In this document: in pieces, positions 1 through 61,779 of the stretch
Position numbering within the stretch: the stretch's first letter is position 1
Layout of the letters: each line of letters opens with the position of its first letter
From: Candidatus Curtissbacteria bacterium
GTDB taxonomy: Bacteria; Patescibacteriota; Microgenomatia; Curtissbacterales; GWA2-41-24
Length of the DNA stretch: 61,779 nucleotides
Assembly: GCA_030647775.1 (NCBI GenBank)
Contig: JAUSJC010000004.1
Coordinates: 1-61,779 of the forward strand
Reading direction: 5' to 3'
The notes under the pieces: generated by a model
What the model was told of the DNA's origin: nothing
Databases searched by the model: none
What the model saw: only the letters and a program-made list of their open reading frames with translations
Made by a program: the position numbers and the translations under genes

Positions 1-516
1 CTTAATTCTTCCCGCAACTTCCTCCGAGTTAGCGATAAAATAATCTACTTTTTGCGCGGCCTTAAAATCATACAGCCGCATGAAATGTCCGACAATTGCC
101 GCGTAAGCTTTTACCAGCGGATATTTTTGGAAATTAACCGAAGTTGCATATCCATAAAGCCATCTCGGCGGCGTGTGGCAATAGCAAATTTCAATCGCCT
201 TACCCTTTTTCTTAAAGCCTTTTGTCACATACCAGCTGGAAGACGAAACAATAACGTCGTAGCCGGAAAAATCAAAACTGTTCCAGATAAATGGAGCTAG
301 AAATCGGAGCGGACTGTGAAGATAAGTCGTAAAAAACGGCACTTTCTGCGCCCATGAAGTTATAATTTTGCGGTTTTTAAACCTTTCATATGCCACGCCT
401 TCGCGGTAAAACGCAGTATAGATTGGCGCCTTCGGCCAAATCTCGCAAAGCGCTTTGAGTACCCGCTCTGCTCCGCCAAATTCCCCAAGGTAATCATGTA
501 CTAATGCTACTTTCAT
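1..516 (-). CDS. Glycosyltransferase family 4, N-terminal part (partial, runs off the left edge)
   Basis: Reverse translation from ATG at 516-514 gives MKVALVHDYLGEFGGAERVLKALCEIWPKAPIYTAFY..., a typical GT4 N-terminus. It stays open to position 1. The ATG overlaps the upstream stop (TAATG). Confidence 0.6.
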   Translation of the reverse strand, partial: MKVALVHDYLGEFGGAERVLKALCEIWPKAPIYTAFYREGVAYERFKNRKIITSWAQKVPFFTTYLHSPLRFLAPFIWNSFDFSGYDVIVSSSSWYVTKGFKKKGKAIEICYCHTPPRWLYGYATSVNFQKYPLVKAYAAIVGHFMRLYDFKAAQKVDYFIANSEEVAGRIK

Positions 517-1538
517 TAAATTAATTCTAGTTGGTTTTTATCGTCACTTGGTGCCTTATTATTAGTGCCTTTTACTTCATCTACTTTTGCTCCTGGTAAT
601 TTATTCAAAATCGATTTAAATCCTAAGCTTTCAAATTCCCTTCTCACTTTTTCCCAATCCGGTTTGTACTCAAGTTTGGTAATATCCAAATCTATATGCA
701 CATCGCGATCCAGTTCGACCAATTTCGCAGCCGCCATGGCCAGCTCTTTCCCTGCCAAAAGTTTATCTTTTGTTGATCCCAAAATATCATCGATGTGTCT
801 ATATATTTCTTCAACGCTTCCGTATTTTTGAAGCAGGCTGCTTGCGGTTTTTGGCCCGATCCCGGCAACACCCGGCACATTGTCCGAAACGTCTCCAACC
901 AGTGATTTATAATCAACCATCTGCTCGGGCGTCACTCCGTATTTTTCCCTTACTTCCGCCGCCCCAAACAAGGTTGTCGTTGCCAAACCTGCCTTGCCGG
1001 CAGGCAGGTTCCACCCCGGCATCTGCACTTTAATCGCCCCATCAACCAACTGCAAACAATCCCTATCGCCAGACAAAATTACTACCTCTACTTTGTCATT
1101 GCGAGGAATCGTAGACGACGAAGCAATCCCTTTTCCAGATTGCTTCGCTTCGCTCGCAATGACAAGAGTGGTTATAGCTTTACTGGCTATCGTCGCCAAA
1201 ATATCGTCTGCCTCATATCCCGCTTTTTCAAAATACGGCACGCCAAAAGCATCCAGTACTTTTTTGACTTTGGGCAGTTGCGGGTAAAGATCCGGCGGCG
1301 GTGCCGGCCTCTGCGCTTTATATTTTTCAAATTCGATATGGCGAAATGTCGGTGCGGCCGTATCAAAAGCGCAGGCAACATAATCCGGTTCTACTTCGGA
1401 AACTGCTTTCAATAGCATATTAGAAAACCCGTAAACCGCGTTGGCATTTTCTCCGCTTTTGTCGGTTAAAGGCGGCAGCGCGTGATAAGCACGATGGAAA
1501 AGGTTATTACCATCGATTAAAAGGAGTTTTTTGGCCAT
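516..1538 (-). CDS. 5'-3' exonuclease (Pol I N-terminal / FEN-like domain protein)
   Basis: LLIDGNNLFHRAYHA, GYEADD, SDNVPGVAGIGPKTA (H3TH) motifs. Carries two extra segments relative to Taq Pol I N-domain spacing as recalled. Confidence 0.85.
   Translation of the reverse strand: MAKKLLLIDGNNLFHRAYHALPPLTDKSGENANAVYGFSNMLLKAVSEVEPDYVACAFDTAAPTFRHIEFEKYKAQRPAPPPDLYPQLPKVKKVLDAFGVPYFEKAGYEADDILATIASKAITTLVIASEAKQSGKGIASSSTIPRNDKVEVVILSGDRDCLQLVDGAIKVQMPGWNLPAGKAGLATTTLFGAAEVREKYGVTPEQMVDYKSLVGDVSDNVPGVAGIGPKTASSLLQKYGSVEEIYRHIDDILGSTKDKLLAGKELAMAAAKLVELDRDVHIDLDITKLEYKPDWEKVRREFESLGFKSILNKLPGAKVDEVKGTNNKAPSDDKNQLELI
986..1010. repeat. GC-rich palindrome aacctgccttgccggcaggcaggtt inside the exonuclease ORF
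   Basis: Near-perfect inverted repeat. Encodes NLPAGKAGL, extra relative to Pol I spacing. Same core as the trpS copy at 4542-4561. Confidence 0.6.
1095..1163. repeat. Family A palindromic element (TIR GTCATTGCGAG...CTCGCAATGAC), in frame in the exonuclease gene
   Basis: 69 nt = 23 codons (VIASEAKQSGKGIASSSTIPRND). Same termini as the copies at 7031, 32090 and 35193. Confidence 0.8.
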
Positions 1539-1564
1539 CTGTTAAGCCAAATTTTAGCACAATT

Positions 1565-3496
1565 CTAAGCCTGTGCGGGTTTTGCAGGTTTCGCTTTCTT
1601 AAACTTAAATTCGCCATTTGTCACCGGTTTGCCAACCAGCTTTTCAAATTCGTCACGTTCCAGTGTTTCTTTTTCCAGAAGAGTTTCCGCAACTAAATTC
1701 AGTTTCTTGCGATTTTTAACCAGAGTATCCTTGGCTTTTTTGTAACCGGCATCGATAAGCTTGCCAATTTCCTTATCGATTTTAGCCGCCAACTCATCTG
1801 AAATATTCGGACCGCTTTCCATCCCCGGCCACGCCCCATACTGAGGAGCCTGGGCAAAAATCGTCGGCCCCAAATCGCTCATTCCAAGTTCGGTAACCAT
1901 TTCCCTAGCCGTATGACTGGCAATCTGTAAATCGGAAGACGCACCGGTAGTATATTCCCCAAAAACCAAATCTTCAGCCGCCCGGCCGCCCATTAAAGTG
2001 GCTATCGTTTCAATCAGCCGCGTCTTTGTTTCCGTGTATCTGTCAATAGAAGGCGGTACCAGTGTATGACCGCCGGTTCCGCCGCGCGCCACAATTGAAA
2101 TCCTGTGAACCGGGTCTACATGCGGCAGGAAATGCGCCACAATGGCGTGTCCGCCTTCATGATATGCCGTCATTCTTCTTTCTTCCTCCGACTGCATTCT
2201 CTTCCTCTGTGGCCCCAATTTCACTTTTGTTGCCGCCTCTTCCAAATCTATATTATTAATCTCCTTGCGCTCTTCGCGTGCCGCCAAAATCGCCGCCTCG
2301 TTTAGCACGTTGGCAAGGTCTGCCCCGGAAAAACCAACCGTCCTTCTGGCAATCCGCTCGATGTCCACCTCTTTGGCAAAAGGCTTACCTTCCATATGAA
2401 TTTTGATAATTGCCTTACGGCCTTCGATATCCGGTAAATCCAAAGCCACCCGCCTGTCAAATCTGCCCGGCCGCGTCAATGCCGAATCCAAAAGGTCCGG
2501 CCTGTTAGTTGCCGCCATCACCATTACGCTTTCGTTGGGCGCAAATCCGTCCATTTCCACCAAAATCTGGTTTAAAGTTTGTTCCCTTTCATCGTGCCCG
2601 CCGGAAAAACCCATGCCGCGCGCTCTTCCAATCGATTCAATTTCATCTATAAAAATAATTGCCGGTGCACTTTTCTTGGCTGTTGCAAAAAGGTCCCGCA
2701 CCCGCGCCGCCCCAACGCCGACCAACATTTCCATAAATTCACTGCCGGCAACAGAATAAAATGGCGCATTAGCCTCACCCGCAACCGCCTTGGCAAGCAA
2801 AGTCTTACCGGTTCCGGCCGGACCAATCAAAAGCACACCTTTCGGGGTTCTGGCACCAAGCGCCCGGTATTTTTCCGGATGTTTCAAAAAATCTACAATC
2901 TCCTGGAGTTCCTGCTTTGCTTCATCTACACCCGCAACATCCGCAAAAGTAGTCTGGGGCATATCTTTTGTAAACTGCTTGGCTCTTGATTGCCCAAAAG
3001 AAAAGACGGAAGAAGCTCCTTCTCTTGCCTGCCTGAAAATAAAGAAAAAGAAAACAACCATTAAACCTATGGGTAATAATGTGGTCAGTATCGTTACCCA
3101 AGCCTGGGAAAACGAATTATCTTTAACGGAAATGCTGGTCGTAGTCGGATCTACCTTAGCGGCCTCCAAAGCGGCAAAAATCGACTGGTTTTCCTCTTTC
3201 CTGGAAATATACGTGCCTCCGTCTTTGAGCTTTACGTTAAGGTTATTACCGTCTACTTCGATCTTATCCACTTTATTATCCCGAACATCGGAAATTAAAT
3301 GGGAAATTGATTGCTGGGACATCAAGCGGTCAGCCGGATTTGTACTGAAGGCTAAAAATCCAAAGAATAGAAGCCCCAAAATGGCGTAGATTAAAAACCC
3401 GCGCCAGGAAGTTTTGCTTTTAATTTTGGGTACGGAAACCTTTGGCACCCTTCTTAATTTGCTTTTAGAGTTATTTTTGGGCATAGTCCGAGCCAC
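1565..3496 (-). CDS. ftsH: ATP-dependent zinc metalloprotease FtsH
   Basis: N-terminal TM segments, Walker A GPAGTGKT, IIFIDEIES, zinc site HEGGHA. Confidence 0.95.
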   Translation of the reverse strand: MARTMPKNNSKSKLRRVPKVSVPKIKSKTSWRGFLIYAILGLLFFGFLAFSTNPADRLMSQQSISHLISDVRDNKVDKIEVDGNNLNVKLKDGGTYISRKEENQSIFAALEAAKVDPTTTSISVKDNSFSQAWVTILTTLLPIGLMVVFFFFIFRQAREGASSVFSFGQSRAKQFTKDMPQTTFADVAGVDEAKQELQEIVDFLKHPEKYRALGARTPKGVLLIGPAGTGKTLLAKAVAGEANAPFYSVAGSEFMEMLVGVGAARVRDLFATAKKSAPAIIFIDEIESIGRARGMGFSGGHDEREQTLNQILVEMDGFAPNESVMVMAATNRPDLLDSALTRPGRFDRRVALDLPDIEGRKAIIKIHMEGKPFAKEVDIERIARRTVGFSGADLANVLNEAAILAAREERKEINNIDLEEAATKVKLGPQRKRMQSEEERRMTAYHEGGHAIVAHFLPHVDPVHRISIVARGGTGGHTLVPPSIDRYTETKTRLIETIATLMGGRAAEDLVFGEYTTGASSDLQIASHTAREMVTELGMSDLGPTIFAQAPQYGAWPGMESGPNISDELAAKIDKEIGKLIDAGYKKAKDTLVKNRKKLNLVAETLLEKETLERDEFEKLVGKPVTNGEFKFKKAKPAKPAQA

Positions 3497-3533
3497 AATT
3501 CTACCACCAAAAGAGAAATTTTACTAGAGATTC

Positions 3534-4067
3534 TCAGTCCGAATCGGATTGAACAACCTCAATGGGATGATTAAGTCCATCTCCGATCTTCTGTACTGCT
3601 CTAAGACGATTCAATTCTGCTAGTCTTCGGACGAAGCATCTTTCCCTATAATCCCCATTCAACATCTCTTGTATCCTGTTTTGGTCAAACGATTGCTCGA
3701 CAACCTCTTTCTTGCCAGAACCAACTCTCCCCGCACCATCAACAGTTCGGGATACAAGTTTTCTTATCATAAATCCCTCGCTGGAAATCAATAAACCTAT
3801 ATCTCTGCGCCGAAAACCCATTCCTATTATCCACATCGAAACCCCCGTGTTGCTTAAATAAGCCATAACTGCTGGATCAGATCTTAATGAATCGATGTAC
3901 TCCAAATTATCCACTGCCTGACCAACTATTTGGGGATTAGCTGCTAGATCTTTATTAGCTCCGTCAATCGATTCGCGGGCGCGTTGAACTAGATCTGGTA
4001 AAGATGGGATCGCTTCCCTGTCTGTCATTTGACGTCCGATAGTATCACTATTGACTAAAATAATCAA
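3534..4067 (-). CDS. Hypothetical protein (start possibly at Met14, coordinate 4028)
   Basis: 177-aa ORF co-directional with trpS. No recognisable motif. Confidence 0.4.
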   Translation of the reverse strand: MIILVNSDTIGRQMTDREAIPSLPDLVQRARESIDGANKDLAANPQIVGQAVDNLEYIDSLRSDPAVMAYLSNTGVSMWIIGMGFRRRDIGLLISSEGFMIRKLVSRTVDGAGRVGSGKKEVVEQSFDQNRIQEMLNGDYRERCFVRRLAELNRLRAVQKIGDGLNHPIEVVQSDSD

Positions 4068-5073
4068 TCTTCATCGCGCGGCGGACTTCATCTAAAGTTT
4101 GTTGGGCTTCGAGCCTTGCCCTTGCCGTTCCCTCTTTAAGAATCGTTTCGATTAGCTCCGGTTTCTTTTCAAACTCCGCGCGGATTGCCCTTATCGGTTC
4201 CAAAAACTTTTCCAAGACTTCTACCAAATATTCTTTTACTTCGACATCGCCAACAGTTCCCTCGCGATACCGCCTCTTTAAATCCTCGATCTTCTTGGGG
4301 TCACCATGCTCGGCAAACGCGTCGAGGTAAACAAATACCGGGTTGCCTTCTACCTCCCCCGGCTCATCCCCATGGACGCGTTTCGGGTCCGTAAACATTC
4401 CCATGACTTTCTTTTTAACTTCTTCTTTAGAATCGGAAAGATTGATTACATTCCCCAAACTCTTACTCATTTTTGCTTTTCCATCCGTTCCCGGCAAAGT
4501 ACCGATATCGCCAGGAATCAAAGCTTCCGGAATTGGAAAAACCTGCCTGCCGGCAGGCAGGCCTTCACCGTACAAGCGGTTAAACTCGCGGGCGATCTCC
4601 CTCGTCACTTCTATATGAGAAGCTTGGTCTTTACCGACGGGTACCAAATTAGCCTTTACCATCAAAATATCGGCGCTTTGCAAAACCGGGTAACCTAAAA
4701 GCCCGTACGAAGGCGTTTGGATCTGCGCGTCGCGCATCACATCTTTTAACGTCGGCATCTTCTCGAGCCGTGGCACGGTCACCAAATTACCCAAAATCAC
4801 GGCCAGTTCCGCCACTTCCGGTATTTGCGACTGGATATAGATCGTGCACTTTGCCGGGTCTATCCCCACCGAAAGATAATCCAAAACCAGCTGATGGATG
4901 CTATCTTTAAGTTCCCCTGTCTTTTCCGGCCGCGTTGTTAGTGTATGAAGATCCGCTATTATAAAAAAAGCTTCATACTCATCCTGCAGCCTTATTCTGT
5001 TTTTAAGCGAGCCGACGTAGTGACCTAAATGTAATCGTCCTGTGGGACGATCTCCAGTCAATATACGTTTCAT
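4048..5073 (-). CDS. trpS: Tryptophan--tRNA ligase
   Basis: HIGH-type motif (TGRLHLGHY) and KMSKS. Start placed at MKRILTGD rather than the longer ORF to 5106. Confidence 0.9.
   Translation of the reverse strand: MKRILTGDRPTGRLHLGHYVGSLKNRIRLQDEYEAFFIIADLHTLTTRPEKTGELKDSIHQLVLDYLSVGIDPAKCTIYIQSQIPEVAELAVILGNLVTVPRLEKMPTLKDVMRDAQIQTPSYGLLGYPVLQSADILMVKANLVPVGKDQASHIEVTREIAREFNRLYGEGLPAGRQVFPIPEALIPGDIGTLPGTDGKAKMSKSLGNVINLSDSKEEVKKKVMGMFTDPKRVHGDEPGEVEGNPVFVYLDAFAEHGDPKKIEDLKRRYREGTVGDVEVKEYLVEVLEKFLEPIRAIRAEFEKKPELIETILKEGTARARLEAQQTLDEVRRAMKIDYFSQ
4542..4561. repeat. GC palindrome cctgcctgccggcaggcagg inside trpS
   Basis: Perfect 20-nt palindrome encoding LPAGRQ. About 7 extra residues versus the RYG-ELFTIPEA spacing of B. 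subtilis TrpRS (from memory). Confidence 0.6.
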
Positions 5074-5089
5074 AATAGTGTCCTTCCTG

Positions 5090-5160
5090 CTTGCCCCTCG
5101 AAACATTTGTGTAGTGGGGCTTGCCCCTCGAAGTCCCGCCCTGCGGGACGAAGTGGGGTC
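5090..5160. repeat. Family C element, two tandem units (GCCCCTCGAA...GTGGGGC)
   Basis: cttgcccctcgaaacatttgtgtagtggggc + ttgcccctcgaagtcccgccctgcgggacgaagtggggtc. Relatives at 22222, 32213 and 53749. Confidence 0.6.
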
Positions 5161-5200
5161 GGCCGGTCGCCCGTAAGAATCCTTTTCCTCATATCATTCA

Positions 5201-5915
5201 TTATATCTTACCCTTCCTTTCGTAGTACCTCGCAAGTAGTCCTCTTGAAAGAATTTCTATGGAATCAAAAACGGGCAGTTGGAAATCTTTTGGAAAAACC
5301 AACGGCAATTCCGTACACCCCAAAATTATTCCTTCTGCTCCTTTTTTAACAAGATTATCGGCAACATTGGCAAGACGCAGCACATCATTCCCTGATACTT
5401 CTTGCGAAATCACTTTGCGCACAACTGAATCAATTTCCATAAAGTGACCCCCTTCTTGGCACAACTGTTTCAATCCCGCACCCAGATAAAGCGCGCTGGA
5501 ACAATTTCGATTTGATAGCAGAAGGTGTCGCCAGTATCCCCACTTTTTTCAAATCTTGCTTCTTAACTTCGTCGGTAACTGCATCTATCATCGACACAAA
5601 AGGCGCTTTGGAAACAGCCTGCAAGTCCTCAATCATTATGTGAGCGGTATTACACGCTATCGCAGTGGTTGAAACATCCATGTTGTTCAAAAAATCAATT
5701 TTTTCCCTCAAGAGAAACTTCGCCCTGTGGGTATTCTTTTTAGAAGAAATAAAATCGGCAAATGGGACAGAAAAAAGAATTATCTCCGGAAAATCTTCAG
5801 TATTTTTGGCTCCAAATTCCCGTGCGGCCATAGAAACCATAACCTCCAGCATTTTTGCCGAGGCTTGCGGCCCCATACCCCCTAAAATTGCAATACTTCC
5901 TTTGTTTTTCTTCAT
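5201..5915 (-). pseudogene. Aspartate/glutamate racemase family gene split by a +1 frame change
   Basis: N-terminal ORF 5430-5915 (ILGGMGPQAS, ACNTAH) and C-terminal ORF 5201-5473 (ILGCTELPL) overlap in different frames near a G5 run (5447-5451). Confidence 0.6.
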
Positions 5916-5923
5916 ATTTTTCT

Positions 5924-5965
5924 CCCGCCTGCCAGCGCCTGATGCCGCAGGCTATGGCGGGCAGG
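5924..5965. repeat. GC palindromic element (CCCGCCTGCC...GGCGGGCAGG)
   Basis: Imperfect inverted repeat just upstream of the racemase start. Same arm sequence family as 986, 4542, 6574 and 14493. Confidence 0.5.
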
Positions 5966-5968
5966 CCA

Positions 5969-5997
5969 CAAAAAAACTCGCCGGTTAGCGAGTTTTG
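5969..5997 (-). terminator. Rho-independent terminator candidate after the tRNA cluster
   Basis: Minus strand reads aaactcgc-taaccg-gcgagttt followed by a T run. Confidence 0.45.
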
Positions 5998-6256
5998 TCT
6001 AAATTTATTTTTTAAATGCTAAGTGAACTTAGGCATAACAAAACGGCCAACCGAAGTTAGTTTGTCCTGCTATACCAATGTGCAAAAAGTCGCACGTCCA
6101 TATTTTGCAAAAACTAGCAGATGCCTTCTGCATCTGCTAAACCCTTTCACCTCAAAAGAGCATTGCTTCTTTCAATTTTTATTATATCAGCCGCAATAAT
6201 ACCCTGTCAACCAATTAAATTAGCAATTAAAATACACTGGTGCTAGTGGCTACGAT

Positions 6257-6294
6257 AAGCAGAGCTTGTGTCCTCGACTTTGTCTGCGGACTTA
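6257..6294 (-). other. Intervening sequence 3 (38 nt) in the T stem (between positions 63/64) of the interrupted tRNA
   Basis: Removing it restores ATAGG/CCTAT. The interior is related (inverted) to 6325-6357. Confidence 0.5.
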
Positions 6295-6320
6295 AGGGAT
6301 CGAACCTATGGCCTTGGCGT

Positions 6321-6557
6321 TATTTTTCGAGCTTGTCGAGAAAAACAAGCTCTCTTATATCAGCATCGTAAACATTTCTGTGCCAGCGACAGGAATCGAA
6401 CCTGTGACCTTAGCGTTATGAGTGCTACGCTCTAACCGACTGAGCTACGCTGGCTTATTAATGTCTACGATCTGATATAGGTCAGCAAAAGCTGACGTAT
6501 ACAACAGAGGGCAAAGCCCTGCTGTTATATATCAGATTCGCCGAAGACGAAGGCTCA
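6321..6557 (-). other. Intervening sequence 2 (237 nt) at anticodon-loop position 37/38, containing a whole tRNA gene
   Basis: Bounded by CTCATA| and |A-CGCCA. Contains tRNA 6381-6454 flanked by about 20-nt inverted repeats, plus a second ATATCAG-type element (6472-6535). Confidence 0.5.
6381..6454 (-). tRNA. tRNA-Met(CAU), elongator-like (Ile2/lysidine type not excluded)
   Basis: GCCAGCG TA GCTC AGTCGGTTA GAGC G TAGCA CTCATAA CGCTA AGGTC ACAGG TTCGATT CCTGT CGCTGGC A. Confidence 0.85.
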
Positions 6558-6573
6558 TATGAGTGCCACGCTC

Positions 6574-6613
6574 CCCGCCTGCAAAAGCTGATACTTTAGC
6601 ATCTGCGGGCAGG
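6574..6613 (-). other. Intervening sequence 1 (40 nt) in the D loop of the interrupted tRNA
   Basis: An imperfect GC palindrome (CCTGCCCGCAG...TGCAGGCGGG) lies between AGTTGGTTA and GAGC. Confidence 0.5.
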
Positions 6614-6666
6614 TAACCAACTGAGCTACGCAGCCGAACTTTGCATATTCTTAGAAAAGCTCTACT

Positions 6667-6735
6667 TTTCGCAGAAAGGCTTTGCCTATTCGCAGAAAAG
6701 CTTTTGCTTATTCGCAGAAAAGCTTTTGCTTATTC
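6667..6735. repeat. Tandem repeat, period 22 nt, about 3 units (ttcgcagaaaagcttttgctta)
   Basis: Each unit is a near-palindrome around AAGCTT. The array sits immediately 5' (minus strand) of the interrupted tRNA. Confidence 0.7.
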
Positions 6736-6749
6736 TATCAAATTTTGGC

Positions 6750-6784
6750 AAAAAAAGACTCGACACCTGGCCGAGTCTTTTTTA
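6750..6784. terminator. Bidirectional rho-independent terminator candidate
   Basis: A run, then stem agactcg/cgagtct, then T run. Downstream of tRNA 6911-6981 on the minus strand. Confidence 0.55.
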
Positions 6785-6910
6785 ATATGCGATTTTGCCT
6801 TTATCTCAAATTCTTGAAAAGAATTTGAAAAACGAGGAACAGCTTTAATCTTTAGAACTGATTCTCTTTTGAAAGAAATCAGTTAAGATTAAAAGCTCGT
6901 TCCGAGTTAG

Positions 6911-6981
6911 TAGCGGGGGCGGGAGTCGAACCCACTTCTGGAGATTATGAGCCTCCCGAGATACCGTTTCTCCACCCCGCG
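6911..6981 (-). tRNA. tRNA(CAU), initiator-like
   Basis: CGCGGGG TG GAGA AACGGTA TCTC G GGAGG CTCATAA TCTCC AGAA GTGGG TTCGACT CCCGC CCCCGCT A. It has a C1xU72 mismatch and A11:U24, but lacks the full GGG/CCC anticodon stem. Confidence 0.8.
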
Positions 6982-7030
6982 ATGTGGAGTGAATTTTAAC
7001 AAAATTAAGCTTTGGAATCAACCCCTACAT

Positions 7031-7155
7031 GTCATTGCGAACGCAGCGAGCAATAAGCTCTCTTATTGCGAGAACCCGCTACAACTTCCTTAGATGTTGG
7101 CGGGGACGAAGCAATCCCTTCTTAAGATTGCCACGCCCTTTGGGCTCGCAATGAC
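7031..7155. repeat. Family A palindromic element (125 nt), intergenic
   Basis: gtcattgcga...ctcgcaatgac termini. Contains the 14-bp palindrome ATAAGCTCTCTTAT. Confidence 0.7.
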
Positions 7156-7165
7156 AAGTGATGCA

Positions 7166-7513
7166 TTAACTCCTAAAAAACAAATTCCACCACTTCTGCC
7201 AATTGGGCAATTCATTCTTGCGTTCGTCGTTAGTCGTTTGTCGTTCGTCGCCCTTTGGCAACACCACAATCACCTCACCCGGTTTGGCAAGCCCAAGCTT
7301 GTTCCTTATCTCTTCCTCCGCAAACTGGTCACTTTTTTTAAATTCCAGTTCCTTTTCTAAAGCCTCATTTTCGCGCTTCAGATCATCCAGCTGTTTTTGG
7401 GCATCACCAACGCCTTGCGCTGTTGTTCGGAACGTTAAAATTCTCCTCGAACTATTAATCGCCAAGAGAATACTGACCAGAATTGCCGCAATAAGAATTA
7501 AATTTCGTTTCAT
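7166..7513 (-). CDS. Septum formation initiator (FtsB/DivIC-like)
   Basis: N-terminal TM, then a coiled coil (KQLDDLKRENEALEKELE) and IRNKLGLAKPGE. The C-terminal DERQTTNDERKNE is encoded by low-complexity tagtcgtt repeats. Confidence 0.6.
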   Translation of the reverse strand: MKRNLILIAAILVSILLAINSSRRILTFRTTAQGVGDAQKQLDDLKRENEALEKELEFKKSDQFAEEEIRNKLGLAKPGEVIVVLPKGDERQTTNDERKNELPNWQKWWNLFFRS

Positions 7514-7564
7514 AACATATACATTATAATTGACATGAACTATATTTTGAGCAGAGCGAAAAAT

Positions 7565-7619
7565 ATATCAGAGGAGCGCCATCGGCAGGACGAAGTCTGC
7601 CGAGGCGACCTGCTGATAT
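7565..7619. repeat. Family E element (ATATCAG AGGAGCGCC ... GGCGACCTG CTGATAT), copy 1
   Basis: 55-nt nested hairpin. Near-identical arms at 19087-19135 and 45735-45787. Confidence 0.7.
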
Positions 7620-7689
7620 TGACAAGACCTATAGCAGGAGTTATACTTACCCTACTTTCATCCTGCTTCGAAAGTCTGCACCAATAAAT

Positions 7690-8565
7690 ATGAAAAGATT
7701 AGATGAGGCTCATAAAGAATTTGTAGAACATTTAAGAGGCAAAAAGCGCGCCTCGGCAACCGTTTTGGCCTATGGTAAAGATATCCAGCAATTGGTGCAG
7801 TTTTTAAACGACCTTAAAAAGGCCGACGTTACAGAAGTTGCCGCCGAAGATATCCGCACATTTTTGGCAAAACTCGAAAAAGAAGGCTACACCCAAAAAT
7901 CAATTTCCCGGAAGCTAAATTCCACCAAAACTTTCTTCCGCTTTCTAAAAGTCCAGGAGCTCATCACCGACGACCCGGCAACACTAGTCGACCATCCAAA
8001 GTTTGACACCAAACCGCCGCGCATCTTGTCCCCTATTGAATACAGGGCACTAAGAGATGCGGCCCGCGATGACGCCAGAATCGCCGCCGTTATCGAGATT
8101 CTTTTGCAAACCGGAATCAGGATTGGCGAACTGGCCAACATTAGAACCGATGATGTTTACGAAAGTGTTGGGCAAAAAGAGGGTTCCTTATTTATAAGGT
8201 CACAAGAAAACCGTGGTGAACGAACCGTTCCTTTAAATAAAGCCGCCGAAACGGCCCTTAAAAGATATCTGGAAGTTCGCCCAAAAACTGCCAACAAGGC
8301 CCTGTTTGTCACCAAAACCGGCCGTCCGCTTCTCGTTCGAAACATCAGGACCGCTATCGACCGTTATTACAAAAGGGCCGGTATTAGCGGCGCCAAGGTT
8401 AACGACCTAAGGCACACTTGGGTCGCCCATCACCTTACTGCCGGAACATCACTGGTTTTGATTTCCAAAATCGCCGGCCACAAGCGCCTTTCCACTACGG
8501 AACGTTACTTAACACTGATCACTACTCCAAAAGGCGAGGAGAAGGTAAAGTTAGAAGAACTTTAA
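7690..8565 (+). CDS. Tyrosine recombinase (XerC/XerD family)
   Basis: N-terminal SAM-like domain. Catalytic residues in context: ...RIGEL, LRHTWVAHHL, GHKRLSTTERY. Confidence 0.85.
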   Translation: MKRLDEAHKEFVEHLRGKKRASATVLAYGKDIQQLVQFLNDLKKADVTEVAAEDIRTFLAKLEKEGYTQKSISRKLNSTKTFFRFLKVQELITDDPATLVDHPKFDTKPPRILSPIEYRALRDAARDDARIAAVIEILLQTGIRIGELANIRTDDVYESVGQKEGSLFIRSQENRGERTVPLNKAAETALKRYLEVRPKTANKALFVTKTGRPLLVRNIRTAIDRYYKRAGISGAKVNDLRHTWVAHHLTAGTSLVLISKIAGHKRLSTTERYLTLITTPKGEEKVKLEEL

Positions 8566-8589
8566 CTTCGACGAAGCCGAGTTTGACTC

Positions 8590-8622
8590 GGTGAGGAAAA
8601 AGTTAAGCTCGAAGAACTGTAA
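8590..8622 (+). other. Second, synonymous copy of the last ten codons plus stop of the recombinase gene
   Basis: ggt gag gaa aaa gtt aag ctc gaa gaa ctg taa = GEEKVKLEEL*, identical in peptide to 8533-8565. It differs at 8 nucleotides, all synonymous. Confidence 0.6.
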
Positions 8623-8623
8623 G

Positions 8624-9148
8624 ATGCAAGAACTACCACCACCAAATATTTCTCCAGAGGTCCTAACCGCTCTAGGATTGGATGGCGATATCGAAAGACC
8701 ATACTTAGAACAAATGCGTAAAAAAGGAAGGTCGCACTATACATGGAGAAGAGTGAGTAGAGATAAAACCACTTTTACCTTATCCGTTATGGATTGGTAT
8801 GTAAAATTCTCTATAGATAGAAAGGAGCAAATACCTGTTACTCTTCTAGATAGGTGGCGACAAAGTGCTTTGGGGTTTGAGCCTGAGGTCAGATCATTGA
8901 TTGAAAAGGGTGTCCGGGTATACGTTGAGGGATTTACGGAACAAGCATTAGATGAGAAGCAGTTTGTGAGCGCAACCGAAATGTTTGACTCAATTACCCC
9001 AGGTGGCATTACTCAAAACCTTGAGGTCATGAGCAGGCTCAAATCTGAAGCGGCATCATTCGTTTCCAATGGAAACCCATTGAGGGGACTGGAAATTGCA
9101 AGAGCAATTCAGAACATCGTAAATAGCAAACAACTTATTTCTTCTTAA
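8624..9148 (+). CDS. Hypothetical protein
   Basis: The ORF track starts at GTG 8591. ATG 8624 (MQELPPPN) follows the duplicated stop and is preferred. No known motif. Confidence 0.45.
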   Translation: MQELPPPNISPEVLTALGLDGDIERPYLEQMRKKGRSHYTWRRVSRDKTTFTLSVMDWYVKFSIDRKEQIPVTLLDRWRQSALGFEPEVRSLIEKGVRVYVEGFTEQALDEKQFVSATEMFDSITPGGITQNLEVMSRLKSEAASFVSNGNPLRGLEIARAIQNIVNSKQLISS

Positions 9149-9281
9149 AAAACCCGCTAACAACATCCCAAAGCATAATCACAATCATCGGCACCAAAAG
9201 TAATCTCCAAAACCACGACACAAAAAAGACTAAGATTATCCCCACTATTCCTGCCAGCAAAAACAGAATTTTAAGTATCAT
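9135..9281 (-). CDS. Possible 48-aa membrane peptide (below the ORF-track cutoff)
   Basis: MILKILFLLAGIVGIILVFFVSWFWRLLLVPMIVIMLWDVVSGFFKKK has two hydrophobic helices. No clear SD. Confidence 0.25.
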   Translation of the reverse strand: MILKILFLLAGIVGIILVFFVSWFWRLLLVPMIVIMLWDVVSGFFKKK

Positions 9282-9330
9282 CTTACAATTCTATTGTATA
9301 TTAATTTCGAGCTTGTGAGAAAATGTTCTT

Positions 9331-9359
9331 CTTGCCTAATATCCTAACCTTTGTTATAT
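9331..9359 (+). promoter_or_regulatory. Sigma70-like promoter candidate for the atp operon
   Basis: TTGCCT, 17-nt spacer, TATATT, about 70 nt upstream of atpB. Confidence 0.35.
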
Positions 9360-9430
9360 TGACCTCGAAGGACTTAGGGATATGAACCCGAGCCCTTTTT
9401 TTCGAATTTAATTACTGAGATAATCATACT

Positions 9431-10156
9431 ATGGAAGGCCATATCACCCTAGCTGCTGAAAAATTATTCTCAATCGGTCCTTTGCCTATTACCAATACTA
9501 TCCTCACAACCTGGCTTGTTACGGCAGTTATGGTTTCATTCGCATTTGTGGCCACCCGTAAAGTCGCCCTTGTCCCCAATAGTATTCAAAACTTCGCCGA
9601 ATTCGCCGTGGAATCTCTCCACGACCTCGTCGAATCAGTCGCCGGCACCAAAACTGCCGTTTTCTTTCCGATTATCGCCAGCTTTTTCTTCTTTATTATC
9701 GTAGGCAATTACCTGGGCTTACTCCCCGGCTTCGGCACAATTGGTGTGCACCAAGGTTCAAAATTTGTCCCCCTTTTTCGCTCGATTAATTCCGACCTAA
9801 ATACAACTCTCGCTCTTGCTCTAGTTTCTGTAATTGCCACCCACTACCTCGCCATTAAATATTTAGGCCTTGGCGGCTATTTAAAAAAATGGTTTTCCTT
9901 AAACCCTATCTTTCTTTTTGTCGGAATAATCGAACTTGCCGGCGAATTTACAAAAGTCGTTTCACTTTCCTTCCGGCTTTTTGGCAACATCTTTGCCGGT
10001 GAAACGGCCCTAACTACTGTTTCCAAACTTTTTGCCTTTATTGTCCCGATTCCTTTTATGCTTCTTGAAATTATTGTCGGCTTCGTTCAAGCCCTGGTTT
10101 TTGCTATGCTAACTTTAGTTTTTATGGTAATCTTGACGCAGAAACATGAGCACTAA
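9431..10156 (+). CDS. atpB: F0F1 ATP synthase subunit a
   Basis: Multi-TM protein with the conserved LSFRLFGNIFAGE motif. First gene of the operon. Confidence 0.9.
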   Translation: MEGHITLAAEKLFSIGPLPITNTILTTWLVTAVMVSFAFVATRKVALVPNSIQNFAEFAVESLHDLVESVAGTKTAVFFPIIASFFFFIIVGNYLGLLPGFGTIGVHQGSKFVPLFRSINSDLNTTLALALVSVIATHYLAIKYLGLGGYLKKWFSLNPIFLFVGIIELAGEFTKVVSLSFRLFGNIFAGETALTTVSKLFAFIVPIPFMLLEIIVGFVQALVFAMLTLVFMVILTQKHEH

Positions 10157-10168
10157 GGAGGTGAATAA

Positions 10169-10378
<210 letters not shown>

Positions 10379-10473
10379 TTGGGCTTTTGGACGATTGGGT
10401 TATTGGGACTTAAACATCCTAACAACCTACCGACCGAATAGCCTAATAACCTAAAGGCCTAATAAACCTAAAG

Positions 10474-10983
10474 ATGGAAATAGCAAAACAGTTTGGCATT
10501 GAACCAATTCTGCTCTTGGCGCAAATCATCAATTTTTTGGTTATCCTTTTTGTGCTCAAAAAGTTCTTTTATAAACCCCTCGTCAAGATGCTGGCGGACC
10601 GCAAGGCAAGAATCGCCGAAAGTCTCCGCAATGCCGACACCATAGAAGGAAAACTAAAAGCAACCGAAGAAAAATCGGCGCTTGTTTTAGATACTGCCAG
10701 GAAAAACGCCGAAGACATTCTGACTGACGCCAAAGCCGAAGCCCAAAGAATCGCCGACGCCGCCGGCCAAGAAGCTAAAACGGCAACAGAGCAAACCCTG
10801 AAAAAAGCCATGGAGCAAATTCAATCTGAACGGGAAAAAATGCAAAAAGATCTGGAACAAGAAACTCTCGATTTAGTCACAGCAACAGTCAAAAAAGTTT
10901 TAGGCAGGAATTTAAGAGACGTGGAGAAAAAATCTTTAACTGCCAAATCAATTGCCGATATAACTCGGAAGATGTCATCCTGA
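10474..10983 (+). CDS. atpF: F0F1 ATP synthase subunit b
   Basis: N-terminal TM plus a long charged helix, with the expected operon position. The last codons and stop (ATG TCA TCC TGA) lie in a family B element. Confidence 0.8.
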   Translation: MEIAKQFGIEPILLLAQIINFLVILFVLKKFFYKPLVKMLADRKARIAESLRNADTIEGKLKATEEKSALVLDTARKNAEDILTDAKAEAQRIADAAGQEAKTATEQTLKKAMEQIQSEREKMQKDLEQETLDLVTATVKKVLGRNLRDVEKKSLTAKSIADITRKMSS

Positions 10984-11095
10984 ACAATGTCATCCTGAAC
11001 TCGATTCAGGATCTGTAACTGATTCAGGATCTAATCTAAACGGATTCCGAAATATACAGGGCCATGCGACCTAAAGGTCTAAAGTTCGGAATGAC
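10974..11095. repeat. Composite palindromic elements (family B GTCATCCTGAAC-type plus a GTCATTCCGAAC-type unit)
   Basis: gtcatcctgaac appears twice, gattcaggatc appears twice, followed by the inverted copy of the 34679-34731 element. Confidence 0.7.
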
Positions 11096-11108
11096 AACAG
11101 GGGAATAA

Positions 11109-11480
11109 ATGAAGAAAAAATACATAAAAATCGCCAAAGTAATGCTCCGGGCCAGTTTAAAAAATGGTCAGGTTGACTCAAAATCAGTCGACAAAGTCTT
11201 AAAAGAAATTATTTCCCAAAAACCTTCCGGTCTTACCAAAATTTTAAAAATCTATAGAAACTTAATCACGGCCCAACTGGCCAAGGAAGAGCTAATTATC
11301 GAAGCCGCCGCTCTACCCTCTCTCTCAAAATCGGCACTTCTTTCAAAGACCGGAGCCAAAAGAATTGTCGTAAGAATTAACCCTGCAATTGTTTTTGGTG
11401 CCAGGATAAAAAATGGTGATTGGATCTGGGAAGAAACCCTAAACTCGAAACTTGAACAAATCAAGCAGGCTAGTGGGTAA
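11109..11480 (+). CDS. atpH: F0F1 ATP synthase subunit delta (short OSCP-like)
   Basis: Position between atpF and atpA. C-terminal ...VFGARIKNGDWIWEETL resembles the delta C-terminus. Confidence 0.6.
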   Translation: MKKKYIKIAKVMLRASLKNGQVDSKSVDKVLKEIISQKPSGLTKILKIYRNLITAQLAKEELIIEAAALPSLSKSALLSKTGAKRIVVRINPAIVFGARIKNGDWIWEETLNSKLEQIKQASG

Positions 11481-11547
11481 TTAGGCGATTAGGCTATTAG
11501 GAAAATACCTAATTACCCAACAACCTAAAAACCTAATAACCAAACCG

Positions 11548-13116
11548 ATGAGTATCCTGGAAAATATCGAAAAACAAATAGATAAGGCGAAATTCACCTC
11601 GATCCCAAAAAACGTCGGCAAAATCATTGAAATTGGCGACGGTGTCGCTCGCGTTTCCGGCCTCTCCGATGTTTCTGCCTCGGAAATTGTCACTTTCCCC
11701 CTCCGGACCAGAGGCCCCTCTGGGCCAGCGGCTCACGGCATCACCGGCCTTGCGCTAAATTTGGAAGAAGACAGTGTCGGCGTCATCATTTTTGGTGATT
11801 GGGCAAAACTTAAAGAAGGCGATGAAGTCCAAACTACCGGAAGAATCCTGGAAATTCCTGTCGGTGATGCTCTTATAGGCAGGGTTGTCGATGCTCTTGG
11901 CAAACCGGTTGACGGCAAAGGGCCCATCAAGGCAACCACGCACTACCCGGCCGAAAAAATTGCCCCCGGCGTCATCTTTCGCCAACCCGTTAATGTGCCT
12001 TTGCAAACCGGTATCAAAGCCATCGATTCTATGATTCCTATTGGCCGCGGCCAAAGGGAACTTATAATCGGCGACCGCGGCCTTGGTAAAACCGCCATTT
12101 GTCTGGATACCATCATTAACCAAAAAGGCAAAAAAGTTATTTGTATTTATGTCGCCATCGGCCAAAAAACCAGCAAAATTGCCCAGGTTGTCGCCATTCT
12201 GGAAAAACACAAAGCCCTGGACCACACCATCGTTGTGGCCGCATCCGCTTCCGATTCGGCTAGCCAGCAGTATGTTGCCCCCTACGCCGGCTGCGCTATC
12301 GGAGAATATTTTATGGACCAGGGGAAAGACGCCTTGGTCATCTATGACGATTTGACCAAACACGCCTGGGCTTACCGCCAGATTTCTCTTCTTCTTAAAC
12401 GTCCTTCCGGCCGCGAAGCTTACCCTGGTGACGTTTTCTACCTTCATTCCCGTCTGTTGGAACGCGCGGCCCGTCTTGACGAAAAACACGGCGGCGGCTC
12501 CCTAACCGCTCTTCCGATTATCGAAACCCAAGCCGGTGATGTTTCCGCCTACATTCCCACTAATGTTATTTCCATTACCGACGGCCAAATCTTCTTGGAA
12601 GCCGATCTTTTCAACGCCGGCAACCGCCCGGCCATCAATGCCGGCATTTCCGTTTCCCGGGTTGGCGGCAATGCCCAAACAAAAATGATGAAAAAAGTCG
12701 CCGGCGGCCTCCGCTTAGACCTTGCCCAGTACAGGTCTCTGGCCGCCTTTACCCAGTTTGGTTCCGACCTTGATGCCACAACTCTGGCAAAACTCGAGCG
12801 CGGTAAAAGAATCGTCGAAATTTTAAAGCAGCCCCAATACCAACCAATTGATATTACTGCTCAAACCGTTATCTTCTGGTCTGCGGCAAACGGATACTTC
12901 GATTCTATTGCGGTCACCGAAGTTTCTAGGTTTGAAGAGCGGATTATTTCTGCTCTTGCCACCAACAAAAAACTAAAAGATCATCTGGACGACAAAAAAG
13001 AACTCGACGATTTTGCCGTCAAAGAACTCGAAAAGATGCTTTCTTCCCTTTCCGGCAAAATGCCCAAAGTCGAAACTCAAGAGAAACCAAAAAGGAGGTC
13101 AAAAACAAAAAAATAA
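11548..13116 (+). CDS. atpA: F0F1 ATP synthase subunit alpha
   Basis: GDRGLGKT Walker A, full-length alpha architecture. About 10 extra residues before [10 protein letters not shown]. Confidence 0.95.
11699..11732. repeat. 34-nt hairpin element ccctccggaccagaggcccctctgggccagcggc inside atpA
   Basis: Identical except for 1 nt to 27970-28003. Encodes [12 protein letters not shown] here. Confidence 0.75.
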
Positions 13117-13169
13117 ACGGGTGGCAACAGTAAAATGTCTCCCTACAAAAACGTCAGCATTGGCGCAAA

Positions 13170-13301
13170 ATCAAAAACATGACGGAGCAAGCTCTTAAAA
13201 TCAAAACGAATAATAAATTAATATCTGTTGCTTGCGGAGTCTTGAGCGAGGCGAAATTTAAAATCCGACTCAGCATTGATGTTGGCCGAGCGTTTTTTGA
13301 T
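13170..13301. repeat. Family H MITE-like element (ATCAAAAACATGACGRAGC ... GGCCGAGCGTTTTTTGAT), copy 1
   Basis: About 130 nt between atpA and atpG. Second copy at 43430-43558 with shared termini and an internal GAGCGAGGCGAA block. Confidence 0.6.
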
Positions 13302-13330
13302 TGCGACAGTGCTGACAAACAAACCTAATC

Positions 13331-14182
13331 ATGACCCAAATCCGAGAAATTAAAAGAAGAATCAAATCGATTGAAAATACCTCAAAGGTTACTCACGCCA
13401 TGGAGCTTGTTTCTGCCGCCAAAATGAGAAAGGCCCAGGAAAAAACCGTTTCTAGCCGCCCTTATACCAGTGCCCTGCACCAAATGATTATCGAGCTTCG
13501 TCCCGAAACACACAAAAACCTTCACCGCCTTTTAAAGGAAAATAGTTCTCCAAACCAACTGGTTATACTAATCACCTCCGACCGCGGTTTTGTCGGCGGT
13601 TTAAACCTCAACCTGGCCAGGGAAGCCATCAAAATGACCAATAAGAACACCAAATTTATTGTCGTTGGCAAAAAAGCCTTAAGCTTCGCCGTTAAAATGG
13701 GGGCCGACGTTATCGCCGGATTCCAATCGGAAGAAAAACCATTTATCGACCTGGCCCGAACCATCGCAAAAATGGCCGTCGACGCGTTTACCAAAGCAGA
13801 AGTTTCCGGCGTTTATCTAATCTACTCAAAATTCGAATCTACGATAAAACAAGTGCCAACCGTTCAAAAACTGTTACCTATCACTCTCACCGGTGCGGAA
13901 GCCGGAATCGAAACCGAAGAAGTACCCCAAATGCTTTTTGAACCGTCGGCCGACAGAATTATCGAACGGCTTCTTCCCCACCACGTCTTAACCCATATCT
14001 ACCAAATACTGCTGGAATCCAAAGCATCTGAACACTCGGCCAGAATGGTCGCTATGAAAAACGCTACCGATGCGGCCAGTGACCTGGTAGACGATTTGAC
14101 CTTAACTTATAATCAGGCCCGGCAGGAATCTATAACCAAAGAACTTTTAGATATCATCACGGCACAGGCCGTGTTTGAATAA
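13331..14182 (+). CDS. atpG: F0F1 ATP synthase subunit gamma
   Basis: IKRRIKSIENTSKVTHAMELVSAAKMRKAQ N-terminus and ITKELLDIITAQ C-terminus. Confidence 0.9.
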   Translation: MTQIREIKRRIKSIENTSKVTHAMELVSAAKMRKAQEKTVSSRPYTSALHQMIIELRPETHKNLHRLLKENSSPNQLVILITSDRGFVGGLNLNLAREAIKMTNKNTKFIVVGKKALSFAVKMGADVIAGFQSEEKPFIDLARTIAKMAVDAFTKAEVSGVYLIYSKFESTIKQVPTVQKLLPITLTGAEAGIETEEVPQMLFEPSADRIIERLLPHHVLTHIYQILLESKASEHSARMVAMKNATDAASDLVDDLTLTYNQARQESITKELLDIITAQAVFE

Positions 14183-14322
14183 CAAAATCACAATGACCAA
14201 GCACCAAATATCAAACAATACTAAAGCAAAAAAATGTTCTAAATTCAAAACAGTTTTAGAAATTATGATTTTGAACATTTGAATTTGTTTGTGATTTGGA
14301 ATTTGTGATTTGGAATTTATAG

Positions 14323-15843
<1,521 letters not shown>

Positions 15844-15878
15844 GGATCAATTCGGACTAAAAATTCGAATCAATTAGG

Positions 15879-16289
15879 ATGTTACATTTACAAATCATCA
15901 CTCCCGAAAAAACCGTCTTTGACGACGAAGTTGACCAAGTAAGCCTACCGACCGAAAACGGCCAAATCACAATCCTTCCCCACCACGTCGCCCTGGTAAC
16001 TTCCATAAAACCCGGTGAGTTAATCTTAAAAAAACATTCCAAGGAAGAACTTTTAGCAGCCGGGTTTGGATTTGCCCAAATCACAAAAGACAACGTTAAA
16101 GTCTTGGTCGACCTGGCCGCTCCGGAGGAAGAATTGGAAGAAAAGGCAATCGAAGAAGCCAAAAAAGCGGCCGAGGTTGCCCTTGCCCAAAAGCATACTC
16201 TTTCCGAAGAAGAATACGCTACCGCCGCCGCCAATCTGCAAAAAGCCCTTGCCCAGCTTCGAATCAAACGCCGTCGCCGTCGCATATAA
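15879..16289 (+). CDS. atpC: F0F1 ATP synthase subunit epsilon
   Basis: LQIITPEKTVFDDEVDQVSLPTENGQITILPHH N-terminal beta sandwich. Last gene of the operon. Confidence 0.85.
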   Translation: MLHLQIITPEKTVFDDEVDQVSLPTENGQITILPHHVALVTSIKPGELILKKHSKEELLAAGFGFAQITKDNVKVLVDLAAPEEELEEKAIEEAKKAAEVALAQKHTLSEEEYATAAANLQKALAQLRIKRRRRRI

Positions 16290-16290
16290 A

Positions 16291-16815
16291 ATGTACACTT
16301 CAATTGTAATTTCCGGCCCCATTGCCTCCGGTACCTCCACTACCGCCAAAGCCCTTGCCGAAAAACTGCATCTCGAATACCACAGCGCTGGTAAAATCTT
16401 CCGCAAGTACATGTTAGAACACAATCTCCCGCTCCATGACAAAGCGAGTTTTCCTGATCAACTGGATAAAGGACTGGACGAAAAAACAATCAATCTTGTT
16501 AAAAATGGCGGTGTGGTTGTAGATGCTCACTACGCAGGATACTTCACAAGGGAAATGGCAGACGCTTTAAAAGTTCTCCTCACTTGTGACTATCAAGAGC
16601 GCATCAAGCGAGCACTCTCCCGAGTCCATACTCACACCGAAACCGAAGAGGATATTAAAAAACGCGAAGAGGGCCTGGACGCAAAGTTCCGCAAACTCTA
16701 CGCTGACGAAAACTTTTTAGACCCCAAGTTTTTTGATTTAACAATTAATACAACTCAAACCCCATCCGAAGAAGTAGTAGAAAGCATCTCACAAAAATTT
16801 TATAAAAATAATTAA
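16291..16815 (+). CDS. Cytidylate kinase-like P-loop kinase
   Basis: ISGPIASGTST P-loop. Start taken at ATG 16291, because the longer track ORF overlaps atpC in another frame. Confidence 0.6.
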   Translation: MYTSIVISGPIASGTSTTAKALAEKLHLEYHSAGKIFRKYMLEHNLPLHDKASFPDQLDKGLDEKTINLVKNGGVVVDAHYAGYFTREMADALKVLLTCDYQERIKRALSRVHTHTETEEDIKKREEGLDAKFRKLYADENFLDPKFFDLTINTTQTPSEEVVESISQKFYKNN

Positions 16816-16822
16816 AATAAAT

Positions 16823-17608
16823 ATGAGAATAATCACTTCGATATTAAAACTCGCCACTGTTTTTATTATCTCCTCATTTGAATTCTTTTATATAGTTTTA
16901 GATATCTTGAAAATCAATGAAACAATTCACTTCACTAGTAAAGATAACGGTCTCGGCTACTTTTTCTCAGTCCTTATTTCTCCAATAGCGGCGATCGTTT
17001 CCATACTGCTTTTAGGTATGTTTAAAAATAAATGGAAACATATCTTCTTTTTGATAATCTTAACTTCCACTACAATCATTCTTTATTTATTTACTGCAAA
17101 TTTCTCAAAGCCTTTAAATGAAGCCAGGATCAAGATTCCCAAACTCGAAAAAAGAGGCTGTCTTACCGCATATTGGCCTACTTATCTTCCCGATGGATAT
17201 AAATTCAACAGTCTCGGTTATATAAATAATTTAAATAAATGCAATCAGGATTACCTCTACTCATTCTCCTTCTTTAACTTAAAACAGCTTAAGGAAATTA
17301 ATGTTATTCATATTCGAAATTTAGAATCAAAACAATCCTCATGCAGATTCTATGCATCCGATGGCTCTCTAGAAGAAACAATTTTAATCAATAATAATCC
17401 GTCTTATATTTTAATAAGTAACTATACAATTTGCATAGATTTGAGTAAGGATGGAAATAGAATTATTGTTGAAGGAGAGTATCTGGATCAGACAGTGAAT
17501 CCCCGAAGTTTCACGAAGAGTGAAGGAAATGTGCTTAAAGAAGAAGTTGTCAAAGTGGCTTCTGGGCTAGAAAAATTTAATGCGGCAATTAAAAATCCCG
17601 TTAATTAA
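16823..17608 (+). CDS. Hypothetical membrane protein in a visibly AT-rich insert (C-terminal YLPDGYKF, DUF4367-like)
   Basis: Three TM helices plus an extracytoplasmic domain. Looks markedly more AT-rich than its neighbours (not counted). Confidence 0.5.
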   Translation: MRIITSILKLATVFIISSFEFFYIVLDILKINETIHFTSKDNGLGYFFSVLISPIAAIVSILLLGMFKNKWKHIFFLIILTSTTIILYLFTANFSKPLNEARIKIPKLEKRGCLTAYWPTYLPDGYKFNSLGYINNLNKCNQDYLYSFSFFNLKQLKEINVIHIRNLESKQSSCRFYASDGSLEETILINNNPSYILISNYTICIDLSKDGNRIIVEGEYLDQTVNPRSFTKSEGNVLKEEVVKVASGLEKFNAAIKNPVN

Positions 17609-17615
17609 AAACCTC

Positions 17616-17714
17616 CTCGACCCCAAGTTTTTCGATCTGGTTATCGATACCACAAATACGAAAGTAGAAAAAATCGTCGGTGAAATTTCAGAAAAGTTCA
17701 ACCTAAATACCTAA
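17616..17714 (+). pseudogene. Orphan copy of the 3' end of the cmk-like gene
   Basis: Encodes LDPKFFDLVIDTTNTKVEKIVGEISEKFNLNT*, compared with cmk C-terminus LDPKFFDLTINTTQTPSEEVVESISQKFYKNN*. Confidence 0.5.
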
Positions 17715-18167
17715 ACTGCTGTAAATCTGCCCCGTAATTTGGCCGTAAATTAAACCGGGAAACACATAATCCAACACAAAAATACAAACGCATACAATCA
17801 TCATCCAGCGGGTAATGTCTCCCTGCTGTTTAAATACTCGTCTTAGATAGAACCCAAAAATAATTTGCGCTATGGAAAAAATTAACAGCGCCCAAACCCA
17901 CTTGTTATCGCCGGCCAAAGCACCCACACCGGCAACACTTATCGCTCTGGTAATATATGGCAATACTAAAAAATTCAGAGCCAGTGTGTAAACAAGAATA
18001 ATAAGTCCGGCAGTCCAAATTAAACCGGCAAGCCATGAATGATAACCTTTATACTTCCACAAAATATAGAAGGCCGCCGGCGGAAAAATCAGTATCAGGA
18101 AAATTACCAAAAGGTGATGCGGCCTTTTCCCTTCCTGGTCAGCAAGAGGCATCTGATTTTCTAGCAT
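17703..18167 (-). CDS. Hypothetical membrane protein
   Basis: 154 aa, 4-5 TM helices, abuts nadK (stop/start adjacent). Confidence 0.5.
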   Translation of the reverse strand: MLENQMPLADQEGKRPHHLLVIFLILIFPPAAFYILWKYKGYHSWLAGLIWTAGLIILVYTLALNFLVLPYITRAISVAGVGALAGDNKWVWALLIFSIAQIIFGFYLRRVFKQQGDITRWMMIVCVCIFVLDYVFPGLIYGQITGQIYSSLGI

Positions 18168-18977
18168 CTAGCCAGCCGCCGATCTGCTTGCCAACCCAAA
18201 CTTGGCGTTTAAAGATTTTAGGAATTGATCTTTCTCGAAATAAACAAGCTTGACTCTATATTGCCCTCTTTCCACTCTCACACTTTGACTTTGACTAATT
18301 TTTATATGCTCCTGTCCGTCAATTACCAAAGAGATATCGTTTCCGCGAATCACCTTAACTAATATTTCATCGTTTGGCGAAAGAACTACCGATGGAACCG
18401 GCAGGCCATGGGCATTGACCGGCGTTATTAAAAGCGAATCCACTTCCGGGTCTACAATCGGCCCACCGGCCGAAAGAGAATATGCCGTCGACCCGGTTTG
18501 CGTCGCCACAATTACCCCATCCCCAGAAGTATTCAAAAACTTCTGCCCGTTTACTGTAATTTCCAGATTTACAACTCTGTACATTCCCTTCACTACAACC
18601 TCATTCAACGCCCTGTATTTGGTATTTGTTATTTGTGATTTGGGATTTGCCTCGATAGAGGCTTCTATCGTCATTCTTTCCGAAACAAAATATTTTCCGC
18701 TGATAATATCCTCTATTGCTTCTTGCCACTCATCAGCCTCTGTCGCCGTCAAAAACCCTAGCGTCCCCACATTTATCCCCACAAACGGCACGCCAAGCGC
18801 GATATGCTCGCACGCAGCATGAAGCAGCGTTCCATCCCCACCAAGTGTAATAATCAACTCCGCGTCTTTAAGGTCTTCAACTACCTCCTGACCACCACCA
18901 ACCAAAAACTTCTTAATATCAGAAGCAAGTTCTCCGGCTTTTTTAACATCTTTTGCGCTGATTATTCCAAATTTCAT
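18168..18977 (-). CDS. nadK: NAD kinase
   Basis: ITLGGDGTLL motif and NAD kinase C-terminal beta domain. KSQITNTKY is encoded by a ttgtgatttgg low-complexity repeat. Confidence 0.9.
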   Translation of the reverse strand: MKFGIISAKDVKKAGELASDIKKFLVGGGQEVVEDLKDAELIITLGGDGTLLHAACEHIALGVPFVGINVGTLGFLTATEADEWQEAIEDIISGKYFVSERMTIEASIEANPKSQITNTKYRALNEVVVKGMYRVVNLEITVNGQKFLNTSGDGVIVATQTGSTAYSLSAGGPIVDPEVDSLLITPVNAHGLPVPSVVLSPNDEILVKVIRGNDISLVIDGQEHIKISQSQSVRVERGQYRVKLVYFEKDQFLKSLNAKFGLASRSAAG

Positions 18978-18988
18978 TTTTCCTCTTC

Positions 18989-19038
18989 GTCATCCTCGCG
19001 AAAGCGAGGATCAAGATTCTCGATCTAGTGAGAATGAC
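18989..19038. repeat. Palindromic element pair (GTCATCCTCGCGAAAGCGAGGAT... / ...GAGAATGAC)
   Basis: Two adjacent hairpins between the nadK start and the tRNA locus. Confidence 0.6.
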
Positions 19039-19086
19039 ATAATTCTACTGTGGATCCGGATGGAGTCGAACCATCGACAAGACCTT

Positions 19087-19135
19087 ATATCAGCAGGTCG
19101 CCTCAGCATAAATGCTGATGGCGCTCCTCTGATAT
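19087..19135. repeat. Family E element, copy 2 (inside the interrupted tRNA)
   Basis: ATATCAG AGGAGCGCC ATCAGCATTTATGCTGA GGCGACCTG CTGATAT, read on the minus strand. Confidence 0.7.
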
Positions 19136-19148
19136 ATAAGGGCAAGTG

Positions 19149-19220
19149 TGGGCCTGGTAGGTATCGAACCTACGACATCCACCTTATAAGAGTGGCGCTC
19201 TACCACTGAGCTACAGGCCC
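19149..19220 (-). tRNA. tRNA-Ile(UAU)
   Basis: GGGCCTG TA GCTC AGTGGTA GAGC G CCACT CTTATAA GGTGG ATGTC GTAGG TTCGATA CCTAC CAGGCCC A. The body is Ile-like. Confidence 0.85.
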
Positions 19221-19376
19221 GCACTTGCCACTTATTTAAGAGTCCCGTTTTACCGTTAAACTACGGATCCAATACGCCAAATTTTACCATTAATTTTTGG
19301 AAAATTATAATCTCGTTTACCCGCCATCTATATTTATTTAGAGGCGGGCCCGATGCACGATCTCCACATTCACCGA

Positions 19377-19817
19377 TTAATCTGCCGAATGAAGACCGAA
19401 TTGACCTAAAATCAAAGCACCTATAAACCAAATGACAAAAGCTATAAAAAACCCCGCGAAGAATCTCTTAAGTGGATTTAACTTGAGACTCTTCTTGGTG
19501 GCAAACAACAAACCGTTTATCAAACAATATAGGGGAACTATATAAAGCATCCCAAATCCAAAACCCATATTTCCCAAACCTTCTAAATAAAGAGGCTTCT
19601 CGCCTTTGGAACATGCACCGCTCATGCAACTGGAAATTGCGGAAAAAACAAAGAAATAAACCCATATTAAATAATCAATAACAGAAATTAGAAGAGCCCG
19701 ATTCAACCATCCTCTAATCTGTCCGAAGGAGAGCCGGAATAATACATACATCGCCCCGAAGGGAATTAGAATACCAACCATTACAAAAAAACCTACCATT
19801 TTTGAGTCAAAGACCAT
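19377..19817 (-). CDS. Hypothetical membrane protein
   Basis: 146 aa, 4 TM helices. Confidence 0.45.
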   Translation of the reverse strand: MVFDSKMVGFFVMVGILIPFGAMYVLFRLSFGQIRGWLNRALLISVIDYLIWVYFFVFSAISSCMSGACSKGEKPLYLEGLGNMGFGFGMLYIVPLYCLINGLLFATKKSLKLNPLKRFFAGFFIAFVIWFIGALILGQFGLHSAD

Positions 19818-19854
19818 TACAGTCTTGTTTACCCGCTATATTAAAGCGCAGCTT

Positions 19855-22212
19855 TTATAGTCTTGCTCGATGAACAATTTCTGCGTCCACGACATTTACA
19901 TCTCGCCCATACCTCAACCTCGATAGCTGCTTTATCATCTCCGCAATCCGCGGATCGCGTTCTACCTTAGAAAGGTCGCGTGTCGTATCCATCGAAAAAG
20001 AAGGGACCGGTTCGTTGTTAACAATCGTCTTAACATAGGCATGGAACCGCTCGACATTAATTAAATCCGTCTCGTTGAAAGTCGGACTAAACTCGTGTTG
20101 CAAATAGTTCGCATCCGTTACACCCACCCTAAAACTGATAATTGAACCGACATTTCCAAAAATGGCGTTTTTAACCTCTTCCTCAATCTGTCCGATAAAC
20201 TGGTTGGCAACAATCAAGTTAAGACGGTATTTTCTGGCCTCTGCCAAGATATCGGCAAAGGTTTCCGTGGCAAAATTTTGGAACTCGTCAACGTATAGAA
20301 AGAAATCTTTTCTCTGCTCTTCGGGTATATTCTGTCTGCTCATCGCGGCGACTAGAATCTTCGGCACCAAAACCAAACCCAAGAAGTTGGAATTTTCCTC
20401 CGAAAGCCTGCCTTTGGAAAGGTTAACCAAAAGAATTTTCTCGTTATCCATAATGTCGCGGATATCAAATGCGCTCTTAGATTGACCGATGATATTTCTC
20501 ATCATTCTGTCTGTTACAAAACGCCCAAATTTTGAAACAATGTAATCCAAAACTTCACTTTTATGAAAATCTGAAGTTTGGGCAATCTGGTCTGTCCAAT
20601 AGCGCCGCACCACCGGGTCTGTAACCTTTGGCAACAGTTCCTGCACAAAATTAGCGTCCGTAAGAACCCTCACAACTTCCATAAAAGTACTCCCCGGCTC
20701 ACTCATAACAGTTAACATCGCGTTTCGAATGGCGTGCTCAAACCGCGGTCCGATAATTCCGGTTTTGTGCGGGTCGTAAAGTTTGTACATTAGCCCGACG
20801 ATGTAAGTCGCCACAAAATGCTTTTCCTGCTCCGTCTGCGCCTCTAACATATTCATTCCAATCGGCCTCTCGGTATCTGCCGGATTAAAGTAAATTACAT
20901 CTTCCGCCCGCTCGGGTGGAACCATTTCCAGTATCTCTTCAACAGCATCTCCGTGCGGGTCAATAAAGGCCACACCATGCCCGGCGCGGATATCCTGCAT
21001 CACCATATGGACAAGCTGCTGGGTCTTACCTGTCCCTGTCTTACCAATAATGTAAACGTGGCGGCGCCTATCCTCATCGGAAAGAAAAATTTCCTTCGTC
21101 GATCCCCTGTAAACGCTTTTGCCGAGCTGCAGACCAGATGATGGAATCTGTGCCGGTGCCGGTGCCCGCTTGGCATTAACCCAGAAAATCCCCGGTGTCT
21201 CCACTGTTTTATTGGGTAAATGAAATAAAGTCGCCAGCTCCTCCGAATTTAAAACTCCCCACTTGCCAAAAATCGGCCAGTACCTGTAAACAAAATCGAC
21301 TAAAAATTGCTTTTTGAAGCGGATTTTGGCGCTCCCCACGCTATTAAATTCCGAAGAAAACTGGGCAAACGTCGATTTAATGTTATCGAGATGGACTTTG
21401 GCTTCCGACGCAGTTTTGGCCGAAACGACAATTCTGATAACCGCATTAAACCCAACTTTTGAAGTTTTATTTTCGACAGCCTCCATTTTCTTCGGATCCG
21501 GCGCGCTTTTATTCTTTGGTGAAAGCTCCGCGCTTTTGGTCTTGGAAACAAAGTGTTTACCGCTAGCCCGCCATTTTGAAGAAGCCGGTGACACTAAAAT
21601 TTGCACTGCCGCCCCTTCTCCAGGCGCCATTTTGGCCATCGCCGAAGTAATCTGCGCCAGTGGATCCGTCGCCAGATCTTTATAAGTTTTGATGGGATAA
21701 TAACTCTGTTTCTTTAATTTAAGCTGCGCATAGGCCAGTTTCCCTTCTTCGGAAAAAATATTATATTCTTCGACCTCACGCACATCGGCTCCCGGATAAG
21801 CCCCATGAATCTGTTTTTCCACTAAATCCTCAATCGATTTCGGACATGAAATGTAAAACTTAATCTCTTCCGGTGTAGCGACAATCTCCAGGGAAAAATG
21901 CACTTCCGGGTGCAGGAAACTAGACCTGCCCCCCTTGTAAATTGAATAGAGAGAAGAAAACATCTGTTCGGCAACATCGATCTTTGTTTCATTATCACGG
22001 GGAACAGCTACCTGAAAGAGCACAAAGTCCAAAGACCTCTCCTCCCTGTTTTTATTGCGCATCCAAAGAACCCAGATATAACCGACAATAAATGCCAAAC
22101 CACCCAAAACCAAAAGTACTAAAAGCAAAAACCCCAGGCTTTGCAAAACCAGGCCAAAAGCAGAAAAAACGTCTATTTGCCCGAGTTGCGTTGGAGCATT
22201 CTCAATCGGCAT
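19855..22212 (-). CDS. VirD4/TraG/TraD-like (type IV coupling protein family) P-loop ATPase with N-terminal TM anchor
   Basis: Walker A IIGKTGTGKT, Walker B-like FFLYVDEFQNF, ARKYRLNLIVANQ. 785 aa. Confidence 0.7.
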   Translation of the reverse strand: MPIENAPTQLGQIDVFSAFGLVLQSLGFLLLVLLVLGGLAFIVGYIWVLWMRNKNREERSLDFVLFQVAVPRDNETKIDVAEQMFSSLYSIYKGGRSSFLHPEVHFSLEIVATPEEIKFYISCPKSIEDLVEKQIHGAYPGADVREVEEYNIFSEEGKLAYAQLKLKKQSYYPIKTYKDLATDPLAQITSAMAKMAPGEGAAVQILVSPASSKWRASGKHFVSKTKSAELSPKNKSAPDPKKMEAVENKTSKVGFNAVIRIVVSAKTASEAKVHLDNIKSTFAQFSSEFNSVGSAKIRFKKQFLVDFVYRYWPIFGKWGVLNSEELATLFHLPNKTVETPGIFWVNAKRAPAPAQIPSSGLQLGKSVYRGSTKEIFLSDEDRRRHVYIIGKTGTGKTQQLVHMVMQDIRAGHGVAFIDPHGDAVEEILEMVPPERAEDVIYFNPADTERPIGMNMLEAQTEQEKHFVATYIVGLMYKLYDPHKTGIIGPRFEHAIRNAMLTVMSEPGSTFMEVVRVLTDANFVQELLPKVTDPVVRRYWTDQIAQTSDFHKSEVLDYIVSKFGRFVTDRMMRNIIGQSKSAFDIRDIMDNEKILLVNLSKGRLSEENSNFLGLVLVPKILVAAMSRQNIPEEQRKDFFLYVDEFQNFATETFADILAEARKYRLNLIVANQFIGQIEEEVKNAIFGNVGSIISFRVGVTDANYLQHEFSPTFNETDLINVERFHAYVKTIVNNEPVPSFSMDTTRDLSKVERDPRIAEMIKQLSRLRYGRDVNVVDAEIVHRARL

Positions 22213-22798
22213 CTTTCACCTCTTTACCCTCCGAAGTCTTGACGGAGGAGGGTTTACCCTCCGTAGCTTTCTTGTCCACCGAAGCTTTAGCGGAGGTGGA
22301 AACGAAGGAGGGCTTCCTAAATACTATTCTCATAGTATGCTTATGCGCCAGTTTCATCATTCGGCCAACCCAAAGCGCCAGAGCCACTAAACTTGCCGTC
22401 CCAAAAACCGTCTTCTCATGGTCAGTCTTGCCGTCTGCTCTCATTTTCAAACCTTCCTTGTATTCTTTTTCTAATATGTCGATATTAATTATCGGACCAC
22501 TGGTAAGCACTTCCTCCGCCTCTTGTTCCGGACTCATTACTCCGGCATCGGCAACATCAGGAGGAATCTCTATCTTTGGCAAACCGGCCACGGTCTCCGG
22601 CATACTTTCCCGAACCAAACGCAGTGCCTCTTTATCATGCGAATCGGATACTTCCCTTATTTCGGTAATTGCCGCGGCCTCTTGCGCCCGCCCATCTGCT
22701 GGTTCTTGCTCTTTCGCCCTCGGCTGAACTGCTTGGTCACCTTTTACCTTTTGGGAATCATCGGAAGTTATTTTTTTGGCAGTAGTATTCATAGACAA
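22202..22798 (-). CDS. Hypothetical charged protein with one TM, overlapping the start of the ATPase gene by 11 nt
   Basis: Co-directional and overlapping. The C-terminal third is encoded by family C-like repeats (22222-22313). Confidence 0.45.
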   Translation of the reverse strand: MSMNTTAKKITSDDSQKVKGDQAVQPRAKEQEPADGRAQEAAAITEIREVSDSHDKEALRLVRESMPETVAGLPKIEIPPDVADAGVMSPEQEAEEVLTSGPIINIDILEKEYKEGLKMRADGKTDHEKTVFGTASLVALALWVGRMMKLAHKHTMRIVFRKPSFVSTSAKASVDKKATEGKPSSVKTSEGKEVKDAD

Positions 22799-22846
22799 TG
22801 TAACGTAATTTTAGCAGATAAAGTCTATGAGAGATAATGCAAAAAA

Positions 22847-23554
22847 TTAAAAGGGGGAATTAATTTTTGCTTCTGGTATTTTTCTCAAAAACAAAAATTC
22901 GTAAACCAATCCAAAAAGACTTCCGGCAAAAGGCCCAAGTATCCAAATCGGCAGGTTTGTAAAAGACCCGGTAATAACCGCCGGCCCGATTGCCCTTGCC
23001 GGATTAAGTGCCGCACCGGTTATTGGCCCCGCAAAAATACCGCCGCAAACTACAACCAACCCTATCACCAACGGCCCGAAACTAACCGACCCGCGACGAT
23101 CGACAACTGTTGCAAAAACCGCAAACACCAAAACTGCTGTCAAAATTGCTTCCAAAAGTAAAGCTGTTCCAACTGCTACATCGGCTCCCAGAATTGGCGC
23201 CCCGAGGTTAAAACGGATGGCACGGTCCCCAAAAATATAAAGCAGGACACCACCGGCCGCAAAACTGGCCAACACTTGGGAAGCAATATAAAAAACCGCA
23301 TTGATTACCGAAATTTTTCCCGTCAACCAAACCGCCAAAGTTACTGCCGGGTTAAGATGCCCTCCGGAAATTGCTGCCGTTGCCCAAATCATCGCCGCCA
23401 AAGAAAGTCCTGTCGCAAGCGCCACCCCCAAAGAGCCGACATCGCCATAGAAGATGTTAGAAAGTACTGCACCGGAAGCAACAAAAACAAAAACAAACGT
23501 CCCCAGAAACTCCGCCACATACGCCCCCCACGGCAAATTGATGTTAATCCTCAC
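22847..23554 (-). CDS. Aquaporin / MIP family channel
   Basis: Two NPA boxes (HLNPAVT, ALNPARA), six TM helices. Confidence 0.9.
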   Translation of the reverse strand: MRININLPWGAYVAEFLGTFVFVFVASGAVLSNIFYGDVGSLGVALATGLSLAAMIWATAAISGGHLNPAVTLAVWLTGKISVINAVFYIASQVLASFAAGGVLLYIFGDRAIRFNLGAPILGADVAVGTALLLEAILTAVLVFAVFATVVDRRGSVSFGPLVIGLVVVCGGIFAGPITGAALNPARAIGPAVITGSFTNLPIWILGPFAGSLFGLVYEFLFLRKIPEAKINSPF

Positions 23555-23599
23555 AAAGAAATTATAGTATTTAAAATTGGAAATTGGAAATTCCGAATA

Positions 23600-24178
23600 C
23601 TAATCCGGCGTCTTCTCTGGTCCGCGGTTACGGTATGTCTTTATAAAATCCTTTATTTTGCTCTCGTCAAACTGTTGCATATTAAGTACCCTTCCCCATG
23701 CAACCAACGCAATCTTTGAATCATTTGCCTCTCTCGGCTCCAAAATCATTTTCCAATCGTCCCCCGCGACTATTTCAGTAAGCTTTTTCTTTTCATCTTC
23801 CGAAATTCCGGCGCTGTCGGTCGCCTCGCCGGTGGGGCGATAAGAAATCCAGATATATCCATGTTCCAAATTGTGTATCAGTTGTTCGTCCGGCAGTTGA
23901 TTGTCATAAACGCCATTTTTGGCAGATCCCGGCCAATGCGGCCCGGAAGTTGGTGGATTGCTATTATAGGTAGTAACCGGTGTTCCGAAATCCACATGCT
24001 CTCTTCCAACAATTGCAAATTCCTGTATTTCAGCTACGGGGCTTGAAACAGAAATTGGTTTGGTCTCATCCTGCACTCCCAAAGTACTTTCACTTCGAGA
24101 AAAAAACCACACACCAAAACCTAAAATTACCGCCGTCGGCACTAAAAACCAAACCAAAATTGGTACTCTATTAATCAT
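23600..24178 (-). CDS. DUF3105 domain protein
   Basis: N-terminal TM, PPTSGPHW and HNLEHGYIW signature. Confidence 0.6.
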   Translation of the reverse strand: MINRVPILVWFLVPTAVILGFGVWFFSRSESTLGVQDETKPISVSSPVAEIQEFAIVGREHVDFGTPVTTYNSNPPTSGPHWPGSAKNGVYDNQLPDEQLIHNLEHGYIWISYRPTGEATDSAGISEDEKKKLTEIVAGDDWKMILEPREANDSKIALVAWGRVLNMQQFDESKIKDFIKTYRNRGPEKTPD

Positions 24179-24218
24179 TATATTCGCTTCGCTTATGTAA
24201 TTTCTTCTAAATTATAGG

Positions 24219-24623
24219 CTATTCTACCACAATTGTCCCGTTTTGGCTGGGGTTTAAGTGGTTGTGGTACTTATAAGTCCCCGCCGCGGCAAAGCTTGTC
24301 GACCCTGTGCTGCCGGCGGCTATCGCCCCGATATTAAGTTCCGGATAAAGGTTATGCACCGGATGCGGCGCGGAATTTACCTGGATCGCCGAACCGCTAT
24401 TATTCTTAAATACCACTTTCTGCCCGACTTTAGCGTTCAAAGTAGTCGGCGCAAACCCACTGTCTGTATAAATTATTACTGCTGCTGATGCGTCTTCTGT
24501 CGCCGAAGATATCGACGGAACACTTTGGGAACTTGTCGTCGTCGTATTGTAAGAATTACATGCGGAAAGCAGAAGCGCCGAGGCCAAAGCTATACCGACT
24601 AAACTTATCTTTCTAATGTTCAA
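24219..24623 (-). CDS. Cupredoxin-like lipoprotein
   Basis: Lipobox LLSAC. C-terminal beta domain with HPVH...YKYHNHLNP ligand-like residues. TTG start after AAGGGGGTGA. Confidence 0.55.
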   Translation of the reverse strand: MNIRKISLVGIALASALLLSACNSYNTTTTSSQSVPSISSATEDASAAVIIYTDSGFAPTTLNAKVGQKVVFKNNSGSAIQVNSAPHPVHNLYPELNIGAIAAGSTGSTSFAAAGTYKYHNHLNPSQNGTIVVE

Positions 24624-24640
24624 AATTCTTTCACCCCCTT

Positions 24641-24787
24641 TTATAAACTTCCGAGGGCTAAAAGCCCTCGGTATTGCTCTTTAAGTTTACATGAGCGAGC
24701 AGAATATTCCCAGTTCTCGGAAGTATGTATTCTCTCGCATTCATCCGCGGACTAATAGCCCGCGGTGTTCTGCGAGCAAATATAAAT
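24641..24787 (-). repeat. Conserved ~150-nt leader element, copy 1 (candidate cis-regulatory RNA or MITE)
   Basis: Shares long identical blocks with 30146-30312, in the same orientation and at the same position directly 5' of a small metalloprotein gene. Confidence 0.6.
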
Positions 24788-24859
24788 GTCTAATGACTAA
24801 AGTCTAAGGACTAACGCAAAAATTACACCTTAGTCGTTTGTCTTTCGTCATTAGTCGAT

Positions 24860-25723
24860 CTAAGCTTTACCTGCGCTGCCAAATACTTCGATTTTCCCCT
24901 CAACGACAGCCGCCACCGCGCCGGTAATATCCGACGCCAGTTTGTAAGAAACCCGCTCGCCCGGATTTTCGCTAAGTCCCTCGTCAAGGGCATCCCTATA
25001 TTCAGCACGGATTTCCGTATTAACGTTAACTTTGACAATTTTGCCGGCCGCGATCGCCTCGCGAACCTGTACCGCAGGGATACCGGACCCTCCATGCATC
25101 GAAAGAAAAGTGTTTGGAAGTGCCTCCCTTATTTTGGAGACCAAACCCATATCCAAATCCGGCTGGTTCGGAAACGTTCCGTGAACATTCCCAAAACAAG
25201 CCGCAAAAATATCCACACCGGTTGCCCCGACAAACTCCGCCGCGCGAGCCGGATCCGTGTACGATTTTTTTATCAGTTCAAAATCCAGCTCTTCGCTGTG
25301 TACTTCGCTGGAACCGGGCAGTTTGTCCATCTCCCCCTCCACCAAAACCCCATTTGCATGCGCCGTGATAACCACCTTTTTTGCATTTGCTACATTTTCG
25401 CCAAAGGAAAGTTCACTCCCGTCAAAATGGACATCGTCAAAACCAACTGCAATTGCTGCCAGACAATCCTCAACTTTTTTTGAATGATCTAGGTTTAAAA
25501 GTATTGGAATACCAAACTCTTCTCTGGCGTTCTCGATAAGGTCCTTGATGTTATCAAGGCCAAAATAACCGACTTCCCCCGCCGAAAATTCTACTATCAC
25601 CGGCGATTTCATTTTCCTGCCGGCCTCGCAAATCGCCCGCATAATATCGAGGTTATCAACATTAAACGCCCCAATGGCAAAATTTTCATTCTGTGCCTTA
25701 GTGAACCAATCCCTGGCTGTCAT
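24860..25723 (-). CDS. fba: Class II fructose-bisphosphate aldolase
   Basis: FNVDNLD, LNLDHS, SMHGGSG motifs. Confidence 0.9.
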   Translation of the reverse strand: MTARDWFTKAQNENFAIGAFNVDNLDIMRAICEAGRKMKSPVIVEFSAGEVGYFGLDNIKDLIENAREEFGIPILLNLDHSKKVEDCLAAIAVGFDDVHFDGSELSFGENVANAKKVVITAHANGVLVEGEMDKLPGSSEVHSEELDFELIKKSYTDPARAAEFVGATGVDIFAACFGNVHGTFPNQPDLDMGLVSKIREALPNTFLSMHGGSGIPAVQVREAIAAGKIVKVNVNTEIRAEYRDALDEGLSENPGERVSYKLASDITGAVAAVVEGKIEVFGSAGKA

Positions 25724-25814
25724 AACAATCTCCTTTGCTCAAGAAAATTTCGTCCTGAGTGAAATCGAAGGGCAAAACCCTCACTTTGTGCTTTGGCAAA
25801 CCACTCCCGTATCG

Positions 25815-26195
25815 TCATGTTTTCACCTTCTTTGCCTTTCTTCCCTTAAAATCAGCGTAAATCTTAAGCCCCACAATCATATTGATAATTGCCATTGCCA
25901 AATACGGCACCCAATAAATTGATTTAACAGCAGCCAGCACCCCCCCAAACTCAAAACCTTCAATCACAAAAACAGCAAGGACCGTCACTTCAAAAATCGA
26001 AACGAAAGTTGCCAACATCGAAGCCCGCAAAGTCTTCATAAACCATAAAAAAGCAACCGGGCCAAACATTAAAAGCCCAAAAATCATTCCATTAAAAAGC
26101 TCACGAGATAAAATAAATTCCCAAATGTTTAAGAAGATAAAAATAAAGATTAAATTCGTTTTGAAAATTTTTTTCTTTGACAAAAGTTTCTTCAT
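25815..26195 (-). CDS. Hypothetical membrane protein
   Basis: 126 aa, 4 TM helices, 4-nt overlap with the rpiB stop. Confidence 0.45.
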   Translation of the reverse strand: MKKLLSKKKIFKTNLIFIFIFLNIWEFILSRELFNGMIFGLLMFGPVAFLWFMKTLRASMLATFVSIFEVTVLAVFVIEGFEFGGVLAAVKSIYWVPYLAMAIINMIVGLKIYADFKGRKAKKVKT

Positions 26196-26692
26196 TGCTC
26201 CTCAAATTTTTTGATCTTTTCAATCCTCCGCACATGACGAGCTTCTGCAGTAAACTTTGCCCCGATCCAGGCATCAACAGCTTCTTTCGCTTGATCGACA
26301 GTCAAAAAACGTACCCCTAAAGACAAAACATTCGCGTCATTATGCTCGCGTGTTAAACGCAACATTTCCAGCGGATCCTCACTTGTCCTACCTGTTATAT
26401 CGACAGCACCTTGAGGCATTACCACCCCATAAAACACAGCCGCTCTTGCCCCTTTAGCTTTGTTGGCAACCATTGCCTCACCCTGGCCCGAACCTCCAAT
26501 CACAATTCCTAACGATCCCGTATCGTTAGCAACCTTTTGAGCACAGGGATAAATAAAGTCCGGGTAATCATCCGCTTCATCGTATTGAAATGCTCCGCAA
26601 TCCTCGACTTCTTTGCCTTCCGATTTTAAATGCTCAATTAGCACCTTTTTTAAATCAAAGCCAGCGTGGTCGCTGGCAATATATATCCTCAT
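26192..26692 (-). CDS. rpiB: Ribose-5-phosphate isomerase B
   Basis: MRIYIASDHAGFDLK N-terminus, GGSGQGEAMVANK. Confidence 0.9.
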   Translation of the reverse strand: MRIYIASDHAGFDLKKVLIEHLKSEGKEVEDCGAFQYDEADDYPDFIYPCAQKVANDTGSLGIVIGGSGQGEAMVANKAKGARAAVFYGVVMPQGAVDITGRTSEDPLEMLRLTREHNDANVLSLGVRFLTVDQAKEAVDAWIGAKFTAEARHVRRIEKIKKFEEQ

Positions 26693-26747
26693 GCATCTAG
26701 CTTAACGGGTTTGGCGGGCGAAGTGCAAATCGGGGAAATTGCTTCTA

Positions 26748-27386
26748 CTATTGGCTGGATTGGTCGATTATCTTTTGGAAATCAGATTCGGTAATTACTC
26801 CCTCATATTCCTGCCCGTTTATAAAAAATGTTGGCGTCGCTTTGACTCCGGCCTTTTCTCCTAAAGATTTGTCGGAATTTATAACGGTAATTCCCCCCGC
26901 CAAGTCGTTGTTAAACTTTTTAAGATCTAATTCTAATTTTTGGGCATATTCTTTAAACTTATCGCTTGGGTTTGCCAAATCGGACCAATCTTTTTGGTTC
27001 TGGTAAAGCAAATCGTACATACCCCAATATTTACCCTGCTCACCTGCAGCTTCAGCCGCCCGGGCTGCGTCTACCGCATTGGCGTGGGAAGGAAGCGGAA
27101 AATTACGGAAAACAAAATAGATTTTGTCTTTATTCTTTTCAATAATCAGCTTAACGATTGGGTGCGCCACAGCGCAAGCCGGACATTGAAAGTCTCCAAA
27201 CTCCACGATTTTAACTTTGGCCGAAGGCGTACCTTCCGCGTGCTTCGCTCCTTGGATAAGATCAATTTGCGCTGCACCCAATGCACTCGGCCCCGGCTTT
27301 TGATTGCCGAAGATAAATGCACCGAAAGTTATAATCGCCAGCGTTACCAGCCCAACTCCAATCAAAAATTTAGTTTCTTTTGACAT
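26748..27386 (-). CDS. DsbA-family thiol:disulfide oxidoreductase (membrane-anchored)
   Basis: N-terminal TM, CPAC active site, thioredoxin fold with PTFFINGQ. Confidence 0.75.
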   Translation of the reverse strand: MSKETKFLIGVGLVTLAIITFGAFIFGNQKPGPSALGAAQIDLIQGAKHAEGTPSAKVKIVEFGDFQCPACAVAHPIVKLIIEKNKDKIYFVFRNFPLPSHANAVDAARAAEAAGEQGKYWGMYDLLYQNQKDWSDLANPSDKFKEYAQKLELDLKKFNNDLAGGITVINSDKSLGEKAGVKATPTFFINGQEYEGVITESDFQKIIDQSSQ

Positions 27387-27819
27387 TCTTAGCCTCTGAT
27401 TTTAGCATAATCACCATCATTATCAAAACAACCAAAAAAGCAGCAAGTGAGAGAAACGGTATGGTCACAAAACCAAGGGTAATAAAATCGATTTTACTGC
27501 AGGATTCATAAGCATTGCAGACTGCCGGGACAAGGGTAGCAAGAGGCGTCATCTGCAGTAAATACTGATAAAAAGCAATTGCCGCGCCTATAATTGTCAG
27601 TGGTAAAACATAGTAATAAACCTTTCTGTCATTTCTCAAAATTGCCACCGCTAAAATAACGGCGGAAGAATACATTGGGATTCTTTGGTACCAGCACAAA
27701 AGGCACGGTCTAAGGCCTGCTATTTCGGAAAAATAGAGACTGCCCAGTACCGCCATCCACGCCTGCACAAAAGCAATTTTTAAAGCGTATTCCTGAAAAA
27801 AGTTTCGAATAGTTTTCAT
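27370..27819 (-). CDS. DsbB/BdbC-family disulfide bond formation protein
   Basis: Four TM helices, CLLCWYQR first Cys pair, second pair C..C in loop 2. Confidence 0.7.
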   Translation of the reverse strand: MKTIRNFFQEYALKIAFVQAWMAVLGSLYFSEIAGLRPCLLCWYQRIPMYSSAVILAVAILRNDRKVYYYVLPLTIIGAAIAFYQYLLQMTPLATLVPAVCNAYESCSKIDFITLGFVTIPFLSLAAFLVVLIMMVIMLKSEAKNVKRN

Positions 27820-29130
27820 TTAATTTACAAGCTGATTCAAATCAAAATTCGTATCCGCAAGCTTATCGACCAAAAAAGAAACATCAACTTTGCCCTTAAC
27901 CGCGGCCGTTAGTGGCGCAACCTCCCCGGCACTATTAATAACCGTTGCCCCGACAATTCTTTTGGTGTTGCCCTCCGGGCCAGAGGCCCCTCTGGGCCAG
28001 CGGCCAATCGTTTTAATATAAATTTGCGTCATCTTGCCGGACTCTACCGATCCGCGGCTAATTACTTCGTCAGCAAACGCCATGTCTGTTACCCCGATGA
28101 AAGAATATGTCCCTTCAAAAAAACTGTCGGAGTAAGACGACGCCGTCTCGTAAATAGTCCTCTCGCCAACCATCCCTTTTGCCGCCGCCTGCCCCTGCGA
28201 CGTTGCATTTGCCCAATTCCCCATCATATGTTGTCTTCCAAAAATCACGTCGGCAAATTCGGCACAATCCCCAGCGGCATAGACATCTTTCACATTCGTC
28301 TCTAAGTATTCGTTGGTTAAAATTCCGCGGTTTGTCTTGACCCCCGCCTTGGCAATCCATTCCAAATCCACCTTGATACCTATACCGACACCCACAACAC
28401 CACATTCAAAGCGTTTGCCGGATTTGGTAACTACAGTAGCCACTTTATTGTTTAGGGTCGGACCCTTGAACAGGGTCCGACCCTGTTCAAATTCGAATCT
28501 CTCCACTTCTTCCCCGGTTAAAACTTTAACTCCGTTTTTTGCTAGAACACTTACCATCACCTTACTTGAATCAGGACCTAGTCTATTCGCCCAAAAGTAC
28601 GGCTCTTTTACCAAAATCGTTACTTCCCCAACATTATTCGCCTTAAAACAGGTGGCAAAATCAAGGCTAATAAGCCCGCCGCCGACAATTACCCCGGCTT
28701 TGGCAGAACTTGCCGCCTTGATAACCTTGTCTGTATCTTCCAAAGTTCTGAAATATAAAATGTTCTCAAGCTGGCTGCCCGCCGCATCAAGCCGGATTAC
28801 CCTTCCGCCAATGGAGATAAGCAACTTGCCGTATTGAATCTCTTCCCCGTCAGAAAGAGTAATCAAATGATCAGCACAATTCAGCCCGGTGGCTTTGGTT
28901 TTTTTAAGAAGCTCGATGTTCTTTTGCTTGTACCAGTCGGGAGTTTTTAGAAAAACCTGTTCCCTTTTTATTTTGTTTCGGCTGTAAAATGGCAGTAAAA
29001 CCCGCGAATACTCCTCTTCTTCGTCTGTAACAATTGTGATTGAACCCTCACCATTGCGTGACCGGATCACTTCTGCTGCCGTTGTCCCGGCCGCGCTTCC
29101 GCCAACAATTAAATAGTCAACATTCCTCAT
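27820..29130 (-). CDS. FAD/NAD(P)-dependent pyridine nucleotide-disulfide oxidoreductase family (ferredoxin-reductase-like)
   Basis: DYLIVGGSAAG and VIVGGGLISLD dinucleotide folds, AAGDCAEF. No redox Cys in the Nox/CoADR position (SRVLLPFY). Confidence 0.8.
   Translation of the reverse strand: MRNVDYLIVGGSAAGTTAAEVIRSRNGEGSITIVTDEEEEYSRVLLPFYSRNKIKREQVFLKTPDWYKQKNIELLKKTKATGLNCADHLITLSDGEEIQYGKLLISIGGRVIRLDAAGSQLENILYFRTLEDTDKVIKAASSAKAGVIVGGGLISLDFATCFKANNVGEVTILVKEPYFWANRLGPDSSKVMVSVLAKNGVKVLTGEEVERFEFEQGRTLFKGPTLNNKVATVVTKSGKRFECGVVGVGIGIKVDLEWIAKAGVKTNRGILTNEYLETNVKDVYAAGDCAEFADVIFGRQHMMGNWANATSQGQAAAKGMVGERTIYETASSYSDSFFEGTYSFIGVTDMAFADEVISRGSVESGKMTQIYIKTIGRWPRGASGPEGNTKRIVGATVINSAGEVAPLTAAVKGKVDVSFLVDKLADTNFDLNQLVN
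27970..28003. repeat. 34-nt hairpin element ccctccgggccagaggcccctctgggccagcggc inside the oxidoreductase gene
   Basis: Same element as 11699-11732 and same plus-strand orientation, but the host gene is on the other strand. Encodes [12 protein letters not shown]. Confidence 0.75.
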
Positions 29131-29131
29131 C

Positions 29132-29863
29132 TTAAATTGAAACCCCTTGGACTCCCAAAACTGTTAACACCTGACCAGCCGCAAATCCAACAAATGCCGC
29201 CAAAATTCCGATTATTATCGTTTCCATAACTTTTCCTTTTAAGCTGCCTTTATTCAAAAACCAACGGAAAAAACCAATAAAACCCATCACCAAAACCGCC
29301 ACTATAACCGAAAAAATTAAAGCCCGGTTAATGGGTTTTAGAAAAATAAAAGGCAAAAGCGGCGGAATCCCCCCTAAAAGATAAAATGCACCCATTATCA
29401 GCCCTGAAACAACAGGGTTGCCGTTTTCCTCCTGACTCAAACCCAATTCGTCTCTCATCATCACCGAAAGCCATAACTCTTTATCCGAAGTTACTTTATC
29501 AACCAAAATCTCAAGCTCACGGCCGGAAAAACCTATTTTTGAATAAATCTCTTCAATTTCCTGTTTCTCAACATCCGGCTTGTGTTCCATTTCCCACCGC
29601 TCAATTCTTTCCATCTGGTCGTAAAATTCCCTCTGGCTCTTTACCCCAAGATAATTTCCAAGCGCCATCGAAGCCGAACCGGCAACAATCGTCAAGATAC
29701 CGGCCAAAACTATTATTCCCTGATTATTTACAGTTCCGGCAATCCCCACCAAAAACCCGATGGCCGTCACCACGCCGTCATTAGCACCAAAAACAATGTC
29801 TCTTAAAAAATTGCCAGAATTAGGATGCCCCGGTTCTCTGTCTGCAATACTACTCGCCGCCAT
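29132..29863 (-). CDS. VIT1/CCC1 family iron/manganese transporter
   Basis: FGANDGVVT motif, central EMEHKPDVEKQEIEEIY helix, five TM helices. Confidence 0.8.
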   Translation of the reverse strand: MAASSIADREPGHPNSGNFLRDIVFGANDGVVTAIGFLVGIAGTVNNQGIIVLAGILTIVAGSASMALGNYLGVKSQREFYDQMERIERWEMEHKPDVEKQEIEEIYSKIGFSGRELEILVDKVTSDKELWLSVMMRDELGLSQEENGNPVVSGLIMGAFYLLGGIPPLLPFIFLKPINRALIFSVIVAVLVMGFIGFFRWFLNKGSLKGKVMETIIIGILAAFVGFAAGQVLTVLGVQGVSI

Positions 29864-29911
29864 ATATTTCTAATTCTAACATTTGAAATTTGATATTACC
29901 GACGAAGTCGG

Positions 29912-30136
29912 TCAGGGATATTCTTGCTTACCGGTTCCTTCATCCACCAAAATTATCGCCTTTGTAGGGCAGCTCTCTGCCGCCAGTTTCACAAGTTCCG
30001 GCGGGTCACCCTCGCCTTCCATAACTACTGCTTTGTTCTCACTGTCCAAGGCGAAGGTCTTCATCGCCAGTGCTACGCAGGAAGCCGCGCCAATACAAAG
30101 ATCCCTGTCAACTGTAATTTTCCATTTCTTAGCCAT
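29912..30136 (-). CDS. Small single-cluster ferredoxin
   Basis: 74 aa, DRDLCIGAASC ... ESCPTKAI. Confidence 0.7.
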   Translation of the reverse strand: MAKKWKITVDRDLCIGAASCVALAMKTFALDSENKAVVMEGEGDPPELVKLAAESCPTKAIILVDEGTGKQEYP

Positions 30137-30145
30137 TCGTTAAAT

Positions 30146-30312
30146 TATAAACTTCCGAGGGCTAAAAGCCCTCGGTATTGTCCTTAAGTTTACAAGAGTG
30201 AGCAGAAAACTTCCACCGTTTCCACTTCTAATTACCCACGGAAGTATGTAATCGCTTTTCGCATTCATCCGTGAGCTAAGAAGTCCACGGTTTTCTGCGA
30301 GCGATTATAAAA
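30146..30312 (-). repeat. Conserved leader element, copy 2
   Basis: See 24641-24787. Ends 9 nt before the ferredoxin ATG. Confidence 0.6.
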
Positions 30313-30328
30313 TTATTTCCACGATCTA

Positions 30329-30715
30329 TCAATCCGCTTGCATCTGACCAATTTTCCTAACTGCCTCCAAAGATAAAAAAGCGCATTTTAGCCTCGCCGG
30401 CGGGAAAGAGTTTTTGTCCGCACCCATTAAACTTAAAACATTTTTACCGGTAATTTTGGAAAGGGCGGCAATCGGCTTATTTTTAATTACCCCGGAAAGC
30501 ATTGAGGCACTTGCTATCGAAATGGCGCAACCACTACCCTCAAAAGAAACGTCTTTGATTTTCCCGCTCTCGATTTTAAAGAAAAATGTCACCTGGTCGC
30601 CGCAAAGCGGATTAACCTGTTCAATAACCAAATCGGCCCCGCGCATTTTCCCGAAATTCTGCGGATTCTGCCAATGTTCCAAAATTTCTTCACGATATAA
30701 AGTATCCAAATTCAT
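30329..30715 (-). CDS. sufU: SUF-type Fe-S scaffold SufU/IscU-like
   Basis: NPLCGD, GSGCAIS, LKCAFL cysteine ligands. Confidence 0.85.
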   Translation of the reverse strand: MNLDTLYREEILEHWQNPQNFGKMRGADLVIEQVNPLCGDQVTFFFKIESGKIKDVSFEGSGCAISIASASMLSGVIKNKPIAALSKITGKNVLSLMGADKNSFPPARLKCAFLSLEAVRKIGQMQAD

Positions 30716-30733
30716 CCGAATTTTTTATCCGAA

Positions 30734-32077
30734 TTAAATTCGAATTCTCCTTCCATTATTGTGACTATATTCGGATACATTCGGACTAACAATTCGGGTC
30801 AATTTGGGTTTAAATATGGAAATTACTTTTTCTATACCCGCAATGAATTTATCGACTTCTTCTTTTGTGTTGTAAATATAAAAACTGACGCGGGCCGCCG
30901 ACTCTATCCCCAAAAAATTCATAAGGGGTTGGGCGCAGTGGTGGCCGGACCTTATCGCAATTCCCTCCGCATCCAGAATCGATGCCACGTCGTGGGCATG
31001 GATTGGACCAACGTTAAAAGATATAACACCCGCTCTATTTGTCATCCCGAACTCGTTTCGGGATCTAGATTCTGAATCAAGTTCAGAATGACGAGGTAGG
31101 GGTCCATAAATCTCCACTTCCGGGATTGCTGACAATTTCTTGATTGCGTATCGAGTCAACTCAACTTCATGTTCTCTCACCTTATCCATTCCGATTTTCT
31201 CCAAATATTCTACTGCCGCCATAAGCCCCACTGCCGCCGCCGCATCGGGAGTCCCCGCTTCAAATTTCCAAGGCAACTCATTCCAACTGGTTCCACTAAG
31301 AGAAACTTTAGAAATCATGTCTCCCCCAAATAAAAACGGCGGCATTTTCTCCAAAAGCTCCCTTCTTCCCCACAAAACTCCAATCCCTGTTGGCCCCAGC
31401 ATTTTATGCCCCGTAAAAACGTAGAAATCGCAGCCTATTTTGGCAATATCAACTTTCATATGCGGCACAGCTTGCGCTCCATCAACAATAACTACCGCTT
31501 TTGGTGATAGTCGATGAGCGATAGTCGATAGTCGTCTAACATCATTGACCGTCCCCAAAACATTCGAAACATGGAAAAAGGAGACCAGTTTCGTCCGAGA
31601 TGTAATTGCCTTCTTAAATGCTACTGGATCAACCTCCCCGTTTTCATCAACCGGCACCACTTTCAAAACCGCGCCGTTTTCGCGAGCCAGCTGCTGCCAA
31701 ACCACAAAGTTGGAGTGATGTTCGGCAACCGTAACTACAATCTCATCATTTTTGGAAATATTGTTTCTTCCCCAGCTATAAGCAATAAGATTTAAGGCTT
31801 CTGTCGCGTTTTTTACAAAGATTATCTCACCCGTATCTTTCACCCCCACAAAATTTCCGACAACTTTTCTTGCCAGTTCATACTCTTCAGTTGCTTCCTG
31901 AGAAAGTGTATGGACTCCGCGGTGAACATTGGCGTTATGTTTGGTGTAATAGTGCACCAGCATATCCAAAACCGCCTTGGGTTTCTGGCTCGTCGCCGCA
32001 TTATCAAGATAAACCAATGGTTTCCCATTTATTTTCCTACTTAAGATTGGAAAATCTTGCCTAATTTTGTCCATCAT
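30734..32077 (-). CDS. sufS: Cysteine desulfurase SufS
   Basis: HHSN, FTGHKMLGPTGIG (PLP Lys), RSGHHCAQP active-site Cys. Has a repeat-derived insert and a C-terminal tail. Confidence 0.9.
   Translation of the reverse strand: MMDKIRQDFPILSRKINGKPLVYLDNAATSQKPKAVLDMLVHYYTKHNANVHRGVHTLSQEATEEYELARKVVGNFVGVKDTGEIIFVKNATEALNLIAYSWGRNNISKNDEIVVTVAEHHSNFVVWQQLARENGAVLKVVPVDENGEVDPVAFKKAITSRTKLVSFFHVSNVLGTVNDVRRLSTIAHRLSPKAVVIVDGAQAVPHMKVDIAKIGCDFYVFTGHKMLGPTGIGVLWGRRELLEKMPPFLFGGDMISKVSLSGTSWNELPWKFEAGTPDAAAAVGLMAAVEYLEKIGMDKVREHEVELTRYAIKKLSAIPEVEIYGPLPRHSELDSESRSRNEFGMTNRAGVISFNVGPIHAHDVASILDAEGIAIRSGHHCAQPLMNFLGIESAARVSFYIYNTKEEVDKFIAGIEKVISIFKPKLTRIVSPNVSEYSHNNGRRIRI
31041..31092. repeat. Family B double hairpin inside sufS
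   Basis: gtcatcccgaactcgtttcgggatc + tagattctgaatcaagttcagaatgac. Encodes RHSELDSESRSRNEFGMT. Confidence 0.65.
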
Positions 32078-32089
32078 ATATTTTTAGTT

Positions 32090-32173
32090 GTCATTGCGAG
32101 CGAGTGAAACGAGCGCGGCAATCTCTTTTTAGATTGCTTCGTCATTCTGCAATGCAGAACTCCTCGCAATGAC
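32090..32173. repeat. Family A element between sufD and sufS
   Basis: gtcattgcgagcgag...cctcgcaatgac, with an internal gtcattctgcaatgcagaa hairpin. Confidence 0.7.
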
Positions 32174-32205
32174 GTAACGCATTGGGTCGATAAAACCCTC
32201 AATTA

Positions 32206-32925
32206 TCATTCTTCTTGCCCCTCGTAGCTCTCCTTTGGAGAGCGAAGTGGGGTCTGCTCCATTATTTTCTCCCTCATCGGCCCGATAAACCCCTGAATGA
32301 TTAACTTTTCTGCGCTATCCCTCGAAAGCCCCCTGCTCATCAAATAAAAAATCATTTCTTCATCCACCTTTCCAATTGTCGCCGCGTGTCCGGCTTTAAC
32401 ATCCGGCTCCAAAATCTCCAACGCCGGGGTATCGTCTCCCATTTTGGCATCGTCAAAAAGCAAAGCGTCAGATCTTAAATACGCATCTGCTCCTTTAGCC
32501 CCTTTTTCAATTTTGACGTTCCCCTTGAACGCAAAAGTCGACTTGCCCCGTAAAACCGCGCGGACATTCACATTCGATTTCGTGTTCGGCGCCGCGTGGG
32601 TTATATAAATCTCGAGTGATCGATCATCGACCTTTCCTTTATCCGCCAAAGATCGCTCTTTGGCACGTGTTCGAATAGAACCTGAAGTGCCAAAGTAAGA
32701 TCGGGCGGGCAAAACCAACCCCACAACCTCCACACTAGAATTTTCCCCCGCCAAAACCACTTCCACTCTGTCATTCTGCAATCCGCTAACCCTGTCATTC
32801 TGGAGCGAAGCGATAGAATCTTTACGTCCAGATCCTATCGGTCGTTTCACTCCCTCCAGGACGACACTTGAGTTATCCATCAGCACCGTTATCACCCTTT
32901 TCTCGTCTTTTTTTAAAGTAATCAT
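32206..32925 (-). CDS. sufD: SufD-like Fe-S assembly protein (short form)
   Basis: C-terminal beta-helix region. [21 protein letters not shown] parallels Suf[22 protein letters not shown]. Confidence 0.7.
   Translation of the reverse strand: MITLKKDEKRVITVLMDNSSVVLEGVKRPIGSGRKDSIASLQNDRVSGLQNDRVEVVLAGENSSVEVVGLVLPARSYFGTSGSIRTRAKERSLADKGKVDDRSLEIYITHAAPNTKSNVNVRAVLRGKSTFAFKGNVKIEKGAKGADAYLRSDALLFDDAKMGDDTPALEILEPDVKAGHAATIGKVDEEMIFYLMSRGLSRDSAEKLIIQGFIGPMREKIMEQTPLRSPKESYEGQEE
32769..32835. repeat. Family B-like element inside sufD
   Basis: gtcattctgcaat...gtcattctggagcgaagcgatagaatc encodes DSIASLQNDRVSGLQNDRV. Confidence 0.55.
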
Positions 32926-33221
32926 AGAAAGAGTTCTTTAACCCAAGCAAAAATCACGAATGGCCAGTCAAAAAGAATTAGAGGGAGGATGATAACACTA
33001 ATAGGATTCCCTGTTCTGATAATGGCGATAATAAGGGAGATAGATATGTATAAAACTACAGATGTTAACAAAAGAAATAATTTCGAAATCTTCTGCTTTA
33101 GTAAAATATTCATCACAAAGTGCTGAATACCAAATACTACAAGAAATGCAACAATATTCGATATAATTATTATTGGCAAAATCACTAAAAATAAAAAATA
33201 TCCACCCGTCCCTCCAATCAT
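32922..33221 (-). CDS. Hypothetical 99-aa membrane protein wedged between sufB and sufD
   Basis: Three TM helices, AT-rich, 4-nt overlaps at both ends. Confidence 0.4.
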
Positions 33222-34609
33222 CCTACTGATCCCTCCATGTTTAGCTGAATCAATCGATTCAGTTCCACCGCATATTCCAGGGGTAATTCTTTAACAATCG
33301 GCTCGATAAAACCGTTGACGATTAAAGACGTTGCTTCCATTTCGGTTAGACCTCTGCTCATCAGATAAAAAAGTTTTTCCGCATCAATTCGCGAAACGCT
33401 TGCCTCGTGCCCAATCGTCACATCATCTTCGCTAACCTGCATTGTCGGGTAAGTGTCGCTTCGGGATTTTTCATCCAAAATCAAAGCGTCACAGCGCACA
33501 TTACACTTCACACCTTTTGCATTCTTAATAACTTTAACAAGTCCTCTATAACTTGTCCTTCCGCCAAAGGCACTTACCGATTTGGAAATAATCTCGCCGC
33601 TTGTCTCCGGGGCCAAAAACACCAGCTTTCCGCCGGCGTCCTGATGTTGTCCTGCTCCGGCAAATGCCAAAGACAACACTTCTCCCCGCGCTTTCCTGCC
33701 AACCAAATAACAACTCGGATATTTCATGGTGATTTTGCTCCCCAAATTACCATCTACCCACTCCATAGTCCCTTCTTCTTCCACAAACGCCCGCTTAGTG
33801 ACCAAATTGTAAACGTTGTTGGACCAATTCTGGATTGTGGTATAGCGGCAACGCGCGCCCTTTTTAACAAAAATCTCAACAACCGCGCTGTGCAGTGAAT
33901 CTGTCGAATAAACCGGCGCCGTGCAGCCTTCGACATAATGGATATATGCCCCTTCGTCCACAATTATCAGCGTTCTTTCAAACTGCCCCATGTTGGCCGC
34001 ATTTATCCTAAAATAAGCTTGCAAAGGAATATCGACAGAAACTCCCGGCGGCACATAGATAAAAGACCCACCGGACCAAACCGCGGAGTTTAGTGCCGCA
34101 AATTTATTGTCCGCAGCCGGAATGCTTTTGCCGAAATAACTTTTGACAAGTTCCGGGTATTTTTTCAAACCCGTATCCATATCCGTAAAAATTACGCCCA
34201 TGTCTTCCCATTTCTTTTGGAAAGAATGATAAACAGATTCACTTTCATACTGCGCCGTCACCCCCGCCAAATACTTCTTTTCCGCTTCCGGAATGCCAAT
34301 CGCGTCATAAGTATCTTTGATGTCTTTTGGTAAATCGGCCCACGAAGTTTTCTGTTTATCCGTTGGCTTTATGTAGTAAAAAATATTGTCAAAGTCAATG
34401 TCCGTTAGGTCTGCTCCCCAAACCGGCATCTTCTTTGCCAAAAAAATATCGTGCGCTTTTAGCCTCAAATCCCGCATCCACTGCGGCTCGCTCTTCATCG
34501 CCGAAATTTGCTCCACAACCGACCGGTTCAATCCGCGTCGGGATTTAAAAACATAATTCTCCGGTTTGGAAAATCCATATTGGTAATCGGTTGTTTGTAA
34601 ATTGTTCAT
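33218..34609 (-). CDS. sufB: Fe-S cluster assembly protein SufB
   Basis: Full-length SufB signature blocks (FYYIKP, YFRINA, EGCTAP, TIQNWS, KYPSCYL). Confidence 0.95.
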
Positions 34610-34678
34610 AATTAAACTTCTCGATTCGTTTCACTCACTCGAAGAATATTGTTCGAGCGCAGTCGAGAACTACTTCTT

Positions 34679-34791
34679 GTCATTCCGAACCCTAGACCTT
34701 TAGGTCGCATGGCACTGTATATTTCGGAATCTAGATCCTGAATCAAGCCTTCGAGGCCGTGAGCCCTCAGGCCGAATCGGTTCAGGATGAC
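34679..34791. repeat. GTCATTCCGAAC-type element plus a family B element, overlapping the sufC stop
   Basis: 34679-34731 matches the inverted 11043-11095. 34734-34791 is the inverted near-copy of 35235-35292. Confidence 0.7.
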
Positions 34792-35669
34792 ATAGTAGTA
34801 AATGCCCCGTATCCTTTCTCTTCAACCTTTTGCGCTAAACCCGCTTTGCCGGATTTAATAATCTGCCCGTCTACCATCACATGCACAAAATCCGGCTTTA
34901 GATATTTAAGGATACGGGCGTAGTGAGTTATAAGTATGATTGATGATTGTCGATTGTTGATTGTAAATTGTTTAATCGCAGAAGCAACTAATTTTAAACC
35001 ATCAACGTCCAAACCAGAATCAATCTCATCCAAAATCACTAGTTTCGGTTTCAAAGCCATCATCTGCAAAATCTCATTTCGCTTTTTTTCTCCACCGGAA
35101 AATCCCTCATTGAGTGAACGTCTTAAAAAGTCCTCCGGAAGTTTAAGTTCCGACATATACTTTTTGAGTTCGTCACGGAATTGCTTAGCACTGTCATTGC
35201 GAGGAGTCACAAACGACGAAGCAATCCCGCCATCGTCATCCTGAACCGATTCGGCCTGAGGGCTCACGGCCTCGAAGGCTTGATTCAGGATCTGTTTCCC
35301 CGTTTTGAGATTGCTTCTCCGTCGATTGACGGCTCGCAATGACAATAGGGAGTTTGACGTTTTCGCTTTTCTAAGAAAATTAAAAACCGAAACTCCCGGA
35401 ACTTCCACCGGGTGCTGGAATCCCAAAAAAATTCCCAATTTCGCCCGCTTATCCGGCGCTAACTTTGTAATGTCCTGACTATTCACTATGCATTTTCCAC
35501 TAACCACTTTATAATTCGGGTGCCCCGCGATAACCTGCGCCAAAGTCGACTTTCCGCTTCCATTCGGCCCCATGAGCACGTGAATCTGGCCACTACCAAC
35601 TTCCAGATCCACGCCCTTCAAGATTTCTTTATCACTGACACTTGCTTTAAGATTCTTAATCTTTAGCAT
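34782..35669 (-). CDS. sufC: Fe-S cluster assembly ATPase SufC
   Basis: GPNGSGKST, FSGGEKKRNEILQ, LDEIDSGLD, THY. Start placed at MLKIKNL after a GGAGG. About 50 extra residues in the helical subdomain. Confidence 0.9.
   Translation of the reverse strand: MLKIKNLKASVSDKEILKGVDLEVGSGQIHVLMGPNGSGKSTLAQVIAGHPNYKVVSGKCIVNSQDITKLAPDKRAKLGIFLGFQHPVEVPGVSVFNFLRKAKTSNSLLSLRAVNRRRSNLKTGKQILNQAFEAVSPQAESVQDDDGGIASSFVTPRNDSAKQFRDELKKYMSELKLPEDFLRRSLNEGFSGGEKKRNEILQMMALKPKLVILDEIDSGLDVDGLKLVASAIKQFTINNRQSSIILITHYARILKYLKPDFVHVMVDGQIIKSGKAGLAQKVEEKGYGAFTTMSS
35193..35343. repeat. Nested insertion inside sufC: family A element carrying a family B element (35235-35292)
   Basis: gtcattgcgagg...[gtcatcctgaac...gattcaggatc]...gctcgcaatgac. 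Translated through as SLRAVNRRRSNL...GGIASSFVTPRND. Confidence 0.8.
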
Positions 35670-35730
35670 CTTCCTCCACTTCGCATTGGCAGTCTTTGCA
35701 GCATCCACATTTGCATTCGCATTTTTTCAT
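35656..35730 (-). CDS. Cysteine-rich 24-aa micro-ORF (MKKCECKCGCCKDCQCEVEEDAKD) overlapping the sufC start
   Basis: ATG lies 3 nt after GGGAGGTGA. 7 Cys in 24 residues. Its stop overlaps sufC codons 1-5 in another frame. Confidence 0.4.
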   Translation of the reverse strand: MKKCECKCGCCKDCQCEVEEDAKD

Positions 35731-35770
35731 AAGATCACCTCCCTAGCTTTTAACTTTGAAACTTTAAGCA

Positions 35771-35968
35771 TTATTCGCCTCTTTCCCCAGATATAATCAA
35801 TGCTTCAAAATTCGCCTTTGTTCCGGGAATCTTCTTAAGTGGCTCCTCTTTCAAAATAGATTCTCCTTCTGACGCTTCAATTTCCATTCGTTGACCTTCT
35901 GCCGATAAAAATGGCAATAATTGTGCCCGCCTTCTGGCCGCTTGAATAATTCTTTGATTCCTATTCAT
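35771..35968 (-). CDS. Hypothetical 65-aa ORF between the Rrf2 gene and sufC
   Basis: Starts directly after the Rrf2 stop. No motif recognised, so it could be spurious. Confidence 0.25.
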   Translation of the reverse strand: MNRNQRIIQAARRRAQLLPFLSAEGQRMEIEASEGESILKEEPLKKIPGTKANFEALIISGERGE

Positions 35969-36355
35969 CTATCTCACCGCCAAATCCGCAACCGTTTTTT
36001 TGCCGATTGTTGCCTCAAGTTGTTTTTTGACATCTTTCCACATATCGCCCGCACCGCAATTACACTCATGGTCATCTTCAAAACATTTCCCTTCTACCAA
36101 TTCCCCATCTAAAAGTTTCAAAACGTCCAAAAGTTTAATTTCGTTAGGTTTTTTGGCCAAAGAATACCCCCCGTTTACACCTTCGCGCGACTTCAAAATC
36201 CCGGCGCGCTTAAGCTCACTTGCTATTTGCGATAAAAATTTAGAGGAAATTTCGTTTTTCTTGGCTACCTGCGCCACCGAAACCGGAGTCTTACTCTTTG
36301 ATAAGCGGGAGAGCAGAATCAAACCATAATCAGCCTTTTGCGAAAGTCTAAACAT
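35969..36355 (-). CDS. Rrf2 family transcriptional regulator (IscR/SufR-like)
   Basis: MFRLSQKADYGLILL wHTH N-terminus. Cys cluster CFEDDHECNCG. Confidence 0.85.
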   Translation of the reverse strand: MFRLSQKADYGLILLSRLSKSKTPVSVAQVAKKNEISSKFLSQIASELKRAGILKSREGVNGGYSLAKKPNEIKLLDVLKLLDGELVEGKCFEDDHECNCGAGDMWKDVKKQLEATIGKKTVADLAVR

Positions 36356-36437
36356 ATAATAAATTGCTAAACGCTGAATGACTAACGACTAACGCATGAA
36401 TTTTTAAGCTTTAGTCGTTTAGCGTTTGACGTTAAGC

Positions 36438-36456
36438 GTAGTAGTGAAACTACTAC
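36438..36456. promoter_or_regulatory. Candidate operator GTAGTAGT-GAA-ACTACTAC upstream of the Rrf2 gene
   Basis: Perfect 8-3-8 inverted repeat about 85 nt upstream of the start codon. Confidence 0.3.
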
Positions 36457-36499
36457 AAACTTAGTGGTAGTTTACCGAAAAGAAGACTTGAAGTCAAGG

Positions 36500-36826
36500 C
36501 TAAAACCGCTCCTTCATTCCAGACCCCATATAGATGCTATTTCTTGAAATTAACATTTCCTCCGTCATTCTTCTTACCTCCTCTTCACTTTCCTGTGGAT
36601 ATCTAAAATGTAATAGTTCATGAATTATATCGTCTTCTTTAAGTCTCCTAGTCGTATATATCCTGACTATTTCACCATCCACCATGCCACCAACAAGTGC
36701 TGCTCCCGCATTGCCATTCTCATTGGTAACTTGCATAGGGTCAACCGCAACCACTTGAACAACATACCGTTCAAGTCGAAGTGCCTCTCTCCAAAATAAT
36801 ACCTTTCGGTAAACTCGATTTCCCAT
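36500..36826 (-). CDS. Small HExxH protein (putative SprT/DUF45-like metallopeptidase fold)
   Basis: IIHELLHFRYP motif. The true start may be internal (MQVTNENG). Confidence 0.35.
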   Translation of the reverse strand: MGNRVYRKVLFWREALRLERYVVQVVAVDPMQVTNENGNAGAALVGGMVDGEIVRIYTTRRLKEDDIIHELLHFRYPQESEEEVRRMTEEMLISRNSIYMGSGMKERF

Positions 36827-36844
36827 AATTTTGGACAGATTAAA

Positions 36845-37843
36845 TTATTCCTGTGCCTCGAGCCAGCGTTCGGCCTCCATTGCCGCCTGGCATCCAAATC
36901 CTGCTGCGGTTACTGCCTGCTTATAGTGGTAATCATGCACATCCCCCGCCACAAAAACACCATCAACCGATGTCATCATCCCGTAGGCATCCGAAGGTCC
37001 TGAGCTTGCTATAGCAGTGAGCTTGTCGAACTGTCGAACTGTCGAAGGATTACCTTTAATCATTTTTTTAACGTATCCCTTTTCATCCAGCTCCAACTGG
37101 CCCTTAAAAATCTTCGTCATCGGCGAGTGACCAATCGCCAAAAACATTCCATCGATGGGCATCTCCTGCTCTTTTCCGTCTTTGACATTCTTGATCTTCA
37201 CTCCAATCACCTTATCCTGTCCTAAAACATCGACAACCACGGTATTGGTGATAAAAGAAATCTTGGCATTTTTCTTGGCGCGCGCAAGCATTATTTTGGA
37301 TGCCCGAAACTCATCGCGCCGGTGAATTATCGTCACATCGGTTGCAAACTTGGTTAAGGTCAAAGCCTCCTCCATCGCGCTATCTCCGCCGCCGACGACA
37401 ATCACCTTTTTATCCTTGAAGAAAAACGCGTCGCAAGGCGCACACGAAGAAACGCCATGACCAATTAACCTTTGCTCGTTTGGTAAACCCAGCCAGTTAG
37501 TCTCGGCTCCGGTTGCGATAATCACAGCTTTTGATTGATATGTCTTATCCCCTGCCGTAACTGAAAATGGCCTTTGAGAAAAATTAACAGCGCTAACTTC
37601 CAAATCTAAAATCTCTGCCCCAAACCGCTCGGCCTGGTCGCGGAACTTCTTCATCAGATCCGGTCCCAAAATTCCTTCGGGGAATCCCGGATAGTTTTCC
37701 ACATCGGTTGTCAGCATCAACTGCCCACCCCATTTACCTCCGCCTGTTAAAACCAAAGGCGCCAAGTTTGCCCGCGCATTGTAAAGCGCCGCGGTTAACC
37801 CGGCAGGACCACTTCCTATAATAATGACATTGTAAGATTTCAT
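36845..37843 (-). CDS. trxB: Thioredoxin-disulfide reductase
   Basis: IIGSGPAG, CAPCD redox site, VVGGGDSAMEEA, VFVAGDV. Has an extra segment encoded by gtcgaactgtcgaactgtcgaa repeats. Confidence 0.9.
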   Translation of the reverse strand: MKSYNVIIIGSGPAGLTAALYNARANLAPLVLTGGGKWGGQLMLTTDVENYPGFPEGILGPDLMKKFRDQAERFGAEILDLEVSAVNFSQRPFSVTAGDKTYQSKAVIIATGAETNWLGLPNEQRLIGHGVSSCAPCDAFFFKDKKVIVVGGGDSAMEEALTLTKFATDVTIIHRRDEFRASKIMLARAKKNAKISFITNTVVVDVLGQDKVIGVKIKNVKDGKEQEMPIDGMFLAIGHSPMTKIFKGQLELDEKGYVKKMIKGNPSTVRQFDKLTAIASSGPSDAYGMMTSVDGVFVAGDVHDYHYKQAVTAAGFGCQAAMEAERWLEAQE

Positions 37844-38192
37844 AAAAACCCGCTTGCCGAGAGAATAAGCTCTCTTTTTCTCGACCTGATCGAGAATCCA
37901 TACATAGATCCTGAATCAAGTTCAGGATGACATTACTTCTCGCTTCACTCGAAGAATACTATTATATCCTTTATTTGAAATATTGTTTTCATTTTATGAA
38001 ACGTCTTAAATTCATTTAAAATTAAAAACTAAAAATTTCAAATTTTTGGAAAATTTTGTCGGTGTATAAAATATTTACCCGGATTTCAGCCTTTTTCGAG
38101 CAAAAATAGATCACTATTGACGGGTTTCAGTACGCCCGTCATAAAATGTTCGTCGTCTAGACCCGCAATCGAGTTTACTCGATGAGGATCGC

Positions 38193-38471
38193 ATGGCACT
38201 GTATCAACAAATGCAAACCTTAATCCGCAATATTCTTGTTTCTACTGCCGCGCTGGCAGTTTTTGCTGCTCCGGCCTTCGCCCAAAGCTCAACCGAGACT
38301 GCTACTCCATCATCTGTCGTAACTTCCGGCTTTGATAAAAACACCGCTCTGGTCATTTTAGTTGTAGTTGCCTTAGTGATTATCGCCGCCTGGTGGTACA
38401 CCAAAGAAGAAGACGAAGCCGAAGGTACTGAGCAAAGTCGAAGTAAAGAAACACAAAGAAAAAAGCGGTGA
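38193..38471 (+). CDS. Small secreted/TM protein
   Basis: Signal-like AALAVFAAPAFA, a second TM, acidic tail. Lies inside an inverted-repeat-flanked segment. Confidence 0.4.
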   Translation: MALYQQMQTLIRNILVSTAALAVFAAPAFAQSSTETATPSSVVTSGFDKNTALVILVVVALVIIAAWWYTKEEDEAEGTEQSRSKETQRKKR

Positions 38472-38763
38472 GGGAAAGATCCCGCCGCCATTAGTATTCT
38501 TCGAGCGAAGCGAGAAGTTCTCACTATCGTTCGAACATTAACAAGAAAATAGAATTTTCACCCGTCTGAATTTTTGACAAACAAAAATTTGGTCGGGTAA
38601 ACAGAAGCCGATCGCGTTTGACGTCGGCTTTTGTTTTGGAAAAAAACTACAATATAACTATGAATCAAGAACATTCTCTGCATTGTATTCAACACAGGTG
38701 TTCGGATCCCATCTAGAACTTACGATATCGGAAATTATATCTTAAATCGGTTAAAATAAGATT

Positions 38764-39984
38764 GTGGAATCACACGAAATCCCAAAAATAGCGGGGCAGG
38801 AATTTACTTCTCGCCCTAACCCTGATTTCAAAACACAGACTTGCTTTATGACTCTTCGGGAGATAAATAAGCAAAAACCTGAAATTGCCCCCGATATGCA
38901 AACAATTTTAGAGGAGATCGAAAGGCAAAGCATCGATAATTTCGCTATTTACGAATCGAAAGAATTCCCTGGTGTTGCGTTTAGCTATACAAAACTTACT
39001 GTTACACCTGAAATAGTCAAAAAAATAGCAGGTGAAAATTACAGGCTTCCGGATAGTAACCCTCAAGACCAGAACCCCGAAAATAGGGTAATTTTCGAGT
39101 TCGGCGTTTTCACCCCACCTCCAAATGGTCATGCACTTAGCCTCCTCGACATGCCCATCGACCGCTTTATTCGAAACATTCCAAAAGTATTTCACACAAA
39201 GGAAGGCCATATACCACCAACAATTGACATTTACGCACTAGGAAGCCCAATAGGCTATGGTGGTACGGTCACACCAGAATATCTAGAAGCGCTAATTAAA
39301 AACGGACTTGAGGCAAACGGACGCATATATGGCGAGTTCATGAATGAAAAATTAAGAGATCTAGACCCAAAAAACACGCATGTTCTAGCCCAAGGAGCAT
39401 CTATGGGAGCTATTAATGCAGATCAGGCGGTACTACATTTACTGCCAGATTTTAAAGAACAAACCCAGGTTCTTCTCGACGTACCTGCAGGTCACCACAA
39501 CCCAAAACTCGTAAATCGATTAAAGGGTTTGCAAACCGCCGTCATGTTTGGAGCTGAAACGGGTACCAGAATGTTATTTGACCCAAAAATGAAAGGTCTG
39601 GGGAACCGGACAAAAAAATTATATCAATACTTGTCACAAGCAAAAAACATACCCGCCGACGGATCAGACCAAACGAGACTAAAATGGAGATGTCTTTACG
39701 AAACTGGTTTAAAACTTGTTAAAGGAAGTCCCCTGGAAGAATCCCAACGACACTTCATAAGAGCCGGCATTTATGACCCTCTTACAACCGGACCAAAGAG
39801 ATTTTTTGACACTTATAGGCGATGGAATAAGAACATAGTTTTTAAAGGAATTGGTCATTCTCTAGAGTTTCCAATAGCAACAACTCATTTCTGGTTCTAC
39901 ACACAAAGGTTCAATAGGTGGGAACGGATAATTAAAAATTGTAAGGGAATAAAGGAAACTAAAAAACTATTTCCTGAACTGTAG
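38764..39984 (+). CDS. Hypothetical protein with GxSxG (AQGASMGA), possible alpha/beta hydrolase
   Basis: 406-aa ORF with a GTG start. The only motif seen is the nucleophile elbow. Confidence 0.4.
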   Translation: MESHEIPKIAGQEFTSRPNPDFKTQTCFMTLREINKQKPEIAPDMQTILEEIERQSIDNFAIYESKEFPGVAFSYTKLTVTPEIVKKIAGENYRLPDSNPQDQNPENRVIFEFGVFTPPPNGHALSLLDMPIDRFIRNIPKVFHTKEGHIPPTIDIYALGSPIGYGGTVTPEYLEALIKNGLEANGRIYGEFMNEKLRDLDPKNTHVLAQGASMGAINADQAVLHLLPDFKEQTQVLLDVPAGHHNPKLVNRLKGLQTAVMFGAETGTRMLFDPKMKGLGNRTKKLYQYLSQAKNIPADGSDQTRLKWRCLYETGLKLVKGSPLEESQRHFIRAGIYDPLTTGPKRFFDTYRRWNKNIVFKGIGHSLEFPIATTHFWFYTQRFNRWERIIKNCKGIKETKKLFPEL

Positions 39985-40711
39985 ACTTAACCTTCACAAT
40001 CCCACTTTCAATTGTCTTTACACCCTTCTTCCCTACCTCCAAAGACTCTACCTTAGAAATCACCTTTCCCGGGACTGCTCTAATTTCTGTTGGCATGTTA
40101 AATCCAACCACAATGGCAAGTACTGCCAAAATCACAAATGACATAAGAGCAGGAACAACAATGTACCTTGAATTAGGAATAACCAGTTTGTTCAATACCC
40201 CCTTTTCGTTATCTACACGAGCCTCCTCAAACGTCCCTTCGGCAATCTCTCTTTGTACGCGCTCTAGTGCACCCAGAAGAATTGCCTGTGTCCTTACCTC
40301 AATGACTCTTCCAAAAAAGAAGTCCATAAACGTATTCTGACAAATCAATACTTTTATTTTTACCTTAGTTTTATCCCCAACAGAAGTAATGTTAATGTTT
40401 TGAATTATCTCTCCTCCAAATGGCAAATTAATCTCTTGCTTAACCTCTTTGTTTGGTACAATTTTAACAATTTTGTGCTTAACCTTTATAGGAAAATATA
40501 AGATGGTTGAAATATCCCACCAGGAGCTTCCAACTTCAAAGCTGCCGGGGGCTTTTACAAAGTGCACATATTTAAAATATCTCGGATAATTTGAAACATT
40601 TGAGGCAATTTGCCAAAGTCTTATCCTACTAGCCTCAAGGTCTATGACCAGTTGCACTCTTCTTAATTTTATTAGCATGCATTTTTGAAGAATCGCCACC
40701 CAATAAACCAT
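39959..40711 (-). CDS. Hypothetical protein, SRPBCC-like N-domain plus TM
   Basis: WQIASNVSNYPRYFKYV resembles polyketide-cyclase/SRPBCC starts. One TM. Confidence 0.35.
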   Translation of the reverse strand: MVYWVAILQKCMLIKLRRVQLVIDLEASRIRLWQIASNVSNYPRYFKYVHFVKAPGSFEVGSSWWDISTILYFPIKVKHKIVKIVPNKEVKQEINLPFGGEIIQNINITSVGDKTKVKIKVLICQNTFMDFFFGRVIEVRTQAILLGALERVQREIAEGTFEEARVDNEKGVLNKLVIPNSRYIVVPALMSFVILAVLAIVVGFNMPTEIRAVPGKVISKVESLEVGKKGVKTIESGIVKVKSTVQEIVF

Positions 40712-40779
40712 TTTCTCTGCGTTTTGCGATTACTCCTCTATATATATCTAAAATCTCGGGGGAAGAATATCAATCCGGA

Positions 40780-42204
40780 CTAAAAGCTGGCTATATTCTC
40801 CTTAACAGTTGTTTCTACCCTACTAACTCCGTTTTTAATCGTGCTTACACTTCTTGTTGCCAAGACTTTTGGATTAATCTTCGCAATTATCTTTGCCGAC
40901 TCGGCATGGATTGTTGTCGGTCCGCCAAAAGCGTAAGCAACAACCATAATCATAACCAGCCCTACCGTCACCAGAGCCGGCACCAAAAACTTATTTGCCT
41001 CTTGGTAACTACCGGCAACTTTTTCTTCTCTTGTACGGTTTGCTACTAATTTTTTATAAAACGATTCATATAACAAACTTACTTTTCCCAAATCATGACT
41101 CTTTGCCATCATCAAACTCTCCCGCGTCATTCTTGCCCTTAATTTATTATCAGAAAATACTTTAATTATCTTATGGCTCAAATCAGAAATATCCCCACTT
41201 TTAAATAAATATCCATTCTTTCCGTTTTTAACCAGCATCGGCAAAGCAACCGCATTGGCAACAATTACGGGCAACCCCGACGCCATTGCCTCCAACGTAG
41301 CAATACTTTGAAGTTCAGCATCTCCAGGCATCACAAACGCATCAGCTGCCTTATACACTTCAGGCAAATCCTTGTCACTAACGTAACCGCTAAATGTCAC
41401 TTTATCCCCTAAATTAAGCTCCCTGACCATTGCGCCAAGCTTTTTCCTAAGTATTCCCTTCCCAACCACAAGAAGCTGAATATCCACTTTTTTGGCAACT
41501 GCCGGCAAAGCCTTAAACAACAAATCAATTCTTTTTTCCTCGTCAAGCCTGCCGACAAAAATCAATACTTTTTTATTCGCAAGTCTATATTTCTTCCTCA
41601 TTTTGCCTCCATCAATTTTCCCGCTAAACCTCTCCAGATTTATGCCGTTTGAAAGCGGTATTACTTCTTTTTTAAAACCAACTTTTTTAAGTACGTCTAC
41701 TGCAATAGTGGTTGGGGTTGTCACCAAATCCAAGTTTTCGTAAACAGCAAACATCTTACTCCACATAAATATACGCACACGGTCGACCAAAAACCCTGGA
41801 ATAGGAAAATAATGGATTAAGTTATCAGGCATAAAGTGATTAGTACCCATAATTGGTAAATCGCGCTCCTTGGCAACTTCAAATACAGCCTTGCCGATTA
41901 TGAAATGGTGATGAATATGCACAACATCCGGCTCAATATTATTGAAATGTTTTCTAACAACCCTCTTTAAAACAGGCAACACAGGCAATCTAAAATCCGG
42001 ATATAGGGGGATCGGAATTGTGGGTACACCGTGTACGATTGCTCCATTGTCTTGCACGTAACTTTCCCCGCCAATGCTTACTCCCGGTGCAAGTATATGA
42101 ACTTCATGTCCCTGCCCAACTAGCTTTCCTGAAAGATGATAAAGAAGAGTCGTTGTACCGTTACTTGCCGGAAAATATGTGTCTGTTGCAAATAAAATCT
42201 TCAT
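40780..42204 (-). CDS. Glycosyltransferase family 4 with C-terminal TM extension
   Basis: MKILFATDTYFP..., GRLDEEKRID, E..G.P..EAMASG.PV motif. Confidence 0.8.
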   Translation of the reverse strand: MKILFATDTYFPASNGTTTLLYHLSGKLVGQGHEVHILAPGVSIGGESYVQDNGAIVHGVPTIPIPLYPDFRLPVLPVLKRVVRKHFNNIEPDVVHIHHHFIIGKAVFEVAKERDLPIMGTNHFMPDNLIHYFPIPGFLVDRVRIFMWSKMFAVYENLDLVTTPTTIAVDVLKKVGFKKEVIPLSNGINLERFSGKIDGGKMRKKYRLANKKVLIFVGRLDEEKRIDLLFKALPAVAKKVDIQLLVVGKGILRKKLGAMVRELNLGDKVTFSGYVSDKDLPEVYKAADAFVMPGDAELQSIATLEAMASGLPVIVANAVALPMLVKNGKNGYLFKSGDISDLSHKIIKVFSDNKLRARMTRESLMMAKSHDLGKVSLLYESFYKKLVANRTREEKVAGSYQEANKFLVPALVTVGLVMIMVVAYAFGGPTTIHAESAKIIAKINPKVLATRSVSTIKNGVSRVETTVKENIASF

Positions 42205-42234
42205 CGCCGCATTATAACATCAAGTAAAGGATCC

Positions 42235-42840
42235 TTAACCCTCCTTCAAAAACTTTTTGAAAACGCGCTTGTTAATAAACCGGTACCCAAAGAAAACTAC
42301 CACGACCACCGGTACAACTACCGCAACAGCCAGTGTCGTGTTATTTAAATACTTATTAATAACCAGATAAGCACCTCCGAAATAAAAACCGACTAAAAGC
42401 CACAGAAGTGATTTTGGCGCCGTTGGTACAAAAACGTAAAATATGTATTTTTTAAACGGTACTTTCGCCGCTCCTGCCGCCACAAGGCTTACCATCTCCA
42501 AACCAATCGCCAATTTACCGAAAAACAAGGTTTTCCCCGGATGTTTTTCAAAATGCTTTTCTAATCTTTCAAAACGACTCATTGTAAAACCAAACCTGTG
42601 CACTATATCCTCTAAACGTTTGTGCCTACTTACCCTCCCCAGCAGGTAAAAAAAACTGTCTCCAATAAAATCCCCCAGCAGTGCCAATAAGTAAACAAAA
42701 AATGGATTTAAAACTCCCAAAGAAACCAAAAAACCTCCAATAATCGTGACAATTGGTCCCTCAACTGTCGCCAGCGGCAAAAAAACCCAATATTTATACT
42801 GCTCAATCAAAACGGGTAAATTCCCAATGGCAATCGGCAT
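42235..42840 (-). CDS. DedA family membrane protein
   Basis: LPLATVEGPIVTIIGGFL and LGDFIGDSFFY signatures. Confidence 0.8.
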   Translation of the reverse strand: MPIAIGNLPVLIEQYKYWVFLPLATVEGPIVTIIGGFLVSLGVLNPFFVYLLALLGDFIGDSFFYLLGRVSRHKRLEDIVHRFGFTMSRFERLEKHFEKHPGKTLFFGKLAIGLEMVSLVAAGAAKVPFKKYIFYVFVPTAPKSLLWLLVGFYFGGAYLVINKYLNNTTLAVAVVVPVVVVVFFGYRFINKRVFKKFLKEG

Positions 42841-42884
42841 GTACCCAATTATACATAAATGAAATTAGCAGTTGGCAAAACGTA

Positions 42885-43367
42885 TTAAACGTGCCGGTCA
42901 GCCACATGCGAAGCACCCCAGGAAGCGGGCTTGGTAGCCACTTTAAAACCGTTAGCCCGAATCATTCCCACAATCTCCGAAATCATTTCTCTTGTCGGCC
43001 CGTTTGGCCCCACATCCACATGAATTTCCAAATTTAAATCGAAAAGTCCCAAGTTGCCAAAATCGGCAACCAGCTTTTCGGCAAGCGTTAGGGAAATTAA
43101 AGCCTCCTGCCAAATTCTTGCCCTAAGCGAATGGAGATTCTCAATCGTTTGCCTTGCCCAGAAATAAACGCCTCCCCGACCCTTCTTGTGGACGATAAGG
43201 GCGCAGACGAAGTCTGCCGTTCCATTCTGCGCCTCCGAATCGGTACCAATTATTACCTCGTAAGAACCTCCGGTATCGGCACCCATAAAAGCAATCATTT
43301 TGGCAAGACTCTCGTCCCACGAAAGCCTCCCGTATGTAGGGCTATTAAAATACTCCGGACTAACCAT
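42885..43367 (-). CDS. YkuK/DUF458-like RNase H-fold protein
   Basis: IIGTDSE...DFVCALIVHKKGRGGVYFW pattern. Confidence 0.5.
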   Translation of the reverse strand: MVSPEYFNSPTYGRLSWDESLAKMIAFMGADTGGSYEVIIGTDSEAQNGTADFVCALIVHKKGRGGVYFWARQTIENLHSLRARIWQEALISLTLAEKLVADFGNLGLFDLNLEIHVDVGPNGPTREMISEIVGMIRANGFKVATKPASWGASHVADRHV

Positions 43368-43429
43368 ATTTAAAGCAAATTTTACCCCTCCACCGTCTCT
43401 AAATCAAACTGGGTGCAACAAAGTTGGCA

Positions 43430-43558
43430 ATCAAAAACATGACGAAGCCGGCTTTTGTAAAAACAACGAGCTACCAAAATGATTACAGCCGGCGGAGGCA
43501 TGAGCGAGGCGAACATTACTAACTAACAAAAGTGAATGTCGGCCGAGCGTTTTTTGAT
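43430..43558. repeat. Family H MITE-like element, copy 2
   Basis: Same termini and internal block as 13170-13301. Confidence 0.6.
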
Positions 43559-43584
43559 GACAATTTGTTACCCCTAGCTCCCCA

Positions 43585-43617
43585 AAAAAAAGATCCCATG
43601 CGCATGGGACCTTTTTA
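43585..43617. terminator. Bidirectional terminator candidate
   Basis: A8, then gatcccatg-cg-catgggac, then T5. Confidence 0.5.
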
Positions 43618-43729
43618 ATACTGGCCAGTACCTTAACTGAAAGGGCTATGACCCTGAATAAATCGGGGTCTACATCCATCGTTGCAAAGAGTATAAGAGC
43701 ATGTCAAGGATGTAAAAAAGTGTCCAATC

Positions 43730-43810
43730 GGGCCGAAGGTCCTGAGTATAGCCGAAGGGCCGAAGGTCCTGAGTTTAGCCGAAGGGCCGAAGGTCTCCTC
43801 AAGTCTGAGC
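43730..43810. repeat. Tandem repeat, period 27 nt (gggccgaaggtcctgagtWtagccgaa), about 2.7 units
   Basis: Direct repeats seen by eye. The track ORFs over it are repeat artefacts. Confidence 0.7.
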
Positions 43811-43922
43811 GACCTCGGAGTCAAAGACCTGAGTGTAATCGAAGGTCGCAGACCCTGAACGAGTTCTGCTTGCAGAACGAGTCGAAGGGTTTCCTCAGTT
43901 TTGTATTTGATACAATGTTAAT

Positions 43923-44183
43923 ATGCTCAAACCTGTTGCCCTGGCCAGTGCTTTCGCCACCGCTACCGTAATTATTTACACTGCTTTTTATGTCCTTCAA
44001 ATATTCGCCCCTCCATTTTTCAAACTAATGTTAAATAGCCAATTTTTAGGCGCCGACCTGGCAGCATCGGTCCCCCCGCCCAGCTTAACCGGTTTCTTGG
44101 GGGTGCAAATTGCCGTCGGGCTGCTCGCCTGGGTCTTTGGCTACCTGCTTGGAAGAATCTATAACCGGCTATCCAGTAAATAA
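43923..44183 (+). CDS. Small membrane protein
   Basis: 86 aa, two TM helices. Confidence 0.4.
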   Translation: MLKPVALASAFATATVIIYTAFYVLQIFAPPFFKLMLNSQFLGADLAASVPPPSLTGFLGVQIAVGLLAWVFGYLLGRIYNRLSSK

Positions 44184-44195
44184 TCTTCTTCTTTT

Positions 44196-45674
44196 CTAAT
44201 CGTAAAATTTTGGACGTTTTATCTTCCACCATTCGGTCATCGTTTTATAAACATTTTCTGTCGATTCATTAAGCCACGCGGAGCTGTCTCCTGTCACATC
44301 CGCTTCCCCGATCTCACTCCAGGTGATCGACCTATCAACAAGCTGACAAACTCCAATCTTTACCCCATCCATGCCGTTTCTACCATCAAAATACATTGAA
44401 TATGAAAGCGGATGCGAAACCAATGCCCCATTGTAAATACAGCCGTAGATATCAAATTTGCCAGTTGGATACTTAGCGTAAATTTCTTTTTTCAAAGAAT
44501 TTATCTGCAAAAGAGTAATACCGCGAGCTTTGAAGTTGTCAATCGTTTGCCTGGCTGTAAAAAACAAAACCGCCGCCAAAAGCACCAAACCAAGTACTTT
44601 TTTGAATCTGTAAACTTCTGCCAAAACCCAAGCCGAAAGGACAATCACCGCCGGATGCGAAAAATGGCTGTAGTAAAAAAATCTTTCACCGCGATAGTAG
44701 CGAAACATCAAAACCGATAGCGCAAAGGCACCGGCCACCAAGAAGAAGTTCTGGTATTTCTTCCATGATTTCAGCTTCAAAAGCGCCAAAACCGATAAAG
44801 AAATAATCAACAAGCCCCCGATAAATTTACTGCCGCCGACTACAGAAGCCCAAGTCTGCGGCCAATAAACCCCGGCATACGTCAGCCATCGGTTAGGCAC
44901 ATAAATACGGTATTGGGCAATCGTCACATAATCGTAAATCCTTCTTGTTTCAAACCACTCAAATCTCAAATCAAAATATAAAAACGGCAGAAGCGGAATA
45001 AAAAACCCAAGAGCCATCGCTGCCAAATTACCAATTTTTGGCCTCGAAGTTACAACCGCCACAAAACATACCGGTAGCAGCAAAACCATTTGGAAATGAA
45101 TCGTGATAGCCATCGAAACAACAAAACCCAAGAAAAAAGCAAAAATGGCGCGTTTCGTTTCAAAAAACCTCACAAGAAGTAAATACGCCAAAAGCGCCAA
45201 GAAAGGATCGGCCGCAGCATTCCAAACCGAAAACGAATTATCTACCTGGGCAGTGGAAACAGCCGCCAAAAGCGCTGCAAAAAAACCCACTCTCCTCCCC
45301 CCAATCTTATTTCCCAGTTGGTAGATAAGATAAACAAAAAGTAGTGAAACCAAAGACATCAAATACCACGGTGTCAAAAGTCCAAACGGGAAAATGTAAA
45401 AAATTTCCAAAATCCAAAGCCACCATGGCCCCGTAAAAAAAGGCGCTTGCGCGAATGGCCCAATCTGCGGAATTAAATGGTTATCAAAAGCATACTTGGC
45501 GGCTTGTACAAAAAGGGCATGATCCGAATAAATATAGACTCTATTAAAGTAGTTGTAGAACCTAAAAAAAATAGCCAGAACAAAAATAAAGGCAAAAGTT
45601 AGATAAAAGACAGGATCTTTAACAAACTGCCTTGAAAGTTTTTTAAACATGGCTAATTTCCTAGATTGTAGCAT
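44196..45674 (-). CDS. ArnT/PMT-like (GT39/GT83-type) membrane glycosyltransferase
   Basis: 492 aa, more than 10 TM helices, followed by a soluble C-terminal domain. Confidence 0.55.
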   Translation of the reverse strand: MLQSRKLAMFKKLSRQFVKDPVFYLTFAFIFVLAIFFRFYNYFNRVYIYSDHALFVQAAKYAFDNHLIPQIGPFAQAPFFTGPWWLWILEIFYIFPFGLLTPWYLMSLVSLLFVYLIYQLGNKIGGRRVGFFAALLAAVSTAQVDNSFSVWNAAADPFLALLAYLLLVRFFETKRAIFAFFLGFVVSMAITIHFQMVLLLPVCFVAVVTSRPKIGNLAAMALGFFIPLLPFLYFDLRFEWFETRRIYDYVTIAQYRIYVPNRWLTYAGVYWPQTWASVVGGSKFIGGLLIISLSVLALLKLKSWKKYQNFFLVAGAFALSVLMFRYYRGERFFYYSHFSHPAVIVLSAWVLAEVYRFKKVLGLVLLAAVLFFTARQTIDNFKARGITLLQINSLKKEIYAKYPTGKFDIYGCIYNGALVSHPLSYSMYFDGRNGMDGVKIGVCQLVDRSITWSEIGEADVTGDSSAWLNESTENVYKTMTEWWKIKRPKFYD

Positions 45675-45734
45675 ACAACTTTCTTCTGCTAGAATCCCAT
45701 TACGCCCATAAGTTGGCTCTTTATATGCCGACTT

Positions 45735-45787
45735 ATATCAGAGGAGCGCCACGTTCAGTTCACATGAATGAGGCGACCTGCTGATAT
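45735..45787. repeat. Family E element, copy 3
   Basis: atatcagaggagcgcc acgttcagttcacatgaatga ggcgacctgctgatat. Confidence 0.7.
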
Positions 45788-45844
45788 TTTAATGGGTTTG
45801 TTTTTTACATAAACGTTAAGTTTTCATGAGCAAAACGAATCTAA

Positions 45845-46513
45845 ATGCAAAAAAAGATCTCAAAAGTTAAAATTTCGGGCCAGAAACTAAAAGACATCTG
45901 GGCGCAAGTTCCGCCTGATTATTACGACCGCGGTAATCTGCTTCAAAAACTTTGGCATAACCACAAGCTAAACCAAGTCATAAAACTCCTGCCAAAACAA
46001 AAAGGCAATCACCGACTTAAAGTTCTCGATATCGGTTGCAACAGTGCACTTTTAACCAATGAAGTCTCCAAAGTGTTAAAAAAAGGCAAAATCACCGGCC
46101 TGGATAGCTACAAAGGCGCGATTGATTTCGCCCGCTCAAAATATCCCCATATTAACTTCGTCGTCGCCGATGCCCACAAATTACCTTTCAATAAAAATAG
46201 CCTTGATCTTGTTATCTGTACCGAGACACTGGAACACGTCGTCGACCCCAAAAAAGCTTTGGAGGAAATGGTCCGAATTCTTAAAAAAGATGCCCGCGCC
46301 ATTATTTCTATGGATTCCGGAAGCCCCCTCTTCCATATTATCTGGCACGTTTGGACCAAAGGCCACGGCAAAGTTTGGCAAAATGCCCATCTCCACGAGT
46401 TTAACGCCAAACTCTTGGAACAGTTAATTCGTGATTCCGGTTTCAAAATCCAAAAGAAAATTAAATCCCACCTGGGAATGGCCATTACCTTCCTGGTTGT
46501 TCCCAAAAAATAG
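45845..46513 (+). CDS. Class I SAM-dependent methyltransferase
   Basis: VLDIGCNSA motif I, LDLVICTETLEHV, LKKDARAI. Confidence 0.8.
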   Translation: MQKKISKVKISGQKLKDIWAQVPPDYYDRGNLLQKLWHNHKLNQVIKLLPKQKGNHRLKVLDIGCNSALLTNEVSKVLKKGKITGLDSYKGAIDFARSKYPHINFVVADAHKLPFNKNSLDLVICTETLEHVVDPKKALEEMVRILKKDARAIISMDSGSPLFHIIWHVWTKGHGKVWQNAHLHEFNAKLLEQLIRDSGFKIQKKIKSHLGMAITFLVVPKK

Positions 46514-46514
46514 A

Positions 46515-47174
46515 TTAGGCAGCGATATCAAGCATCGATTGCCGCCTAAGCCCCCTCGAATTCAAAATTGTTACCAGTCGCCCGCGGTATCCAATAAGAC
46601 CGCTCTTCTCCAGCTTCTTCATCTCAATGCTGGCCGTTTCCCTCGTCAAACCAACCAAAGAAGCAATGTCGCTATGCGTTAAAGGCACCTCGATAGTTAC
46701 TTTCCCGCCTTCCCGCCTGCCAAAACGTTCGGCACAAATTAAAAGTATTGAGGCTACTTTATTGTTAGCGTTGCCAAAAACTAAATACTCCATTCGCCGC
46801 ATCAGTCCCAAAAGTCGCACAAGCATCCTCCGGGTTAAATCCATCAAGATTTCTGGTTTGTCTCTTACAAATTCTAGAAATTGATCTCTGGGCACCCGCC
46901 AAAGCTCCGCAACGGTCATAGCCTCAACAAAATAACTAACTGGTTCGTCACCAATGGCCCATGACACCGGAAAAATATCTCCAGGCTTAAAAATAATCAA
47001 GGTTAATTCCTCCCCGTTTTTAGAGAAAGAGTAAACTCTCACATAACCGCTTTTGAGATAAAAAATACCGAGCGGCGGATCTCCGGCTCTCAAAATTATT
47101 TCCCCGCGTTTGAAGTTACGGGCTTTGTATCTGCCGAAAAAAGAATCGATTTTGTGAAGTAATGGATCCTTCAC
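46515..47174 (-). CDS. Crp/Fnr family transcriptional regulator
   Basis: cNMP-binding beta roll (GEIILRAGDPP...FYLKSGYVRVY) and C-terminal HTH (SDIASLVGLTRETASIEMKKL). Confidence 0.85.
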   Translation of the reverse strand: MKDPLLHKIDSFFGRYKARNFKRGEIILRAGDPPLGIFYLKSGYVRVYSFSKNGEELTLIIFKPGDIFPVSWAIGDEPVSYFVEAMTVAELWRVPRDQFLEFVRDKPEILMDLTRRMLVRLLGLMRRMEYLVFGNANNKVASILLICAERFGRREGGKVTIEVPLTHSDIASLVGLTRETASIEMKKLEKSGLIGYRGRLVTILNSRGLRRQSMLDIAA

Positions 47175-47570
47175 GGCGCCATTGTACCATAGCCGCAGTA
47201 ATCTATCTCACAAAAAATTAGTAATCTTTCTAACTGAACCGGTTGTTATACCCGGAATACTTCACTTTTAGATTTATCGAAAATAAGCTCTCTTATTTGC
47301 ATCTATCAAAAAGTATTTTGGGTACATAATCGGTTAACGAGAGTTGCCCGCTCGCATCGATACGCGAAGCGTTTCGGGCGGACAAACTCGAGTTAAACGA
47401 GTATATTTAGCGTATTATAGTTAGCCCGGATATTTCCAACCGGCCAAAACTTGTAACAAATCTTGCAAATTGAAAGTAATGTTTTTAACTGAAAAATTCT
47501 TAAAGACGGAATAGAATTACATCAAAGATTGCCTCCATCTTGCAAAAGTAAGCTATAAAGGAGGTGAAAA

Positions 47571-48020
47571 ATGAAATATCTGGCACAAAGTGATATCTGG
47601 AAACTCGAGCAGGCTATCGGTAATAACCAGACAATAAAAACCCGCGTCAAATCGCGGGAACTGGCACGTTTCAGGCAATTGTTCCCCCTGACAGTCTTTC
47701 CCGACAAAATTGTCATCGAGGAACACCGGGTCATCTGGATCCAAAACAATGGCCCTTGGATGGATCAGGTCATAACGATTATGGCCACCGATATCGCTTG
47801 CGTTAACGCAGCAACCGGCCCGCTTTTCGGACAGGTTCATGTTAAAAGCCTGACAGGAGGACCGGAAATATTTGTGGATAGGCTCTTAAAACACGATGTC
47901 TATAAAATCCGTGGCCTTATAGAAGGCATAGTTCTGGGATCCCGCGGTGGTTTAGAAATAGACGATGAATGCCTGGAAATTGAAAGAGAGGCTCTCCTGA
48001 CGGCCGGTGAAGTCAACTGA
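47571..48020 (+). CDS. Hypothetical protein
   Basis: 149 aa, strong SD AAAGGAGGTG, preceded by a 396-nt intergenic region. Confidence 0.5.
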   Translation: MKYLAQSDIWKLEQAIGNNQTIKTRVKSRELARFRQLFPLTVFPDKIVIEEHRVIWIQNNGPWMDQVITIMATDIACVNAATGPLFGQVHVKSLTGGPEIFVDRLLKHDVYKIRGLIEGIVLGSRGGLEIDDECLEIEREALLTAGEVN

Positions 48021-48070
48021 CCTGTCAAAAATTGACTTTCAAACGCACTACCCTTTGGTGCGGACGCCAG

Positions 48071-49990
48071 TTAAGGATTTAATACTTGGCGAACCTTTTT
48101 AGCAATTCCGCTTTTGGAAATGCCCTCATAGTCTAAAAGCTCGTTCCCCTTCCCGGACATCGGCATTTTCAAAACAGCCAATTTGAAGATTTTAACTTTA
48201 TCGTCAGTTGCAAAAATCTCCAAGACCGCATCGCCAAGCCCGCCTTGAGGGTAATGGTCTTCAACCGTAATCAACAAATTACCAGTCTCCTTTACCGCCT
48301 TCCCAATACCATCCGCGTCAATTGGCTTAATACTGTAAGCGTCAATCACGCGAATATTAATTCCTTCACCATGGAGCTCTTCCGCTGCTTTGATGGCCTC
48401 CAAAAGCGTCACTCCGCAGGAAACTACAGTCAGCTTATCTGATTTTGTCGACCTGACAACTTTACTGCCGCCGATTTTAAATTCCTCGCTGTTTTTGTAA
48501 ATTACTGGCGTTGCCGGCCGGTTTGTCCTGATATAAATAATCCCTTCAGTATTTGCCGCCTCTTGCACTAATCTCACGCAGGCATTTGCATCGCCCGGAC
48601 AAAGAACAATACTTCCAAACACACTTCTAAACATGGCAATATCCTCAAGCCCCATCTGGGAGGGGCCGTCTTCACCGATCGAAACCCCGGCATGAGAACC
48701 GACAAACTTGATGTTGCCGCGCGAATAGGCACTCATCCTGATTTGGTCAAACGCCCGTGTCCAAAAAGTCGCAAAAGTCGAAGCAAATGGAATTTTCCCT
48801 CTCTTTGACAAACCCAAAGCCGCTCCGGCCATATTTTGTTCGGCAATAAACATTTCGAAAAACCTTTCGGGATGTCTTTCTTTAAAAATCTCCGCAAATG
48901 TCGAGTTCTTTACTTCTCCATCTAAAACAACAATGTCTTGATTTATGTCACCCAAAGCAGCAATCGCCTCTCCATACGCCTTCCTCGTCGCCACCTCTTC
49001 ACCAATCTTGTAAATTGGAGCGCGAGTGCGGGTGGCAGCGAGGGGGGCACCCATTGACGAAAGAATTTCCGTCTCGGGAACTGACTGAGGAGATGGGCTA
49101 CCCGAGCTGACAGGACCCGTTTTGCCGGCAGGACCCACAACACTGCTGACAGGACCCGCAATTTTCCCTCGAATTTTAAAATCAATCTCCCCCAATTCTT
49201 CTACCGCTTTCTCAAAATCTTCCTTCGAAAGCGCCTTCCCATGCCATCCTTCTTTGTTTTCCAAAAACGAAACACCTTTCCCCTTAATTGTCTTGGCAAT
49301 GATTACTTGAGGTTTTTCCGATTTGCCATCAACCTTTGCAAAAACCGCAGCTATCTGGTCTAAATCATGTCCGTCAATAACATGCGCTTCCCACGAGAAT
49401 GCTTCAAATCTTTTGGCGTATTTGTCTGTATCCCACCCAAGCATTGTCTCTCCACTTTGCCCAAGCCGGTTCACGTCGACAATTGCCACCAAATTCGAAA
49501 GTTTGTAATAAGAAGCAATCTCCGCCGCTTCCCAAACTGAACCCTCGGCTGTCTCCGAATCTCCCATCAAAACGTAAGTTAGGTAGTCCAACTTATCCAA
49601 ATACTTCCCATTTATAGCCATCCCAACTCCAATCGAAAGTCCTTGCCCAAGCGATCCCGTTGCCGCCTCGGCGTATTTAAATCTGGAGGTCGGATGTCCC
49701 TCCAGCCCACTTCCAAACTTTCGATAAGTCTTAAGCTCATCCGCCGATATTGCTCCCGCTACCGCCCACAGCGCGTAAAAAAGCGGTGAAGCATGGCCTT
49801 TGGAAAAAATTACTCTATCATTATTAGAATTTTGGGGATTTTCCAAATCGAATCTCATTTTCCCAAAAAAAAGGGCAACCATAATATCCGTTGCCGAAAG
49901 TGAAGAGGTCGGATGCCCACTCCCAGCATCCGTTGTCATTTTTAAAATATTAAACCGGACGAGCTTGGCAAGTTTCTCAATATCATTCAC
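48071..49990 (-). CDS. tkt: Transketolase (N- and C-terminal halves joined by a repeat-rich linker)
   Basis: GSGHPTSSLS, GDSETAEGSVWEA (ThDP) in the N half. Pyrimidine-binding and C-terminal domains follow the GPVSS...GPVSS linker. Confidence 0.9.
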   Translation of the reverse strand: MNDIEKLAKLVRFNILKMTTDAGSGHPTSSLSATDIMVALFFGKMRFDLENPQNSNNDRVIFSKGHASPLFYALWAVAGAISADELKTYRKFGSGLEGHPTSRFKYAEAATGSLGQGLSIGVGMAINGKYLDKLDYLTYVLMGDSETAEGSVWEAAEIASYYKLSNLVAIVDVNRLGQSGETMLGWDTDKYAKRFEAFSWEAHVIDGHDLDQIAAVFAKVDGKSEKPQVIIAKTIKGKGVSFLENKEGWHGKALSKEDFEKAVEELGEIDFKIRGKIAGPVSSVVGPAGKTGPVSSGSPSPQSVPETEILSSMGAPLAATRTRAPIYKIGEEVATRKAYGEAIAALGDINQDIVVLDGEVKNSTFAEIFKERHPERFFEMFIAEQNMAGAALGLSKRGKIPFASTFATFWTRAFDQIRMSAYSRGNIKFVGSHAGVSIGEDGPSQMGLEDIAMFRSVFGSIVLCPGDANACVRLVQEAANTEGIIYIRTNRPATPVIYKNSEEFKIGGSKVVRSTKSDKLTVVSCGVTLLEAIKAAEELHGEGINIRVIDAYSIKPIDADGIGKAVKETGNLLITVEDHYPQGGLGDAVLEIFATDDKVKIFKLAVLKMPMSGKGNELLDYEGISKSGIAKKVRQVLNP

Positions 49991-50028
49991 ATCAAATAGA
50001 TTAACGCAGATTCCTTTTTAAAATACAA

Positions 50029-50244
50029 TTAGGCGGCTTTTGCGGGGATTTTATTTTCCAGTTGCTCTCGTCTTGCGCGCACTGCGGCAAATTTTTCGTC
50101 AACTATCTTTTGACATTCGCTGTCCGGACAAACGGTCTCGGTATGAGTTATGATTGATCCGTATTCGAACCTCTCTTTCCACACACGCTTAACTATTCTC
50201 GTCTTTCCGCAGCGGATGCAAACAGTTTCGGCTAAAATTGGCAT
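50029..50244 (-). CDS. Zinc-ribbon protein
   Basis: CIRCGK ... CPDSEC, 71 aa. Confidence 0.45.
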   Translation of the reverse strand: MPILAETVCIRCGKTRIVKRVWKERFEYGSIITHTETVCPDSECQKIVDEKFAAVRARREQLENKIPAKAA

Positions 50245-50274
50245 ATAAGAGAGCTTCTTTTCTCTTTAAGTTAA

Positions 50275-50312
50275 AATTAAAAAAATAAAAGCCGAACCCC
50301 GCAGGTTCAGCT
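50275..50312 (-). terminator. Rho-independent terminator candidate after the ZIP gene
   Basis: Minus strand reads agctgaacc-tgcgg-ggttcggct followed by tttatttttt. Confidence 0.5.
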
Positions 50313-50397
50313 GGAACTAATTATACCCAAAAATGGCTTTTCCGTCAATTCCCGATTTACCTCTTGCTGTAGGCCAAAACGTCTAATCCGCAAGAAG

Positions 50398-51168
50398 TCA
50401 ATGGGGTTCTAAAAGAATTATCGTAACCCAGACTACAACTACGCCAGTTATTAAAAGTAGGCTTTCATAAAAAGCGAAGCCGCGCCTGTTTTCGCTGTGG
50501 ATCTCCGGAATAATATCGGAAGCGGCGATGTAAATAAAAAATCCGGCAGTAACCGCCAAGAAAATGGGCAAAAGACCCTCCACAATATCCCCCACAAAAT
50601 AAATAAGCAGTGCGCCGGCCATCGCAGCCAGAGCGGAAAATATATTAAACAAAATTATTTTTTTCCTTGTCACTCCCCTGTGAAGCATTAACCCAAAGTC
50701 GCCAACCTCTTGAGGGATTTCATGAGTAGCAACAGCTAAAGCCGTAACAATCCCTAGCGGCACACTAACCAAAAAAGCCGCACCCATCGCAATACCATCT
50801 ATAAAGTTATGTACCGTATCCCCGACCATAATTAGTGGGATTGTCGGTTTAGATCCCGCATCCTCGTGCTCATGATGGTGATGAAACCAATGAACAAACC
50901 TCTCTAGAAGAAAGAACGAAAGTATCCCAATAAGAGTCCAGAGAAAAATATCTACACTGTCCCCGGCTACTTCGCTTGCCTCCGGCAAAAGATCAAAAAA
51001 AGCCGTAGCCAAAAGCGCGCCGGCGGCAAATGATGCGATCAAGTGGGAAAATTTAAGAGCAGTTTTTTCGCGAAGCAAAAGAAATATCCCTCCTGTTAAG
51101 GAAACGACACTCCCGATAAAACTGAAGATTAATATGTAGATAAGTGTAGGCACGCTAAAAGCTTTCAT
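50398..51168 (-). CDS. ZIP family metal (zinc) transporter
   Basis: His-rich loop HWFHHHHEHED and HNFIDGIAMG / HEIPQEVGDF motifs. Confidence 0.85.
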   Translation of the reverse strand: MKAFSVPTLIYILIFSFIGSVVSLTGGIFLLLREKTALKFSHLIASFAAGALLATAFFDLLPEASEVAGDSVDIFLWTLIGILSFFLLERFVHWFHHHHEHEDAGSKPTIPLIMVGDTVHNFIDGIAMGAAFLVSVPLGIVTALAVATHEIPQEVGDFGLMLHRGVTRKKIILFNIFSALAAMAGALLIYFVGDIVEGLLPIFLAVTAGFFIYIAASDIIPEIHSENRRGFAFYESLLLITGVVVVWVTIILLEPH

Positions 51169-51231
51169 CGATTATATACCACGACACAACTCCAAGGTAC
51201 TAAAATTCCAATTTGTTGCTAAAATACCCAC

Positions 51232-52314
51232 GTGGACAGGAAAAGGGAAATTGATATCTTAAAAGCCCTGGCGATTGCAGGGGTTATTTTAATTCACGTC
51301 AAAAGCGTCTCCATCGACCTTTATCTCAAAAACTCCAGCCCCTATCTGGCGCTAACTTTTTTAGACCAGGCGATGCGTTTTTCTGTCCCCCTTTTTGTGG
51401 CCCTTTCCGGCTATACCCTTGCTCTAAGTTACAAAAACAAACCCCAAAGTATAAAGGATTTTTACCGACGCCGGATCGTGCGTATCCTTCCTTATTATTT
51501 TCTGGCAACGGCAATAATTTATTTTTATCTGCGGTTTGTTCCACCCTTTTCCCAAATCAAAAACCCTTATCCTCTCTGGGAAATATTATTCCTGGGCCGA
51601 GCCGATTACCACCTCTACTTTATCCCGATGATTCTTTCTCTATATTTTGCCTTTCCCTTCCTTTTTCCTCTTGTTAAAAAATGGCCAAAGGCAACCCTGG
51701 CAATGGCCCTCGCCATCCAATCGGCAATTTTTATTTCAACAGCCTTAGTTTTTAATGGATTAGTCAAATTCCCATTTGCCTGGGGAGACCAGCAACAATA
51801 TCTTGTTGCTCTTACATGGATTTTCTACTTTGTTTTGGGGATAGGTCTTTCCAACATTGACAGGTTTTCGGCCAAAAACCTAAATTTAGCAAAAACTTTT
51901 GGGGTCTTACTGGCAGTTTCTGGTCTGGCGTTAACCATTTTTGAAAGTTTCAGAATTCTGGCGGCACATCAGAATTTAATCGAAGCCACGCGCTTCACCC
52001 GCTTCCCCGTCATGCTTTTTGCAACGGGCGTAATTTTAGTCTCGGTCCTCTTTGCCAAATATCTTTTAAGGATTCCAAAATTTGCAGTCAGATTTCTTGC
52101 AAAAGCCGGCCTGATGTCCTTTTCGATTTATCTCCTGCACACAATCGCCATCCGTATGATTATTTTAAATGTCGACGTTTACCCCATCTCGCACTTTTTA
52201 ATCTTCGCCGCCGCGTCGCTTGCCGCGTCTTTTATTTTAGCCTGGATTTTTGAGGAAATTCTAAAAATTGCTAAGAGTTTTGTACAAGACCTGCTACCCG
52301 ATAAAGCTCATTAA
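51232..52314 (+). CDS. Acyltransferase family 3 membrane protein
   Basis: REIDILKALAIAGVILIHV start, about 10 TM helices, GTG start. Confidence 0.7.
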   Translation: MDRKREIDILKALAIAGVILIHVKSVSIDLYLKNSSPYLALTFLDQAMRFSVPLFVALSGYTLALSYKNKPQSIKDFYRRRIVRILPYYFLATAIIYFYLRFVPPFSQIKNPYPLWEILFLGRADYHLYFIPMILSLYFAFPFLFPLVKKWPKATLAMALAIQSAIFISTALVFNGLVKFPFAWGDQQQYLVALTWIFYFVLGIGLSNIDRFSAKNLNLAKTFGVLLAVSGLALTIFESFRILAAHQNLIEATRFTRFPVMLFATGVILVSVLFAKYLLRIPKFAVRFLAKAGLMSFSIYLLHTIAIRMIILNVDVYPISHFLIFAAASLAASFILAWIFEEILKIAKSFVQDLLPDKAH

Positions 52315-52996
52315 TCTCTCCCGATTCCAAGGCTCTAAACCGACCTGCCACCAAACCATCCAGCTTCAAAGGCCCAAACTCAACCCGTTTCAGGTTTAAA
52401 AGGTGCAAATGGAGCGCTTCACACATCCTCCTAATCTGTCTATTCTTTCCTTCACCAAGTGTAACCATAAGAATAGTTTTATGCTCATCGCGCGACACAA
52501 CATCTACCTTTGCTTTTGCTGTAAAATCGCCGCCCCGAAGCTTCATTCCGCTTCGCATCCTGCCGATTTTGTCATCAGGAACACTCCCCAAAACCACCAC
52601 TTCATAAACTTTAAGCACATGGTATTTAGGATGGGTCATTCTCTGCATCAACTCCCCGTCGTTGGTAAGAAGCATCAAACCCTCCGATTCCATATCTAAT
52701 CTGCCGACCGGGAATAACCTTTCTTTTGATTTGACCAAACTCACCACCGTCCTACGGCCATCGGTATCGGCAACCGTCGAGACAATCCCTTTCGGTTTAT
52801 TCACTGCAAAATAAACCCGGTTCGGAGTACTTCCTACTTCTCTTCCGCCAACCGTAACCTTATCTCGTATTGGATCAATTTTTTCTCCAAGTTTTGCCGC
52901 CCGCCCGCCAACCCTCACCTTACCCTCCTCAATCATCTCGTCGACTTTACGCCTCGACGCCACACCTAAGCTTGCTAAGTATTTATTAATTCGCAT
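52271..52996 (-). CDS. rluB: Pseudouridine synthase (RsuA/RluB family)
   Basis: S4 domain MRINKYLASLGVASRR, catalytic GRLDMESEGL. Confidence 0.85.
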   Translation of the reverse strand: MRINKYLASLGVASRRKVDEMIEEGKVRVGGRAAKLGEKIDPIRDKVTVGGREVGSTPNRVYFAVNKPKGIVSTVADTDGRRTVVSLVKSKERLFPVGRLDMESEGLMLLTNDGELMQRMTHPKYHVLKVYEVVVLGSVPDDKIGRMRSGMKLRGGDFTAKAKVDVVSRDEHKTILMVTLGEGKNRQIRRMCEALHLHLLNLKRVEFGPLKLDGLVAGRFRALESGEINELYRVAGLVQNS

Positions 52997-53088
52997 CGTA
53001 ATTAATAAGCTCTCTTTTTAATGCGCATAATCTACCAATTTCGAGTTTACACGAGAAATAAGCTCTCTTATTGTATTACAATTATTAA

Positions 53089-53736
53089 ATGCCGTCAGCT
53101 AAGAAGTCTCCTTTATTTTTTTTATCGGTAATTTTATTTACGTCTTTCATCCTTTTCTCCTATCTCGTCGCCAAAGAAGTCTTTACAAAAATTGACTTTG
53201 ATACTACTGTCCGCCTTCAAAACCATATATCAGGACGCTTTGATCTCCCTTTTTCCATTCTCACCCTTTTTGGTTCGATGGAAATAACAGGCCTTATTTG
53301 GCTCGCGATCCTAGGCTATAGCGCTCTCAAAAAGCACTTCTTAACATTTTTCGCGCTTTCATTATTTTGGGCCGGTCTCGCACTTGAGGTTTTTGGTAAA
53401 ATTTTTCTCTTTCACCCGGCGCCGCCTTTTTATTTCTACCGCGGGGAAGGGCTCGTTTTCCCTTCAGGCTATATCCATACTAATTACTCTTATCCCTCCG
53501 GGCATATCTACAGAACCGCATTCATCCTCTCCTTTTTAATAACAAGCCTTTATCTTGAAAAAACAACCGTCCGCCGGGCCGTTATGATTCTATCCTTCTC
53601 TGCCTTCTTGGCGGCAATGTTTGTTTCCAGAATTTACTTGGGGGAACATTGGCTTTCGGATACTTTCGGCGGCCTGCTTTTGGGCTCTGCCCTTGGCATC
53701 ATTCCGGCCTTATTTAAACCTTCAAAAAACCGCTAG
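53089..53736 (+). CDS. PAP2 family phosphatase
   Basis: YPSGH and SRIYLGEHWLSD motifs, multiple TM helices. Confidence 0.8.
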   Translation: MPSAKKSPLFFLSVILFTSFILFSYLVAKEVFTKIDFDTTVRLQNHISGRFDLPFSILTLFGSMEITGLIWLAILGYSALKKHFLTFFALSLFWAGLALEVFGKIFLFHPAPPFYFYRGEGLVFPSGYIHTNYSYPSGHIYRTAFILSFLITSLYLEKTTVRRAVMILSFSAFLAAMFVSRIYLGEHWLSDTFGGLLLGSALGIIPALFKPSKNR

Positions 53737-53739
53737 GGT

Positions 53740-54249
53740 CTACTTTTTCTTTACCCCTCGAAGTCTTGACGCAGTGGGGTTTTCCAATTTTTCGACTCTT
53801 CTCAATATCTCCTGCATTAGCTTCTGCTGGTTTTTAAGAAGCAACAAGACCGCCTCGACATCTCTTTCTGCCTTCTTAGCCGTTTCAAAATCATGTTCCG
53901 CCCGAAGCTGGGCATGTTTCCCTTGGATATTTTGGCCAACCATAATAAGAGGCATTAAATGGATTTGGATTAAATTGGAAATAAAAAGCCATAAGACAAA
54001 AGCCGGAAACGGGTCAAACCTCAAATCTGCCGGTGCAAACATGTTCCAAGAGAGCCACAGGAGGGTCCACCCAAAAATAATAAAGAAAAAACCCATCGTG
54101 CCGATTTTTTCCGCCACAAAGATAGCGGTCCTCTCAAGACTGGAGAGCCGTGATCTATGGATTACATTGACGTTTTCCAGTCGGCCGATTTTAGCGTGTA
54201 AGCTCTCAAGAGTTTCCGCTGTCTTTCCCACATTCAAAATATACCACAC
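53740..54249 (-). CDS. DUF1003 domain membrane protein
   Basis: FDPFPAFVLWLFISNLIQIHLMPLIMVGQN signature. The C-terminal tail is encoded by a family C element (53749-53781). Confidence 0.6.
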   Translation of the reverse strand: MWYILNVGKTAETLESLHAKIGRLENVNVIHRSRLSSLERTAIFVAEKIGTMGFFFIIFGWTLLWLSWNMFAPADLRFDPFPAFVLWLFISNLIQIHLMPLIMVGQNIQGKHAQLRAEHDFETAKKAERDVEAVLLLLKNQQKLMQEILRRVEKLENPTASRLRGVKKK

Positions 54250-54327
54250 TTCAAACGGTCACGGAGAGAACCCCTAGCCCCATAGTGTTGACATCCAGCC
54301 TCACTTGTGCTACACTATCGGCCTTAA

Positions 54328-54981
54328 ATGATCTCGAACATCGTGGCTATTATAGCCACATTTTCCCTATTTGGGCATACCATCACCTCACCGATCCCCC
54401 CGTTACAAAAATCGGAGGTTCTTGCCGAACACCAATTCTCGCTTGAAAACAGGTACAATAATCCGTACGTTAACGGCGTTTTTAAAGATAATATCCTCTT
54501 AAACGTTGCCTATTTGGCCGGCGAAATTACCTCTCCTGGCCAAATTAATTGGAGTGACATTGGGAAACCCTTCGAGTATAAATTTACGCTGGAGCCCGGC
54601 AAAACCTTTGCCTATCACGATGACGTTCTGACAAAATATGAGGGTAAAGTTACCAAAACAACGGGTGCCCATTTCAACGCGCAGGAAGGCTTTAAATCCG
54701 ACGGTTACCTAGTAGGTGACGGCGTTTGCCATCTTGCTTCCCTAATTTACTGGGCCGCCAAAGACGCCGGATTGGACGCTGAAGCACTGGTAAACCACAA
54801 TTTTGCCAAAATTAATGAAGTTCCAAAAGAATTCGGTGTTTCTATCTACAGTCTGCCCGGCGCCAAGGAGGCAAACGCCCAGCAAAATCTATACATCACC
54901 AATAATCGCCAAAAACCGGTTAAATTTGTATTTGATTACAAAAACAATAACCTCAAAGTTTCCGTCGTTGAAGAAAGCTAA
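54328..54981 (+). CDS. VanW-like protein
   Basis: LEPGKTFAY...GDGVCHLASLIYWAAKDAGL resembles the VanW core. Confidence 0.5.
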   Translation: MISNIVAIIATFSLFGHTITSPIPPLQKSEVLAEHQFSLENRYNNPYVNGVFKDNILLNVAYLAGEITSPGQINWSDIGKPFEYKFTLEPGKTFAYHDDVLTKYEGKVTKTTGAHFNAQEGFKSDGYLVGDGVCHLASLIYWAAKDAGLDAEALVNHNFAKINEVPKEFGVSIYSLPGAKEANAQQNLYITNNRQKPVKFVFDYKNNNLKVSVVEES

Positions 54982-55026
54982 ACTCGACCGCAAATTTATA
55001 CTTTTTGATAGAATAAAAAGATATCC

Positions 55027-55593
55027 ATGGGAAAAGCAACACTTGCCGGCGGGCCTGCCCGCCTCGCTACTGCAACACTTGCCGGCGGGTGCTTCTGGTG
55101 CACAGAAGCTATTTTCAAACACCTCAAGGGTGTTATCACTGTCGACCCCGGCTATAGCGGCGGCAATCCGCCAGCTGGCGGAAAAAACCCCACGTACGGA
55201 CAAATCTGCTCCGGCACAACCGGCCACGCCGAAGCGATCCTGATTAAATTTGACCCCAAAATTATCTCTTATGAGAAACTTCTTGAAGTCTTTTTCAAAC
55301 TCCACGACTCCACCACTCTAAACCGACAAGGCAATAACGTCGGCACGGAGTATCGGTCCGCCATCTTCTATCACACCGAAGAACAAAAGAAGATCGCCGA
55401 GGAGCAGAAGGCAAAAACCCAAGGATCAGTTACCCAAATAGTCCCCTTCACCAATTTCTACCCTGCCGAGAATTATCACAAAAATTACTATGACCAAAAC
55501 CGCCAGCTACCATACTGCCAACTGGTCATCGACCCCAAAATCCAAAAACTCTCTAAACTTTTTCCGAAAAGTTTACGTGAATCCGAAGGATAA
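55027..55593 (+). CDS. msrA: Peptide-methionine (S)-S-oxide reductase MsrA
   Basis: GGCFWCTEA active site, GHAEAI, YHKNYY. The N-terminus is duplicated by an 18-nt direct repeat. Confidence 0.9.
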
Positions 55594-55717
55594 ACTCAGG
55601 GAATTTCCAAACTTTCCCCAAAAGTTTTCGTGAGCCGAAAGGTGAACTAAGAAGAAGTAAAAGGTAGATAAATTTACCAAATCATGTGCTACAATCTAGC
55701 TAGGCACAGCCCACTAA

Positions 55718-57556
55718 ATGTTCTGCATCCATTGCGGCAACAAAGTCCTAAAAGATACCCGGTTTTGCTCCAAGTGTGGAGAAGCTGTTAACACCAACTC
55801 GTCGCAAGAACCCCCCAAAAAACCTAAACCCGAAGAAACAACCAGTGTTGCCAAACGGCCGCCAGCGGCCAGAAGAATTTCCGGCTTAATTTTGGTTAAT
55901 ATCTTTCTGTCTATCATCGCCGCTTTTATCTTTAGCAGTAATGACCCGCAGCTTAAAAATTCCGCCGGTTCCATTCTCATAATTTTCCTGGCATTTATAA
56001 ACATCTGGCTATTGGTGGAACTTTTGCGGGTATTTTTCAAATCTTTCGTAAAATTTATCAGACTTTCTATTAAGAGACCTGTTGTGGGAATAGGACTAAT
56101 TGCCGTAGTAGCCGCCTTGACCTTAACGCTTAATTGGGCAATTGGCGATTATAACTACAAGCAGATAAAACCAAACCTCGGGCTTGTCCAGGATAATTTG
56201 GCCGAGGCGTTTGTCGCCAAATCAGTCGGCGACGCGATCAAAAACGGCAAATCCGCACCTTATTCAATCCAAAAGGTAGGGCAAAACACCCAAACCGTTT
56301 CGGGCAATTTAGCCCTTATTAAGAGTCCCTCGAGACTCAACGATTATAAACTTGCCGCGGGCGATTGGGTCGATGAAATAGTTACATTCTCCAAAGAACA
56401 AAAAAACTGGGACGCTTTGGCGCAGGACCCGGGCCCTTTCACTTTAAAATTAACAAACGGGCAAGCCCAGAGCCTGCTTAAAGAAAGCGCGGAGAAAATC
56501 GCCAGCCTCAAAGACTATGGTGATGATGCCATTGCCCGCGGTGATAGGGAGGCAATGCGTTATGTCGCCGCCAAGCTGCAAGTGCAAAACCATTGGCTGG
56601 AAGGTATCGACCAGTCGCAAGATCCTTCTTTCTTCTCACTTGGAATAAATCCCGTCTATGCTCTCGGGCGCAAAATCCCGGTGGGTACTCTAAAAAGACG
56701 TAACCCCTGCATTTCAAAAACAGTCTGCGCCGATAACATCAAAAGAATCACCCAGGGAGTCTATAGATCCGCACTTGGATATATGGTCGGAGAAAAAGAC
56801 GCAAACGGCAGCTGGGACAACACCTGGAAGGACGCGGCGCCACTAATTGAAGCATCCGGTTTCTCAACAGGCGGAACCGGTATTACTCAAGGGGATGAAG
56901 AGAAGCCAAAATACCCTCCCGCAGTGCAGGCGTTTATTAGTAACTGCGGCGCCAAGGGCGGCACCATTGGCGGGACCGGTACTGTCAAAGAACGGATGCC
57001 CACAACCGAAGACGGCAGAACCTGTAAGTACCAGGGCGGCGCCTGTTGGGATATGCTAACCTATTCCGGCAGCAGATACATGGGAGGTAATCCCGGATGT
57101 CCGGAACAGGGGCTTTTACCCAAAATAACTGTCCCAACCGAGAAACCGACCACAAACCCACCAAATAACAACGGCAACAACCCACCGGTAGTTCCGCGGG
57201 TCACCAGCTGGGACGGCGTTTACAACATCAATGCCAATGTAGGCTGTAACGTTCCGGGCATATGGTCATCGGGGCTTTTGCCGTCGGCAACCAGAATCAC
57301 CGTCAAGGGTAATCGAGTATATGATGCCCAAGGAGGCAGCTATCCCATTAATTCCTCCGGGCAAGCCAGGATGGTCATAAACATTAATTTTAGCGGTGCT
57401 TCAATACAAGCTGTTCAGACTTATGCTTTTTACCAATCGGGTGGCCAAGCACAAGTCAAAGGCAATATCACTGTCAGCGGCGGGGGTTCGGTTGAAGGGC
57501 AAAGTTTCAGCCTTAACTGTTCCGGCTCGTATTCCGGCCAGCGTGTTTCCTCTTAA
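55718..57556 (+). CDS. Zinc-ribbon membrane protein with a large extracytoplasmic domain
   Basis: CIHCGN...CSKCG, TM helices, 450-aa C-terminal region without a recognised motif. Confidence 0.5.
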   Translation: MFCIHCGNKVLKDTRFCSKCGEAVNTNSSQEPPKKPKPEETTSVAKRPPAARRISGLILVNIFLSIIAAFIFSSNDPQLKNSAGSILIIFLAFINIWLLVELLRVFFKSFVKFIRLSIKRPVVGIGLIAVVAALTLTLNWAIGDYNYKQIKPNLGLVQDNLAEAFVAKSVGDAIKNGKSAPYSIQKVGQNTQTVSGNLALIKSPSRLNDYKLAAGDWVDEIVTFSKEQKNWDALAQDPGPFTLKLTNGQAQSLLKESAEKIASLKDYGDDAIARGDREAMRYVAAKLQVQNHWLEGIDQSQDPSFFSLGINPVYALGRKIPVGTLKRRNPCISKTVCADNIKRITQGVYRSALGYMVGEKDANGSWDNTWKDAAPLIEASGFSTGGTGITQGDEEKPKYPPAVQAFISNCGAKGGTIGGTGTVKERMPTTEDGRTCKYQGGACWDMLTYSGSRYMGGNPGCPEQGLLPKITVPTEKPTTNPPNNNGNNPPVVPRVTSWDGVYNINANVGCNVPGIWSSGLLPSATRITVKGNRVYDAQGGSYPINSSGQARMVININFSGASIQAVQTYAFYQSGGQAQVKGNITVSGGGSVEGQSFSLNCSGSYSGQRVSS

Positions 57557-57561
57557 ATATT

Positions 57562-57756
57562 ATGAACGATTCTCTCTATACCATCATTGGTTTTGCAACA
57601 ATTGCCCTAATCGTTTTTGGTTCAGCCAAAGGCTTTCTGTTCACCAAAAGAAAATTTGGCCTTAAAATGGCCATTTTAGTATCGATTTTACTTCTTGCCC
57701 TGGCAATTGCCATCAGTTCTCTAACCACCATCTTTAGACTCTGCTCTCCCTGCTGA
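57562..57756 (+). CDS. Small membrane protein
   Basis: 64 aa, two TM helices, 5 nt after the upstream stop. Confidence 0.35.
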   Translation: MNDSLYTIIGFATIALIVFGSAKGFLFTKRKFGLKMAILVSILLLALAIAISSLTTIFRLCSPC

Positions 57757-57806
57757 CAAAACTTTTCAACCGTAATCGGGGTTTTTTGATACTGTAGAGA
57801 TTAAAC

Positions 57807-58691
57807 CTATGGCTTTCTTCTTTTAATCAGCCGAACGATAATTATTGCCGGCAGCCAAATTGGGGTAAAGACCGCTACCCAAATCACCACACCACCCAAA
57901 GCGCGAGCAGTACCAATTAGTGATCTGGTGGCCTGTTTGAATACCACACTCGGCCTCCATGCCTGGTCCGGTGTATACGGAAGCGATAACTCATCTGTTG
58001 AAAGGTAAACCGTCACCAGAGCCAATTTTGCTGACTGCTCCAGGTATTTTTGCTGGCCGCGGACGCTGTCAATATCACTTTGAATATTAACCAGCTCCCT
58101 TTGGACATCCAGTAAATCCTGGACATTGCCGGCTCCGGCCAAAATGGCTTCAAACTTGGCTTTTGTTTTTTCCAAAACCGCCAGCCGGGCATTCAAATCG
58201 ACATACTCATCCGTTACGTCATAGCCGGTAACACTTTCGGAAACCACCTTAACCGCCATCTTTTTAAATTCGCCAATCGCCTCTTGCCGCCTTGCTTCAG
58301 GAACCCTGACGACAATTGTGCCGCTGGTTGCTCCCTCACCAACATCCAGCTTGGATTCGGCTAAGAACCCGCCTAAATCCCCTGCCTTTTTGTTAATGTC
58401 ATCAAGCACCTTTGAAACATCTCCAACAACCAAGGAAAGTGATGTTTCCTTAATGGTTAACCTGTCTTGCCTGTCACTTGGCGCCGGAGCGTTTTTGGGC
58501 AAACTCTCCTGCTGAAGAACACCAGCCATCGGCGCAGACCTATCCATTGTTGGTCTGGATATACTTGGTGTACTTTTAGAAACTGTAGGGGCTGTAGAGA
58601 GCAGATTGCCGTTAACCAGTAGATAGCCGACGACAAGAAGCAGAATGATAACTAATTTGTTTTTACCGATAAAACCCCGAAGTTTGGACAT
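57807..58691 (-). CDS. DUF4349 domain protein
   Basis: N-terminal TM, central coiled region (LLDVQRELVNIQSDIDSVRGQ), C-terminal TM pair. Confidence 0.6.
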   Translation of the reverse strand: MSKLRGFIGKNKLVIILLLVVGYLLVNGNLLSTAPTVSKSTPSISRPTMDRSAPMAGVLQQESLPKNAPAPSDRQDRLTIKETSLSLVVGDVSKVLDDINKKAGDLGGFLAESKLDVGEGATSGTIVVRVPEARRQEAIGEFKKMAVKVVSESVTGYDVTDEYVDLNARLAVLEKTKAKFEAILAGAGNVQDLLDVQRELVNIQSDIDSVRGQQKYLEQSAKLALVTVYLSTDELSLPYTPDQAWRPSVVFKQATRSLIGTARALGGVVIWVAVFTPIWLPAIIIVRLIKRRKP

Positions 58692-58811
58692 CTATAACCA
58701 CCATATCACAAACTTTCCGCCCGCTCAATTTTGGGAAAACTTTTTTTTCTCGATTTCACTTCCGTAACCATTATACGAAACCGAACTGCGGGATTTGCAA
58801 CACTGAAAAAT

Positions 58812-58846
58812 TTTGCTCCGTTGGCTAGAAAACGTTAGAACCTATT
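58812..58846. repeat. Cassette 3' motif copy a (TTTGCTCCG-N14-TTAGAACCTATT)
   Basis: Ends 2 nt before the stop codon (plus-strand coordinates) of ORF 58848-59363. Confidence 0.6.
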
Positions 58847-58847
58847 T

Positions 58848-59363
58848 CTAGCTAAGTCTGGCTTCAAATATCATGGGGAAATAGACAGAACCATCTGAGT
58901 CTTTACTCATTTCTCTCATATTAACAGAAGTTTCGGTCTCATCCCTCTCAATTGGAATAGGTCTAGTTACTTGGAAACCATGCTCTTCGAATCTTTCTGC
59001 TAAAAATCTGATCGTACCATTTGGCTCTCTTATATAAACCACACCATTAGGCTTTAAGGTCTTTTTCAAGGATTCGATTATTGAATCGTAGGCTTTCCCG
59101 TCTCCAGCCCAGTCCATAAAATCACTTATAAAGTTCATGTTCGCTTCACTAACTGAAGAATCAACGAATGGAAGTTTCCAATCGCCCTTCTCACTCGCCG
59201 CCCATCTCACCAAATGAAGGTTTGGATAAATGAGTGGGTAAGCACAATGAAATTTTCTGGGATCCAAAACTACATATATACCTTGTTCATCGACACTTGC
59301 TCTTAATACAAAATAGTCTGCTCTGATCCCGCCACCAATATCGATATGGACTTCTTTTGACAT
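58848..59363 (-). CDS. Hypothetical protein, weak class I methyltransferase-like motifs
   Basis: IDIGGG and LKPNGVVYI. AT-rich neighbourhood. Confidence 0.4.
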   Translation of the reverse strand: MSKEVHIDIGGGIRADYFVLRASVDEQGIYVVLDPRKFHCAYPLIYPNLHLVRWAASEKGDWKLPFVDSSVSEANMNFISDFMDWAGDGKAYDSIIESLKKTLKPNGVVYIREPNGTIRFLAERFEEHGFQVTRPIPIERDETETSVNMREMSKDSDGSVYFPMIFEARLS

Positions 59364-59481
59364 CAGAGAATTATACTATTTTGAAGCTAAATAGTCAAAC
59401 TATCGGTCACCAGCTCCCCGATGCAATTGCCCTGAGTTTGTCGAAGGGGGATGATTTTCGTTCTAGTGTATTATATTCTTG

Positions 59482-59826
59482 ATGGCAAAAACCCAACAAG
59501 AGATTGAAGACTATTACATTTCCCAAGGTTTAAACGGAGAAGAGCTAAGAAAAGCTCTTGAAAAAGACCCCGAATTCCAAGCTTTGCTGAAGCAAAGAAA
59601 AATTAAAATAAGAAATAAATTTGGAATTAGCGAAAACGATGAAAAGAAATACTTACTGCCAACCGAAGAAGATTACAAAATTCTCTCAATGATTAACGAA
59701 CTGGAAAAGAAAAATCTCTCTGAAAACGATCGGGACATAATTGAAGTAATCAGGGCACAACTTCTACTTAATTGGCGAGATCCCCTAATTAAAAAGTTGC
59801 AAGAGCTTAAAGAAAAATACTCCTAA
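59482..59826 (+). CDS. Hypothetical helical protein
   Basis: 114 aa, charged. The only plus-strand ORF in this block. Confidence 0.4.
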   Translation: MAKTQQEIEDYYISQGLNGEELRKALEKDPEFQALLKQRKIKIRNKFGISENDEKKYLLPTEEDYKILSMINELEKKNLSENDRDIIEVIRAQLLLNWRDPLIKKLQELKEKYS

Positions 59827-59839
59827 GAGCAACAAAAAC

Positions 59840-59874
59840 TTTGCTCCGCCTGATGGATGAAGTTAAAACCTATT
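59840..59874. repeat. Cassette 3' motif copy b (TTTGCTCCG-N14-TTAAAACCTATT)
   Basis: Overlaps the stop of ORF 59873-60082. Block spacing is identical to copy a. Confidence 0.6.
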
Positions 59875-60082
59875 ATTTAGCTAATGCTTCCTCTTGTTTT
59901 GGTGGGCACTTGCTATCAGCATAAGAGCAAAAGACACAACAGTCTCCCTCCTTGGGCTTGAGCATCTCTCCACAATGAATGCACTTATAAAAATGCTGAC
60001 AAGCATTGGTAGGCATCGTAACCGTTTGCTCTTTCCCACATTTAGGACAAGTTAAAGTGGTTTCTGTCTTAATGTCGTCCAT
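59873..60082 (-). CDS. GDCCVxC-motif cysteine-rich zinc-ribbon protein
   Basis: CPKCG...CIHCG...GDCCVFCSY. Confidence 0.55.
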   Translation of the reverse strand: MDDIKTETTLTCPKCGKEQTVTMPTNACQHFYKCIHCGEMLKPKEGDCCVFCSYADSKCPPKQEEALAK

Positions 60083-60140
60083 AAAACCAGTATAGCAAAG
60101 ATTTAGTGAAAGGCTTTGAAGTCAGAAGAAATCCGTCGAA

Positions 60141-60175
60141 TGTGCTCCACCTCGTGGACAATATTAGAACCTATT
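60141..60175. repeat. Cassette 3' motif copy c (TGTGCTCCA-N14-TTAGAACCTATT)
   Basis: 10 nt before the stop of ORF 60186-60689. Confidence 0.55.
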
Positions 60176-60185
60176 TCGTTACAGA

Positions 60186-60689
60186 CTAAGGCTTTGGAGG
60201 CATAAACTTCATTCTATATTCTCCTGATTCAACACCCTGTATGTGCCTGTCTACTTCCTCTCTATCTGATGGAAATAATTGTAAAACCAAAGCACCAGCT
60301 CTAGTAACGAAGGCTTGACTAAAACTAATCGCGTTATCGTAATCAAGTCGAGGACTGTCAGATTGAGGAGATTGTCCTACAGATGGAGCATTATCCATAA
60401 GCTCTAAACAAACATGGGACCTAATCGAACTCCTTAATACCATATCTGCGTTATAACTATCTGGGGTGATATTAGTTTCAATATACACTCCTTGAGGTAA
60501 TCCCGCCGGATTGTCTCCTGTAACAGAAAGGTAGCGAACCGTTATACCGTCATCGCCTACAGGCTGTGGTTCAGATCGGTAGAAACCTTCTGAAACTGCT
60601 TCGCCAGCCCTGCTTCTTATTCCGCTGTGCCAATTTGCTTTTGCTTCGACCATTTGCCGAATTATAATTTCTAAAATAAGAGAAGTCAA
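60186..60689 (-). CDS. Hypothetical protein
   Basis: 167-aa ORF, no motif recognised. Confidence 0.4.
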   Translation of the reverse strand: MTSLILEIIIRQMVEAKANWHSGIRSRAGEAVSEGFYRSEPQPVGDDGITVRYLSVTGDNPAGLPQGVYIETNITPDSYNADMVLRSSIRSHVCLELMDNAPSVGQSPQSDSPRLDYDNAISFSQAFVTRAGALVLQLFPSDREEVDRHIQGVESGEYRMKFMPPKP

Positions 60690-60874
60690 ACTACATCAAA
60701 ATACATCAGCTCCCCTTGATTGACGCGTTCAGGAACCGAGAAATAGAGTTTGGGATCAGCTTTCAAAACATTCAAGCATTATTTGAGAACATGCAAATTG
60801 CTACTTAACAGCAATCATGCTCATTTCTACCTTTGCTCCGAGGAGTGGAGGACGTGGAATTGTATCTAGTGGCG

Positions 60875-61771
60875 CTAATTTGCTCCGGGAATTTGTCCGC
60901 CACTTTCAGGGTCACCTTGATTTTGATCTTGTCCACCCGGTCCTCCGGGATCTTGTTGATTTTGTTGTCCGTTAGGACCTTGACCTTGCTGTTGACCTCC
61001 CAGGCCCGGGCCACCATTACCTTGACCACCTTGTCCACCCTGGCCTTGTTGTCTTCTTTGCCCCCCATTTCCCTGACCTTGACCACCTTGTCCTTTAGGG
61101 CCTCCATTACTTTTTCCACCACCATTCCCTCCTTGGCCTTCCGGACCTTGTTTACCACCTCCAGGACCTTGTTTATCCCCACCTTTTCCTCCGGGTCCAC
61201 CACTTTTTATCTTATCTGCTTCTTCTTTACTAATTATTCCCGCTGATTCTGCAAAACTGACACATTCTTCCATATGCTCTGATGAAGAACAATAAGAATC
61301 ACAGGCTTCTTTTCCACCACAAGCAGGAGGTTTAATACCTTTAGCTACGGCCATCTGTACTTTTTTAGCTTCCTCCAGTTGACTACCGGACATCATTCCA
61401 TTCTTTTCGGCGAATGTTATACATTCGTCCATGTGGTCCGGACCATTGCAATATGAACTACATTCGTTTTTCCCCTTACATCCGCCAGGGCCGGTCATCC
61501 CGGTACTTTTGAAATTTTTAGCTACTTTTATTTCATCCCGTGACATTAAATTATTCTTTTCGGCAAAATTTAAACAGGCATCTATATTCGCTGACTCGTC
61601 GCAATAAACCTTACACGCTGCTTTATCTGCACAGTTGCCTAGTTCTGCAACAGGATAGGAAATTTCCGGAGTTACTTGACTACCCGTCTGGGCGGCCACC
61701 GAACCTGCTGTTACACCCGCAACTAAGATCCCTGCGATTAAAATTGAAATGTATAATATATTTTTATTCAT
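60875..61771 (-). CDS. Secreted protein with three 4-Cys repeats and a Gly/Gln-rich low-complexity tail
   Basis: Signal peptide. Three repeats of C..K..C..YC....H.DEC..FAEKN..MS. About 115 aa of GGQG/GGPG repeats. Confidence 0.6.
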   Translation of the reverse strand: MNKNILYISILIAGILVAGVTAGSVAAQTGSQVTPEISYPVAELGNCADKAACKVYCDESANIDACLNFAEKNNLMSRDEIKVAKNFKSTGMTGPGGCKGKNECSSYCNGPDHMDECITFAEKNGMMSGSQLEEAKKVQMAVAKGIKPPACGGKEACDSYCSSSEHMEECVSFAESAGIISKEEADKIKSGGPGGKGGDKQGPGGGKQGPEGQGGNGGGKSNGGPKGQGGQGQGNGGQRRQQGQGGQGGQGNGGPGLGGQQQGQGPNGQQNQQDPGGPGGQDQNQGDPESGGQIPGAN

Positions 61772-61779
61772 ATTTTTTA

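Follow-up and report, generated by a model that had tools for sequence, protein, structure and literature searches.

Short non-coding hairpins such as the Rickettsia palindromic elements and the Correia elements of Neisseria are dispersed through their host genomes, show presence/absence polymorphism, nest within one another and insert in frame in protein genes. tRNA genes are entry sites for integrative elements, prophages and genomic islands, which enter at the anticodon or T loop and carry a copy of the 3' part of the gene by which it is made whole again, and the anticodon loops of some bacterial tRNA genes hold group I introns, as in cyanobacterial tRNA-Leu and tRNA-fMet and in Azoarcus tRNA-Ile. 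Multi-intron, split and tri-split tRNAs are found in archaea, in Nanoarchaeum, Caldivirga and the Thermoproteales (PMC10714607, PMC4090602). The rRNA genes of CPR bacteria carry group I and group II introns, often with homing endonucleases, that are removed from functional rRNA (PMC9297842, PMC10714607). A literature search turned up no account of nested or interrupted tRNA genes in CPR bacteria.

The window analysed here, a stretch of 61,779 nucleotides from a Curtissbacteria-like (CPR/Microgenomates) bacterium, was described in an earlier note as containing a tRNA(CAU) gene broken into four pieces, with a complete second tRNA(CAU) gene inside its anticodon loop. Two readings were offered: that a tRNA-carrying MITE had landed in the anticodon loop and been followed by further elements, leaving the outer gene a fresh pseudogene; or that the pieces form a functional split or multi-intron bacterial tRNA. 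Two proteins of the window had no exact match on record; relatives were reached via homologues of the window's proteins, and the comparison DNA came from 106 sources, 1.53 Mb in all. We consider it most likely that the locus consists of a dead ancestral outer gene and an inserted, working inner tRNA-Met, and that it is one case of a process that recurs in this lineage.

The outer tRNA-Met gene and its counterparts in relatives

The existence of the four-piece outer tRNA-Met is confirmed. Four minus-strand segments join into a 74-nt tRNA, GGCTGCGTAGCTCAGTTGGTTAGAGCGTGGCACTCATAACGCCAAGGCCATAGGTTCGATCCCTATCGTAGCCA, which ARAGORN, given the joined sequence, identifies as tRNA-Met(cat). Piece 1 (6614..6635) supplies positions 1 to ~21, comprising the acceptor 5' strand, the D-stem 5' strand and the D loop; piece 2 (6558..6573) the D-stem 3' strand, the anticodon-stem 5' strand and the loop up to A37; piece 3 (6295..6320) A38, the anticodon-stem 3' strand, the variable loop, the T-stem 5' strand, the T loop and positions 61-63; and piece 4 (6247..6256) positions 64-73. 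The cloverleaf has the stems claimed for it—an acceptor of 7 bp with one G.U, a D stem of 4 bp, a T stem of 5 bp, and an anticodon stem of four pairs plus A31.C39—and the three intervening sequences have the claimed lengths of 40 nt (IVS1, 6613-6574), 237 nt (IVS2, 6557-6321) and 38 nt (IVS3, 6294-6257). The 237-nt piece had been placed exactly at 37/38; a junction does lie there, but its placement is ambiguous by 3 nt, ATA being repeated. The 63/64 junction is ambiguous by 1 nt (T) and the D-loop junction is unambiguous. With introns of 0-400 nt allowed, ARAGORN reported neither this outer gene nor the outer tRNA-Ile gene described below, and the pieces were joined by hand.

The syntenic site in a close relative, L082, is occupied by an uninterrupted tRNA-Met gene, and an independent assembly, L083, agrees. 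The joined outer tRNA is identical to this gene at 72/74 positions, which places the four-piece join far beyond chance. Piece 1 is identical to L082 8369-8390, and the only differences, U47 to C in piece 3 and C68 to T in piece 4, the latter giving G5.U68, are not disabling. Overall, the outer exons are 97% identical to L082, compared with 69-82% for intergenic DNA.

In the sister genome L081 (Xer 96% and TrpRS 93% identical in amino acids to those of the window) there is a 3' stump only, consisting of TTCGATCCCT, a 40-nt IVS3-like element and ATCGCAGCCA, behind a different intact tRNA-Met. In L100 and L101 a composite of piece 1, IVS1, piece 2 and IVS2 with its inner tRNA continues into a non-cognate 3' half; the chimeric outer gene of L100 makes 2/5 pairs in the anticodon stem (hand count), and its T arm and acceptor 3' strand are decayed. 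The window and L100 versions of the Met composite are 83-100% identical, yet L081 and L082, which are nearer to the window than is L100, are without it. Being truncated in L081 and chimeric and decayed in L100/L101, the outer gene is dispensable.

Uninterrupted, nested, truncated and inverted states of these tRNA genes coexist among close relatives. The outer gene of the window stands at its conserved place, in the order DivIC, initiator tRNA, elongator tRNA and, further on, TrpRS. In L088, L100 and L106 the tRNA block has been turned round and 3' stumps remain at the old place, and the window's own locus is a mosaic, closer to L082 upstream and to L081 downstream. A neighbouring Xer-like recombinase gene (7690-8565) is found at a conserved position in every relative, even where the tRNA gene is uninterrupted. 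The sole Rfam match near the locus is a sub-threshold one to Trp_leader, at 5968-6055.

A probable extended -10 promoter of the ancestral elongator gene, TGATAGAAT (6732..6740, minus strand), is conserved upstream of the tRNA in L081, L082 and L100, and it is likely that this old promoter now drives the inner tRNA. Between promoter and outer tRNA lies a tandem array of a 22-nt hairpin unit (6639..6736, minus strand), with 4.6 copies in the window, about two in L082 and none in L081. The upstream neighbour, an initiator tRNA-fMet with C1.A72 (6911..6981, minus strand), has the same loop, CTCATAA, and is never interrupted in the relatives examined.

The inner tRNA and the inserted sequences

The inner tRNA-Met(CAU) (6381..6454, minus strand) was said to be intact, and is so by ARAGORN and by the Rfam tRNA model (72.1 bits). 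It differs at one position from the inner tRNA of L100 (73/74 identical), and we presume it to be the working elongator gene. Judged by its sequence against the outer gene (62/74 identical) and against E. coli tRNA-Met, it is presumably an elongator Met and not a lysidine-type tRNA-Ile2. It is carried by a 120-nt hairpin unit (6358..6477, minus strand) with ends TATCAGA...TGCTGATA, whose arms, ATCGTAGACATT / AATGTTTACGAT, pair over 12 bp to enclose the tRNA. The inverted-repeat flanks noticed earlier are indeed there, and the TATCAG...CTGATA ends are those of a dispersed hairpin family, family E, with copies in the window at 19088..19134, 7566-7618 and 45736-45786 and others in L100, L101 and L088. 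The helix shows one compensatory change, C-G to T-A, between the window and L100, and the predicted precursor fold closes the outer acceptor stem and places the inner tRNA on a ~20-bp stem (z = -8.6). In the DNA searched, viral contigs included, the tRNA-carrying unit was never met as a solo copy. Viral contigs scanned for the inner tRNA-Met and the inner tRNA-Ile gave no match, and there is thus no sign of a phage origin.

The insertion in the anticodon loop, IVS2 (6321..6557, minus strand), is composite, with ATA at both junctions. Its 5' mini-hairpin, TGAGCCTTCGTCTTCGGCGAATCTGA (6532..6557), is common to the window and L100. Two other minus-strand components are specific to the window: a 52-nt double hairpin nested in IVS2 (6480..6531), which is missing from the L100/L101 copy of the composite, and a 35-nt hairpin at the 3' end (6321..6355), which is missing from L100.

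IVS1, a GC-rich 40-nt hairpin in the D loop (6574..6613, minus strand) with ends CCTGCCCGC...GCAGGCGGG, is absent in L082, and at the same site L100 has a 36-nt element with IVS1 ends in the opposite orientation. The window holds a second element with these ends (5924..5965, minus strand), sharing 9-nt ends for which the number expected by chance is 0; at the corresponding spot L082 has a different hairpin. The T-stem insertion at 63/64, IVS3 (6257..6294, minus strand; TAAGTCCGCAG...GAGGACACAAGCTCTGCTT), is likewise absent in L082. The L081 stump has an IVS3-like sequence of 40 nt at the identical 63/64 site, and L002 has two such sequences in tandem, but a search of all fetched DNA found none outside this locus, for which reason we do not call IVS3 a MITE. 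No helix is conserved between IVS3 and its L081 counterpart, and a metagenome scan for T-arm insertions of the outer tRNA-Met (GGTTCGATCCCT N25-55 ATCGYAGCCA) returned only chance matches in unrelated DNA. A strong promoter is predicted at 6210-6181; we considered that IVS3 might be a protein-binding site upstream of it, or the end of a decayed integrated element.

Certain hallmarks of MITE-like elements are recognizable here. Terminal inverted repeats or hairpins, with no coding capacity, are seen in the IVS1 ends and the arms of the tRNA unit, the elements measuring 35-120 nt; as to dispersed copies sharing ends, they exist for family E, and for IVS1 ends there are two, but for IVS3 there are none. 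Empty orthologous sites are found in L082/L083 (Met) and L103 (Ile), with short junction repeats, although at 3-4 nt these repeats are too short for target duplication to be told with certainty from microhomology. A 22-nt palindrome has entered the TrpRS gene of the window genome without breaking its frame. Among 20 further ORFs of the window, Pfam scans detected housekeeping functions only, with no transposase, reverse transcriptase, RtcB or EndA.

Recurrent nesting of tRNA genes

The window contains a second nest (19270-19051, minus strand), overlooked in the earlier note, in which a tRNA-Ile(UAU) gene lies inside another tRNA-Ile(UAU). The 5' part of the outer gene (19237..19270), whose uninterrupted orthologue is at L103 6466-6539, and the 3' part (19051..19087) join into a 71-nt tRNA that ARAGORN reads as tRNA-Ile(tat). 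Between them, on the same strand, are an intact inner tRNA-Ile(UAU) (19149..19220; 74.6 bits) flanked by an 8-bp helix, GGCAAGTG / CACTTGCC, and a family-E hairpin element (19088..19134). L104 and L105 have a different Ile nest, its outer gene bearing a C4.A69 mismatch, and L106 a further Met nest of which only the 3' junction is readable.

There are thus at least five nests over six assemblies, all of them pairing tRNAs of the same anticodon and all in the anticodon loop. The inner gene has the orientation of the outer in 5/5, and scores 72-75 bits with the Rfam tRNA model; wherever both junctions are readable (4/4 nests) they repeat 3-4 nt of the loop, namely ATA in Met, CTTA in the window Ile and TATA in the L104 Ile nest. 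The tRNA-carrying units are of three kinds with unrelated ends and, no transposase having been found either, a single transposition system is not established. A half-tRNA HMM survey of the 106 sources (1.53 Mb), insensitive to short Met pieces, detected nests only in Curtissbacteria-like loci. This recurrence of nests with the same anticodon and the same orientation suggests that tRNA genes are repeatedly replaced by small tRNA-carrying elements.

Explanations of the locus and its likeness to known systems

The outer tRNA-Met is most likely the ancestral elongator gene, now a young pseudogene killed by small hairpin insertions. We take it for this rather than for a spliced tRNA because the gene is uninterrupted, truncated or decayed in relatives and because neither a group I ribozyme nor a bulge-helix-bulge (BHB) was found. 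The MITE reading of the earlier note is further borne out by the uninterrupted L082/L083 gene, the 9-nt IVS1 ends shared within the window, the family-E ends of the tRNA unit and the two hairpins nested in the 237-nt piece.

Events probably ran as follows. A non-coding hairpin unit of ~120-150 nt, carrying a complete but promoter-less tRNA-Met(CAU), would have entered the A/T-rich anticodon loop in a transposition-like manner, in the orientation of the host gene and duplicating ATA; the D loop and the T stem would likewise have received small hairpin elements, GC-rich or other, and the 237-nt piece would later have taken in two further hairpins. The inner tRNA would most likely be transcribed from the old promoter within a long precursor rich in structure, from which RNase P and RNase Z would release it, possibly aided by the ~20-bp enclosing stem. 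It would then have taken over the work, reducing the outer pieces to leader and trailer junk whose decay has just begun. Across the lineage, tRNA-Met and tRNA-Ile(UAU) genes would have been split in the anticodon loop repeatedly, each resident gene being replaced and not lost because the arriving elements carry a tRNA with the same anticodon. A bolder proposal, which we advance tentatively as possible, is that tiny selfish elements with a promoter-less tRNA seek out the host gene for the tRNA they carry, home into its anticodon loop in the orientation of that gene, destroy the resident, borrow its promoter and become indispensable: an addiction by gene replacement, under which the tRNA-Met and tRNA-Ile genes of Curtissbacteria would turn over rapidly.

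The same end state could have been reached by capture or recombination, a break in the anticodon loop being repaired with foreign DNA of the same tRNA, or a ready-made nest spreading by homologous recombination with the tRNA halves as homology arms, while selection keeps the restoring insertions. Such an origin would suit the mosaic of L082-like and L081-like sides, the 83-100% identity of the Met composite in the window and the more distant L100, the inverted tRNA block with its 3' stumps (L088, L100, L106) and the unrelated ends of the three unit kinds, and the initiator tRNA, never interrupted despite having the same loop, fits a selection filter. The 3-4-nt junction duplications, inverted-repeat flanks and family-shared ends, however, look like transposition, and for random capture to yield 5/5 nests in one orientation, all in the anticodon loop, selection would have to be strong; we regard this origin as unlikely.

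It is very improbable that the locus makes a functional split or multi-intron tRNA. To do so it would have to be transcribed, the inner tRNA freed by RNase P/Z while the flank helix holds the halves together, the D-loop and T-stem hairpins excised, and the 74-nt outer tRNA-Met rebuilt by a ligase such as RtcB. In split tRNAs of the Nanoarchaeum type the halves are transcribed separately and brought together by a complementary leader/trailer helix; here the pieces are colinear, on one strand and behind one conserved promoter, and a helix of 12-20 bp encloses the inner tRNA. In favour of splicing, the predicted fold closes the outer acceptor stem and places the inner tRNA on a ~20-bp stem that the compensatory change keeps intact, and L081 too has an IVS3-like insert at 63/64. 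The outer exons, moreover, still make up a perfect cloverleaf and have diverged less than the intergenic DNA close by. Should IVS3 descend from an ancestor shared with L081, the exons would have evolved more slowly than intergenic DNA, which could reflect continued selection on an IVS3-bearing gene, but recent insertion or lateral exchange explains the conservation equally well and, the locus being a recombination mosaic, slow exon evolution is no sure sign of function. Against splicing stand the uninterrupted orthologue in L082/L083, the truncated gene of L081 and the chimeric, decayed one of L100/L101, and the inner gene, itself an intact elongator-type tRNA-Met. BHB-like geometry is absent by inspection and MFE fold: IVS1 pairs from first to last base, up to both junctions and without bulges, and loop positions 32-35 (CUCA) have no complement in the 3' end of IVS2 (..CUCGAAAAAUA). 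There was no sign of a group I or group II intron, and no Rfam intron or ribozyme family matched the window at gathering threshold or E<=5; EndA and RtcB were not found among the proteins examined in the 62 kb window and the neighbours annotated in relatives; and the intervening sequences, IVS3 apart, are members of insertion families that also strike intergenic DNA and coding genes.

An assembly chimera, reads of co-existing strains having been joined at repeated tRNA sequence, is scarcely credible: the source is metagenomic, the tRNA paralogues share identical stretches of 16-18 nt and relatives' contigs often break inside these tRNAs (L001, L083, L106), but all the pieces are there, in order and cleanly joined, such joining would not make hairpin-structured inserts of 40 and 38 nt, and the presence of related nests in independent assemblies—the Met composite in L100 (NCBI) and L101 (Logan), an Ile nest in two from ENA (L104, L105)—speaks against misassembly.

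As a case of splicing or splitting in a bacterial tRNA the locus does not stand up; it is best read as a pseudogene caught early. In one small lineage, ~120-150-nt carriers of a tRNA of the same anticodon have cut single-copy tRNA genes, those for Met and for Ile(UAU), in the anticodon loop again and again. If insertion is targeted, the elements would follow a selfish strategy not seen before and open a new way for tRNA genes to be replaced horizontally; if there is only selection on frequent insertions, an essential RNA gene is still seen to survive disruption. The nests mimic archaeal multi-intron and split tRNAs and so bear on the debate over the origin of tRNA introns and split tRNAs; were selfish homing true, they would offer a living model for tRNA interruptions at or near 37/38 with adjacent helices. 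They are also a warning for tRNA annotation in CPR genomes, since both outer genes of the window escaped ARAGORN even with an intron search.

Set beside the palindromic and MITE elements, the locus shares their short, non-coding hairpins, their dispersal, their presence in some relatives and absence from others, their nesting and, in the 22-nt TrpRS palindrome, their insertion in frame; it departs from them in that one unit holds a complete tRNA gene in its loop, within a tRNA gene of the same anticodon, and IVS3 is not dispersed. As with tRNA-targeting integrative elements, insertion is into a tRNA loop and the new DNA brings what keeps the tRNA function going, but here the insert is without an ORF, integrase or other, it brings an entire tRNA and not a matching 3' segment, the duplication is of 3-4 nt only and both old halves stay. 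The anticodon-loop site and the size, ~200-250 nt, recall the group I introns of bacterial tRNAs, whereas the insert is a mosaic of hairpins and a tRNA in which Rfam finds no ribozyme. With the archaeal split and multi-intron tRNAs the locus has in common a gene in pieces, interruptions at 37/38 and in the D and T arms, a helix by the split and inserts that behave as mobile DNA; unlike them it is in a bacterium, shows no BHB, is uninterrupted in close relatives, belongs to a group in which outer genes decay, and has a complete tRNA of the same anticodon inside. The CPR rRNA introns are its counterpart in the same host group, where stable-RNA genes are invaded by mobile insertions; the difference is that here the interrupted gene appears to have been abandoned and replaced.

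Setting and anatomy of a broken tRNA-Met gene

Protein matches place the window in CPR/Microgenomates, near Candidatus Curtissbacteria. Its GC skew is negative in all 2-kb bins (-0.04 to -0.29), so that the cumulative skew declines throughout without reversing direction, in keeping with the strand composition disparity that PMC7143001 reports for a Microgenomates genome. The genes of interest follow one another on the minus strand: DivIC (7513-7166); an initiator tRNA-fMet with C1.A72 (6981-6911); a terminator; an extended -10 promoter (TGATAGAAT; 6740-6732); a 22-nt hairpin unit repeated in tandem 4.6 times (6639-6736); the broken tRNA-Met gene; a sigma-70 promoter (perfect TTGACA-18-TATAAT) with leader (6210-6114); and the genes for an Asp/Glu racemase, TrpRS and FtsH. 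Since relatives keep this order, including the initiator and elongator tRNA-Met pair, the broken gene occupies the position of the resident elongator tRNA-Met. The hairpin array amounts to about two units in the relative L082, and to none in L081.

The broken, or outer, gene consists of four minus-strand segments (6635-6614, 6573-6558, 6320-6295 and 6256-6247), which when joined make a 74-nt sequence identified by ARAGORN as tRNA-Met(cat), with acceptor, D and T stems of 7 (one G.U included), 4 and 5 bp, and an anticodon stem containing A31.C39. The segments are separated, on the same strand, by 40 nt in the D loop (IVS1; 6613-6574), 237 nt in the anticodon loop with ATA at both junctions (IVS2; 6557-6321), and 38 nt in the T stem at 63/64, the boundary being ambiguous by one T (IVS3; 6294-6257). 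Inside IVS2 and in the same orientation lies an intact tRNA-Met(cat) (6454-6381; Rfam tRNA, 72.1 bits). The earlier note had described just this arrangement—a single cloverleaf in four pieces, three intervening sequences and a complete inner tRNA(CAU) gene—and every element of the description was confirmed, at the same coordinates.

Both 9-nt ends of IVS1 (CCTGCCCGC...GCAGGCGGG) recur in a second element at 5924-5965, where chance predicts none. The inner tRNA is held in a 120-nt minus-strand unit (6477-6358) whose ends, TATCAGA...TGCTGATA, match those of a ~50-nt hairpin family (family E), found at 7566-7618, 19088-19134 and 45736-45786 and also in the relatives L100, L101 and L088. The arms of the unit, ATCGTAGACATT / AATGTTTACGAT, form a helix enclosing the inner tRNA, in which window and L100 differ by one compensatory change, C-G to T-A. 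IVS2 also contains two window-specific hairpin insertions (6531-6480 and 6355-6321, minus strand). The TrpRS gene (minus strand, 5073-4048) carries an in-frame perfect 22-nt GC palindrome (CCTGCCTGCCGGCAGGCAGG; 4540-4561), encoding 7 extra residues (..GLPAGRQVF..) absent in 91% and 89% identical orthologues. Similar palindrome-encoded peptides occur in the 5'-3' exonuclease gene (516-1538), at 996-1008 and as an ASEAKQS..PRNDK stretch.

IVS3 is unlike the other inserts: related copies occur at this locus alone (window, 6257-6294; L081, 6564-6603; L002, 1188-1275, two tandem copies). Their pattern, TARGNCCGCAG..GAGGAC..CAAG..CTT, in which two direct half-repeats flank a short hairpin, is found here only next to 3' remnants of tRNA-Met. 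Rfam gave no intron or ribozyme match, even at E<=5, and by inspection and predicted fold no junction pair forms a bulge-helix-bulge.

The same locus in relatives

The earlier note had named comparison of the orthologous locus as a check, and this yielded an uninterrupted gene. In L082, an ENA groundwater contig with TrpRS 91% identical in amino acids to that of the window by global alignment (89% by BLASTP), a whole tRNA with the same site and flanks matches the joined outer pieces at 72/74 positions, differing by U47 to C and C68 to T; L083, an independent assembly, confirms this state. In the closest genome, L081 (GCA_041643115.1; Xer 96%, TrpRS 93% aa), a different intact tRNA-Met begins at the 5' end of the old gene, and 9 nt past it stands a stump, ATTCGATCCCT + 40-nt IVS3-like sequence + ATCGCAGCCA: the T-stem insertion is present, but the old gene has lost its 5' two-thirds. 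L100 (GCA_040900145.1) and L101 (an independent Logan assembly) both have piece 1, IVS1, piece 2 and IVS2 in order, with an inner tRNA identical to ours at 73/74 positions and a 36-nt IVS1 with the same ends in the opposite orientation. This composite is joined to the 3' half of a tRNA-Met of a different kind, one that is intact in L088; the halves pair at only 2/5 anticodon-stem positions (counted from sequence), and the T arm and acceptor strand of the 3' half have decayed.

Because the gene is whole in relatives, and truncated or scrambled where its interrupted form occurs among them, the outer gene behaves as a dispensable remnant rather than one that must be spliced. These loci and the nature of the inserts support, at the level of sequence comparison, the proposal that it is a pseudogene. 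The other proposal of the earlier note, a bacterial split or multi-intron tRNA, is not supported by a gene whole in L082/L083, truncated in L081 and scrambled in L100/L101, and we consider it highly improbable. The outer exons are 97% identical to L082, nearby intergenic DNA 69-82%; this hints at continued constraint, if IVS3 is truly older than the split from L081, and is explained as well by lateral exchange or recent site-specific insertion.

The initiator/elongator tRNA locus is a rearrangement hotspot: this block runs in the reverse direction with respect to DivIC in L088 (3022-3410), L100 (3766-4366) and L106 (1-140), and in L088 a tRNA-Met 3' stump (ATCACTGACAGCCACTAG) remains at the old position. 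The promoter/leader element at 6114-6210 is present also in L002, L081, L082, L088 and L100; its conserved leader (AATGCTCTTTTGAGGTGAAAGGG...) ends in a terminator hairpin, and it precedes differing tryptophan-related genes (racemase/TrpRS in the window, TrpBA in L081); it may be a Trp-responsive attenuator. Rfam Trp_leader gives a sub-threshold match at 5968-6055. The racemase gene itself (5201-5915), probably a frameshift or pseudogene, is in two overlapping ORFs (161 and 90 aa) where L082 has a single 237-aa gene.

Recurrence of nested tRNA genes

A second nest came to light while checking family E. An outer tRNA-Ile(UAU) (minus strand, 19270-19237 + 19087-19051; 71 nt when joined, ARAGORN tRNA-Ile(tat)), otherwise perfect, is interrupted in its anticodon loop by 149 nt containing a family-E element and an intact, quite different tRNA-Ile(UAU) (19220-19149, minus strand; 74.6 bits) with flanking helix GGCAAGTG / CACTTGCC. 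The outer type is uninterrupted in L103. An independent nest stands in L104/L105, on the same contig as the uninterrupted tRNA-Met: a third tRNA-Ile(UAU), with TCTTGCTCAT / ATGAGCAAGA on its two sides, interrupts at 37/38 a second outer tRNA-Ile type that L102 has intact, and the outer gene of this nest has a C4.A69 mismatch. In L106 another tRNA-Met precedes an L088-type tRNA-Met 3' half, which starts in the anticodon loop. Between a T4SS-like ATPase gene and tRNA-Ile, L102-L105 carry a ~300-340-aa RDD-domain gene, at which position (19377-19817) a 146-aa ORF is all that the window has.

All five nests (three Met, two Ile) are same-anticodon, same-orientation and in the anticodon loop, with loop repeats of 3-4 nt (ATA, CTTA, TATA) in the four whose two junctions are readable; L106 offers the 3' junction only. 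The initiator tRNA, with the identical loop CTCATAA, is interrupted in none of five genomes examined, and a half-tRNA HMM survey of 1.53 Mb found flanking halves only at Curtissbacteria-like loci. This recurrent like-in-like nesting, which raises the interest of the finding, looks like a so far undescribed way for tRNA genes to be replaced; in the literature searched, no report of nesting or interruption of tRNA genes in CPR bacteria was found. Insertion may be targeted to the cognate gene, or it may be frequent and filtered afterwards by selection for rescue. Room is left too for capture or recombination, given that the three unit types are unrelated at their ends and the locus is mosaic and recombining.

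Expression and known systems

No convincing promoter of its own was found for the inner tRNA-Met, which is co-oriented with and 3' of the old gene's conserved promoter. The predicted fold of the whole 400-nt region is very stable (z = -8.6), with the inner cloverleaf atop a ~20-bp stem. A long precursor would be transcribed from the old promoter, the inner tRNA freed by RNase P and RNase Z, perhaps with RNase III acting at the stem, and the outer pieces then thrown away.

The anatomy is similar to that of archaeal multi-intron and split tRNAs, but their defining features were not found. In their behaviour the inserts are like bacterial palindromic elements of the MITE type. As with tRNA-targeting integrative elements, tRNA function is kept despite landing in a tRNA loop; unlike them, there is no integrase here, and the insert brings a complete tRNA in place of a matching 3' segment.

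Follow-up and report, generated by a model that had tools for sequence, protein, structure and literature searches.

Results

Two copies of a 34-nt repeat lie within genes

The window, that is the whole stretch of 61,779 nt (61.8 kb) that was analysed, derives from a host that is Curtissbacteria-like by its AtpA and oxidoreductase matches. It contains two copies of a 34-nt repeat, both intragenic; about 160 kb of related DNA yielded no further copy. The host genes, the repeat copies and the net insertions that they represent are the following.

11548..13116, plus strand: atpA (F1 alpha), host of copy 1, intact, 522 aa
11699..11732, plus strand: repeat copy 1, found by pattern and repeat search, with two tandem 15-nt palindromic units (CCTCCGGACCAGAGG at 11700-11714 and CCTCTGGGCCAGCGG at 11717-11731)
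11701..11733, plus strand: net 33-nt insertion in atpA (CTCCGG...GCGGCT), from the DNA alignment with the empty site of L004
27820..29130, minus strand: FAD/NAD(P) oxidoreductase (Pyr_redox_2, Pyr_redox), host of copy 2, intact, 436 aa
27971..28004, plus strand: repeat copy 2, oriented in the DNA like copy 1 and running antisense to the host gene
27973..28005, minus strand: net 33-nt insertion in the oxidoreductase, with the empty site GAT GGC^ATT in L017

The pattern CCCTCCGGRCCAGAGGCCCCTCTGGGCCAGCGGC matched the window twice, at 11699-11732 and at 27971-28004, both on the plus strand, and 0 matches were expected by chance (100 dinucleotide-preserving shuffles). The two copies were identical at 33 of 34 positions and formed repeat family D18 (97% identity) in the repeat search. 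The original prediction was thus right about the two near-identical copies and their common orientation, and its second coordinates (27970-28003) were one base off. It also held that neither host frame was disturbed, and indeed copy 1 lies inside the intact plus-strand ORF 11548-13116 and copy 2 inside the intact minus-strand ORF 27820-29130. GC skew was uniformly negative across the window, with both copies on the same DNA strand.

The element consists of a conserved 5' tag, CCCTCC, followed by the imperfect palindrome GGCC-AGA-GGCCC, a variable centre of 1-5 nt and GGGCC-GGC-GGCC. The same palindrome can also be read as two tandem 15-nt palindromes within the 34 nt. Its designation as a hairpin was appropriate as far as the imperfect palindrome with its 7-bp core (CCAGAGG/CCTCTGG) is concerned, but the folding energy of the 34-mer was no better than that of GC-matched shuffles (z +0.26 to -1.56). 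RNAalifold gave no covariation support among the aligned copies, because all pairs were invariant and the test was therefore uninformative. Natural variation among the copies was located in the loop and at compensating positions, and the symmetry of the U2 palindrome was maintained through A..T, G..C and T..A combinations. A T run 3' of the element was absent at both window copies. We are fairly confident that the 34-mer is a small non-autonomous GC-rich repeat, a dispersed CCCTCC-tagged palindrome that was recently inserted in frame.

Empty sites in relatives define the insertions

In the closest relative, L004, the empty atpA site reads TTT CCC^CAC, and comparison of the filled and empty sites revealed no target-site duplication. 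The alignment also allows 11702-11734, a shift of 1 nt, and the predicted gain is 11 residues, so that the extra segment proposed originally does exist, at 11 residues by the DNA alignment with L004 and not about 10. Empty atpA sites were also read at the DNA level in L032 and L033, and the closest AtpA (P0001, 93% identity over the core) has no insert. The 11-residue segment was missing in every solved alpha subunit matched and in the closest homologues. The extra residues are hence not conserved in distant alpha subunits, and the segment is, as predicted, a lineage-specific insertion and not a conserved part of the alpha subunit. The copy in the P0045 AtpA (PSEPDTHRAGG) is decaying.

The oxidoreductase insertion likewise predicts 11 residues and shows no target-site duplication in comparison to the empty site of L017. 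As GGC borders it at both ends, its boundary can be shifted by 3 nt (alternative 27970-28002). The closest oxidoreductases, P0122-P0126 (73-79%), carry no insert. In L018 the element lies in frame at another oxidoreductase site and is oriented the opposite way. Cross-assembly of one locus, which would have produced an apparent second copy, could be excluded, as the flanks differ, the ORFs are intact and the same insert is carried by independent assemblies of other samples (L016, L005-L009).

Structure models placed both window inserts in loops of low confidence that lie between beta strands. In the AtpA model, which was poor overall (pLDDT 58.8), insert residues 54-62 had pLDDT below 50 and lay between strands E46-50 and E65-70. 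The oxidoreductase model had a mean pLDDT of 90.1, and its only segments below 50, residues 218-225 and 379-385, correspond to two hairpin inserts, each between strands. Residues 218-225 represent a second, unrelated insertion in this gene.

28453..28488, minus strand: 36-nt hairpin insertion (EQGRTLFKGPTL) in the same oxidoreductase, made of two tandem AGGGTCSGACCCT palindromes

Six-frame openness follows from base composition

The original prediction took openness in both orientations as a hallmark of repeats selected or filtered for coding. Shuffling did not support this: 53% of element shuffles were stop-free in all six frames, versus 7.5% of ordinary 34-mers of the window. The element is about 80% G+C, which therefore accounts for its six-frame openness and gives no evidence of design. 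The copies are read in both orientations in two unrelated genes with intact frames, as claimed, but the two senses are symmetry-equivalent; the opposite senses of a near-palindrome amount to an equivalent frame, and for this reason the two copies give almost the same predicted peptide. Among all copies at least three reading frames are in use (LRxRGxSGPxx, PSGPEAxRAGG and RRPGGPLARR).

A net gain of 33 nt was read at the DNA level in atpA, at both oxidoreductase sites, in tgt and in secF, with the ORF open in all five; the ORF was also open at all further coding copies checked. The constant net length of 33 nt and the location, always in a disordered loop between beta strands, support filtering after insertion.

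Further in-frame hairpin insertions in the window

Across about 37 kb of synteny with a relative of about 85% nucleotide identity to the window, at least 11 in-frame insertions were found in the window versus 2 in the relative. At least nine of the in-frame hairpin insertions are in housekeeping genes and additional to the two 34-mer copies. Most fold as strong hairpins, and many are unique hairpins without a second copy in the window. These insertions, like the recurrence at one site in other lineages (see below), were not part of the original prediction. Besides the 36-nt oxidoreductase insertion they include the following.

4537..4557, minus strand: 21-nt perfect-palindrome insertion (CCTGCCTGCCGGCAGGCAGG, PAGRQVF) in a tRNA-synt_1b (TrpRS-like) gene, by comparison with the relative
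14479..14580, plus strand: 102-nt GC-rich hairpin insertion in atpD, in frame (34 aa), absent from L004 and L005
31040..31102, minus strand: composite hairpin insertion in a sufS-like cysteine desulfurase gene (PLPRHS ... SRSRNEFGMT)
32644..32709, minus strand: 66-nt hairpin insertion in a SufD-like gene
32773..32868, minus strand: 96-nt hairpin insertion in a SufD-like gene
35202..35351, minus strand: 150-nt nested hairpin insertion in sufC (50 aa), from window repeat families D4 and I1
36980..37030, minus strand: 51-nt insertion in a thioredoxin-reductase-like gene (17 aa)

The trpS insert turns a pre-existing CCTGCCGG into a longer perfect palindrome. The AtpA of P0060 has an inserted LPAGRQ peptide, as found in the tRNA-synt_1b gene of the window.

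The family in other genomes and in phage contigs

Copies of the family were detected in Curtissbacteria and Levybacteria of the CPR, in other MAGs and in Mu-like phage contigs, at both genic and intergenic positions. In total 34 full-length copies were aligned, in an alignment whose 5' half was fixed by the search patterns and thus carries an ascertainment bias. In-frame copies were present in TGT (L001), SecD/SecF (L010), a Mu portal-domain protein and an AAA_22 ATPase on a viral-collection contig. Intergenic copies were present in L003, L011, L013 and L014; those of L013 and L014 are directly upstream of start codons with GGAGG, and some copies are followed by T-rich tracts. In L011 the two units enclose an inner hairpin of 34 nt; this arrangement may represent a longer form. 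Within phage contigs the co-oriented copies were 7 of 7 in one, 4 of 5 in another and 2 of 3 and 1 of 2 in others, small numbers that are confounded with gene orientation.

The viral-contig copies were found with a shorter 18-nt pattern; the 25-nt variant pattern gave no matches in viral contigs, nor did the window-type pattern in GTDB genomes. Cultured phages and plasmids gave only chance-level matches, in GC-rich genomes. An Rfam search of the window and seven loci returned only tRNAs and one chance miRNA-like match. No candidates were obtained when the insert peptide was searched for in a set of 5.8 billion proteins with a 41-aa chimeric query; an 11-column peptide profile reaches only E of about 23-200 in a local test. 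L002 was rejected as a family copy, being a chance match within a GC-rich transaldolase, in its conserved QRPLWASTGTKNP motif. A restriction-site cluster or avoidance (GGCC, CCGG) was also considered and rejected, with no notable avoidance in the window.

The element recurs at the same site in different lineages

The insert was found at the identical AtpA bond in six scattered lineages, in the same position, frame and orientation across them. At this bond the window atpA copy is a different variant, read in another frame. The six insert-bearing AtpAs fall into six clades, and each is nearer to sequences that lack the insert than to the other five. Their inserts are 91-97% identical and the flanking third codon positions 38-47% identical. 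Two oxidoreductase lineages also share a site: the inserts of the window and L016 are identical at 35 of 36 nt, and the proteins are 61% identical. Near-identical inserts in saturated flanks argue for a strong target hot spot. These data indicate that related lineages gained the element independently at the identical atpA bond and at the same oxidoreductase site, and the copies at the same spot in other lineages hint at targeted insertion.

No conserved target motif was found, and the empty target sites had no conserved hairpin. The F-H-P of L008 and L009 was considered as a different junction and rejected; it represents the same insertion point with a Pro-to-His substitution.

Discussion

Taken as a whole, the repeat is probably best explained as a selfish tagged hairpin that inserts in frame, has a target preference and is moved in trans. 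Its copies would be selfish insertions that are tolerated within genes. They may persist there because they are a multiple of three nt long and stop-free and would encode a flexible Gly/Pro/Ser/Ala/Arg-rich loop in a permissive turn; the stop-freeness itself would be a by-product of GC richness. The element appears to have a strong target preference, and its movement could depend on a host or mobile-element enzyme acting in trans on the DNA hairpin. The most likely candidate for the mobiliser is a single-strand HUH/Y1 (IS200/RAYT-like) activity, which we name tentatively and with some doubt. Hints towards such a strand-specific mechanism are the lack of target-site duplication, the location of both window copies on the same DNA strand with host genes on opposite strands, and the co-oriented copies of two phage contigs (7 of 7 and 4 of 5), confounded as these are with gene orientation. 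A truncated ORF beside the L003 copy, in another organism, had Y1_Tnp as its sole Pfam match, below the cut-off (E=0.11). No mobilising enzyme, including RAYT, was found among the window ORFs scanned and the annotated syntenic genes, and no GIY-YIG or other nuclease or transposase was found in the window.

For the recurrence at one site, a homing-like, structure- or guide-directed system that repeatedly inserts a tagged 33-34-nt hairpin, without any cargo, at a single phosphodiester bond of atpA (TTY CCN^CAY) is a possible explanation, which we put forward with reserve. It would cover the six atpA lineages, the two oxidoreductase lineages, the flanks that were not co-converted and the lack of a recognisable target motif.

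The main alternative to a Y1-type activity is copying without any transposase. The hairpin would be copied from another copy in the genome, either through ectopic template switching or through repair synthesis that is primed by microhomology at a stalled fork or break, and the palindrome would delimit the tract. We consider this as doubtful as the Y1 candidate itself. It agrees with the missing duplication, with no transposase being found in the window and with junctions that show C/G microhomology of 1-3 nt: the CCC of the atpA target continues CCCTCC, and GCC/GGC at the oxidoreductase and tgt sites continues ...GCGGCC. The ends also move by 1-3 nt relative to the element core between events while the net length stays at 33 nt, many of the window inserts are single-copy hairpins, and the trpS insert extends an existing CCTGCCGG. 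However, microhomology of this length is frequent by chance at GC-rich ends, template switching alone leaves the repeated use of one atpA bond unaccounted for, and near-identity across very distant genomes and phages is easier to obtain with element-specific machinery. If homologous recombination between lineages had spread an insert-bearing allele laterally (allelic homing or gene conversion), this would give the identical position, frame and orientation in six AtpA and two oxidoreductase lineages, and L008 and L009, from different clades, share the CCC-to-CAC (Pro-to-His) change directly on the 5' side of the insert. Yet the flanks beside the insert are lineage-specific, L009 matching its insert-free sister L033 and L008 matching L032, so that a conversion tract could exceed the insert by no more than a few nucleotides. 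The low identity at flanking third codon positions of the insert-bearing alleles and the differing window variant, in its own frame at the same bond, also make this explanation unlikely.

A function in cis, as an mRNA stabiliser, a pause or processing site of the atp operon or a protein-binding palindrome, with the peptide being incidental, appears quite improbable. The insert DNA is conserved far beyond neighbouring synonymous sites, the U2 palindrome keeps its symmetry through different base combinations, and the L013 and L014 copies abut start codons with GGAGG while some copies precede T-rich tracts. Against this, the element occurs in unrelated hosts and positions (atpA, oxidoreductase, tgt, secF and phage genes) in both orientations to transcription, the closest relatives lack it, the P0045 copy is decaying and no T run follows the window copies. 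Palindromes are prone to deletion, and the single bond used in all six AtpAs could therefore be read as an ancient insertion in a common ancestor followed by many precise losses. This would need dozens of precise in-frame losses versus six gains on the tree, and it conflicts with inserts that remain 91-97% identical beside saturated neutral sites, with the window variant in another frame and with identical copies in other genes and other phyla; we regard it as highly improbable. The chance that the repeat is an assembly or cross-assembly artefact or a technical sequence is practically negligible. A short, GC-rich sequence that is near-identical at two places and in unrelated assemblies does raise the suspicion, but its flanks are unique and different, both ORFs are intact, net length is a multiple of three at the five coding sites, the remaining coding copies checked keep the ORF open, the same inserts are present in independent NCBI, ENA, JGI and Logan assemblies, and the variation at loop and compensating positions is natural.

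In comparison to known systems, we regard the element as a very small variant of the kind of palindromic coding repeat that the RPEs of Rickettsia represent. Such repeats count as rare oddities, for which Rickettsia is the standard example, and the RPE source studies are reportedly those of Ogata et al. (2000, Science 290:347; 2002, Genome Res 12:808). According to two papers, RPEs are about 100-150 bp long, encode 30-50 residues and are inserted in frame in many unrelated housekeeping genes; their copies decay with time and are interpreted as selfish DNA (PMC10969869, PMC6649704). Like RPEs, the present element is a dispersed palindromic repeat that is in frame in unrelated genes and keeps the ORF, its predicted peptide would lie in a fold-compatible loop according to the structure models, and its copies decay. 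Unlike RPEs, it comprises 33 nt and 11 residues with three frames in use, in contrast to 100-150 bp and a conserved 30-50 residue peptide, and its host is a CPR bacterium and not Rickettsia, with the family also occurring in phage contigs and other phyla. To our knowledge, RPEs have not been described to insert repeatedly and independently at one and the same bond of orthologous genes, and we know of no smaller element of this kind than the 33-nt one.

REP and REPIN elements, which are mobilised by RAYT (Y1, IS200-like) transposases, are GC-rich imperfect palindromes of 20-40 nt that are extragenic, lineage-specific and present in tens to hundreds of copies (PMC3116915, PMC3337134, PMC3733652). 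Their end tag is a conserved GTAG or CGTC tetranucleotide (PMC3733652). The present element shares with them the GC-rich imperfect palindrome with a short tag, the doublet units, the non-autonomous nature, the lack of target-site duplication and a possible strand or orientation bias. It differs in its tag (CCCTCC), in having only two copies in 62 kb, both intragenic, and in a sequence common to several phyla, and no RAYT was found among the window ORFs scanned. Such a low copy number in the window sets it apart from classical REP and RPE families alike. Palindromic repeats with coding potential in Methanocaldococcus jannaschii (MJRE) were reportedly described by Suyama, Lathe and Bork (2005, FEBS Lett). 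They resemble the element as small palindromic repeats of which a few lie within genes with the ORF intact, but their host is archaeal, they are longer and their intragenic copies are rare exceptions; we know of no report of same-site recurrence among them.

GC clusters of yeast mitochondria are one example of organelle hairpin repeats. Others are the RHEs of sponge mitochondria (PMC2800124) and the coding palindromes of Nematomorpha mitochondria (PMC6649704). As in these systems, GC-rich hairpins invade AT-richer genomes, sometimes in coding frame and with no encoded enzyme; those repeats are organellar, however, with other sequences and sizes, and the Nematomorpha ones are long, perfect and locally generated, in contrast to the dispersed copies here. 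Bacterial MITEs have terminal inverted repeats and a target-site duplication and are usually 50-500 bp long (PMC10969869). The element is similarly short, non-autonomous and structured and can make in-frame fusions, but it shows no target-site duplication, measures 33-34 nt and has no known parent IS. IS200/IS605-type transposition places its insertions 3' of a target of four or five fixed nucleotides, but no motif was shared by the 5' flanks when about 20 copies were compared. Its strand-specific insertion, into the lagging-strand template, would be visible as co-oriented copies within a replichore.

The window thus presents a streamlined, uncultivated CPR genome with at least 11 insertions in about 37 kb of core genes, those hit being ATP synthase alpha and beta, SufC/D/S, TrxB-like and TrpRS-like genes. 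Much of the variation in protein length within this group may accordingly stem from hairpin insertion, which is of practical concern when CPR proteins are annotated, used in phylogenomics or modelled structurally. The recurrence at the same site makes target choice by enzyme-less hairpins testable, with a defined target in atpA and a defined substrate. If the homing-like explanation is true, such a system would be at work in CPR bacteria, and a wave of in-frame hairpin insertions would be remodelling their essential proteins.

Two copies of the element in the window

Searching the window with the degenerate 34-mer gave exactly two matches, both on the plus strand as originally predicted, and none in 100 shuffled windows. 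The second copy had been placed one base off.

11699-11732, plus strand: copy 1, read within the frame of atpA (11548-13116, plus strand)
27971-28004, plus strand: copy 2, read within the frame of a Pyr_redox_2/Pyr_redox oxidoreductase of 436 aa (27820-29130, minus strand)

A repeat search of the window paired the copies as family D18 with 97% identity. The 34-mer is an imperfect palindrome centred on CCAGAGG-CC-CCTCTGG. It can alternatively be seen as a tandem pair of 15-nt palindromic units, CCNCYGG-N-CCRGNGG. The spacing of the units is 17 nt in the window type; in a variant type (CCTCCGGGCCAGAGG-C-CCNCCGGGCCGGYGG) it is 16 nt. The inserts have a G+C content of 76-82%, compared to 44% for the window. 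The folding energy of the 34-mer was no better than that of composition-matched shuffles.

The host genes do lie on opposite strands, but because the element is near-palindromic the supposed opposite senses are symmetry-equivalent frames with almost identical peptides. The family as a whole is read in at least three frames.

LRxRGxSGPxx: window atpA, the oxidoreductases of the window and of locus L016, and tgt in L001
PSGPEAxRAGG: five AtpAs and secF
RRPGGPLARR: second oxidoreductase site, in locus L018

The suggested six-frame check found the element stop-free in every frame, as were 53% of its shuffles, compared to 7.5% of ordinary 34-mers from the window. Openness in both directions, first taken as a hallmark of selection or filtering for coding compatibility, is thus a consequence of composition and cannot be counted as a sign that the element is under selection.

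Filled and empty sites

The AtpA and oxidoreductase homologues with a named source were from Candidatus Curtissbacteria (CPR). Empty sites were read from the closest relative (GCA_041643115.1), which is syntenic with about 85% nucleotide identity. Its atpA has TTT CCC^CAC, where the window carries 33 additional bases (11701-11733), and its oxidoreductase gene has GAT GGC^ATT, where the window has a net gain of 33 bases. No target-site duplication was seen at either insertion when filled and empty sites were compared, and C/G identity between target and element ends was limited to 1-3 nt. Among 120 aligned AtpA homologues the closest relatives (P0001, P0002) lacked the 11 residues, and the segment was found in none of the solved alpha subunits matched, which bears out the prediction that it is extra. 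Both window copies are recent 33-nt insertions.

The oxidoreductase model was good (mean pLDDT 90.1, pTM 0.86). Its only segments with pLDDT below 50, residues 218-225 and 379-385, are its two hairpin-derived insertions, each predicted to lie between two strands. The AtpA model was poor overall (58.8), with the N-terminal barrel modelled at 73-87; the insert (residues 54-62) scored below 50 and is placed between strands E46-50 and E65-70.

Recurrence at the same site

Five other AtpAs (P0016, P0045, P0047, P0053, P0073) have an insert of 11 residues in this position. In a neighbour-joining tree the six bearers fell into six clades with insert-free sisters, and for each of them insert-free sequences were nearer than any other bearer. 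An ancient origin followed by many losses is unlikely. At the DNA level the insertion point, TTY CCN^CAY, was identical in four bearers and two insert-free sisters, and the sole difference there, in loci L008 and L009, was a Pro-to-His change beside the insert. The variant atpA inserts were 91-97% identical, compared to 38-47% for flanking third codon positions; the window insert is a different variant in another frame, at the same bond. Lateral spread by very short conversion tracts is a less probable alternative. Tree, insertion-point DNA, insert and flank identity, and the window's variant and frame together are evidence that the same-bond inserts probably arose independently.

The oxidoreductase P0127 shares 61% identity with the window protein and carries the same insert at the same site, with 35 of 36 nt identical. 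Five closer relatives lacked it.

Insertions into the AtpA core were confined to two sites among 121 sequences; the present site had this family in 6 of 6 cases and the other had other families in 3 of 3. Apart from the two query genes, protein-anchored Curtissbacteria DNA totalling about 160 kb gave no element copy; roughly 15-20 kb of it is estimated to be intergenic (about 10% non-coding). An occupancy of 5% at one atpA bond, set against none in that intergenic DNA, implies a hot spot of several hundred-fold, which random insertion followed by selection cannot yield. No shared target motif or target hairpin was found at the insertion sites.

The element family

Further copies were found in frame in a TGT gene (L001, metagenome) and a SecD/SecF gene (L010, Levybacteria). 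Intergenic copies occurred in a metagenomic locus (L003), Levybacteria, a Thermodesulfobacteriota MAG, an Anaerolineae MAG and a CPR-like contig binned as Gammaproteobacteria. Collection scans gave 13 viral-contig loci, some multi-copy. A 24-kb Mu-like phage contig with Mu transposase and Mu portal (IMGVR_UViG_3300044800_000429, L019 and L029) had at least seven copies or variants, all on one strand, one of them in frame in a portal-domain-containing protein. Rfam, cultured phages and plasmids held nothing resembling the element.

Alignment of 34 full-length copies gave CCCTCC + GGCC-AGA-GGCCC-[variable 1-5 nt]-GGGCC-GGC-GGCC, with the 5' half fixed by the search patterns. The predicted base pairs were invariant, so covariation was uninformative; symmetry of the second unit was kept by A..T (L005), G..C (L007) and T..A (L011, L012). 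The element is oriented, since a profile of the copies scored 33-41 bits on the forward strand and 5-10 bits on the reverse.

A match at L002 2195-2216 was rejected as chance, being DNA for the conserved QRPLWASTGTKNP motif of a GC-rich transaldolase, and is a caution for pattern searches with the element core. Two unrelated contigs (L003 2070-2235, L011 7255-7440) share a structured, MITE-like unit, about 165-190 nt long and bounded by inverted repeats of 18 nt (GTTTACCCCGTTAGAAAT). The element sits at its inner-stem tip, and in L011 is split by an additional nested hairpin.

Other insertions and repeats in the window

Protein-by-protein comparison with the relative (L004 and L017) over about 37 kb of synteny gave 11 in-frame insertions in the window and two, small, in the relative. 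Most of the 11 fold as strong hairpins, and the insertions are flanked by highly conserved protein sequence.

4537-4557: trpS-like (TrpRS-like), 21 nt
11701-11733: atpA, 33 nt
14479-14580, plus strand: atpD, 102 nt (34 residues)
28453-28488 and copy 2: oxidoreductase, 36 and 33 nt
31040-31102: sufS-like, 18 and 30 nt
32644-32709: SufD-like, 66 nt
32773-32868: SufD-like, 96 nt
35202-35351: sufC, 150 nt
36980-37030: trxB-like, 51 nt

The sufC insert is assembled from repeat families also found intergenically in the window, and the oxidoreductase family has several hot spots, filled lineage by lineage with peptides typical of other hairpin repeats. The atpD (ATP synthase beta) insert is a GC-rich hairpin in the N-terminal barrel, single-copy in the window and missing from two relatives. 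The 36-nt oxidoreductase insert also consists of two tandem short palindromes, and the trpS insert peptide LPAGRQ is also an insert in the AtpA P0060.

A repeat with an 8-nt period that contains CCTAA forms runs (10418-10470, 11500-11544) directly 5' of the start codons of atpF and atpA, where the close relative has no spacer. Several other hairpin families, of the GTCATCCTGAAC...GTTCAGGATGAC and TGTCATTGCGAG...GCAATC types, are dispersed intergenically; among them is a 59-nt perfect inverted repeat with one arm within sufC and the other just downstream.

Other hairpin repeats: 1094-1130; 10986-11097; 32089-32125; 34677-34791; 35192-35228; 35235-35293; 37906-37934

The window also encodes two tRNA-Met(CAT) genes (6380-6454, 6910-6981), a tRNA-like 3' fragment (6295-6323) uncalled by ARAGORN and Rfam, and a tRNA-Ile with anticodon TAT (19148-19220, minus strand). 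tRNA-Ile(UAU) is an uncommon bacterial way of reading AUA. In other Curtissbacteria atp operons, atpD of L007 (3440-4748, 7395-8721) seems interrupted or partly called, with a reverse transcriptase and bAvd (DGR-like pair) close by, and L008 has a 23S_rRNA_IVP gene (4473-4835) between atpG and atpD.

Mechanism and relation to known elements

The comparisons show that a fixed, short, oriented hairpin inserts with no target-site duplication and either way round with respect to the gene. It is retained only as multiples of three nt and in loops, with at least one copy (P0045) decaying. The element would be selfish and moved in trans, possibly by a single-strand HUH/Y1-type activity. Such an activity fits the tag-plus-hairpin architecture, the lack of target-site duplication, the shared orientation of copies (2/2 in the window, which has uniform GC skew; in two phage contigs, 7/7 and 4/5) and a truncated Y1_Tnp-like ORF at about 2440 in L003, 3' of the element-bearing unit (weak match, E=0.11). 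No fixed target tetranucleotide was found, nor a mobilising enzyme in the window. The main alternative to HUH/Y1-type movement is ectopic template switching with microhomology at the junctions, where the C/G identity of 1-3 nt would belong. An artefact is unlikely, and so is a cis-regulatory role of the element, although copies in two different organisms (L013 2156-2276, L014 4285-4315) adjoin GGAGG and the start codon of TasA/camelysin-like secreted-protein genes and may have a 5'-UTR role there; the two L013 copies lie 3' of a small GIY-YIG nuclease gene (1894-2148).

Rickettsia palindromic elements are the closest known kind (PMC10969869, PMC6649704). Like them, the element colonises housekeeping genes in frame as tolerated surface peptides; unlike them, it is not of the defining size and its host is not Rickettsia. 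It differs from REPs in having no GTAG/CGTC tag, not being extragenic and not reaching high copy number, and from MITEs in size and in the lack of target-site duplication. A full-text literature search found no description of such elements in CPR or Patescibacteria. We classify the element as a new, miniature form of coding palindromic repeats, whose most striking feature is recurrence at the exact same site.

Follow-up and report, generated by a model that had tools for sequence, protein, structure and literature searches.

Genes for tRNAs are among the most conserved in bacteria, and those present in a single copy are usually treated as untouchable. As for short repeats in bacterial genomes, the Correia elements of Neisseria duplicate a TA dinucleotide and create promoters, and REP/BIME arrays are mobilised by RAYT transposases. 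Several classes of DNA are known to interrupt or occupy tRNA genes. Genomic islands and prophages integrate in tRNA genes and restore them, as at the Islander-type sites (PMC4383910). Group I introns reside in the anticodon loops of some bacterial tRNA genes, namely, those for cyanobacterial tRNA-Leu(UAA) and Azoarcus tRNA-Ile (PMC3984707), and the disrupted tRNA genes of archaea and eukaryotes include those with bulge-helix-bulge introns as well as split and permuted tRNAs (PMC4090602, PMC3978253). Here we describe a differently disrupted gene in a contig of 61,779 nucleotides from a Candidatus Curtissbacteria bacterium (the whole of this stretch is referred to below as the window), in which one complete tRNA-Ile(UAU) gene lies within the anticodon loop of another. 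Our literature search yielded no report of nested tRNAs, of tRNA introns in bacteria of the Candidate Phyla Radiation (CPR) or of MITEs with a tRNA as cargo.

The inner and outer tRNA-Ile(UAU) genes

The inner gene (19149-19220, minus strand) is an intact tRNA-Ile(UAU) that is recognized by ARAGORN and by the Rfam model RF00005 (74.6 bits, E = 1.6e-14); the CCA is not encoded, and this is presumably the working gene. The preliminary description of this DNA placed it inside a split outer tRNA, and this claim holds up against ARAGORN, RF00005, the intact orthologs of the outer gene and the independent assembly L001. When the pieces 19270-19239 and 19089-19051 (minus strand) are joined by hand and then submitted to ARAGORN, a 71-nt tRNA-Ile(tat) is obtained, which includes GGGACUCUUAUAAGGUCU; the flanking pieces are called as a tRNA at all junctions tried. 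When ARAGORN was run with introns allowed, the outer gene went uncalled, and with a relaxed threshold, only spurious intron-containing calls inside ORFs appeared.

Orthologs of the outer gene were sought by scanning public genomes and metagenomes with its 5' half and looking up the contigs that encode NAD kinase homologs, with the NAD kinase gene (18168-18977, minus strand; Pfam NAD_kinase and NAD_kinase_C) serving as the anchor for the orthologous locus. The homologs of this kinase carry the name Candidatus Curtissbacteria, and the window encodes F0F1 ATPase subunits, FtsH, SufB/SufS and a bacterial TrpRS; the host is a bacterium of the CPR, not an archaeon. In the relatives L008 and L012, an intact 71-nt tRNA-Ile(UAU) gene is bordered by the promoter and the NAD kinase start known from the window, and L033 and L036 contain the same intact tRNA next to the NAD kinase start, on its upstream side, preceded by a promoter related to that of the window. 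The joined outer pieces are identical to these intact genes in 70 of 71 positions (L033, whose tRNA scores 64.9 bits with RF00005), 69 of 71 (L036) and 68 of 71 (L008). Positions 1-33 of the outer tRNA (19239-19270, minus strand; the 5' strand of the acceptor stem, the D arm, the 5' strand of the anticodon stem, C32 and U33) differ from L033 and L036 in a single D-loop base and are identical to L008, and positions 38-73 (19051-19085, minus strand; the 3' strand of the anticodon stem, the variable loop, the T arm, the 3' strand of the acceptor stem and the discriminator A) are 100% identical to L033. Because the match to intact tRNA-Ile(UAU) genes at the orthologous locus extends over 70 of 71 positions, the outer tRNA is assigned to Ile(UAU). 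Of the two anticodons originally considered for it, CUUAUAA (UAU), put forward as the second option, is thus the correct one, and CUUAAAA (UAA) is refuted by the intact orthologs, all of which carry UAU, so that a Leu(UAA) identity is ruled out. By comparison with these orthologs, the outer gene is the ancestral resident tRNA-Ile(UAU) of this Curtissbacteria lineage, with the ancestral loop CTTATAA.

Upstream of the outer gene, the segment 19271-19311 (minus strand) contains TATAAT (19309-19304) and an extended -10-like sequence TGGTAAAAT (19289-19281) that ends 10 nt ahead of outer position 1; by consensus match, this is the putative promoter of the outer tRNA gene. The sequence GATTATAATTTTCCAAAAATTAATGGTAAAATTTGGCGTAyT also precedes the intact tRNA in L008/L012 and is found in part in L005, L033 and L034. 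On the other side, between the 3' end of the outer tRNA and the start codon of the NAD kinase gene, the window contains an additional insertion (18978-19050, minus strand), a copy of the dispersed repeat TGTCATT...GACGAAG (repeat family D1), which L008 and L005 lack, the 3' end of the tRNA being followed there by ACCAAG-ATG.

Could the nested gene be an assembly chimera, produced by the collapse of two similar tRNA genes? The locus is hard to assemble, given that the Logan contigs of two relatives (L006 and L014) break within this tRNA gene. Nevertheless, an independent Logan assembly (L001, SRR13727527) is identical in sequence across the locus, each of the other nested cases described below is present in 2-3 separate assemblies, and the inner and outer tRNAs have merely ~13 nt of identical sequence in common, so this explanation can be practically dismissed. 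An origin by recombination of two tRNA genes at their palindromic anticodon loops was rejected as well: it would yield chimeras in place of nested genes, and both acceptor stems are self-consistent.

The insert and its hairpin elements

The insert consists of 149 nt, comprises a tRNA and a hairpin without any ORF and ends in ...CTGA(TA). Its layout is GGGACT CT-TAAA-[TAAGTGGCAAGTGC, inner tRNA, CACTTGCCCTTA]-TATA-[TCAGAGG...CCTGCTGA]-TATA-AGGTCT, and the empty site in relatives is GGGACT CT-TATA-AGGTCT. We read the insert as two hairpin units in tandem at one TATA. The tRNA-bearing unit (19137-19234, minus strand) consists of the leader TAAGTGGCAAGTGC (19234-19221), the inner tRNA (19220-19149) and the trailer CACTTGCCCTTA (19148-19137). 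As inverted repeats of each other, with the arms TAAGTGGCAAGTG / CACTTGCCCTTA, leader and trailer lengthen the inner acceptor stem. The other unit is the E hairpin, with the core TCAGAGGAGCGCC...GGCGACCTGCTGA (19090-19132, minus strand), a closed hairpin with TATA at both sides. One of these TATA sequences (19133-19136, minus strand) separates the two units and was recognized from the sequence and a folding test as a copy of the target-site duplication; the other, right-hand copy of the target (19086-19089, minus strand) corresponds to T34-A37 of the outer anticodon loop, as indicated by the empty sites in L033, L036 and L008. At the left border is TAAA (19235-19238, minus strand), which differs from TATA in one base; we take it for the leftmost target copy in degenerate form, and considering the two exact TATA copies downstream, it is likely to be a mutated TATA duplication. 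Removal of 19235-19090 leaves CT-TATA-AGG, and the reconstructed empty-site sequence is GGGACTCTTATAAGGTCT; the insert is lineage-specific, with relatives giving the empty site. Since the tRNA-bearing unit has the termini TAAG/CTTA rather than TCAG/CTGA and the left flank TAAA rather than TATA, its membership in the E class depends on its architecture and one assumed mutation; the same unit architecture is seen around the other inner tRNAs, in the first nested locus of the window and in L015, L034 and L037.

Folding of 19050-19270 gives a three-way junction with a minimum free energy of -102.8 kcal/mol (z = -7.8 versus shuffles). This fold holds the outer acceptor stem along with both structures that had been proposed for the insert, a 13-bp helix, which is stacked on the inner acceptor stem and extends it, and the E hairpin.

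The E hairpin occurs in 3 copies in the window, compared to 0 expected. The second copy (7565-7619, plus strand) abuts the promoter -35 box of a gene for an Xer-type recombinase, and the third (45735-45787, plus strand) is in a divergent intergenic region; both are flanked by TATA/TATT, without an exact duplication. The general form is ATATCAG...CTGATAT, with an invariant basal stem, a variable apical part and a tip that cannot be aligned, and the terminus motif TATATCAG is found 10 times in the window versus 0.74 expected. Further copies are present in L008, L034 and L015. With terminal inverted repeats that form a hairpin and no coding capacity, E resembles MITE and REP elements.

A second series of empty and filled sites falls within a promoter -10 box in the interval that separates a cytidylate-kinase-like gene from its neighbour. 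L040 and L037 have the empty site, a plain -10 box (..A TATA AT..); L034 has TATA[TCAGCCATCGCTAAAGCGATCCTGA]TATA; L008 contains a unit of the L034 type and a copy of E in tandem; and the window has no element there. Empty sites (the tRNA loop of L033, L036 and L008; the promoter of L040 and L037) have one TATA, and elements are surrounded by two. A 2-bp duplication, TA or AT, or the lack of any duplication fails to reproduce both empty sites, and the only parse that reproduces the promoter site and the tRNA site is TCAG...CTGA with a 4-bp TATA duplication. A search for TATA-flanked units with perfect terminal repeats found none because the stem of E contains a bulged G; a folding-based test identified 4 TATA-flanked units in the window, all within the two nested loci. 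The E-type hairpins, then, behave as mobile DNA that makes a 4-bp TATA duplication and is gained and lost among relatives. The preliminary description had suggested an element that targets tRNA anticodon loops. An anticodon loop is, indeed, where the element sits, but it does not recognise such loops as such: what is duplicated is TATA, and promoter -10 boxes are occupied too.

When E lands in a TATAAT box, the resulting ...CTGA-TATAAT matches the extended -10 consensus (TGATATAAT). Such rebuilding of an extended -10 element might be the reason that promoters tolerate these insertions.

No transposase was seen among the window ORFs of at least 140 aa. The sole recombinase encoded in the window is the Xer protein, which is housekeeping-like and 80-91% conserved across the clade; it was considered as the mobilising enzyme on account of its position beside a copy of E and rejected because of this pattern of conservation and because the target sites share no arms. 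In a scan of viral contigs, the inner anticodon arm retrieved only unrelated phage tRNA-Ile(UAU) genes, and the E arm gave only chance matches.

The insert also could be a remnant of an island or phage that employed a tyrosine integrase and the anticodon loop as attB, with the island itself since deleted. For some integrase subfamilies, the anticodon loop is the site of crossover, an Xer-type tyrosine recombinase gene adjoins a copy of E, and, as read from the sequence, a circularised tRNA unit would bear a hairpin, CACTTGCC-CTTAAATAAGT-GGCAAGTG, that resembles an anticodon arm. Moreover, tRNA genes are the usual targets of islands, and the split gene is normally restored (PMC4383910). We nevertheless consider such an origin improbable. 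Neither the insert nor its flanks contain an integrase or other island genes, the nearest recombinase gene is 11 kb away and its product is conserved like a housekeeping Xer, and the insert is just ~150 nt long. There is no direct repeat of the tRNA 3' part, only the 4 nt of TATA being repeated, and the inner tRNA is complete and unlike the outer one. Furthermore, the putative attP and attB arms are dissimilar, and the same elements occupy promoter TATA boxes.

Nested tRNA genes in related lineages and at a tRNA-Met locus

The preliminary description proposed a search of related genomes for the nested arrangement, and it turned out to be present in three other lineages. Of the 10 lineages in which the NAD kinase locus is assembled completely, 4 have a nested tRNA-Ile(UAU) gene and 6 an intact one; apart from the window, the nested form is found in L034/L035, L037-L039 and L015-L017, each with a different inner tRNA and each represented by 2-3 separate assemblies. 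L034/L035 have a complete outer gene and a duplicated TATA; their inner tRNA lies between TATCTTGCTC and GAGCAAGATA, a further hairpin comes next, and this locus folds as a double cloverleaf. L037-L039 have TATA[TCAG...inner tRNA...CTGA] and a hairpin, with the entire locus inverted relative to the NAD kinase gene, and in L015-L017, multiple hairpins accompany the inner tRNA, and the outer gene ends after the anticodon stem.

The window itself contains another nested locus (6247-6635, minus strand), which had been noticed earlier and is borne out by the present analysis: a tRNA-Met(CAU) gene in four pieces (6635-6614, 6573-6558, 6320-6293 and 6254-6247), with 3 insertions and stem mismatches, surrounds an intact tRNA-Met(CAU) (6454-6381, minus strand). 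The outer anticodon loop here contains several hairpin units in an array, with TATA between one unit and the next; one of them is TATA[TCAG...tRNA-Met(CAU)...CTGA]TATA. In L041, the ortholog of the outer gene is intact. There are five nested cases altogether, and the nesting is no coincidence, as had been argued from the two loci of the window. The insert does carry a replacement tRNA of the same anticodon, as suggested before: the inner and outer anticodons match in all five cases, those in relatives included. In three of the four cases other than the window Ile locus, the tRNA units are bracketed by TATC(AG)...(CT)GATA. Since the inner tRNAs all differ, the nested cases are separate events, and the nested arrangement arose independently in several related lineages. 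Each of the 5 different tRNA-bearing units is found at a single site, none at two, and at least 6 different tRNA-Ile(UAU) sequences exist among lineages whose NAD kinases are 69-84% identical to that of the window.

Neither the inner tRNAs nor the sequences that flank them are related from one nested case to another, which is one of the observations that could be taken to indicate templated or illegitimate insertion, whereby a contiguous foreign or paralogous segment encompassing leader, tRNA, trailer and E was patched in by microhomology-mediated repair or after DNA uptake, and only the E-type hairpins, if anything, are mobile. In the same vein, the duplications at the junctions are short and variable (TA or TAAA/TATA in the window, TATA in L034, ATA in the Met locus, none in L015), each insert resembles a small gene unit with a leader of 10-21 nt and a 3' hairpin, and the right end of E together with TAAG has 7 nt (TATAAGG) in common with the 3' part of the loop. 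However, termini of the form TATC(AG)/(CT)GATA are found repeatedly at the borders of the units with inner tRNAs, the clean cases show an exact TATA at both sides, cargo-free hairpins duplicate TATA likewise at a site outside tRNA genes, and all five insertions are in the anticodon loop, so we regard insertion of this kind as unlikely.

The state of the outer copies bears on the possibility that the nested tRNAs are products of a processing pathway, the other interpretation offered in the preliminary description. In this case, both tRNAs would mature from a 220-nt transcript at the RNA level, and the insert would be a novel type of bacterial tRNA intron with a tRNA inside it. Alternatively, precise excision of DNA would restore the outer gene and thereby switch reversibly between two tRNA-Ile(UAU) isoforms. 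The outer halves in the window show no decay, with 70 of 71 positions identical to L033, the outer gene of L034 is nearly intact, the region folds as a compact double cloverleaf, and precise excision is a property of HUH-type hairpin elements. The undecayed halves fit a recent insertion as well, although they do not prove it and continued selection would be an alternative. Across the nested cases, though, the outer copies form a decay series, from the intact halves of the window Ile locus to the C4.A69 acceptor mismatch in L034, the loss of everything 3' of the anticodon stem in L015 and the multiply disrupted outer gene of the first window locus, so that joint conservation of both exons is not observed. 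The signatures of splicing are missing, too. The bulge-helix-bulge motif (two 3-nt bulges with 4 bp between them) is absent at the junctions in the fold of 19050-19270; Intron_gpI gave no match at the gathering threshold, and neither group I nor group II introns matched the locus at E <= 10; at 149 nt and with the end ...CTGA(TA), the insert falls short of the ~200 nt or more and the terminal G of group I introns; and no gene for a tRNA splicing endonuclease or ligase was seen among the ORFs of the window (62 kb). Given the lack of these signatures, junctions and inserts that differ in all nested cases, the decay of the outer copies and the presence of the same hairpins in untranscribed promoter DNA, the insert is not a bulge-helix-bulge or group I/II intron; together with the empty sites in relatives and the bacterial host, these observations render the maturation or switching of both tRNAs very improbable, and the processing pathway is not supported.

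A proposed replacement of a tRNA gene from within

The explanation that we favor as the probable one is that hairpin insertions disrupted the resident tRNA-Ile(UAU) gene and that the cargo tRNA rescues its function, with no splicing involved. The anticodon loop CT-TATA-A would have been invaded by short, non-coding hairpin elements that duplicate TATA, such that two units came to lie side by side, namely, the E hairpin (TCAG...CTGA) and a similar unit enclosing a complete, different tRNA-Ile(UAU), which presumably moved as one piece. The insertion would destroy the resident gene, leaving the outer tRNA inactive, and by the same token supply a working tRNA of the same anticodon, so that the cell would survive. 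Most likely, transcription would start at the resident promoter and run across the outer 5' half into the inner tRNA, which RNase P and 3'-end processing of the ordinary kind would then set free; as the CCA is not encoded, it would be added afterwards. The outer halves would subsequently decay.

By tRNA numbering, an anticodon loop contains TATA only if the anticodon is UAU and A37 comes next or if the anticodon is AUA, which is normally not used; because UAU with A37 is thus the only normally used loop that contains TATA, the tRNA-Ile(UAU) gene is a natural target. The matching anticodons would be explained by survival: in a presumably single-copy, essential tRNA gene, only those insertions persist that bring a cognate replacement. 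The leaders of the cargo units, at 10-21 nt, have the usual distance between the -10 box and the tRNA 5' end in the native genes here; hence the speculation that the cargo units may have been excised at the TATA of a donor promoter. The tandem arrays separated by TATA are reminiscent of single-strand (HUH-type) transposition, as is the apparent freedom of the hairpin interior to be of any sequence, and the mobilising enzyme conceivably is a hairpin- or single-strand-specific transposase, although no HUH-type enzyme was seen in the window and we know of no cognate transposase for these hairpin units.

A more far-reaching proposal, which we advance tentatively, as an appreciable possibility, is that tiny hairpin transposons of Curtissbacteria can carry whole tRNA genes and land in the TATA of the cognate anticodon loop in the tRNA-Ile(UAU) gene, that is, that these are self-complementing selfish tRNA genes that drive the rapid turnover of alleles at this locus. 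In a still more novel variant of this proposal, precise excision would make the tRNA switch reversible.

If this reading is correct, the locus reveals a one-step route for the replacement of an essential tRNA gene, in which a non-coding insertion kills the resident gene and brings the substitute; this would account for the fact that the tRNA-Ile(UAU) alleles found at a single locus of a CPR lineage are so unusually diverse. In addition, a cargo-carrying form would join the known hairpin repeats of bacteria. There is also a practical aspect: standard tRNA finders report the inner gene only, and tools that allow for introns might mistake these loci for introns or anomalous tRNAs, such as the apparent Leu(UAA) in this case.

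The comparison with known systems brings out both the parallels and the differences. As with islands in tRNA genes, mobile DNA splits a tRNA gene, sometimes in the anticodon loop, maintains the supply of the tRNA and leaves a displaced fragment. The islands, however, bring along no more than the 3' portion of the same tRNA, with which a hybrid gene is restored, span kilobases and encode an integrase, whereas in the window, a complete, different tRNA lies between both old halves, the insert is ~150 nt long and non-coding, and only TATA is repeated. Similarly to MITE and REP elements, the hairpins described here are short, non-coding, palindromic and dispersed in intergenic regions, vary in presence and absence among relatives, have a short AT-rich target duplication, form tandem arrays and possess ends that recreate promoter elements. 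Unlike those elements, the present units can be as small as 25 nt, conserve only ~4-7 nt of their termini and duplicate TATA, and some of them carry a whole tRNA as cargo inside the cognate tRNA gene. The likeness to group I introns lies in an insertion that interrupts a bacterial tRNA gene at the anticodon loop and is neutral for the host, but the neutrality of the introns is due to self-splicing, whereas the window insert has no ribozyme core and would be neutral by virtue of the replacement gene. The disrupted tRNA genes of archaea and eukaryotes share with this locus an interruption in or near the anticodon loop and complementary flanks beside the junctions; they require a splicing endonuclease, the bulge-helix-bulge motif and conserved exons, whereas the motif and the conservation of both exons are lacking here and no gene for such an endonuclease was seen among the ORFs of the window. 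What is new here, in contrast to islands, MITE and REP elements and group I introns, is a complete substitute tRNA gene that is contained in a non-coding hairpin unit and resides inside the cognate gene.

Allelic diversity of the tRNA-Ile(UAU) gene at the NAD kinase locus

At a single orthologous locus, namely, that of the NAD kinase, at least six distinct tRNA-Ile(UAU) sequences are found among the window and the contigs of relatives L005, L008, L015, L034, L037 and L040, with the anticodon stems CCACT/GGTGG, GGACT/GGTCT, CGAAT/GTTCG, CTACT/GGTAG, GGTGT/ACACC and CCACT/AGTGG. The NAD kinases of the lineages with differing tRNA-Ile(UAU) are 69-84% identical to that of the window. The turnover of tRNA-Ile(UAU) at this locus is unusually fast for a tRNA.

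Among close relatives, this tRNA gene upstream of the NAD kinase is present in two orientations (L004:2889-2962, L014:1-30 and L037:1240-1460, as opposed to L005, L008 and L033). The inverted forms have in common a downstream flank of their own (AGCTAATTYTARCATA..) and their own promoter-like box, TGTTAAAAT; the acceptor stem of the tRNA, TGGATCCG/CGGATCCA, is palindromic in itself. The Logan contigs of two close relatives terminate within the tRNA-Ile(UAU) gene, beside the anticodon arm (L006:1-30 and L014:1-30), which hints at assembly breaks caused by repeats or polymorphism and, possibly, at further insertions in this gene.

The exact anticodon arm of the inner tRNA-Ile(UAU) of the window, CCACTCTTATAAGGTGG, is also found in tRNA-Ile(UAU) genes of many phage contigs (viral contigs L018-L028).

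Dispersed repeats and open reading frames

The 3' end of the outer tRNA-Ile(UAU) is separated from the NAD kinase start by a copy (18978-19050) of a dispersed repeat, TGTCATTGCGAGG...GACGAAGCAATCCC, that recurs at 1094-1130, 32089-32125 and 35192-35228; the copy ahead of the NAD kinase is absent from L008 and L005. In relatives (L041:3966-4331 and L042:1171-1536), the Xer-type recombinase is followed by a gene with 23S_rRNA_IVP / bAvd domains, and the matching position of the window (8591-9148) is occupied by an ORF of 185 aa that matches no family. Two more ORFs, one of 406 aa (38764-39984, plus strand; no Pfam or NCBIfam match) and one of 250 aa (39959-40711, minus strand; no Pfam match), lie where the G+C content is lower, 0.39-0.41, and could represent foreign DNA.

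Small insertions at the tRNA-Met locus and in promoter boxes

The outer tRNA-Met of the first nested locus carries, in addition, a 40-nt GC-rich hairpin in the D loop (6574-6613) and a 38-nt insert that separates the 3' strand of the acceptor stem from the T stem (6255-6292). Neither is flanked by TATA, so this pseudogene is also a target for small insertions of other types. Upstream (6660-6760) are tandem repeats of approximately 22 nt, similar to AATAGGCAAAGCCTTTCTGCGA; their conservation in L041 (1930-2000), which contains the intact ortholog of the outer tRNA-Met gene, points to an array with a regulatory role and not to junk sequence.

Where the hairpin elements, short units with TCAG...CTGA ends, are inserted at a TATAAT box, the resulting ...CTGA-TATAAT sequence matches an extended -10 consensus (L008:3765-3840, L034:4625-4653), with the start codon 6-7 nt downstream. 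Given this consensus and a near-identical native promoter in the window (6183-6190), CTGATATAAT, which reads CTGTTATAAT in L041, the end of the hairpin element mimics a promoter.

Follow-up and report, generated by a model that had tools for sequence, protein, structure and literature searches.

Nested hairpin repeats lying in frame within the sufC gene of a Candidatus Curtissbacteria bacterium

The sufC gene on a contig of a Candidatus Curtissbacteria bacterium (JAUSJC010000004.1, of which the 61,779 nt analysed here are called the window) is interrupted by a 153-nt palindromic segment within a single open reading frame. We consider it likely that this segment is a nest of non-autonomous hairpin repeats resembling REPs and Rickettsia palindromic elements (RPEs), fixed in frame in a permissive, hypervariable SufC loop, and most likely translated as a flexible surface extension of ~51 residues that is tolerated rather than functional. 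In the mechanism that we propose, the units would spread by a single-strand, hairpin-dependent process supplied in trans, exposed hairpin loops would be favoured targets and give rise to nesting, and purifying selection on a presumably indispensable gene would leave only in-frame, stop-free insertions in tolerant loops. Such a filter, acting on a tolerant loop, would have the consequence that the same SufC loop is struck independently in many lineages.

The composite insertion and its host gene

The gene that carries the insert is recognizable throughout. In a profile search its product scored 315.3 bits against TIGR01978 (E 2.3e-94; cutoff 212.8), and its sequence contains Walker A, the Q-loop Gln, the FSGGEKKR signature, Walker B and the H-loop, each invariant in the alignment. 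The SufC structures 2d3w and 5awf of the PDB match the product in two blocks (E 3e-70), and residues 1-103 and 119-245 of E. coli SufC align to residues 1-103 and 163-291 of the window protein. The operon Rrf2-sufC-sufB-sufD-like-sufS-sufU is intact; the mechanical ORF of sufC extends to an upstream GTG at 35708. The features of the gene, the insert and the adjoining spacer are as follows.

34782..35669, minus strand: coding sequence of sufC (295 aa; start ATG at 35669, stop TGA at 34782-34784)
35192..35344: the composite insert, a palindromic family A dimer with B inside; 153 nt or 51 codons, spanning residues ~109-160 as (L)SLRAVNRRRSNLKTGKQILNQAFEAVSPQAESVQDDDGGIASSFVTPRND(S)
35192..35234: low-coordinate arm of family A, made of TGTCATTGCGAGGAGTCACAAACGACGAAGCAATCC and spacer; shares 89% identity across 37 nt with the A copy at 1094-1130
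35294..35344: high-coordinate arm of family A, made of spacer and GATTGCTTCTCCGTCGATTGACGGCTCGCAATGACA; pairs with 35192-35234 in predicted folds
35235..35293, plus strand: family B-long unit within A's loop, GTC-ATCCTGAA-C(core)TTGA-TTCAGGAT-CT, encoding residues ~126-145
35246..35279, plus strand: core CCGATTCGGCCTGAGGGCTCACGGCCTCGAAGGC, the innermost layer, in B's apical loop; a 33-nt insertion relative to B-short
34733..34791, minus strand: second, inverted B-long copy, supplying the final sufC codons and the TGA (ATG TCA TCC TGA, read M S S stop)
34677..34731, plus strand: family C unit, GTC-ATTCCGAA-31-nt loop-TTCGGAAT-CT, 95% complementary to 11043-11097
34620..34676: further hairpin repeat of the CTTCTCG...CGAGAA type, filling the remainder of the sufC-sufB spacer, with related copies at 37935-37961 and 38492-38518

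The family A palindrome, TGTCATTGCGAG...CTCGCAATGACA (35192-35344), bears 12-nt terminal inverted repeats and is organized in three layers, namely the A dimer, a B unit in the spacer or loop of A, and a 33/34-nt core in the 5-nt apical loop of B. The whole folds as a single nested hairpin (RNA -67.8 kcal/mol, z = -5.75; DNA z = -5.67). Only one of its six frames is open, and this is the frame that sufC uses; the 33-nt core by itself corresponds to 11 codons, is frame-neutral and is open in four of six frames. From these frame and stop-codon constraints, together with the comparative data below, we infer that the insert is translated, and the junction-spanning peptide expected from this reading is ...TGKQILNQAFEAVSPQAESVQDDDGGIASSFVTPR.

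The initial annotation had described an element within an element, and this architecture is real, with the third layer as an addition. The A element that it placed at 35193-35343 extends one base further on each side. Its B element (35235-35292) and inverted near-copy 450 bp away (34734-34791) do form an inverted pair, although the two units, 35235-35293 and 34733-34791, are complementary at 59 of 59 positions with 443 nt between them. It correctly recognized that the ORF reads straight through the insert, as the two-block alignment in one reading frame bears out, and that the second B copy sits on the sufC stop codon, since 34733-34791 overlaps the last codons and the TGA (...TTMSS followed by the stop). 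Its estimate of about 50 added residues agrees with the 51 codons counted here; its figure of about 40 residues between PGVS and PEDFL in E. coli SufC compares with 48 for the interval PGVS..EDFL.

Orthologues of sufC, which have no such B copy at the 3' end, terminate in ...GYA[VL]WQ[TM][VE] followed by the stop. The identity of the two B-long copies over their full length suggests that they are recent. Downstream of sufC, the family C unit is joined to B, tags outside, at ATCT/AGAT, and hairpins occupy the sufC-sufB spacer throughout; in relatives, sufC abuts or overlaps the next gene. How the nest was assembled is constrained by length. Neither A alone (94 nt) nor B-long alone (59 nt) is a multiple of three, so a simple stepwise insertion into a functional gene is not straightforward, and the frame mismatch requires en-bloc insertion, compensating indels or true boundaries other than those drawn here. 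No target-site duplication or precise excision footprint was definable from the junctions in the window and the relatives.

Related repeats in the window and the core in other contigs

The sufC insert belongs to a population of repeats. The window contains seven matches to GTCATTGCGAGG at up to one mismatch, whereas 0.18 are expected (0 of 100 shuffles), and these seven matches, one of which is the GATTGCTTCTCCGTCGATTGACGGCTCGCAATGACA-side terminus of the sufC insert, are the termini of four A copies (1094-1164, 7030-7156, 32089-32174 and 35192-35344). GTCAT-type tags number 21 against 2.0 expected and fall in eight loci, giving a density of 0.34/kb, compared with 0.25/kb in related CPR loci and 0.03/kb in the SufC loci of other phyla. 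Two exact copies of the core are present (the second at 34747-34780) where none is expected, and B-short versions, which are without the core, lie at 10989-11014 and 37906-37932. The basic unit that emerges consists of YGTC, an 8-bp stem starting with AT, a 5-nt loop and a C(T/C)N tail; two units with their tags outside form a long palindrome, and family A is such a dimer. GTC is invariant, and the base before it is T in 14 and C in 3 of the 17 genuine units of the window (T in 25 and C in 14 at related loci). The copies outside sufC and its spacer are listed here.

1094..1164: family A copy, in frame in a 5'-3' exonuclease gene (516..1538, minus strand), VIASEAKQSGKGIASSSTIPRND
7030..7156: family A-like copy of 127 nt, lying between genes
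10973..11098: two B units clustered with one C unit; the atpF stop comes from the first unit (...RKMSS followed by the stop)
31041..31092: two short units paired as a tags-outside dimer, read in frame within sufS (30734..32077, minus strand), RHSELDSESRSRNEFGMT
32089..32174: family A copy in the spacer that separates sufS from the sufD-like gene; one arm contains a small nested unit
37906..37934, minus strand: B-short unit, intergenic, upstream of trxB

Two of the copies outside sufC lie within genes. At the family A site the exonuclease has 29 residues where Taq Pol I has 5, and the copy uses one of four open frames. The sufS dimer corresponds to a 17-residue gap in the alignment to PDB SufS 8d8s, is missing from the orthologue of the closest relative (81% identical) and is open in one of six frames, the one used. 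AtpA and an oxidoreductase encoded in the window also hold in-frame hairpin repeats, which are unrelated to these, and two genes of the window, sufC and atpF, obtain their stop codon from a repeat. Among about 60 ORFs of the window (62 kb) no transposase domain, Y1_Tnp included, was found, and no mobilising enzyme for the units was identified in it.

Beyond the window, a 27-mer of the core was found in 17 metagenome contigs, each time within the loop of a different host hairpin. In other contigs the core lies in frame inside the part covered by Pfam in IMPDH and in a class I tRNA synthetase, and likewise in frame but between the Pfam domains of a Mur ligase and of a CCA-adding enzyme; nests similar to that of sufC also occur elsewhere, for example at locus L098. 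The 27-mer was not found in the viral contigs of IMG/VR, and thus there is no sign of a phage vehicle. We tentatively raise the possibility, which we hold to be doubtful at present, that CPR/Microgenomates bacteria carry active, lineage-spanning YGTC hairpin micro-elements, including a 33-nt unit that homes into apical loops, and that recursive insertion yields nested, translated extensions of core-protein loops. Such extensions may include those of SufC, SufS and the Pol I-type exonuclease here and of Mur ligase, IMPDH, class I tRNA synthetase and CCA-adding enzyme elsewhere. If so, the 33-nt unit would be among the smallest units behaving as mobile DNA, and these elements would contribute heavily, and so far unnoticed, to variation in protein length and to spurious annotation among CPR genomes.

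The insertion site in orthologues and competing readings

On comparative sequence grounds the segment in sufC is an insertion, with orthologues whose site is empty or differently filled. In the outgroup set obtained by a contig scan with SufC, in which only three close relatives matched, the distance from the Q-loop to the signature is 168-189 nt at 71 of the 78 measured loci, which span many phyla, compared with 315 nt here. The interval PGVS..EDFL comprises 92 residues in the window protein and 39-42 in the shortest CPR orthologues. The segment is absent from E. coli and Thermus SufC, which align in two blocks around it, and an empty site is seen in related CPR proteins (L002/P0014 and other orthologues of 241-243 aa), in an orthologue set that, coming from a protein database, is biased to intact ORFs. 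The nearest SufC in that database has an identity of only 75% (84% where the two align), and a conspecific is therefore not to be expected there. In the syntenic closest relative, L001, a heterodimer of 57 nt with its tags outside adjoins the identical left junction, CTATT/GTCATTGCGAGG, and because this junction is shared, the A insertion would appear to be older than the split between the two.

The same loop has been filled in many other ways. Independent GTCAT-tagged palindromes, verified on DNA, lie a few codons from the insert site in L003, L004, L102, L103 and L104, and in L105, L007 and L005 the site is taken up by a different palindrome family. Across 119 homologues, 5-mers taken from other elements of the window matched 35 of 2524 loop positions versus 2 of 28707 positions outside the loop. 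A native lineage-specific loop and a target of a diversity-generating retroelement had been considered as well and were ruled out by the palindrome, by its copies elsewhere and by the unrelated inserts in orthologues.

The site also fits the protein fold, as far as prediction can tell. The insert starts just past alpha3, a helix of the helical subdomain, at a point that separates the Q-loop from the ABC signature, and leaves the catalytic motifs intact; the loop is hypervariable among 120 homologues. In the AF2 model (mean pLDDT 83.6), SufC is predicted to fold normally, its core matching 5awf_C and 2zu0_C with a TM score of 0.91 (normalised to target), and the insert appears as a low-confidence loop, with pLDDT below 50 at residues 128-156 and block averages of 40-73 over residues 101-160. 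The initial annotation had taken the segment to be an insertion that orthologues in unrelated lineages should not share, with an empty site to be sought among relatives, in an otherwise undegraded gene, and had expected a surface loop. The loci of unrelated lineages, the short CPR orthologues, the profile score with its full set of ATPase motifs and the model agree with each of these points. The sufC case is nevertheless less singular than it supposed: the loop is a clade-wide hot spot, and other housekeeping genes also carry in-frame repeats.

Could the insert have acquired a use? It may have been exapted if the two B copies paired as a 59-bp RNA duplex that closes off the 3' 443 nt of sufC and would tune sufC/sufB as a substrate of the RNase III type or as a brake on translation, or if the loop formed a new protein interaction surface. 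Long perfect dsRNA is a substrate of RNase III. When the 761-nt 3' segment of sufC is folded to minimum free energy, every one of the 59 positions of B pairs with B', at -129.8 kcal/mol for the duplex versus -22.7 and -23.5 for the local hairpins; that the sufC-sufB spacer is made entirely of hairpins and that an A-type insert was kept at the same left junction in two lineages would also suit a function. However, the loop sequence is not conserved among orthologues, the families, orientations and lengths differ, the insert is predicted by AF2 to be poorly ordered, and the B pair is unique to this contig. Local co-transcriptional folding and translating ribosomes would, moreover, oppose a long-range duplex, and we regard exaptation as improbable. 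Removal of the insert before the mature protein is made, by RNA processing or splicing, ribosomal bypassing or protein splicing, would leave a canonical SufC, and the insert is indeed a very stable hairpin. We think this very unlikely, as 153 nt is far below the size of any known intron or intein, and all three intragenic GTCAT-tagged copies of the window, together with four core copies elsewhere, lie in an open frame, which removal would not need. Rfam gave no match at E<=1 within 34550-35450 and only three tRNAs in the whole window, and an intron or ribozyme reading was rejected on this basis.

Readings that discount the segment or the gene altogether are less credible still. Both A arms flank B in register, the whole reads in its only open frame, an A-type unit stands at the identical junction in an independent assembly (L001), and comparable nests occur in other contigs, such as L098; an inversion between the B copies would wreck sufC, yet the gene is intact. 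These observations speak strongly against a repeat-induced chimera that placed the B copy or the whole element into sufC during assembly, a concern that arises from a metagenome contig with many short repeats, from the exact 59-nt inverted duplicate 443 nt away and from the fact that the nested B copy in sufC is known from this contig's assembly alone. The least probable reading is that the insert has crippled or inactivated sufC, leaving a young pseudogene, with Fe-S assembly relying on another copy or on a host. CPR bacteria are reduced symbionts, and the large insert adjoins helix alpha3, which contacts SufB/SufD (PMC6006206). Against this stand the intact ORF, ATPase motifs and operon context, a TIGR01978 score well above the cutoff and an A-type insert that shares the left junction in a relative whose aligned SufC regions are only 84% identical; in this clade, insertions at this SufC site are the rule rather than the exception.

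A nest of in-frame repeats tolerated by SufC, the reading that we prefer, has consequences beyond this gene. It adds the Candidate Phyla Radiation to the bacteria with 'coding palindromes', hitherto documented chiefly in Rickettsia and a handful of others. Here they are dense in core genes of Fe-S assembly and DNA repair, and further hairpin repeats lie in frame in genes for ATP synthase and redox functions. Repeat-derived loops are therefore to be expected in CPR protein lengths, alignments, phylogenies and structure predictions, and gene callers may split or extend genes at such elements. Peptides such as VIASEAKQS..PRND, SLRGAKRRSNL and QAFEAVSPQAESVQ would be translated repeats rather than protein motifs. 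In addition, the SufC alpha3-alpha4 loop offers a naturally permissive insertion site, and the loop-resident 33-nt core offers a handle on the spread of REP-like repeats without a known transposase.

Relation to known repeat systems

Literature searches on CPR bacteria and Patescibacteria yielded no description of palindromic, MITE or REP-like repeats in them, and searches for the repeat sequence or its peptides returned only unrelated matches to nucleotide strings. REPINs, two inverted REP units with a spacer, are mobile, non-autonomous hairpin doublets that form within-genome populations (Bertels & Rainey 2011, PMC3116915). Our units share the non-autonomous doublet; however, REPIN-RAYT repeats bear a GTAG tag, are essentially extragenic and come with a single-copy RAYT gene (PMC3116915), whereas those described here start with YGTC-AT, have copies in genes and are accompanied by no RAYT within the 62 kb. 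Bacterial MITEs (ERIC, BOX, Coxiella QMITE) are likewise small non-autonomous inverted repeats that occasionally lie in frame in genes, but they are defined by IS-related terminal inverted repeats and target-site duplications (PMC10969869, PMC5896051), and here no duplication was definable and no IS was found in the window.

In architecture the units match the CGTC-tagged REP superfamily, to which RPE-4 and RPE-6 have been assigned and which also includes Neisseria dRS3 (Di Nocera et al. 2013, PMC3733652). Both have an unpaired tag ending in GTC, a short unpaired tail and intragenic copies, including one in a Pol I-type gene, and no associated transposase goes with either, for our units within the window. 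Stems of 8-9 bp with A/T at positions 1-2 are matched by ATCCTGAA/TTCAGGAT, ATCCCGAA/TTCGGGAT, ATTCTGAA/TTCAGAAT and ATTCCGAA/TTCGGAAT, and loops of 4-5 nt by the short units (CTCGA, CTTGA, CTCGT, CTTGG). Tags-outside dimers, termed 'HH' (PMC3733652), predominate there, are able to fold into a single long hairpin and are represented here by 31041-31092, 34677-34791, the family A copies and the inserts of L001, L004 and L102. There are also differences: the tag is mostly TGTC rather than CGTC, family A units have only ATTGC/GCAAT as a stem, the loops of B-long, C and A are enlarged and accommodate additional DNA, and the tail reads CTA, CTG or CCC, with the consensus CCA only once (L102). CPR bacteria are not in the phyla listed by the survey of these repeats (PMC3733652).

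Nesting itself has precedents. The insertion sequences IS1397 and ISKpn1 insert into the loops of REPs. GTAG-15, GTAG-23 and CGTC-1 dimers sit inside longer palindromes (PMC3733652). In these cases, as here, a repeat enters the centre of a palindrome; in our contigs the inserted piece is only 33 nt, has many different host hairpins and lies within coding sequence.

The initial annotation had likened the insert to RPEs, and the fit of the unit architecture to the superfamily that includes RPE-4 and RPE-6 (PMC3733652) lends weight to that comparison. According to the summary in PMC10969869, RPEs are multi-copy palindromes in frame in unrelated housekeeping genes and also intergenic, and add tens of residues at fold-compatible positions (Ogata et al. 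2000, 2002); for RPE-1, retention in mRNA and protein has been reported (as cited in PMC3733652). The RPE traits recovered here are a multi-copy palindromic family, in-frame insertion in SufC, SufS and the 5'-3' exonuclease, missing from orthologues, and, by prediction, a site in SufC that suits the fold. An RPE is a single element of ~100-150 bp in Rickettsia, whereas the present case is a three-level nest of smaller units in a CPR/Microgenomates host, likened to RPEs by description. Strict membership is unlikely given this host, which is CPR-like by its best hits, and the sufC insert is thus a case of RPE-like, intragenic REP-like repeats in CPR bacteria.

A nested palindrome within sufC

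The minus strand at 33.2-36.4 kb encodes an Rrf2 regulator, SufC and SufB, and these genes are followed downstream by a small ORF, a sufD-like gene, sufS and sufU. SufC (34782..35669) scored 315 bits against TIGR01978 (cutoff 212.8), and its match to the E. coli and Thermus SufC structures (E ~1e-70) was split into two blocks (SufC 1-103 with E. coli 1-103 and SufC 163-291 with E. coli 119-245), with the composite insert falling within the stretch left unaligned between them. This insert (35192-35344, TGTCATTGCGAG...CTCGCAATGACA) is a palindrome of 153 nt, exactly 51 codons, and folds as one nested hairpin, at -67.8 kcal/mol with z -5.75 as RNA and with z -5.67 as DNA. The initial annotation had located it correctly, at 35193-35343, but had set each end one base short. 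Its claim that the ORF reads through and gains about 50 residues between PGVS and PEDFL was borne out; the PGVS..EDFL segment is indeed short in E. coli, at 48 residues rather than the approximately 40 stated, compared with 92 in the window SufC.

The distance from the Q-loop to the signature, measured at 78 SufC loci from GTDB representative genomes, was 168-189 nt in 71 of them, as against 315 nt in the window. Among the 120 closest homologues, whose named matches were Candidatus Curtissbacteria or other Patescibacteria, the PGVS..EDFL segment ranged from 39 to 99 residues, and the window SufC without the 51 codons is as long as the shortest orthologues from CPR bacteria. One relative, L002, provides an empty site from which the palindrome is absent. 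The closest relative, L001, is syntenic (66-92% protein identity across the locus) and has the same left junction (...CTATT followed by GTCATTGCGAGG); its insert of only 57 nt consists of an A-type unit and a different short unit joined with tags outside, and is shorter than that of the window by 96 nt, likewise a multiple of three. Because L001 is an independent assembly, the shared left junction is evidence that the A junction is genuine, and because this junction is common to both genomes, an insert at the SufC site probably predates their split. Judged from these comparisons, the SufC segment is an insertion and not native sequence.

The insert termini belong to family A, a palindromic repeat that the window carries in four copies; allowing at most one mismatch, GTCATTGCGAGG occurs seven times there versus 0.18 expected. 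Nested inside is a 59-nt hairpin unit, B-long (35235-35293), and a second, inverted copy lies on the sufC stop codon, as first noted from the sequence. Described then as a near-copy, it is in fact the exact reverse complement (34733-34791, 443 nt apart), and it supplies the final sufC codons and TGA (...TTMSS-stop), where orthologues instead end in ...GYA[VL]WQ[TM][VE]-stop. Comparison of copies shows that B-long differs from B-short by an inserted 33 nt in the apical loop; B-short (10989-11014 and 37906-37932) reads GTC-ATCCTGAA-C(T/C... )GA-TTCAGGAT-CT, with an 8-bp stem and a 5-nt loop, CTCGA or CTTGA.

Two further observations concern the surroundings of sufC. The 172-nt sufC-sufB spacer (34610-34781) is made up wholly of three hairpin repeats; in relatives the next gene abuts or overlaps sufC. 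At 35656-35730 on the minus strand, a 24-codon ORF with eight Cys (MKKCECKCGCCKDCQCEVEEDAKD), preceded by a strong Shine-Dalgarno-like AGGGAGGTGA, ends 14 nt inside the sufC start in a different frame. Its product, coupled to sufC, could be a leader peptide or else a metallothionein-like micro-protein; at this position an ORF of 66 aa, unrelated to it, is present in L001 and L002.

Repeats in coding sequences and their probable translation

Insertions that arose independently, no more than a few codons away from the SufC site, were verified at the DNA level in relatives.

Repeats in the SufC loop of related loci
L003: family A, opposite orientation, 72 nt
L103 and L104: family A
L004 and L102: other tags-outside dimers
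L105, L007 and L005: a different long palindrome family, roughly 110-130 nt

Words of five residues were derived by six-frame translation of the window elements other than the two copies at sufC; they were found 35 times among 2524 positions in the loop of 119 SufC homologues versus twice in 28707 positions elsewhere in the protein. The palindrome of the L105, L007 and L005 type was seen in the SufC loop of about 20 CPR homologues and reads GPVSGFPPASARS...LRAVGSPSTAAT in translation.

Repeats in other genes of the window
1094-1164, 5'-3' exonuclease (ORF 516..1538, minus strand): family A palindrome, in frame, encoding VIASEAKQSGKGIASSSTIPRND
31041-31092, cysteine desulfurase SufS (30734..32077, minus strand): two short GTCAT-tagged units, tags outside, in frame, encoding RHSELDSESRSRNEFGMT
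10973-11098, atpF (10474..10983): B unit; stop codon from the repeat
11699-11732, AtpA: GC-rich 34-nt hairpin CCCTCCGGNCCAGAGGCCCCTCTGGGCCAGCGGC, in frame
27971-28004, oxidoreductase (27820..29130): the GC-rich hairpin of AtpA at 97% identity, reversed in orientation, in frame

The Pol I-type exonuclease has 29 residues where Taq polymerase has 5 (approximately 24 extra), and the SufS dimer corresponds to a 17-residue gap against PDB 8d8s and is absent from the L001 orthologue. The ATP synthase b subunit ends (10972-10983) in ...RKMSS-stop, with the stop taken from an GTCATCCTGA unit, as at the end of sufC. Overall, 21 GTCAT-type tags were counted in the window versus 2.0 expected, and tag density in the window and related CPR loci was about tenfold above that at SufC loci of other phyla.

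Repeats and hairpin-forming segments of other kinds were also observed. The CCCTCCGGNCCAGAGGCCCCTCTGGGCCAGCGGC hairpin of AtpA and the oxidoreductase forms a family distinct from the GTCAT-tagged ones. In atpD, a GC-rich, partly hairpin-forming insertion of approximately 29 residues (14488-14580) maps to the beta-barrel domain at the N-terminus of ATP synthase beta, which has 98 residues versus a 69-position Pfam profile. Both the oxidoreductase and the sufD-like gene contain in-frame segments that are lineage-specific relative to L001 and form strong hairpins (28450-28485, z -7.9; 32644-32709, z -5.0; 32209-32244, z -3.2, the last being the C-terminus of the sufD-like protein). A further palindromic family, ATATCAG...CTGATAT (7563-7619, 19087-19137 and 6470-6537), has two mutually complementary copies on either side of about 11.5 kb; the enclosed segment includes the ATP synthase operon and a gene for a XerC/D-like recombinase (7690-8565) and adjoins tRNA genes (6381-6454, 6911-6981 and 19149-19220).

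The composite insert has stops in five of its six frames, and the sixth is the frame of SufC; for the SufS dimer one frame in six is open, and that frame is used, and in the exonuclease copy four frames are open, one of them being the frame used. This constraint is our main argument for translation of the repeats: since removal from the mRNA or bypass would predict no frame constraint, the segments are probably translated. In an AlphaFold2 model of SufC from a 56-sequence alignment (mean pLDDT 83.6), the insert was predicted with low confidence (ten-residue blocks covering 101-160 averaged 40-73, and 128-156 fell below 50), and the rest superposed on SufC from crystal structures of SufBC2D and SufC2D2 at a target-normalised TM of 0.91. 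Helix alpha3, which contacts SufB/SufD (PMC6006206), is lengthened in the model by the initial portion of the insert, with modest confidence; because the insert starts immediately after alpha3, it would adjoin the described contact elements rather than lie inside them. The loop is not conserved among orthologues, which argues that the insert is tolerated rather than selected for.

The loop-resident core and a proposed mode of multiplication

The 34-nt core in the apical loop of B-long, CCGATTCGGCCTGAGGGCTCACGGCCTCGAAGGC, occurs twice in the window versus 0 expected, and its central 27-mer was present in 17 metagenome contigs, mostly from groundwater; a search of viral contigs with the 27-mer found none. 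In 17 of 17 contigs the left flank CCGATTC, outside the query, was conserved and the core lay in a hairpin loop, with differing host hairpins (CTGAA-core-TTTCAG with various stems, or CTGAG-core-TCGAAGG). It is in frame within the Pfam-covered spans of an IMPDH (L090:28-1257) and of the anticodon-binding domain in a class I tRNA synthetase (L093:1-861), and between Pfam domains in a Mur ligase (L088:7680-8987) and a CCA-adding enzyme (L098:3145-4689); all four stop-free frames are in actual use. In the CCA-adding enzyme, the core is nested again among other GTCAT units. In L086 and L100, a tRNA 3' end stands on one side of the core and a duplicated, partial one on the other, an arrangement typical of an integration site.

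The nested anatomy, the identity of copies, the independent insertions at one loop and the retention of reading frame are established here. As to how the units multiply, we infer a single-strand hairpin intermediate that relies either on a trans-acting enzyme or on the replication or repair machinery of the host. Insertion would favour apical loops that are exposed, which would account for nesting, and selection on indispensable genes would leave in-frame, stop-free insertions in tolerant loops. Family A alone (94 nt) or B-long alone (59 nt) would shift the frame, so that either a preformed composite went in or boundaries or indels compensated; frame-neutral intermediates exist, since the L001 insert has 57 nt and the core 33 nt. 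In the minimum-free-energy fold predicted for the 3' mRNA segment of sufC, 34733-34791 pairs with 35235-35293 over all 59 bp (-129.8 kcal/mol). We speculate that this predicted pairing might give rise to a site of dsRNA processing or might hinder translation and that, in DNA, the inverted pair might mediate inversion of the sufC 3' half.

Comparison with known palindromic repeats

The short window units fit the description of the CGTC-tagged REPs (Di Nocera et al. 2013, PMC3733652), a superfamily that includes Neisseria dRS3 and Rickettsia RPE-4 and RPE-6. Shared features are stems of 8-9 bp that open with complementary A and T in every case, loops of 4-5 nt, a predominance of dimers with tags outside, intragenic copies (a Pol I-type gene included) and, as far as the window ORFs go, the absence of a dedicated transposase; among about 60 window ORFs, no transposase domain was found, and the sole recombinase was the XerC/D-like protein. 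The unpaired tag and the short tail agree in part: GTC is invariant, but of 17 window units 14 have T and three have C ahead of it (T 25 and C 14 in related loci), and the tails are mostly CTA or CTG, not CCA. Family A acts as a tags-outside dimer with a spacer, like a REPIN, but has no GTAG tag. No match to Rfam families was obtained, and the searchable literature, itself incomplete, yielded neither the sequences of these repeats nor a description of in-frame palindromic repeats in CPR/Patescibacteria. Because such repeats are already known as RPEs (PMC10969869), as intragenic GTAG/CGTC REPs encoding 20-82 residues (PMC3733652) and as Coxiella MITEs (PMC5896051), we count the SufC insert among them; the 33-nt loop-resident core, apparently common to many CPR genomes, is where the more novel possibility lies.
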